From contig CM119386.1 in the NCBI GenBank assembly GCA_051294905.1, positions 11,160,001-11,224,000 on the forward strand: a stretch of DNA of 64,000 nt, in the 5' to 3' direction. Each line of letters starts with the position of its first letter. The stretch's first letter is position 1. Below are positions 1-64,000 of this stretch, in pieces. This stretch comes from Botryllus schlosseri. Taxonomy: Eukaryota. The position numbers and the translations under genes were made by a program. The notes under the pieces were generated by a model. The model was not told where the DNA came from, did not search any database, and saw only the letters and a list, made by a program, of their open reading frames with translations.

Positions 1-1250
1 GAAGGAATGTCAACCTGCTATTTGAGAAACCCATGTATGGGACTGAGACAAAAAGCAAAATACTATGGTGTAAACCAAATTAATACAAATAGCATTACCA
101 TATCCAAGAATTGTAAAACACAAATATGAGCTTGTGAGCCTTGGTCATTTTTGATCATCGAGTTTGTACTTGAAAATCTTGAAGGTTGTAGCAAAGTTCG
201 TTGTGCTACCAACATAATAGGTATCAGATAATCAGATACGTATAATAAGAGTCCATGTAGTGAGCAACCGACAATAGTCCTGTTTTGTTGAAGTACCGGT
301 AATATGAGATAGTTGTCTTACAACTAAGCCTGATTGCCAAGTCTTTCAGTTGGAAGTACACAAATGACGCCATGCTTTCAATATCCGACAGTGCTGAGTG
401 TTCAGGATTTAAAATTGGAATGATGGTTGCTTTACACTATCAACTATAGAGTATGCTTCTTTCAATAACGGGTGAATCTCTGTAGATTCAGCTATCCCCT
501 TTTCCGAATTGTTGAATTGTCAGAACAAGATGCCGTGACTTTTGACTTGTACGGTCAATTCTTTTGCAACAGCTTTTGACACTGACGTCTCTTCTGCAAC
601 CTCTTTCATTGAGAACAGAATAGATGAGGCTGCCTTGACTGAACATTCATGTTCATCAGCTTCATTGTAATTCAAGCGCATGATTTTTATATGTTGTAGG
701 ACCTCACAGCAGCAAATGTACAATGTACATTGTACATAGCATAATTTTCCACAACACACAACACTCATGGGGGTACTGATTTACTGCAGCCGAAGCAGGA
801 TAAATCATGCTGGTGAAATGATATTCTGCAGACTACTTTTCCAGGAGAGGACCAGGCATCAATACCTCTTCTTCGTAAACGGAACCCATCCTCCCGATAA
901 CTTTTTGTTTCTAATTCATGCATCTTCTGCGATCAAATGACCGTCATCCTTACACAATGAGGCATATAACACTTGCCATATCAACGACTCTCGGAAAATT
1001 TACAGCAATGTACCGGTAAGCTGCAACCTGCCAGGTGCCAATGTCCAGCACGAGGACAAGACGCCAGGAAATAGCCTCATTTTCGTCGGCTAACAGTTAT
1101 TTGATATCCATATGGTGATTTATATTGATATGGATACTTTCACCATCCTCGTTGTACGCCAAGAGACGAAATTCGGTCCATGTTTAGTCCATTCCCATAG
1201 TAAAGCATATAGCAACAAAACAGATTTGGGTCGAGTTACCTTTGTCGCCA
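1..1250 (-). pseudogene. Possible decayed coding sequence of unknown family
   Basis: Protein-like stretches interrupted by isolated stops and frameshifts (e.g. EFRLLAYNEDGESIHININ, GSVYEEEVLMPGPLLEK, ORF 520-768). No family recognised. Confidence 0.25.
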
Positions 1251-1385
1251 CCGCGTGTTCAAAATGAAGTGGAACAGCCCCATTCTACTCGATAAAGCTG
1301 TCTCGTATTTTTCAATGTCGAACTTCTGAGAAATATTGTCTCACATTCATTCAGTGTGCATGCCTCCTCTTTACATCGCCGGGGC

Positions 1386-1984
1386 CAGTGTTCCCAACCC
1401 TTTTTGGCTCATCGCCCCCTTTTGAAGCTCAATACCGATAATCGCCTCCTAAATATTGGGAACCGAAAAATGGGTATACAAACTGGGATCACCGGCGAGT
1501 TGACTAATAACAAAAAGGTCAACTTTTCGGCTCGACCTCGAAATTAAACTTTTACAGCAAAATTTTCGTGAAAGTCATTTCTCCAACTTGACTCCAATCA
1601 GGACTCCAATAAGGTCTCCTCGCTGGTGATCGTTCTGGCACACTTCTCGGAGTCGTATGTTACATTGCCTATAACTTCATATGTCTTGGTGCGTTGTGGC
1701 GCAGTAGTGGCCGACGCCAAATTCTCCATTCCCATAAATCATGCAGATTTTAGTAGGGGAAGGGTACCCCCAAATCAAGATTTATGACAATATAGTAAAT
1801 CGCGCCTGAAAAAGTTGCATGAATTTCTAAACGGTCCAGACTCCATATAGCCGTGTTTTAACGCGTCATCGCCACCCTATCGCCCCCTTCATTGTTTTCG
1901 CCCCCTGCGTCCGTTTTCGCCCCCTCGCCCCTTCGTTATTTTCGCCCCCCAAGACCGCCAAATCGCCCACGTTGGGAACCACTG
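1386..1984 (-). mobile_element. hAT-type MITE, same family as 5107-5448, with a different and longer core
   Basis: TIR CAGTG(G)TTCCCAAC and GGGGGCG subterminal repeats. Both ends align with 5107-5448 in reverse orientation. Flanks do not match as a TSD. Confidence 0.8.
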
Positions 1985-2276
1985 GCATAGGCCCAGGTGG
2001 CGTGTCTGACTGCTCCTAGTCGTTTCGGCATCTCCCTATCAATCGTGCTATTGCAGTCTTGTGATGTTTTCAAGTGATGAAATTTTATAAATAAACTTGA
2101 ACTAGAACTAATCACGATCACTATGTACTAGTACCTACGTTCTTTTGGTGGGTCGGTATTGATGGCTGTTCCGATCGGGTTCAAGTTTGGATAAGGGATT
2201 ACTGGAACCAAATTGAATGACGGCGGGTGAGAGATATAAACGAAGTAGCCTCAAAATATTGTAAAAACGGCTTGAT

Positions 2277-2322
2277 CACCACCCCCACCCCCACCCCCAC
2301 CCCACAGTATACACACACACAC
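2277..2322. repeat. (ACCCCC)n followed by (AC)n microsatellite
   Basis: cacccccacccccacccccaccc..acacacacacac. Confidence 0.8.
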
Positions 2323-2361
2323 TCACACCAATACGACCGAGACGAACCGGCTGTATCGGTT

Positions 2362-2666
2362 TAGGGTTACCGTATGTCCTATTTTTTTAATAAATTGAAA
2401 GTGCCCTCGGAGGACGCCTAAATGTTCTCTTTTTCTAGAAAAAGTATCAATATGAGATAAAAAAAGTCGACTCCGACGCAGCTCACGCGAGAGTTGGCAA
2501 GACAACCAACGAAAAATACGGCGAGACGTGGATTTGAGTAGATGGGAAGATGACCTTTTTTAGGACAACGCAGTACTATGGGTCGAACAGTTTTCTTTTC
2601 CGGCATTAGAGCTTTCAGTATTTTTTAAGTGTCCACTTGTTCCTATCTCAAAATATGGTAACCCTA
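2362..2666. mobile_element. TAGGGTTACC-terminated hAT-like MITE
   Basis: TAGGGTTACCGTAT ... ATATGGTAACCCTA with degenerate flanks (tatcggt/tatcgat). A related right end lies near 63720-63740. Confidence 0.65.
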
Positions 2667-4305
2667 ATATCGATCAACTGCACAGTCTAGTACGCTTTGT
2701 ATAAAATATCGTTTCGTGACATTTAATAGGCTTTTTACGGCTTTATATTAGGGTCCTTATTTAATCAGTTCAACACATCTCACGAATGTGACATTACGGG
2801 ACAAATATAATATGAATCATGAAGATTATCACACGAATATAGGTCTATATAGATCGGCTTGCATTGTAGCGCGCTAAGACCAGTGAAATGCAGGGCAGCA
2901 AGGACATAGCAGAATAGTATTGATCGACTCAAACGCTGTATGCATCACGTCTGGAAGGGAAACGCCGGAGAATTCCGTTTTACTCAAGTTCTGCTACTGG
3001 CTCTAATTACGCGATCCTGGACGATACCTCCAGTGCAAAAAATCATATCATTGGTAGACCGTAGCATTGCCAACACTTCTGAAGCCAAGTTGGTGTCTCT
3101 TCTTCCAATTTATGCTTCACTTCATGAGAAGTTTATGATTACGATAGTGTTCGGAGTCGTACGTGTGCCTGCACCTTGCTTCCACCCAGTACTAACTAGA
3201 ATCGATCAACAGACGGAAAACTTTCCGTAAACATCTCAAGTGTATTGGCATCATCACAATACCAGCAAGAAAACTTGCAACACCGCAAGTCTGAACTTTG
3301 AAAGGATGCGATAATTCCATCTTTAAAAGCACATTATCACAATAGAAACAAGCAAAATAATATAAAAACGAAAGTGAGAGAAGAAGTCAAGCAGAGAAAG
3401 AAATTGATTCGAGATATATTCAAGAGTGGCACCGAAGCTTAATAAGAAAATACAGCGTAAAAGAGCTTATAAAAAAGACGAAAGAAGATAGCATTGCTAA
3501 TACATGAACGCCATATTGTCCAAACCTATATAATGCATAACAGTCATGTTTCTAAAGAAGACAAGTTTGCAACCACCAATGACTTTACAAAAAGATGGGA
3601 TATCACGTAACAAAAACGAATAACATCAGCGATACTTGATAGCACGCACCGCCAAAATCCTGGCCATGATTAGCTAAGCTGGTCGTGGCACATTCCAAAA
3701 ATATAGTAACACTCACAATCGGCTATAGTACAATACACTGCCGTATGAAACTGCTGCATAAATGGCAATGCATGAAATTCGTACATAGGAAGAGCTGACA
3801 TCATCAGGCGTGGGGCAATTATCTCATCCATGAGATCGATTGAGATTACAGATACTTTACTACAACTACAGAAAAATCTTGCGGTTATCCATTACGACCA
3901 AATGGAAAAGTAATATAATGATTGCGAGGAGACTGCACCATGGAGGGACAAGTTTCTATGAAATTGTGACATTATGTGAGTTACTTTATCGTTCACGATC
4001 TGCGACTAAAGAATGGTGAAAACGGTTGATAGCTGCTTCAGGAAGGACAATACGAGAATAGGATGAGATTCAGCCATTACAAAGAATGCATATCGCGATG
4101 CAACACATTAGCTATACCTACAATCCGAACAATACGGATATTTCGAAAAATACAATTACCCCATGTCTGACCAACATCTCATGCACGGAATACATCGGCT
4201 AGGGCCGAAACAGACTGTGAAGCATATACAGAACTATCACGCTAATATGTAGCTGTGCATGTGCAAATAGGTTTCTGATTGCGTCACGATATCATATTGC
4301 CTAAC

Positions 4306-33037
<28,732 letters not shown>

Positions 33038-34674
33038 TTAAAATGTCTGATTAAACTTTCAGACAATTTTGTTGTTCATGGTAGAGAAATACCAACTCAA
33101 GTCGCTAAGCTTCCAATAAAAAAGAGAAAATAGTCACTGGAAAGTACGAAATGATGTAGAGAAGAAATAAAACAATGACAGGGTGAAGCAGGCATTTCAA
33201 AAACAACATTAGTTAAACAAAATGGACGACTTTTAGTATTTCTCTTCATCTCTTAATTCCAGGATATTAGCTCTTTACAGATACTGTAAAGAATGACAGT
33301 AATAGCAACTCAAAACAACACAGAAGTTCATCTTGCCTTCAGGCTACATGTCATTGATACTGGTATCATCAACACATCCATCACACTGATTACAATATCA
33401 GTGCTTAAAAGGCCTTTTGGCTACACGGAACACTTGCATCACTAGGCCACCTTAAACTTTAGGCTGCATTACTAGACCTATAATTCTGTATCTCGGAAGT
33501 TGTAAGGAATAGGCCTGTAGTGACATACTGAAAATGCATGTGAAAATCCAATCACTAATATTATCATGACCCAAGTCAATGATTCAATACGGTATTGCAA
33601 CATGACAGTGAAATCGATGTACAAAAATAGACACTAAATCACAGTAGGCCAATAATATGAGAATAATGATTTATCGGACATTTCATTCAGAAAAATCTGA
33701 CACAAAACGAATATATACGTCAGAAAATGGTGATCTGAGAGATTGAAAGCGTGGGTGACAACCTTAGTTCACTACCAATAGCTGCATCAACCCAATTGGG
33801 GTTGAAGTACATTTCAGAGACAATTACCAGTGCAACAACAGCGAGTTCTCTCTAGGAAGTCTAGATCCAGTAAAATTTTTACATCAGGAATCAGTTGGCC
33901 AAAGTATTACCTTTGCCCTGAAACACACGTCTCTATCTCTAGGAATCCTGCAGAATATACGATATGGAAGCAAAAATTCTCAGTTAGCATTCCGCGATCT
34001 CGAAACACCCCGTGAGTGCTCGCGTTTCAAGTGTTCTCAAAAACACCGTAATCTCCCAAGCTGCCATACCATGTAAGTATTCCATATCATGTCGGTCAAC
34101 GAATGCGTCATACCCACCATCAAATTGAATATCCCGCTGATGTCGGCACAACTTCAGTATATCGGAGAGATGACTGACCGTATTTAACAAAATGGCGTTA
34201 TTCGAACTCTACTACACTTCACTACGAAAATGACCTAACTGTGCCAGAAGCTCGACAGCCAACTATTAGAACACTTTTCTTGAAAACACGGTAAATACAG
34301 GCAAGGTGTTCGAGAAGTTCGGGCCCGATATCTGATTAGATTGACGATGTTTGCGATACTACGGGAAAGCATGGAACCTTTGCTCTTTGCATATCAATAC
34401 TCTTCAAAGACGCTGTTGTCTAATCTAAGCAACGCTTAAACCACCTGGGGTAATAGCATTCCTTCAATTTTGTCAAAAACGTTTTGTTTCGCTAAGCGTT
34501 CACAGTAGAATAACACGAGCGATGCCGCCAACAGCATCATGTCTTAGTGGCGGTGGCGAAGGCATTCATCGGCCACGCATCGCCCACTTGAACAAAATGG
34601 ATTCTCCCGGTCTATATCGAACTTTCCCGTCAAAACATGTCATGATAGGGCTTTCTAAGCGGAGATACACTTAC

Positions 34675-34847
34675 ATGACCCGCGAGCGCCGGATAGTCAG
34701 CTGGGGCTGGGTTAAAGCTGGTGCCCTGATGGACGTCGGTATTTTGCAGCCCACTTTTTGATGAACTCCCACATCTAGATAATATGCTGAAGCACGACTT
34801 CAATGAATGGCATGGGTAGAAAATATTACTCACGGCCTCGACACCAT
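34675..34847 (-). other. Two small spliced exons (34847-34834, 34774-34675), probably 5' exons or a uORF of the BAHCC1/TNRC18-like gene
   Basis: ATG at 34847, donor GTGAGT, a 59-nt intron ending TAG, then a 100-nt exon ending in GTAAGT. Reads MVSRPCGSSSKSG..ALAGH. Joined in phase 0 to the acceptor at 33046 it hits TAA just before ATG 33037. Confidence 0.4.
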
Positions 34848-35499
34848 GTAAAATTGAAGAGCTTCTTGGAGGTACAGAACTTCAATATACATTGAATAAT
34901 ATATGCATATTGAAATGAACCCGAATATTTTAGACTGACACTCGTCTGGGATAATCGTCAGCAACTAGTAGAGAATTGGAAAGAACATCGTACATCAACA
35001 ATCACAAAATATGACGGCACCAGCATGAAATGAAACCGGCAGAACGTTTTGCTGCGCGTGTAAAATCCTGAAACTTGCAAACCATCTGTCGCTTCGAACT
35101 GCGTTGATCTGGAATTAGGATTCAATGTGGCCTGCCTTCGGGAGCAAGTTAGGGCAAGGAACAAATCACCCCAAAATCATCTGGGAAGAAATCGTTCTAA
35201 CCCCGAGCTGCCAGCGAACTGGATAGTGCCGTTTGATCAATATTGTAACGCACAACAGTCTGACGAGTTGTGATCGCCAGAAATTGACGGTAGTGGTGGC
35301 TGTATTCACCGGCCACACTCAGATCTTGGAAAACACCAACGAACCTTTTTCGCCCTTTTCGGAGGCCGAAACAGTGACCCCTAAGATAAAAAGCGCTATT
35401 GAACTGGACCACAAAATTGGTAGTGTTCTTCGTCGGTATGCTCAAGAACTCTTAGTCCTAGTAGACTCGTTAATTTGCATCAGACGTACGAAATACCAG

Positions 35500-35505
35500 T
35501 TTATT
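35500..35505 (-). terminator. AATAAA polyadenylation signal candidate for DDX39
   Basis: TTTATT on the + strand, about 305 nt downstream of the DDX39 stop codon. Confidence 0.5.
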
Positions 35506-35810
35506 ACACATGAAAAGGCCGAAGTAACAAGCTAACAGACGCACCACTGATTGCGAAAATGCGCAGAGCACTTGCATTATTTATAGCTTCAAACAGAAAA
35601 TTTGCAGTCTTCAGTCCCAAACCCCTTCCTTGATGATCTGCTAACGGATCCCTAGTGGATTAGGTTGAGTATCAGCAAAACATACGAAATATCAGTTTAT
35701 TACACATAAAAAGGCCCTATGCAACAAGTTCGTCGACACACGAATGATTGGTAAAATGCACGATATAGCTTCATCAGCAGGCCACCAGCTGGAGAAGATT
35801 CCAGGCATAT

Positions 35811-38330
35811 TCAGCGACCTTCAACTGAAAAGATATTGTGCACATTTTAGAATGTGGTCTACAGGCAAATCTGTACAACAGACAAATGAAATGGGTGAGC
35901 ACTTACTGTACGCAGAGATCTCAATCTCTTCAGGTAGTTCCGTGACATTGACCTCAAATCTGTCTTGCACGTCATTCAAGATTTTAGCATCCGTTTCATC
36001 AGAAACAAATGTGATGGCTAACCCTTTTGTACCAAACCTGCCGGCTCTCGCGACCTGAAATTTCAGTTTCTCAAGGTGACGGGCCCACGGACAAAAAAAA
36101 CACTTGCTACATACTCTGTGTAGGTAGGTATCGGAGTCTTCCGGCATGTCATAGTTGAAAACAATGTTGACACGTTCTATATCCATTCCTCGTCCAAAAA
36201 GATTGGTAGCAACCAAAATCCTCTTCTGGAAGTTCTGAAATTCAGAAACATCACACATTACACAATTCATCCATAGATACTACGGCAAAATAGAATTGAA
36301 ATTTTACTGGATTAGGATTTCAGAGTTTTTATGTCAAGTCGCGAGTAATAGCAATAAATTTCCCTATCAACCAACAATATAGCTATAAACCATGGCCTGC
36401 TAAATTATCTCTGACAACATGGCAAACTCCATATCGATTCGGATTAACCTTGGCTCTGTACTCTTTCATAACAGCATACATTACAGAAATACACAGCTCA
36501 CACAGATAGTTGAAAATACCAACCTTGAACAGCTGATAACGCTGTAGACGTTCTTCCTGGTTCATGGCCCTGTGTATGTCGATCGCAGGGAAGTTCTGCT
36601 CCTTCAAGAGTTGAGCCAAAGCAATGCATCTTTGCACAGATTTGACGAATATGACAACCTGATGAATGGTTTGCATTAGTCCACCCTTATAGAACGAAAG
36701 CAAGTTCACGCTCCAATCAAACCTGATTGAATTCCAGAGCGTCAAGCAAGTCAAACAGCTTGCGGTTCTTTTCGTTATCACGGAGCTTGACATAATGCTG
36801 CCGAAGACCGTGCAGAGTAAGCTTTGCCTCGTCGTCCACGTACACTTCCATTGGCTGCAAGGAAAATACAGGGTTAGCGTACGAATATCATTCAATGAAT
36901 CTCATTTCAAATTGATCTTGCGCCATCCTCCACCGATGCACTAAGACAGTCCCGATATCATCCAAAGTCATTCTCCCTCCTTCACCAAGAGTCTTGGCTT
37001 GAAGAAGTCTTTCGATATCCATCAATTACCGACGACTCCGGAAAACAACTACGATATATAACCCATGGACGTTTCTTGCAGGTGACCCACAACCCATAAT
37101 GACCACATACATCTAAGGGGAAAATCACGCCGATGACCCGACCCGTAAGTCTAAAACCCGAGATGTGATCCATGCTATTATGGAGCAGAATCTTCAGGCA
37201 ATCAACTACCGAACGTATCGAAGGAGCACTAGCTACACAATGACAGGACGAGATGACACGTAAGATCATTTCGGTTGTTTACATCTTGCATGAACTTCTT
37301 GCAGACTGGACGAATTTCCTTGCTGAGAGTAGCACTGAACATCATGACTTGCTTTTCGTGCGGCGTCAATCTGAATATATCTTGAACATCACGCCTCATA
37401 TCTGAAAACGAACCACACGCATGAAACATTTTCATCAAAGTCACGTTGAAGTGATCATACCGAGCTGTTCTAGCATTTTGTCGCATTCATCCAAAATGAA
37501 ATGCTTGATGTTTTTCAATGAGAGAGATTTGTTACGGATCAATGCAAGCAAGCGTCCAGGAGTACCGACAACAATGTGAGGACAATTATTGCTCAGTGTT
37601 GCCTGATCTTTCGTGATTGGAAGGCCGCCAAAAAATACACCAACCTAACAGAACATAGTAAATAGTTATTCTCCAAATAATCACTCTTACGTGTTCGACA
37701 TCACTTACTTTGATGGTCGGCATGTATTTGGAAAATCGTTCATATTCTTTGCTGATTTGAAATGCCAATTCTCTGGTGTGGCACATGACAAGCACAGATA
37801 CCTGGAGAGTAATAGAAATTAGATTTCAGAAACTTGTAAATACAACAAAATCATTACCAAGCCATCAACGGGTTCAAGCTGTTGCAGTGTAGCTAGTACA
37901 AAGACCGCAGTCTTTCCCATACCAGACTTTGCTTGGCACACGACATCCATTCCAAGTACTGCTTGTGGAATGCACTCATTTTGGACTGAAAAGAAATAGA
38001 TGTTACAAAATGTGACACAGTAACAGCTTACAATCAAAGAGGATGATAATTAATTTCTAGGAACAAAGTAGGTCAAAGCAATGGGAATTAATTCGAAAGG
38101 GCGGAGAAAAATTGTTGGCACCAACACTAACCTTCTGAAGGATGTTCAAAACCACAGTCCACAATTGCTCTCAGCAACTCCGGCTTCAGAAGAAAATCTC
38201 TGAATCCAGAACTGTGAATGGACACGTAAGTTCCTTTAACGTCCTTTTTTTGCTCCTTCTTGTCCCCGGTTTCGGTAGTGGTTTCGTTCTCCTCCTCTTC
38301 ATAATCCAAAAGTTCGTCATTATCCGCCAT
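35811..38330 (-). CDS. DDX39B: DEAD-box (DECD) RNA helicase UAP56/DDX39, 423 aa, 10 coding exons
   Basis: Exons 38330-38132, 37985-37858, 37801-37709, 37644-37461, 37401-37283, 36854-36723, 36658-36524, 36234-36115, 36054-35907, 35824-35811 (1272 nt, all GT-AG, phases consistent). Motifs [54 protein letters not shown]; C-terminus YIEGR*. Confidence 0.98.
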
Positions 38331-39118
38331 GTTTCTGGTTAAGTTTCCTTTTATACGGGACCAATTATATCGTCTGAGAACACCACCAACAATTTACCGT
38401 ACCGACAACGACAGCTAAGTCTGTTCCTATAAATACTATCTCGCTCTCCTGTGTGACCAAAGCTGTTAATATGATTCAGGCCAGTCGCAATACCCTTGAT
38501 ATAGTAAAGAAGCAAGGACGTAAAACCGCTTTCCACGACCAAAGCCGTAGATTAGAAAGAAAGCGTCGCTGCCACGCGTTGGTGATCACGTGATGCTAAA
38601 TCCGGGTTGGTCGTTTTTTCGGCGGAATGATTCATAAATTCATCACAATGTTCTCAACTTGAGGTTTCATAGCCCGCATTTGATCGATTTGGATACAAAT
38701 ATGTATATACCATATTACTATTATATTACAGACATAGTAAAATATGGTGCTGTATGTCCGGTATCACGTACCTTGCATCACAACTGGACATTAACTTGCC
38801 CCAGTTTTTGTTTTTTCAATCGAGAAGTACTTTTTCGATTTACTACTCATTTTTTTATTTTATTTACTCCATTCACATCTGTTTTATATAGTGAGAGATA
38901 TGAATTAAAAATTCAGGTCCATGTAGCGATTCAAAGAGTGCCGCAAGATGTTGATGTCGAGTTGTCCGAAGTTTTTAGTCCTGCTGTTTTTGTCCGACTG
39001 TTTTGCTGTAGCGAAACTCGTGATGTGTTGATCAAAGTCACTCAACTATGACAAGTCGTCCGAACAGATTTTCATGGAGCGAGAAATGTTGCACAACTTG
39101 ATGTTTGGTAGTAGGGCG

Positions 39119-39416
39119 CCAGAGTGGAATCGGTGGCAACAGCACGCGCAACGTCACGCGAGCATTTACATCTGATCACGCCAATTAATGAATTCTGCTG
39201 ACGTCACAAAGCGATACCAGTGTCCAGATCCAGAATAAGACGCTTGCGCTTTACAATGAACGCAAGCAAGCGTGGCATTCGCGCAACAGCGAATATGCGG
39301 CGTTAAACTAGTCCGACGTATACCAAGGTCTATTTTAGCACATTGCGTCGTTTAAGAAGTAATTCAGTATCGAATCAAAAAAAAGCGAAAAGTGTTTCCG
39401 TCACGCGGATGAAATT
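39119..39416 (+). repeat. Truncated, about 99% identical copy of the 58268-58638 element, nested in the P-like transposon
   Basis: Reverse complement of 58340-58637 with 3 mismatches over 298 bp. Flanked by the direct repeat TAGGGCGCC (39112-20 and 39418-26). Confidence 0.92.
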
Positions 39417-39477
39417 CTAGGGCGCCTTACGGCGAACGCCAGTGTAGGTTGGATTATTTGGTGTTCGCGGCGCAAAT

Positions 39478-39640
39478 ATGACTGGATGTGCTGTGAAAGG
39501 TCAGGAAAATGAAGCATCAAGGAAGGATAGCTCAAGAAAGAAGAAAAATAGTGTCTGATAGAGAATGTTCTGTTCTATTTCGCTTCTCAAGAAATGGGAT
39601 CCTCAACGTCGTCACTGCAGAAGAAGTATAAGATGGAAGG
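39478..39640 (+). pseudogene. Decayed N-terminal THAP-like zinc-finger remnant
   Basis: MTGCAVKG...(FRF)...DPQRR...W pattern, broken by TGA-TAG and a frameshift. The second half (CxxHF) was not found. It would lie about 140 bp from the left TIR once the nested 306-bp insert is removed. Confidence 0.45.
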
Positions 39641-41744
39641 TACAGTACCGTAATATAAGTAGTAAGTCTACTGTAGTACATGTAGCGTCTGGAAAATATC
39701 ATATATAGAGAACTTTGGCTTTCACATACACAATCAAATGTGAGCCGGTAATTTCTAGTAAATAATATGGGCCATGGGGTGAAGTAAACTTAACACAGTC
39801 CAATATTATGAACATACCACTTCATTAATACAAATGCTGCAATATAAATTCGAAGTGTCTCGAATGACCATCAGCTTTGATTATTGCCTTGTGATACGAT
39901 ACTTTCATCCTTCATGTCTTGATATTGTCCTAATCGTGGGCTGTATTTTATGCAGCATATGATTTTACTGCAAGAATCCCACCGATGGAGAGAAGACTTC
40001 AGAATATCACTCTTGAAATTATTATTCGCTTCTCAAAAACAGTTCAAGGTGGTTTCGGATGAGGCTTCGTGCGGATGTTGAAAGCGGCTGGCTGGTATGA
40101 TTCAATTGTACTGCTGCAAAGTAAGGTAACATTACTTAACCTTGTATAATTCCGTTTGCAGATTAGAAATTGACATGAAATACCACATTCGTTCTATCTG
40201 CTGAAAAGTCTAAGATCAGCCATGAGTTACCCGTCAAGCATATTCAACCATCCATCACGATACCATATGATGTTGTGAGGACAGTGGCACAGGTAAGGCA
40301 TTGTTTGATGCTGCACAACCTTTTACTCATTGAAAACGTTATTAGTCTTTTGTCCTCGGTCACGGATCAGTGTCGGGGGTTCTCACAAAGCCTGAATTTC
40401 TGGAAGTGAAGTAGCAATATGATTTTCATCGTAATTTTGTGCTTTGTCATTATCAGTGACCTTGAGAGCATTTTTCAAATGATTACATTACATCTGTTCA
40501 ATGAATGAAATTTACAATCATACATGGAAACCAGCCTTGAGTTACCTGTCAAGCAAACCAGTTGAAGCCGGCATTAGACTATCGAGCATACTTTGTATTG
40601 TAGCCATAAGCAGTTGCTGTTGCCTGCAAAACGCATCCTTGATTTTCTCTTGTTTGGGCAGTCCACAAAGGGTGCAATCGCAAATTAATTTAACATGGTA
40701 CAAGATTAAATTTAGTTTATTCATTCATTTAGTATGTTATATTTTTATTCAGGTCTGCATGCGGGGAATTATCATGCAACATCAACGGAATTCATCGCTT
40801 CTTTTGAAACTGCTGACTGTAGCTCAATTCCATATTCCATGCTAACCCCAATTTGATGACTCGGAATATGAATGCATGGAATGGTCTCCGAAGTGGCTGA
40901 TACTACCTGGCACTGGCGGAATGGACAATTCACCAATCGTTCATTTTGTCATGGTGCACTGGTCAATATTCGTGCAGCCACCTCACGATGACCCACATAC
41001 GACATTGATGAATATTCGGTCATACACATCAGATATAAATCGGAGCAATGAAAGCACTGTACATTAGAACCAAAAGCGCATAAGTACAACGCATACACGC
41101 CTATCATCGCTCCATCAAGTATGCCGGACCACACCTGTGGAACAGTATCTCGGCAGTCGTCAAGCCAGTCTAGGTCTACATTCAATCGGTTTCTACTGGA
41201 GGAATACTGTTCAGCCTGCAGGACTTTGATATGATATGTCGACCTCGTCAACTGACACTAATCATTTTTATTGCTAGTTCTTTTCATGTTTTTCTTTTCC
41301 TGTAGTGTGTGTGTATACCTCTTCTTTGCATGCTCTTGGTCAAGGTGGGGGTCTGATTGAAAAGACTGCTCCAAATCATTTAGACACAGTTCGATCTTGT
41401 TCCTTATATTGCAATCTTGTGGTGTAATGATATGATGAAAATTTCAATTATGACTGTAACCAGTGACCACCTATATTTCGTGTCGTCCAAATACATGGAT
41501 CGATCACAAAAGTCACCTGTAAATTTGTTGTCAGATTGTGAATTGCTATAGAGGAAATGAAGTGTCATCAGAGAGAGAAAACAGTATGCATGGAAATGTG
41601 CCGAAGGTCTTGTATAAGGCGACAAACAATAAAAAAAACTATTTTTACATCTGTGGACTTTGAAGATAAGGTTTCTGCATGTGTCTAGACGTGGAGGCTA
41701 GTCGGAAATCCCGGAGCGCCGAGTGGTAGGCTAGTTATTGTCCG

Positions 41745-41870
41745 CTTGCAGGTTGTTGCTCCAGTCAGTGAGTACTTTAGTTCCATTGGGCAATGATAGC
41801 AGGTCATCGCATTCGTGCGACTATGGTGGACTGTATAACTGGAAGGCCATGACCAGCAATAATCCTGTAT
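41745..41870 (-). pseudogene. Cys-rich fragment resembling GCC2/GCC3 (ephrin-receptor-like) repeats inside the P-like element
   Basis: YCWSWPSSYT..TNAMTCYHCPMELKYSLTGATTCK resembles two CxxCPxxxYxxxGAxxC units. Confidence 0.4.
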
Positions 41871-42675
41871 CCCGATTAGTAATATTGTCGCTCTAAGCCA
41901 AAATTTATATTGCAGCATATATAAGGTATATTTCGTTTGAAGGTCGCCCATTTATAAATATTTCGTTTTAATGTCGTTGAAATACATACTACACTGGTGG
42001 AAATCACACACAGCCAAATAATTCTCGTGAAATAACCGTTAAAAGTCGAAATATAAGGTCGGCAAGCAGGGATTTACATTACGGTAGGTTAGCGCCGACG
42101 GACTTTTGTGCAACATTTTGCGCTCCAGTACTGTCATAACATTGTGCTTATTAGTCGGACGACTTGTCATAGTTGAGTGACTTTGGTGTTGATTGGGAGT
42201 TGCTCAATGACTGACATCCTAAGCTTGTTGTTATTGTTATATTCTTTATTCGCAATTATTAATATAACATATTATATCTTACATTTTGGTGGCATAGGCA
42301 ATAGATATGTTATCAAGATATTGGGTACGGTACTGTGATATTGTATTAGTTATCGATCGTGAATATCCGATTAACCGCTGCTGCTGAGAATTCAGTTACG
42401 ATTAATCTATTTTCGAGTTGCTTCAAGAGCCTGTCAACGTCGAGTTTTAAAACAGTCCTTGCTCGCAGACTAAGTGATGTGTTTTCAAAAGCTCCTAACT
42501 CTGCCATATGTGTATAGAAACTACCGTACCATTCATCCTTGTTCCTTTCACAAAGGAGATACTATATTCAACAGGTCTGATGATAATTTAATAGAATCTG
42601 AAACTTTCTGCTATTACGGTGTTATGCCTGTTACCGTAAGCACAATATTGTCCACATATATTTGAAATGGTCTAT

Positions 42676-44585
42676 TTATAGTTCATGCTTGTAATTTGAA
42701 GTTATGTCCTGGTCCGTTCGTTTGCGGGACAGTGATTTGGTAGTCCCAACTTTTGCCATCTTGTTAATTTTGTTCCGTAGACTATCGTCAGCCATCCTTG
42801 TTTCTTTACTGTAGAGGTTACTCTCCAAATGATACTCATCAGACGTTGATGGGTTTAATATAACCTCTTTTTCTATCGCCCACATTAGCAGAAGAGAAGA
42901 TGTTGATGTATGAAATTTCTGAGCCGTTTTTCTTAAGTCAACTGATCCCAGGATTGAATTCTTGGTTGTCTAAAAGGATTGAGAATAATAAATGTCATGT
43001 TTATTTTCTGTTTAGTATGGTATCTATAGAGGCCTATCTGATGATTGATGTAATATTGTCGTAGTGCCAATGTGAAGAGTTGAGACAGTGTCATTAGGTT
43101 AAATAGTGCCATGCTTTCTTGCATATTACATACAATTGATTGCTGGGAACTTACCATTTCTACTCTCATTCTGTGAAATCCAAATATTCCGTAAGCCATG
43201 TATCTGATTCCCAGCTCTTTGCAATAGTGGCGAATCTCTTCATCTGGATGTAACAAATCAAACCAATTTTCAACTACAGAAAGGCCATTTTCCGCCATTG
43301 AATTTATAAGATCTAATTCTGTGGCGTTTTCAATGTTAGAAACCCCGATGGACCGTACCATTCCTCTTGTTTTAAGTGCAGTCAATTCCTTCATTGTGAT
43401 ATGAATTTTCTGAAAATCCTTCTCGTTGTATGGTAATTCTAGTAAAACTAAGTCAATGTAGCTAGAATCAAGTTCCTCCAGAGATTCTATTAAAATTGCT
43501 TCGATTCCACCTTCAACGGCGATTGTGGTCTGATTAATTTTTATTGATATGAAAATTTCATCTCGCTTGGTTTTTGTCTTCTCCATATTATTTCTTATAT
43601 GGTGCTCCAAGGACAGATTGCCAGTTTCGTTTGATTTTACGATGTGAAAAAGTTTATACCCAATCTCCAAAGCTCTACTTATAACCGCTGATTTGTTGTG
43701 TCCAAGACTGTAGGTTCCCAATCCTATTGGTGGTATGAAATATCCGGTGTTTAACGAAAGGCTGTTTGCTTCGTGAGAGAGGGATGTGTTTCTACCCTCA
43801 TTCCTGTCTTGAATGACTGATTTTAGCGTCAATGGGCTGCAATGTATTGTCCTTTTGAGGTTTGCTTTCCAACTCATTTTCACTGCAAGGAATTTACCTA
43901 CTGGTGTAAGTGAACATGAATTGAATCCGTAAGGTATATATATCAATTCTCCTTTCTGAAAAGTGTCCAAACAATGCTCCCTGCTGCTGTGCAGTAGCGC
44001 AACCCGTAACTTTCCTGATATGATTAGTAGGTAACTTGGTCCTTGAATTGTCAATCGTCTGATGTTTTGCTCGTTGGTAAAGTGCAGCGAGTAAGCGACA
44101 CTATTCAAAAAGTCATAGTATAGGTCCCGGCAAGATAATGTTGGGATCGGTGTTGGTATAGAATCTAGCAACATCACTTGTGACATCCCAATATCCTTTT
44201 CAATTGTGAGTGGCTTGTCGGTTTCTTTCATGTCCTTCAATGTGATTGTTGATGGAACCCAATCATCTAGGTAGTTAATTTTTATAACTTTTGCCATTGC
44301 TATGCCATCATTCTGCCAATAATTATAGAGACGCCAATCATTATAGTCATCTGTGAATTTCACTATTTTCTCTCCCATGTAGAAATCTCTTGCAAATTCT
44401 GGTCCACTCATCTGATGCTTGATACTGAATATGCATGTATCTTTTACAGTATTGCAGCTCCCGCCTGACATGAGACCCAATGTATGATAGATAAAAATGC
44501 ATTGGAAGATTTTGGAGTGAACGTACATGTTACTTAGCCTTTCAAAGATGCAGCTCTTCTGCCAAGCTATAGAAACATATGCCAT
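42676..44585 (-). CDS. Cupin/JmjC-like + aldo-keto reductase fusion protein with C-terminal KHEL, 574 aa (555 aa from Met at 44528), 2 exons
   Basis: Exon 44585-43155 (donor GTAAGT), 185-nt intron, exon 42969-42676 (acceptor ccttttAG, phase 0). The splice restores the AKR C-terminal strands (LRKTAQKFHTSTSSLLLMWAIEKEVILNPSTSDEYHLESNL). AKR motifs: IPPIGLGTY, ALEIGYK, SLEELDSSYIDLVLL, GMVRSIGVSN. Cupin-like motifs: GPEFARDF..DWRLYNYW and KGELIYIPYGF. Confidence 0.85.
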
Positions 44586-45243
44586 CGCTCACCATATCGG
44601 CATCACGTAGGGTGTCAGTATAATTTAATATACCACCTATCAGAGGAACTTTGGCAGCTGTTTGTGTAATCTTGAGGCATCATGATTTCCTGTAAATTGG
44701 TACGCCATATTTAAAGATGACTAAACTGGTTTTGATGTAGGCTACTCAGGACCAGATAAGTCTTATCAGGTAGGCCTACTCACATTTTGAAGGTAATTGC
44801 ACCAACGTCTTTCATTCATTCGTTTATTTATATTTCCATCATTTCAAAACGGTAAAATGTTTATTTAGTTTTCCTGGCCAGTCTAGAAAGCTAGATTAAA
44901 TTTGTTGAACCATTGTGGAAACACAATCTGAAGTCATTAACAATCTCCAGAAACACCTGGAAGTGATGACCATGAAACCACAAGTAGGCCCACTTGTAAA
45001 TACTTGATATGCACAATTTTTCTGATCGTAATATCACATGCTTTCTCTTGCTGCGCTACTGTACCAGTACTCTATGTATTATAAATGAACTCGCACATCA
45101 ATTCTGATCTAAATTAATAAACTGACATATTCAAATTTTATGCTTACATTACTGCCTGAAAAGATTCATCTATCAATTGTTTTTATAGTTATATTACATA
45201 AGTCGAAAGAAATTTGATCTCGGACCAGCTTTTACCTGATTAG

Positions 45244-45732
<489 letters not shown>

Positions 45733-46801
45733 TCATATTTGTGTTCTGCTTCTGACAAATCTTTTATTGTGAGATACGATGAAATTTACAGCTTTTAACG
45801 TCACATGTAAGCACTTAAGAATGTTAAGATTGATGTTGCATATACTGAAATTGGCCTATCTTGTAAACATGTGATATTTGTAGCATTTATGACAACTTAC
45901 TGGCACAGTTTTCATATCAAACGTTGCTCAGTCATTTCTCATGACATGTTGCACCAAAGGAGTGTCCCTTCGATGCAATATCTTGTCATTGCTTCACCAT
46001 GGTTCAGGTTCATTCTATTTCACTGTTGATGGTATGTATTTGTATATCCTTTTTCAAGTCTTTGTTGCTTCTATACAGGCATATTACTAGTTGGATGGAT
46101 GAATAGAATTTGTGATTGTAAAGTATGAGTTGTCACCAATTATGGAATTGTGACAGGGAGGTACCATACTGGTGGGTGGTCCCGTCATAATCAGAGGTGG
46201 TCACTGGTCAGTAACGAAGTACTTCTACTTTTTCGAAGTACTCAAGTAGTTTTCCGCTACTGGCGGTACTCAAATAAATCTGATTTCTTCTACTTCGTAA
46301 AATTTTGTGATCTACTCACTTACTTCTCGCTATTTTCAGTTTGTCAAGTGGAAGTAGTGTAATCCTCTAATCAGAAAGATAGCCTGACGAATTTTTTTGG
46401 TTTTTTTTCTCGAGTACCAACATTTAATTTTCATAAAAGTTAAGTAAAGACCAAAATTTTTGTCGCGCTTCAATCACGGTACATATATGGAGTGACAAAT
46501 ATGTTTTATTATCGGTGAATATACTTTAGGTTGTGAGGTTCCGTTCATGACGCAATGTCGCGCATATGAAATATTTCATCATAATAAATATGGCCCATAC
46601 ATTTAAAACTACCGTTTCGCAATCGAGCAATTACCTATCATATCGTAATGTCGCAGCCCATGGCGGGTTTCCTAATCTGGAAAAGTGCGGACTCAGACTT
46701 TTTTGTGCGTTAGACCTGTTTTAGCAGAACACCGTTAACTTTCTGGACAAAAGACATAAAATATATATACCGCTTTTTGGATGTAGTATTCCCAGCATTA
46801 G

Positions 46802-48807
46802 CAGGGCCGTAACTGCCGCACCCCAAACCCCCCAATTGGGGGGGGGGCGAGCTCGAAGGGGGCCCAAAATTATTTCATGAATTAGCATAAATTGTAGAGT
46901 ATTTTTTGAAAATTTGTGCAGCATTTTCAAAAAATTTTCGTGCTGCGCGCGATTCCAAGTTGCCAAATTTCCTTATTATTGGGTACTATTCCCCCAAGAA
47001 AAAAATACGCAACATTTATAGAAATGGGCATATCAGCGTTGGCCATTACCGCGCCACGACGAACCAAGACGTATAAAGTCTTAGACCATGCAGTATGCGA
47101 CTCCAAGAAGTGTGCCAGAACGATTGGCAGCGAGAAAACTTCGGCCGAAAGGGACTGTGACCGAAAACTTCGTTATATATACAAATTACATATAGGTTTA
47201 ATTGTCCATAGGCGCCTGAATGACTGGCGCCGAATGTCTTGGCAACCTTAACCTCACAAGACAAATACCATCCCGCAGAGAAAAATTATATGGCAATGAA
47301 GAAATACCAATTTGAAATCGTACATTTGGGCGATTCTGTATTTTTTGATATAGCAGATAGGAGGTCACGAAATAACATCATGTAACGAAGTCATACCAAC
47401 GGGTACGCCGCCCGAATATGTTTAATTGATATTTACTTGCTCTACAGTTTCGAAAACACCTCACTAAGCTATACCGGTAAATATGAGTACAAGAAATTCA
47501 TAGCAATATATATGGAATTCCCGATCTTATTGACCGATTTATCATGAATTATCGAAAATTTTCGCGCATGGCGCTGGCTCACGAAACGGTACCACTATAA
47601 CAGGGCCGGCCAATCCGTGGCCCACGAGAAGGTTTTGAGTGGCCCGCGATGTAATTTCCGAAATTTCTAATATCAAAAATGAATTGCACAGATTGTGAAC
47701 TTGCAATGCCAACCAAAAATTTGATGAGTCTGGTCGCAACACTTGAGATGTGATGACTAAAATATCAGTTCCGACGCATTGACAGATCCATCAGCCAGTC
47801 ACATATTGGTATATCTTCGTATACACTACAATAAAGCAGAATAATTTGCGATAGATTTATCAGAAGTAAAAATTTTCTACAAGCTTAGCGCAACATGTTG
47901 TCACTTGATTCCTTGTTTTTAATATTGTTGCCCTTTTTATGAAAATGGAAAAACGCCTAATGTATCAGATTGAGTCGAACTATATTCGCGATTACGGGAC
48001 AAAGTGTCGTTCAACATATGCGACCTTGCGTTTGCGCTCGCAGTAAGATCGTTGACTATGAAACCTAGGCACGGAAAGATTGACGCTTGTTGGTCGCAGC
48101 TTTCGATATCGATATGTCCATGCGCCGAATAGCCCAGTCCTTGCAAAGTCAGCCCAGCGATATACGGCAGGCCCGCAATATACTCAAATGACAATATTAT
48201 TGACCTATGAACTTCAAAAAAATTCGCGCTTCGCGCGGTAAGTGGCCCGCGCAATATTTCGTCAATCGAATGTGGCCCTTTGGCTGAAACGGTTGGCCAG
48301 CCCTGCACTATAACTTCGTGGTAAAAGTGAACAACGTGATGAGGGACGGTTTATCACCTAATGGAAGCCCATGACTCAAGTTTTTTGGGGGCCTGACGAA
48401 GTGCTGTTTCGTTCCTGTCAACGGGTAGGCCTATACAGTATACTTCCGGAGATGTTTAGCTATTGAGGGTTCTTACCTTTTCAAACACACCTCACTCAGC
48501 TCTACCGGTAAATCAGATTACATGAGCAGAGAGAGGGTAAAAATTAATACGAATATATATGCAATCCCCGATCATATTGACAGATTCAGTCATGAATTAT
48601 AGAAATTTCTACGCGCTTCGCGCGTTCAACCGAGAAAAGCTGACTCACTAAATGGACACCCAATGTAGATGACATGTAGCAGTAAACAGCGTATAGCCTG
48701 AGGGGGGGTCTGGGGGGCAAACCCCCCCAGAAGTTAGGTTTATCACCCTATGGGGGGCCCAAAGACCAACGTTTGGGGGGGCCTGACGAAGTGCTGTTAC
48801 GGCGCTG
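46802..48807 (+). mobile_element. Composite CAGGGCCGTAAC-family MITE carrying a nested hAT MITE and an internal duplication
   Basis: CAGGGCCGTAAC ... GTTACGGCGCTG. The 5' part is homologous to 62363-62912 and, reversed, to about 61420-61500. Internal paralogy between 47440-47590 and 48480-48630. Confidence 0.65.
47601..48305. mobile_element. hAT-type MITE, 705 bp
   Basis: TIR CAGGGC(C/T)GGCCAA; perfect 8-bp TSD CACTATAA. Confidence 0.92.
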
Positions 48808-48954
48808 CGCAGCATAGGCGCAGACTTACGAGGTGGCGGCCACCTCGTACAAAATGCTCAAACGCCTAAGTGATTTGTGACCAGTAATTATAGTAATCAG
48901 ACGAATCGATGCGACCTCGTCAGAGATGTTTTCGATTTCGATACACGCGTGTGC

Positions 48955-49809
48955 CAGGCGCGTAGCCACGGGGGTTTCGGGAGTCGAACTTCCCTATTTG
49001 AAACGCGAAACCCCGTCATTTTGAAATGATCATCCTAACTCTAATAATCAGTTGCAATTCAATAATTGTGTTATCAGTGTTCCGCGCAGCTGATTTGCGA
49101 GAAACGTGTTGTCAATTAGCGAGAAGAGTCTGTGATGATCTCCGGCTGAGATGGTCTCGAAATTAGGTCATTCGTTCCCGTTCTTGTGTGCGTAGCAAAC
49201 GTCGCTAGCCTGATTTATCGAGTCTCGATCAAGCCTGGTTCCGCAGGCTTGAACATGAACATTGTTCAATCGCATCTGCATTGGCGGCTTCGGCCTGGTG
49301 TGCACTGTGCACGATATCACCGCTGGTCTACACAATAGCATCTGCAATAGGCCTGGAGTGGAAGTTATCATTGCTGGCCTAACTATCGCGTCTCGTGCCT
49401 AGCATGCTTTGGCTCCTATCTCTCGCTGGTTTGGAGACAATGCGGTCGAGTTTACGCTAATTAGTGATTGTTTTATGTCATATATTGATTAAAAAGCGAC
49501 ATCGCGAAACTGAATAACATCGAATCGCTGCAAACAGACTTTAACGTGCGTAATTAATTCCCGCTAATACTTGAAGATGTGTATCAATCGTGGCTCAAGT
49601 TCTGAAAGACGACAAAGGTTTGAAATCGGTGCCATCAAGTTCGGACATTTTGATTTGCGAAAACTGTCGCCGGGACTGCGTAATACGCGCGCGTATTTAA
49701 TTGTTCACCAGAGATCAGGGACTCACTAATTGACAGCACTCCCGCAATTGAATTGATGCTATATTGGTAAATTCAAAACCCCCTAATTTTTCGACTGGCT
49801 ACGCGCCTA
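48955..49809. mobile_element. hAT-type MITE, 855 bp
   Basis: TIR (C/T)AGGCGCGTAGCCA; perfect 8-bp TSD GCGTGTGC. Confidence 0.9.
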
Positions 49810-50327
49810 GCGTGTGCTGAGAAGCACCATCCTAGATCCCCTCTTCCTGCCAGGCGCCCAAATAGACGTCCTGCTTTTCTGAAATCTAAATTATGTGCGC
49901 TCATGTTCGTTTACAAAACCATTCATGATCTAGCTAGCTTCGTGATAGTCTTGGTAATCGCAGCGCGAAATTGGAGGGTGTGTTGGTGTGTGCCTGCAAA
50001 TTGGAATTCATTTCTTCTGCGCATATTCGTTTCTCTAGCAAGGCTTTGCCAGTGAGATTAATCGGGAAATGCAGCAATACAGCTTAAACACCGATATAAT
50101 GAGAAAAAAATTGCCGCGACGAAAGCTACTCAATACGGTGTCAAACTCAAAACCCATTCGTGGCGACACTGATTAGAATACACGCTTTCTCGTTTGCAAT
50201 CAACCATATTTCTTGTTGTCTACTTGATACATTCGTACTACGAAATTGTCGCACGAAGTCATTTTTCAGTGTTCCTTTCGTTATTAACGTGCAGTAGGCC
50301 AGGTGCTTTTCAACCTGTGTGACGGTT

Positions 50328-50415
50328 CGCACTAGTGCGAATGAAAAAAATTTCGGTGCGAATGACGAGCGTGGTGCGAATAGTGCGAATGAAAAATCCG
50401 GATGAGTGCGAACGA
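50328..50415. repeat. GTGCGAAT motif cluster, probably a transposon subterminal array
   Basis: Five GTGCGAA(T/C) copies and one inverted copy within 90 bp. Confidence 0.6.
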
Positions 50416-51834
50416 AAATTGTCCATGTTTCTCACTTTTTCCGTCGTGGAATAATTCAAATAAACACGATGTTAAGTACAGTGAGCCCGTAAATTTTGTC
50501 GTTTGGAAGCAATTCTGAAAACTTGTTGGTAGCTAGGCTTTTCTAGTTCACAAGTGAGGAACGCTCCCGGTGCGTGTATAATGCAAAGTTTGAGATAACA
50601 TTTCCGCGCGAGGGGATTACGTCACTGCATGGAAAAAAGAAGGAGTTCAATCGGTATCAGTTGCTCACTTGCTCGGAAGTATCCACCGTATATGGTCGTG
50701 TTTGTATACGGACCTTATTGTAGGAATGTAGGTGATAGTAGCTGATGCCAGTGTTGACGTTTGGCATATTTGAATGCAAAATATTGGAATTTTGGCACAC
50801 ATCCATGTTGGCTAACAACAGAATTTACCGTTCTTCAACTATAACAATTAGCACATTAGATCTATAGCAAGTGTTGTTTACTCGTGTACCTAACCAAGGA
50901 TTAGAGGCTGTTGTAAATAAAATTAGTGTAAGCATAGGCGCCGACTTTTATTTTTACATGGGGTGGCGAGATGAAAAAAGCGAGGGGTCTAAAATTGTTT
51001 CAAATTTATCAAGCCAGCATCAATTTACAACGGTTAAGCACATGCGTAAATGCTCATAATACATGGATAGGACAAGCTTCGTCGTGTTGACGAATTAACG
51101 CGCATAAGTGCGCGTAAGCTTGCCAGCGAGTCCAGCGGTTAATTAGCGATTCCTCGATCTCGCTCCAGTATCAACAATTCACCAATACGCGCGCGAACAA
51201 TTGAATACGCAACCTCGCTGATGACGAACAATTTCACAACTTAATACGACTGAAGTCTGCCGTGGAATCGGTTCTGTAACGGCACCGATTTCAGGTGATT
51301 CAGGCCTGTCGTATCTTTTGATAACTCGGCCTTGACACACCCTTCTGATGTTTTAGTATTAGCGCTAATCAATTACGTCCGTTCTAGTCTGTTCGTGGCC
51401 AATTGCGCAGATTCAAAGTTATTTTATTCCACGCAGTCACTCTTAAGCCAGTATGACATAACAATCGCATAAGTAGAGATAGCAGGCAAATCATGCGAGG
51501 CCTGAAGCAGTCCCTATAATTTAGGCCAGCGTAGTTACTAGTAATGACATGCGCCAGTCCTGCTGTAGACTCGATAGTTCAGGCTGGTAACGATATCAGG
51601 CCTAGCCTGGTACACCTGATAGCTCATGCCAGTGATTATAGCGTGCAGGCCTGCATGCGGACGCGCTAAATCAGACAAGAGACGATAGCGCACGTCAGAT
51701 GTCAATGACCCATTTTGCATACAAATTATTCTCGCTAATTTGCCGTAGGCAGCATCGATAATACGAATTAGTGAATTGGCATTTCAAAAGGACGGGATTG
51801 CTAGTTTTAAATGAGAAACTCACTGGCTACGCAC

Positions 51835-52351
51835 CAGTGATGAGCGGATAGTGCTTTTTGAGACTTCGAATCCCTCCGACAACTTTAGTGTCTGAGGAAA
51901 ACTCCCTCCGACTCCGAAGAGCTTAATCCCAGACTCCGAGATACTCCGATGAATCTCGTCAAGTAACCGAAACAGTGGCAAGCATGGTACATGGTACACA
52001 TGGTACAACATGGTACATGTGATAATATGGTTGGTCTCATAGTATTGTTTACTCTCCAGTCCCCAATTGCAGCGCAGATGGCTGATTTTTATGCGCTTGG
52101 CAATCATTTTTGCATGTTACTCGTCATATTACAACTTCACAAGGTGTCAACCGTCTGTGTTTTGGTTTGTAATCATAATCAATAGTGTATTCTGGTCCGA
52201 GCTATCCAAAGATATCGGAGACAAAAGTTACAATACTCCGAAATTCTCCGAAAAAATATCTGTAGTGAACTCCGACTCCGCTCCGACTGTCACAAAATCG
52301 GCAAAACTCCGCTCCGAATTCACTCCGACTCCGCTCCGATGCTCATCACTG
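51835..52351. mobile_element. hAT-type MITE, 517 bp, with CTCCGA subterminal repeats
   Basis: TIR CAGTGATGAGC; perfect 8-bp TSD CTACGCAC. Confidence 0.92.
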
Positions 52352-53339
52352 CTACGCACCTAGGGTTTTAATACCGACAACGCGCTGCTTACTTTCAGCC
52401 CGGGGCCTACGTAGGTCCAGATAAGCCAGTCGAATTTGATCGTGAAACAGAGCGATTTCAATTATCCAGGTGTGATTGCAGCAAGAGCAATATGGGCGCA
52501 TGCCGCAACCTTATCAATAGAAATACAAATCCTGATGGTTTGAAAGTCGATCCGCGATATGGTTGCGCCCAATAGAGTCCGCCCAGCAATGAAGTTTTTT
52601 GGTTTCCGCTCAAACTAATCGAATAAATTCCGAATTTGCGCCACGAGAATCTTTTGTTGCATCAATACTTGACGACGTAATTCAACGCCGCGCACTGAAC
52701 AATGCGCAGTATCAATAACAAATCAAACACTGACAAGACAAGTGACATCGAGGGAATGCGAGTGCATAAAACAGACAATAATTAGCAGCCTACAGATTAT
52801 AGCAAACGAGAAAGCGCGCATCTAATCAGTATAATTCCGTCCGAGTCTGACATCGCGACAATTGTTTGCTCATTATAACGACGTTTGCGCTGCATTGCTG
52901 CATTTCCCGATAAAACTTAGCAAAACCTTGTTAGAGTAATGAATGTGCGCACTTGGCGCAGCAATGGCTTTCAATTCGCAGGCATACACATTACACAAAC
53001 ACACTGTCGTATTTCGCGCTCCAATTAAAAAGACTCACGAAACTGACTCAAAAATTATTTTTTTAACGAACTTGCGCGTAAATACATTTTGATTGAGGGA
53101 AGAAGAACGTGAATTTGGTCGAGAGAGGAGACAGTGGCCCATATTCAAGAAACCTTACTCGGTGCTCAAACTCATTTTGCGTCAACATTGCGTAAGAATC
53201 GGTATTCAGAAAGCGAGGCGAGAGAACGAGTTTGAGTTCGACTGGAGTCGAGCTTGGCGCTCTTTCGAGTTGTACTTTTGTGGTTATGGTATCCCAGCAA
53301 ACACAGGTACAGACTAGGAATGAAGAAAATCCGTTTTTA

Positions 53340-53700
53340 TTTGGGCGTGGCGGGAATGTAAGAAGACCCTGCCTTGTCGACTCGTTTCACCGTACTTCCA
53401 ACGCTCTGCGAGATGGTGCATAAGGCCCCTTTTTCACGTACTTCCTACAATCTGCGAGACTGTCTTTATTACGGCTTGGCGAGAATGTAAAAAGATTATC
53501 CCTGCCTTGTCGACTCGTTTCTAGGTACTTCCTCGTAATGCCTCGTTACAACGTACTTATAACGCTCCGCAATACTGTCAATACTGCAGGCAAACATGAT
53601 CTTGAGAACAAACAAATCATAGCTTTGAATTGCTGTTATTAAAAATTCAAACGAAAAGAAAGAACGTTAAAAAATTCAAACGAAAAGAAAGAACGAACGA
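53340..53700 (+). repeat. Short local tandem duplications downstream of the DUF4806 stop
   Basis: Two copies of GAATGTAA..CCCTGCCTTGTCGACTCGTTTC..GTACTTCC and two of AAAAATTCAAACGAAAAGAAAGAACG. Confidence 0.75.
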
Positions 53701-53725
53701 AAAAATAACTTTCATTTCAGCAAGC

Positions 53726-56700
53726 TTAATAATACGTATCTTCAGCACCTTCATCCTCGTCTGAAGATATGGTGTCACTTAGTTTTCTTTTTTTAACAAC
53801 CTCCTGTAAAGATAAGACAGAAACACCGATTAGCTAAGGCATTCATTCAGACTCCAGGGCAGACTGTGAAGCATTTGCTACAGGGCTAATGACATATCAA
53901 AAGCTGTTTGCTATGATCAACATCAATACTGTGCAATAGCCAAATGGATTATGTCACAAAAATGCGTGTTGGATGACGTTTTCTAAATGATCATGGTTCT
54001 TTGCACATAATGATCGACTACTCTTCTACTCTACTGTGCGTCTGTACTTATGATGAAGTTACTATTATAAATTTTCATTGTGATGTGGTGAACATATCAA
54101 AATTTTCCAAAGGTAAATTCAGACCAGGGGATCGAAAACTACGGCCGGGGGGCTCAAGAAACGTAATAAAAATATTGATAGAATGCTTACTAAAAATCTA
54201 AAAACTGCACTAGGCAAGTTATTTGTCTTATCATACTTCACCACGATAATTTTATATGATATTCTTACTCTGGTTATATTTTTATTTAAATGCTGACGCA
54301 TTTTAATAGGTTTCAACTGCTAAACACACAGTAAGTCTAAACGAGAATGACTTTCGGATTTTACATTGGCTACTCCAGCAAGTGGCCACTCCAGCAAGTT
54401 TATTACTTTTAGTGATGCAGTTGGAAAACCCGATTCGCATGTGTGCTAGGTCCTGCAATAGCCTAGGACAGTGGTTCTTGACCGGGGGTTCACGGACCCC
54501 TGGGGGTCTATGAAGCATTTTCATGGGGTCCGCGAAAAATAATGTTTGATGAACATAATTTGTATTTTTAAAATTAGAGAAATCACGAGCAGTTTCGCTT
54601 CATAAACACAATGGCCATCTAAGATGAAATATTTTACTGTGCAAACCCATTTTAATTGCCAAATTGCCAATACCGTAAACATATTGCTGTTTCGAGATGT
54701 TTTGTAGGGGTTTTAGAAAAATCTGTTTGCAAAAATCCATTTTCATGTGATATACATAACCGCTATTCCAGAATAACTTCCAAGATGAGCTGCTCGACTT
54801 TAGGCTGGACGTTGTATGTTTCGTTTTTTTTTAAATTTTGGTGCCATATATATTGCGACTTGAGGTCATGGATTTTCGGTACTCGCTCATATCAAATCCA
54901 CCACGCGGAATTTTGAGACTCGACCGCGTATTTCAAGAAATGCGGCTACAGAATTCGCTGTAAATTTATAAAAGTTTTCACAATTACTGCATAAATAGTA
55001 TCGTGGTAAATTTAAGTAAAGTCATTTTATCGCTGTTCATTAGTACCCTGCAGCTAAAATTTCAATAAGGCAGATGACGGGTGTACGATAATTGATTTGT
55101 ACTAAAACTTGGGGAGTCCGTGGAGGTCCGTGACGGTGCATAAGGGGTTCGCCAAGACAAAAGGTTGATAACCATTGGCCTATGATTTCAGTGAACATAC
55201 GAAAAAATCCTACCTTCCATCGGCATCCCCCTTTCTGACTTGGGAAGTGCCGCAGTGCTTCCCCGATAACATGAATATAATCTTTTTCGTTCGTCCCAAC
55301 ATGAATCTTCTTGCAAGCTCCTAAAACGATTTTTAGAAGCGTTGACATCAAGAATAATAAATAAATATTCCGTAACGTTAATGATAAACGTCTATTGAAA
55401 CCCTAAGAACTTTTCGCAATCCACTTATCCAAAAGCTACCGGCACGATAAAGGAAACACAACAGAGTTGAAGTCAATACCAAATGGAGAATAATCACACG
55501 ATCATAGCGAATTTATAAATAACATCGATGGAGCAGGTACGTAGCAATAAAGCAGCGTATAGCAACGCTTGCGTAACTGTATCTCACGCTCGCATTACTG
55601 TTATACGCTGAATTGTTGCTATGTTCTGGCTCAATTGATGGTATTTCTAAATTTGACATTATTGTGTCATAATTCTTTATTTGGTTTTGAATTCAACTCT
55701 GTTTTGTTTCCTTCATCGTGCTGGTAGCTTTTGGATAAGTGGATTTTAATAGACGTTTATCATTAATGTACTTTTAAAAGCAGTATTCAAATTTGGTACC
55801 GCCAACCAGTTATACTATTTATTTTCAAAGAAAATTCACATTGCATGAAGCCTCAATAGCACATGAGCGGGGTTGACTAGACAATAAAAACACAGTGACA
55901 TTTGCAGCATATCATGAGAGTCTCTTACGGTATATGATCTTGTTCAAATGGAGGTTGATGAAAGGGTCTTTCCCATTCTTTCCGACTCGGCTATAATTGC
56001 TCCAGACACCAGCACTGGCAACTTTCTTCATGATGCTTCTTGCTGACTGACCAAGATTGTCGCCGCCTACGGTACTGAGTGCAAATATCTGTTATGTCAA
56101 TATAGGAAAAAAATTAGCTGACTGTTCATGACCGTCCACGTTCAGAGCAGAGTTGCATCTCGAAGATGCTAAAATACGCCTAAAAACGATCCAAGCATTA
56201 CGATCGACAACTTTGCCTGATGAATTTCTAAAAATAACAGATTCAACATACCGCATCTCTTGCGAAGGCTTTGCTGTCATTCAATTTGTCATCGAACTTC
56301 TTTAAATCCTCCTTTGTGGTGAGTGGCTCTGGGATTATATCTTCTAGGATCAACTCTGATCTCTTTTTATCACTTCTTCCTCTTATGCTCTGCCTAATCT
56401 CCATCATGATAGGCTCCAATCTTTCCAAAGTTGCCTTCATTTCTTGCATGGTGTTTTCTGAAATTTAAAATTCATGTATCAATGGGATCTGTTTGACCAG
56501 CTGAAATCAAATTAGTATCTCAGAATTACATACCGATTCTAGCAGATGCAGTAATGTCTCCGCCAAATGAATACGAGTCGGGCATTTCGGAACCGTGACT
56601 GAATCCGCATTCACTTTCATTACCTGGAGGTTTTGTTGAATTATAGGTCAATAATTAGTGCCATACAAAAAGACTTTATTACACACCAAGCATGTTAACT

Positions 56701-58175
56701 TGACCGGTGTTCTCGGCGGGACAGGCTTTTTCAGTTGTTCTTTGCTTATCTGTAGGAAAATGCATTTCATTCATTTGCCAAAAAATACTTTTATGTCAGA
56801 CTTGTAGGCTACAAACTAATAACTATCGTTTTCGATTGAAAATTGAGTGGTTCTAGTTGCGAGTTTTAAAAATTGAGTAGTTCTAGTTGCGCATTTTGAA
56901 AATTGAAAATCCAGTAGTTTCCACAAGTCCAAGTCTAAGTCTATTAGCGCAGTGGTTCTCAACCTGGGGGCGTGAGAGCATCTGAAGGGGGCGCGAAGAA
57001 GCGGTCAACTAAGGTTTTTCTATATATACCCCGATTTTCATACTGTTGAATTCTCTCATCCTCAGTCTCAGTCATAACCTTCCATGGCATCAAACAATCT
57101 GCTGGGGATGCTAGCATCCCCGTTGGATTTTGTGATATGACGATAAGGGGGGCGCGAAAATTTTCACTATCATAAAGGGGGGAGTGTCTAAAAAATGTTG
57201 AGAACCATTGGTTTAGTGTTAACACACTCACCATCGTGAGCGATCACAGTAGTGTTATGGTCACCAGAAGATGCCTTCGGATTCTTGTTTGATGACTCTT
57301 CAGTGTCTTGAATACTCGGTGAGTGAACGTTTCTCGAGCTTTCCTCACCTATTGCAAGATTCATTTTGTTATTGCCGTTAGAATGTGAATGAATATTTGA
57401 AAAACCAGCAGATAGGAAGTTCACATTGGAAACAAATTTGAAGTTACTAATCAATTATTTCAAAACTGGTTCACAAAAACTAGCAGCAAACAATGTTTGT
57501 GCATACCATAGGATGATTCATCTGATAATTCAGAGAATTTTTTTGGCGGCCGTCTTTCTCTCACGTTTTCAGCCTCTGATGAAGCCGATTCCACGTTACT
57601 AGTGTATTCCGATCTCGATAATCGTTGCTGTGCAACTCGCCAGTCCTCTAAAGATATTTTCCCAGCTTTGAGTCTTGGAATTACAGGAAACATTTCTGTG
57701 ACCAAACCTGCGAAAGATTTCCTAATGCGCTACCCCAGCACTGAAGTTATCAAGCCTCAGAACGGCTTGCCCGGAGCCGAGCTCTCGGTCTTTGGTTGGT
57801 GTCTTGGGGGCTCAGATTATACCATGGCGAGCTCCGATTCCGAGCCTAATAGTGCCAATTTTATCGAGATTAATTTCGTACATGTTGATACACGCATTTC
57901 TAAGCATCTCGATTCGCGTACATTGCCATTGTGTTCTAGCTGTAACGCTGATTTTTCGGACATTTGGGTTGACCCCTACGAATCTCAACATTCGATCGAC
58001 GATGAGCGCGCGCTCGCCTTAATGAAAGATACGGCACGCATACTGAACGGTCGTTTCCAGGTAGGCCTTCCGTGGCGGACGAAAGACGTGAAGCTCCCGT
58101 ACAACAGAGCAGCTGCTGAGAAATCGCTCGAATCCCAGCGAAGCGGGACAAACCTGCAAAATCGGTCGATGCCAT
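53726..58175 (-). CDS. DUF4806-like protein, 347 aa if the BEL-derived insert is spliced out, 9 exons
   Basis: Exons 58175-58154, 57707-57507, 57348-57232, 56749-56687, 56623-56534, 56457-56252, 56088-55929, 55320-55214, 53803-53726 (1044 nt, no internal stop). Motifs AQQRLSRSEYTSNVES..RERRPPKKF, PEPLTTKEDLKKFDDKL, LSTVGGDNLGQSARSIMKK, NYSRVGKNGKDPF, EALRHFPSQKGG. Family assignment is by recalled pattern, not by HMM. Confidence 0.72.
54469..55177. mobile_element. hAT-type MITE, 709 bp, in the last intron of the DUF4806 gene
   Basis: CAGTGGTTCTTGACC ... GGTTGATAACCATTG; TSD GCCTAGGA/GCCTATGA (7/8). Confidence 0.85.
55378..55766. mobile_element. Foldback MITE bounded by TTAA (piggyBac- or Kolobok-like target)
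   Basis: About 120-bp imperfect inverted arms (TTAATGATAAACGTCTATT...AATCCACTTATCCAAAAGCTACC...GAAACA) around a spacer of about 160 bp. Confidence 0.65.
56950..57210. mobile_element. hAT-type MITE, 261 bp, intronic
   Basis: CAGTGGTTCTCAAC ... GTTGAGAACCATTG; flanks match at only 5/8. Confidence 0.75.
57712..58148 (+). mobile_element. BEL/Pao LTR-retrotransposon pol fragment (between protease and RT), 437 bp
   Basis: GLPGAELSVFGWCLGG ... SIDDERALALMKDT..NGRFQVGLPWR..LPYNRAAAEK.LES. Flanked by the 9-bp direct repeat CAAACCTGC (57703-11 and 58149-57). No LTRs. Confidence 0.85.
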
Positions 58176-58267
58176 TCCATGTTAACATTCCATAGTCTGA
58201 GAAACTGAGATCTAATTCTATAGTAGGCCTATAACATTAAATTGGTGCGTCGTGCAAACCAGTTTAG

Positions 58268-58638
58268 CCCAGACTGGAATCGGTGGTTGTTTTCGACAAC
58301 ATGTTGTGCGTGACAGACGTATTTCTCTCGTGATTGGAAAATTTCATCCGCGTGACGGAAACACTTTTCGCTCTTTTTTGATTCGATACTGAATTACTTC
58401 TTAAACGACGCAATGTGCTAAAATAGACCTTGGTATACGTCGGACTAGTTTAACGCCGCATATTCGCTGTTGCGCGAATGCCACTCTTGCTTGCGTTCAT
58501 TGTAAAGCGCAAGCGTCTTATTCTGGATCTGGACACTGGTATCGCTTTGTGACGTCAGCATAATTCATTAATTGGCGTGATCAGATGTAAATGCTCGCGT
58601 GACGTTGCGCGTGCTGTTGCCACCGATTCCACTCTGGG
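58268..58638. mobile_element. 371-bp MITE with CCCAG termini (CMC/EnSpm-like, or a TA-TSD element)
   Basis: 19-bp TIR CCCAGA(C/G)TGGAATCGGTGG. The TSD is ambiguous: AG/TT as 2-bp flanks, or TA if the termini are extended by 1 nt. Confidence 0.6.
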
Positions 58639-58655
58639 TTATAGGCTACTTAATT

Positions 58656-59652
58656 CAGTGTTGGGATCAAGTCACTACCTTCGAGTCACGAGTCATCTCA
58701 AGTCATTGCACATTTTGACTGGAGTCAAGTCAAGTCAATCGATTTTCGAAGGTGACTCGAGTCAAGTCAAGTCACTCGTTTTTTATAGGTGACTCGAGTC
58801 AAGTCAAGTCAAGTCAAGTCGAGTCACGAGTCAAGTCACAATTCAAGTCAAATTGAATCTTCGCGGTATCAGTGACGATTCATACTCATTACATTTTGCT
58901 AGCTGTGTGATAAACAGAATAATTGGCCATTTATCTTGAATAAAATAACGAATGTAAAGGTAAATATGCATGCAAGAAGGCGTTTTATCGCTCACGCACA
59001 CGTAGAACTGCTAATAAAATGTGTGAGTAACTGTATAGTAGGCCTATAGCTACAGCTACTTGCTACAGTCTGTTATTATTAACCAAGAGGGTTGAATACG
59101 AAGCCACCAGAAGTTGAAAAAAATTGATATGATACAATACACTTCCCATCTACACATCCGTGAGACTATAGACGCAGAAATTATATTCGCTCGATTTTTA
59201 AATCATACGAGAGGGTTGGTTAAGGTGATCACTGTAATCAGTGTAAGAACTGGGCCGCCTAAAGAAACACCTGCGATATTTGCTATTGGATTAATCTACT
59301 GCTACTACGACAGCGTAAGCTGTGATCATTTCGGTTGTGGTCAATATATCTGTGATGTAACAATAGAGGATCAGTGAACGTACAATCAGTGAATGTATGG
59401 TTACTCTCAGAAATGACACAGGCGTGTCGCGAACGATACGAATAAACACAAAATACAGTGATTTAATCGACATCGTTTACTTGATGACTTGAAATTGACT
59501 CGTAAATTTTTCTCCGAGTCACGAGTCAATGCACATTTTTGAAGCGCCGAGTCAAGTCAAGTCAAGTCATTTTTTCAAAGTGACTCGAGTCAAGTCAAGT
59601 CATATGAAAAAGTGACTCGAGTCAAGTCATGACTCGAGTCATCCCAACACTG
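58656..59652. mobile_element. hAT-type MITE, 997 bp, with (GA)GTCAA / TGACTCGAGTCA subterminal arrays
   Basis: 12-bp TIR CAGTGTTGGGAT; perfect 8-bp TSD ACTTAATT. Confidence 0.93.
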
Positions 59653-60854
59653 ACTTAATTACTAATACATACTGATCTTATCAATACATCATATACCAGT
59701 GAGCAGCACGCTTATAATTTGGATATGACTTTGAGATATTGAACACATCAATGATCATACTTTTTAAGTCCTTACATACAATATCAACAGCTTCAAAAAA
59801 TTCTTGCAGATTACCGTATCAAAGGATGTCATGAAATGATTCTGCGTCAATTTCAGTTATGACAATGCACTGTTGCACACCTTCATTCACTGCTATAGTT
59901 TGAATTGCCGGCAAAAGCAAGATGAAGCAGGAGCCAGCCCACATATACCCATACAGATTTCAGAGCAAACTGCTATATTAACGCACTGAGATCTCCTAAT
60001 TCTAATATATATACGTTTGGTAAAGCACCAGCCGCCCCAAGCCAGCAAGCTAGTCGTGCCGCTTGAAACTGACGAACTGCTCTCAAACTCTACGTTCTAT
60101 CTGGGAATATTCACTTAACAGTAATAACTAACTCACAAAAGACACCACTCCGAAGACTCTGAATCTGAATATTTATACTTCCTCTTTTTCGCTATCACCA
60201 TCAGTCAGCACGCTACACTATACGCATGACTGGTCTGTCCAACCGAAGGTTCCGGAGCCGGGTGGTTGGACAGCATGTAACAAAACGAAGGGAAAATGAT
60301 GTTTTCTAATGGGTATAACGAAGCTACCGCATGAGATCGAAGAGCAACGGATAGGAATTGATCGCGATTGAATGTACCGCAAAAGTCATCCTTTCTACGC
60401 ATTTTAGTCATACCGGCGAGAGATAAAAAATTGGCATTATTAGGTTAACTACCGGATATAACTAAGCCTAATGCATGAGATGGAATAACACCGAGTATGA
60501 ATTCATTCTGATTAAATGTAACCCAAAGACCATCCTTTCCACGTATTTCAGACATACCCCCGACACTTAGAAAATCAGAACCTAATGGAGATGATCCCGG
60601 ATGATCCTTTTACCGTTTTGTGTTTGCTGGGATTCAATGACGATCTGAGGTTGGAGTCGATCTCGAAATGCGGCGTATGAGCAAGCGTTTTCCGAGTCAA
60701 GCCGTGGGCAGACTCAAGGCCTTACTCATTCCATTTTTTACGGTTGGCCCTGAATATATTGCGGAAATTGCGCTGTGAGCATGTTTGGTGCCTGAATTCA
60801 CAATTTCAACTGTAATATATAGCACCGTTGTAAGAAGGAAATCATGTTCTAGCG

Positions 60855-61764
60855 CAGTGGTTCTCAACCTTTTTCACCTCGCGGACCGGTAAAATTTCAA
60901 AAAATGTCTGGCGGACCGGTGAACTTTCAAAATTGAAATGAAGCCAAAATGCAGAGTATGCAGCCGTGTTTTGCAATTATATGGTGCTAGAGAGTGAAAT
61001 TTAGAGGGTTTTGATCGTATTTAATTATTATTCATGATGGCATCCATGTGATTTTATGGCAGTGAGTCTGCCGAGTCGAGGTAAAATTGCCTTGTCCAGA
61101 TAAACGTGCTACCACCGAGAGACCTTTACAGTCTTTCGCGCCGAACGCCGTGGGCTTAACCGATCACGCCAATTCTAATAATATTCTTATTCTCTTTGAC
61201 AATATCGAGAGAAGAATCGTATCGGAGTCGAACCAAGCACCTTTACGTGCTACATTGCTCATTGCCCACTGCCACCGGTAACAGGTTACTCTGGAAACTA
61301 GGCTACCTGTACGAATACAATGCGTGCCGCAAGAAAACACATTACAGCAGCTATACCGGCCACCCGCAAATGTTAGAAAAAATGTTAGAAAAAGTTTCAA
61401 ATATGCTATGATTTATGTTCATTTGCGAAATAATTTTGAGCCCTATTCAAGCTCGGCCCCTCTCCAATTGGGCGGTTTGGGGTGCCCCCGTTACGGTCCT
61501 GCACAAAATGAATGAATCGAAAACCAATGATCAAACTGTGCTGCTTAGCGATGAGTCGGCTCGTATCTGTTCTGTGTACTTGTCACTTGCTTGTCGTCAA
61601 ATGACACGTCTTGAACTTTAAGTCAAATCGAACATGTTTCCAGCCCTACTGTTACCTCACGAAGTTATGAATCAGTTTAAAATTTGATGTTTCATTTATT
61701 TTATCAATGAACATCTATGCCAGTCCGCCAGGCATATTAGAATTCCGGCGGTTGAGAACCGCTG
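60855..61764 (+). mobile_element. hAT-type composite MITE, copy 1 of an inverted pair
   Basis: CAGTGGTTCTCAAC ... GTTGAGAACCGCTG. Aligns with the reverse complement of 62037-63420, apart from an internal deletion of about 440 bp. Confidence 0.85.
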
Positions 61765-62036
61765 GCGTATTGCATTTGTACGCATCGCCGAGGATTCGGT
61801 TCTTGCTAGGATTGGAGGATCGCTATTGTAGACAACAGCTTGTGTGTGGTTTTTCAGTAACATTCATCCTCCATTCGCTTCTACATATCCTGATTCTACG
61901 TTTTATATTAAGTGAAAAAACAGAGCGTTGTGAGGAATTAATCGATTTTGCGAATCCATCGAAAACCCCTGATGAAAATGTCCGCCGATTTGGGAATAGC
62001 CTACGCAGCCAACGATGAAGCCATACGGCGCTAGAA

Positions 62037-63420
62037 CAGTGGTTCTCAACCGCCGGTCCGCGGACCGGTGCCGGTCCGCGACGACATTCCTGCCGGTCCG
62101 CGAGGTACATTACAATTTGATACTTTAATTTCAAGATGCAATGTTGAAGGCTTGTCCTTTGATAAAATAAATAAAACATCTTGTTTTAAACTGATTGAAA
62201 ACTTCGTGAGGTAACATTGGGGCTGGAAACATGTTCGATTTGACTTAAAGTTCAAGACGTTTCATTTGACGACATGCGAGCGACAAATACAGAACAGATG
62301 CGAGCTCACTCATCGCTAGACAGCGCAGTTTGATCATTGGTTTTCGATTCATTAATTTTGTGCAGGACCGTAACTGGGGCACCCCAAACCGCCCAATTGG
62401 AGAGAGGCCGAGCTTGAATAGGGCCCAAAATTATTTCGCAAATGGTCATAAATCATAGCGTTTTGTTTGAAACTTATTCCAACATTTTTCAATTTCTTTT
62501 CGGGCTTAGCACGATTTAGTGTCCCTAAATGTCTTGCTTATTAGGTGCCCTTCTCCGAGAAATACGCATGATTTATAGGCATTTCGGCGTCAGCCATTAC
62601 CGTACCACGACGTATCCACACAGAATGAAGTTTAGGTTAAGATATGGGACTCCGAAATTTGGGCCAAAAATTCGGCCGCGAGAAAACCGCTTCAGTCGGG
62701 AATGATCGAGAGTTTTCGGTATTGTCGCGATAAGCTACGTAAACTCTCTTCTTACGCCGAGTACAATGGATGTGGTCACAAGTACAGGTGAAAACATTAA
62801 CCCAAGTGTAGGATCTTGGGGTGAAGCCCCCGTAAGTTTGGCTTATCGCCCTGCGGGGGCTCCACGACCAACGTTTATGGGGGTGGGCTGACGAAATGCT
62901 TTTTCGGCCCGGATTTGCGGATGGCTGGTATAGCTGCTGTACTGTGTTTTCTTGCGGCACGCATTGTATTCGTAGTTGCCAGAGTAGCCTGCGTCATGCG
63001 GCAGTGGGCAATCAGCAAGGTAGCACGACAAGGTGCTTGGTTCGACTCCGATTGCCTACGCTTCTTCTCTTGATGTTGTCAAAGATAAGAATATTATTGT
63101 AGTTGGCGTGGCCGTTTAAACCAACGGCCTTCGGCTCGAAAGACTGTAAACGACTCTCGGCGGTAGCACGTTTATCTGGACAAGGCAATTTCACCTCGAC
63201 TCGGCAGACTCACTACCATAGAATCACATGGATACTATCATGAATATAATTAAATACGATCAAAATCCTCTAAATGTCACTCTCTAGCATCCTATAATTG
63301 CAAAAAAACGGTTGCATACTTAACGTTTTGGCTTCATTTCAATTTTGACAGTTCACCGGTCCGCCAGACATGTTTTGAAATTCTACCAGTCCGCGAGGCA
63401 AAAAAGGTTGAGAACCACTG
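62037..63420 (-). mobile_element. hAT-type composite MITE, copy 2, with a nested CAGGACCGTAAC-family insert at 62363-62912
   Basis: Perfect TIR CAGTGGTTCTCAACC. The nested insert is flanked by ATTTG(T/C)G. Confidence 0.85.
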
Positions 63421-64000
63421 TCCTATCATTAGAGGATTTGTCCTCTTTTTTGAAAATTTTGGTTCAATGTATGTGAAAATTGGACAGACTGAGATATAGG
63501 AAATCAGCACTCAATTAAAGGTCAGACGGGTCTTTCGGGAGTTGAGTTTGAAAAACGACCTTTTTTTAGTCAACACCACTAATTTTAAGTAAAAAGTGGG
63601 TAAATTTGAAGTCAAATGAAAGTGAGGACCTCTTTATTTTTAGGCAACTAACTATAAATCGAGTAAATTTACCAATTTTTCTTCGGTATTGCAAGTCTGA
63701 AGGTGTCATCTTTTCAGATTCCCAAAATATGGTAACCCTATTATTTACGCCATGATAGAAGAGCGATTCTATGTATAGCCTACGCACAGAAAGCACTCGA
63801 TGCGTATATCGAATACTGGTCTATGTATTTTTAAAAATGTATACATCATGCTTATTTTGGCAGCCATAACATACTAAAGAATTGAACAGTGAACAATGAA
63901 CATACAACACTTGTTGAAACATATATAAACAAATCACCTCGCAATGATAGATGTCATACTCTTAGCAACAGCATGAAGAGGATTTTAAATTGAGACCAGG

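Follow-up and report, generated by a model that had tools for sequence, protein, structure and literature searches.

A putative ER-resident double pseudoenzyme of Botryllus schlosseri, apparently the most decayed member of an uncharacterised animal JmjC–aldo-keto reductase family

JmjC oxygenases and aldo-keto reductases (AKRs) are both heavily studied groups of enzymes. A gene on the minus strand of the window, the 64,000-nucleotide stretch of Botryllus schlosseri contig CM119386.1 analysed here, encodes a single protein in which both folds are present but from which, judging by sequence and profile alignments, the catalytic residues of both families are absent. Such a locus raises the question of what a protein built from two former enzymes goes on doing, in which compartment it would do so, and from what kind of ancestor it derives. 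On the basis of sequence comparisons and structure models, the window protein is likely to be a soluble resident of the endoplasmic reticulum (ER) lumen, retrieved through a C-terminal KHEL motif, in which two ex-enzyme folds serve as binding or scaffold modules. In the literature, no paper was found on a JmjC–AKR fusion, whether in the secretory pathway or elsewhere, nor on an ER-lumenal AKR.

The gene consists of two exons on the minus strand (44528..43155 and 42969..42676) and, as established by reading the DNA and by scripted splicing, its product is a protein of 555 aa. The open reading frame present in the ORF list (42933..44585, minus strand) hides the true C-terminus, as the first-pass annotation had noticed. 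Joining 43155 to 42969 removes an intron of 185 nt (42970..43154) in phase 0, bordered by canonical GT-AG sites (GTAAGT...TTTTAG), and the spliced product ends in NYKHEL, followed by a TAA stop. Exon 1 (43155..44528) encodes residues 1–458, counted from Met 44528, and is delimited by the ORF, its translation, tblastn and end-to-end alignment with the tunicate relatives P0001 and P0002, the latter from Styela clava. Exon 2 (42676..42969) encodes residues 459–555 and the stop codon, that is, the end of the AKR barrel (to about residue 520) and then a basic, poorly conserved tail. When exon 2 alone was used in BLASTP and alignment, it matched residues 469–531 of Styela P0002 (E 7e-15), which come immediately after the P0002 residues aligned to the end of exon 1. 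Furthermore, the ORF calls of P0001, P0019 and P0020 all stop at the point of the exon 1/exon 2 junction, that of P0001 entering the intron at the same residue, and the two further tunicate loci that were fetched (L001 and L002) each have a GT-AG intron at this position or close to it. Since the Styela homology crosses the junction and the relatives break off or carry introns there, the splice 43155|42969 is supported by homology and by a conserved intron position, which disfavours the possibility, raised at first reading, that it is not used. A second copy of the gene was sought within the 64-kb window and none was found.

Translation from Met 44528 gives the 555-aa protein, and translation from an upstream in-frame ATG of the ORF list (Met 44585, 44583..44585) would add 19 aa, for a total of 574 aa. 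The upstream codon is probably not the start, and Met 44528 probably is, because the hydrophobic segment aligned with Met 44528 is where homologues begin. Between the two methionines lies an acceptor-like site, TTTCTATAG, which might conceivably bear on the choice of start.

The N-terminal half of the product had been described as cupin- or JmjC-like. A Pfam scan of the N-terminal 270 aa gave no match; profile and structure comparisons did. Residues 31–235 (43824..44438, minus strand) are assigned by hhalign, AF2, Foldseek and the site table to a double-stranded beta-helix of the pseudo-JmjC (Cupin_8-derived) type. In profile–profile comparison, the N-domains of the tunicate proteins matched the Cupin_8 domains of cnidarian and hemichordate proteins (hhalign 98.2%, E 5.5e-14, 186 columns). 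Modelled alone with AF2, the window N-domain reached a pLDDT of 83.6 and a pTM of 0.81, and JMJD5 structures were the best PDB matches of this model in Foldseek (TM 0.65–0.67, E 4e-8). Against the Swiss-Prot set of AFDB, the model matched JMJD8 and JMJD5, with the best E-value for JMJD8 (2.4e-7, TM 0.59), the TM scores being such that they do not tell JMJD8 from JMJD5. A profile of the three closest N-domains, searched against 1.84 billion representatives, returned just five proteins; two had been part of the profile itself, and all five have the same two-domain architecture. The cnidarian group was absent from these matches, and because the direct HMM search could not bridge to Cupin_8, the link was made through the full-length matches of P0020 and through hhalign. 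A feature-based Atlas search gave just a weak, generic cupin lead (score 0.77).

Compared with the JMJD5/KDM8-type JmjC (Cupin_8) 2-oxoglutarate (2OG) oxygenases, with which it shares the double-stranded beta-helix, the window domain lacks the iron triad and the 2OG-binding Lys, has lost about 35 residues by internal deletion and falls below Pfam detection. In the family alignment, the positions of the HxD...H triad are occupied by a gap and an Ile (T160 region) and by Ser204, in agreement with the initial observation that IYIPYGFNS stands in place of YIPxxWxH, and the 2OG-binding Lys (of SGTK) is replaced by Leu174, at a position which is variable across all tunicate members. JMJD5/KDM8 proteins are also nuclear or cytosolic, whereas the window protein is predicted to enter the secretory pathway and is fused to an AKR. 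Two cysteine residues, Cys133 and Cys230, occur without exception across the family (16 of 16 members) and have no counterparts in the JMJD5 alignment, a pattern that fits a lumenal disulfide. On the evidence of these alignments and models, the N-terminal half derives from a JmjC domain that has decayed, despite its lack of a Pfam match.

The C-terminal half is more readily recognised. Residues 256–520 match the AKR barrel (Pfam PF00248, E 4.5e-23, 82 bits against a cut-off of 24), even though a Pfam scan of exon 2 alone found no match, and solved AKRs match with E-values down to 3e-12, the best PDB sequence matches including 3o0k, 1vp5, 4q3m and 1mzr. For the exon-1 protein, AlphaFold gives a model with a mean pLDDT of 86, mostly above 90 in the barrel, and with alternating strands and helices. 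The first part of the barrel (residues 256–458; 43155..43763, minus strand), delimited by Pfam, PDB alignments, the site table and AF2, contains all positions of the catalytic tetrad. In the family alignment, the Asp/Tyr/Lys/His tetrad reads His295/Asn300/Lys330/Glu364, so that three of the four catalytic residues are lost and Lys alone is kept. This result substantiates the degenerate tetrad which had been read by eye from the stretches GYKLFHIVKSN and DLVLLELP; the HMMER alignment to 3o0k shows a small gap difference, yet it places no Asp or Tyr at the tetrad positions. The expectation that catalytic residues would be missing from both halves is therefore borne out by sequence and profile alignment. 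Cofactor contacts are altered as well: Glu420 replaces the Gln that contacts the nicotinamide, and NPST, without the basic residue, stands in place of the 2'-phosphate motif IP[KR]S. By comparison with 2,5-diketo-D-gluconate reductase and YvgN-type AKRs, which have the same (beta/alpha)8 barrel, the window protein thus differs in its His/Asn/Lys/Glu tetrad, in its cofactor contacts, in its fusion to a JmjC domain and in being predicted as secretory rather than cytosolic.

Could this half nevertheless be active? Lys330, Ser397-Asn398 of the GVSN motif and much of the barrel, with its pLDDT above 90, are kept, and the Asp-to-His and His-to-Glu changes, common to the window protein and P0001, look reciprocal, as in a compensating swap; Styela and P0019, moreover, show intermediate states of the tetrad in which Asp and Tyr are kept. 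One might thus envisage that loss of function is confined to the JmjC half, and that the AKR half continues to work as an enzyme, or as a sensor dependent on cofactor, binding NADP(H) and using a rearranged His295/Lys330/Glu364 site. We consider this unlikely: the general-acid Tyr has become Asn300, part of an N-x-S/T sequon that the window protein and P0001 share, the replacement of the nicotinamide-contact Gln and of the basic residue of IP[KR]S also speaks against it, and we know of no AKR that works without the catalytic Tyr. Retention of the AKR fold for a role other than bulk metabolism has precedents in the Kv-beta channel subunits and in lens rho-crystallin; Kv-beta subunits keep the tetrad, bind NADPH, are cytosolic and are not fused to a cupin domain.

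The window protein is not alone in its architecture. A region search with the JmjC part of an octocoral protein, combined with sequence retrieval, revealed a family composed of a hydrophobic N-terminus, a Cupin_8 domain and an AKR domain, found in octocorals, hexacorals, the hemichordate Ptychodera flava, several unplaced eukaryotic transcripts and tunicates. A search from P0020 reached a protein of Ciona savignyi (P0022) and octocoral proteins; in the octocoral proteins the alignment spans 91% of the length, and both Pfam Cupin_8 and AKR are present (E 1.4e-43 and 6.1e-49, respectively, in the Pfam scan of Paramuricea P0025). Relatives with intact residues match JMJD5 by sequence (E 2.6e-34), and the match between the two-domain window model and an Actinia protein extends over both domains (structure comparison, E 2.6e-27). 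The proteins from hexacorals and Ptychodera extend further at their C-terminus, with a ShK-like piece followed in the list of additions by a PQQ-type beta-propeller, and are without a KDEL tail. Domain order, signal peptide and the cysteine pair are common to the window protein and to Dendronephthya LOC114518412, a Paramuricea 'Prostaglandin F synthase', Actinia LOC116291382 and the Ptychodera flava protein, the octocoral members having also a KDEL or KEEL tail comparable to the K-x-E-L of the window protein. The latter fits this family by full-length collinear homology, by the Cys133/Cys230 pair and by its monophyly with the tunicate members (100/100). Database entries of the family are unnamed or bear automatic names.

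In contrast to the window protein, its cnidarian and hemichordate relatives have kept the JmjC triad and, except in Actinia, the AKR tetrad. The His/Asp/His triad and the 2OG Lys are kept in all nine non-tunicate members (cnidarian, hemichordate and other), and the triad is absent in seven of seven tunicate members; by these comparisons, the JmjC residues disappeared at the root of the tunicate group. The AKR tetrad is kept in all non-tunicate members but Actinia P0146, in which Tyr is replaced by Asp. Among tunicates, it is intact in Ciona savignyi, P0020 and P0021, partly changed in P0019 (Lys to Arg and His to Lys) and in Styela (His to Glu, with a displaced Lys), and reads His/Asn/Lys-or-Arg/Glu in the window protein and P0001. 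In the maximum-likelihood tree, the tunicates are monophyletic (100/100) on a long stem, and the window protein groups successively with P0001 (100/99), Styela (100/100) and P0019 (99/97). Together, the nested tree and the site table indicate that the AKR tetrad decayed stepwise along one lineage, toward Styela and the window protein. On this sequence evidence, the window protein is the most decayed member of an uncharacterised animal family of signal peptide–JmjC–AKR proteins. The first-pass annotation had presented a pseudoenzyme; what is new beyond it is that the window protein represents the end state of decay within an old metazoan family in which the catalytic residues are kept elsewhere.

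Regarding localisation, the N-terminus from Met 44528 had been proposed to be a weak signal peptide, and this description fits a segment of about residues 1–24 (44457..44528, minus strand; h-region IFQCIFIYHTLGLM), predicted from hydrophobicity, from alignment to P0001 and other signal peptides and from a helix at residues 2–20 in the AF2 model. The segment is hydrophobic but weakly so, with a Kyte-Doolittle 10-residue maximum of 1.63, the lowest of the family, versus 1.9–3.6 in relatives, a comparison in which P0151 is an N-terminal fragment. The small residues Ser-Gly-Gly-Ser after the h-region fit the -3/-1 rule for cleavage, and beyond the N-terminus no segment reaches transmembrane-level hydrophobicity. 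The segment is homologous, within the same ORF, to the clear signal peptide of P0001. The conservation of a signal peptide in orthologues, on which the initial proposal depended, was likewise found: clear N-terminal signal peptides occur in homologues, and every family member with its N-terminus on record begins with a hydrophobic stretch, which is a signal peptide or, in a few (P0027, Oculina P0145 and Actinia P0146), an apparent signal anchor. A signal-peptide exon located far upstream was also considered and ruled out, given that the N-terminus aligns with the P0001 signal peptide inside the same ORF; it is further disfavoured by a divergent UPF0220 gene, which begins only about 660 bp away.

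At the other end of the protein, the KHEL motif (42679..42690, minus strand) is recognised from the translation as a KDEL-type ER retrieval signal. The initial proposal depended on its conservation too, and K[D/E/H]EL proves to terminate eight of the eight two-domain members whose C-terminus is on record: KDEL in Ciona savignyi, Paramuricea, Dendronephthya and the P0020 locus, KEEL in Styela, P0141 and the P0019 locus, and KHEL in the window protein alone. This motif is kept despite the fact that the preceding tails cannot be aligned among relatives, the window tail being basic versus acidic tails in relatives, and a K-x-E-L ending is expected by chance in about 4e-4 of cases per protein. In a reporter screen, the -3 position of the signal was shown to take every residue except Pro, and KxEL led to ER localisation (Raykhel et al., 2007; PMC2140024), the function of KHEL being demonstrated there for a reporter with human receptors only. 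A literature search on KHEL together with the KDEL receptor found nothing relevant. These observations suggest that the window protein is probably kept in the ER.

A protein that is not ER-resident would result either from failure of the signal peptide, leaving it cytosolic, or from an ascidian KDEL receptor which ignores KHEL, in which case it would be secreted. The h-region is indeed the weakest of the family, KHEL falls outside the PROSITE pattern [KRHQSA]-[DENQ]-E-L, and the hexacoral and hemichordate relatives, with extra C-terminal domains in place of a KDEL tail, illustrate that non-retained forms exist. Both routes appear improbable, in view of the homology of the N-terminal segment to the P0001 signal peptide and the retention of the cysteine pair on the one hand and, on the other hand, of a K-x-E-L found at the extreme end of an otherwise unconserved tail in all eight two-domain members and of the tolerance for any -3 residue but Pro (PMC2140024).

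Several features argue, at the level of sequence, that the gene is kept for a non-catalytic function and is not decaying. The window protein and P0001 share their dead residues while being 1.5 substitutions per site apart in the tree, and the frames of both are open over a long stretch, against about 38 stops in a shuffled CDS. Their terminal branches (0.68 and 0.82) are not longer than those of tunicates with an intact tetrad (0.85–1.05), and conservation is even between the JmjC and AKR domains, at 44% and 46% identity. Next to the gene, in head-to-head orientation, lies an intronless gene of the UPF0220/TMEM50 type, an arrangement that recurs on the P0001 contig; this neighbour was not seen on the P0019 and P0020 contigs, the flanks of which are short and uninformative. 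Taken together, the shared dead residues, the open frames, the even conservation, the branch lengths and the synteny point to a maintained function. That the gene is instead a functionless relic on its way to becoming an unprocessed pseudogene, as the loss of both catalytic sites and the weakened signal peptide might suggest, is very improbable in the face of an open frame of 555 codons, canonical splice sites, an intact frame and conserved synteny in P0001, evenly conserved domains and the lack of branch-length acceleration.

The reading that we prefer, an ER-lumenal protein with binding or scaffold modules, can be formulated as the following pathway. The intact two-exon gene of this styelid-type ascidian would give rise to a soluble secretory-pathway protein of 555 aa. 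Its weak, cleavable signal peptide would allow entry into the ER, and the KDEL receptor would return the protein from the Golgi by means of KHEL. Once in the ER, we infer that it acts without catalysis, its old pockets and surfaces possibly serving as ligand- or client-binding or scaffold modules.

The closest known parallel for a lumenal JmjC domain is the vertebrate JMJD8, a JmjC-only protein of the ER lumen that begins with a signal peptide; it is so far the sole JmjC protein known from that compartment (PMC5684140). The likeness with the window protein lies in the predicted lumenal location and in the structural models, as JMJD8 gave the best Swiss-Prot E-value reported above for the N-domain. 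JMJD8 differs in lacking an AKR domain, and its description (PMC5684140) makes no mention of a KDEL motif.

It is tempting to propose, although only tentatively and well short of what we would call likely, that the signal peptide–JmjC–AKR(–KDEL) architecture is an ancient, undescribed two-enzyme module of the early secretory pathway of animals, combining a JMJD5-like 2OG hydroxylase with an NADPH-dependent carbonyl reductase. In vertebrates, at most a JmjC-only remnant, possibly JMJD8, would have been left of this module, and in ascidians it would have become, step by step, an entirely non-catalytic binding protein resident in the ER. For annotation, the labels 'Prostaglandin F synthase' and 'NADP-dependent oxidoreductase' are unsafe for proteins of this family. 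The present-day species form a natural series, from corals and the acorn worm, in which the residues of both domains are kept, through Ciona savignyi and two other tunicates, with a dead JmjC domain and an intact AKR tetrad, and Styela and P0019, with a partly dead AKR, to the window gene and P0001, in which both are dead. If the proposal is true, this would be a rare documented series, with a double enzyme at one end, a double pseudoenzyme at the other and a half-dead form in between, and the family hints at a hydroxylase/reductase chemistry in the invertebrate ER that is as yet unknown. Such a series of species makes testable what a pseudoenzyme goes on doing.

In the AKR domain of the window protein, in which the Asp/Tyr/Lys/His tetrad reads His295/Asn300/Lys330/Glu364, the catalytic Tyr is replaced by Asn300 (minus strand, 43629-43631), which forms the first residue of NET, an N-x-S/T sequon. 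Since this sequon is kept, as NES, at the former catalytic Tyr of P0001, the closest tunicate relative in the tree, the former active site might, judging from the sequence, be occupied by a glycan on Asn300. The two other substitutions, His295 in place of the tetrad Asp (minus strand, 43644-43646) and Glu364 in place of the tetrad His (minus strand, 43437-43439), are likewise found in P0001. Together, the Asp-to-His and His-to-Glu changes form an apparent acid/imidazole swap which may keep the buried Lys330 charge-paired.

Between both candidate start codons, Met 44528 and the upstream in-frame Met 44585, is located a splice-acceptor-like site, TTTCTATAG/CTTGG (minus strand, 44555-44585). The host being an ascidian, this site could correspond to a spliced-leader trans-splice site, and trans-splicing at this position could remove the upstream ATG, making Met 44528 the first AUG.

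Two other tunicate homologues also possess a second exon which was left unjoined by the gene caller. In one locus (L001, 7854-8132), a GT-AG intron joins this exon to give the C-terminus KEEL, while in the other (L002, 3260-3643), such an intron leads to KDEL.

The JmjC-AKR gene is positioned head-to-head, with a gap of ~660 bp, with an intronless ORF of 162 aa (plus strand, 45244-45732) assigned to UPF0220 (TMEM50 family; Pfam match, E 1.6e-44). As the same divergent neighbour adjoins P0001 on its contig, both genes probably have one bidirectional promoter in common.

An AKR domain close to that of the JmjC-AKR family, with an intact tetrad, is found in Ciona intestinalis LOC100175192 (P0028), whose 412 aa include a hydrophobic segment at the N-terminus but no JmjC domain, and end in GGEL. 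In addition, the two-domain model is matched over residues 109-448, a region with the AKR and a portion of the JmjC domain, by the AFDB cluster entry A0A1S3J9Q8 (LOC106171369 isoform X2), an uncharacterised protein of 494 aa through which the JmjC-AKR family could reach another phylum. In relatives from hexacorals and Ptychodera (P0144, P0145, P0146 and P0150), the AKR is followed at the C-terminus by two extra parts, a ShK-like segment and a beta-propeller of the PQQ/BamB type, and in two unplaced eukaryotic proteins (P0148 and P0149) JmjC is combined with the propeller but the AKR is missing. JmjC, AKR and propeller seem to be three modules that travel together.
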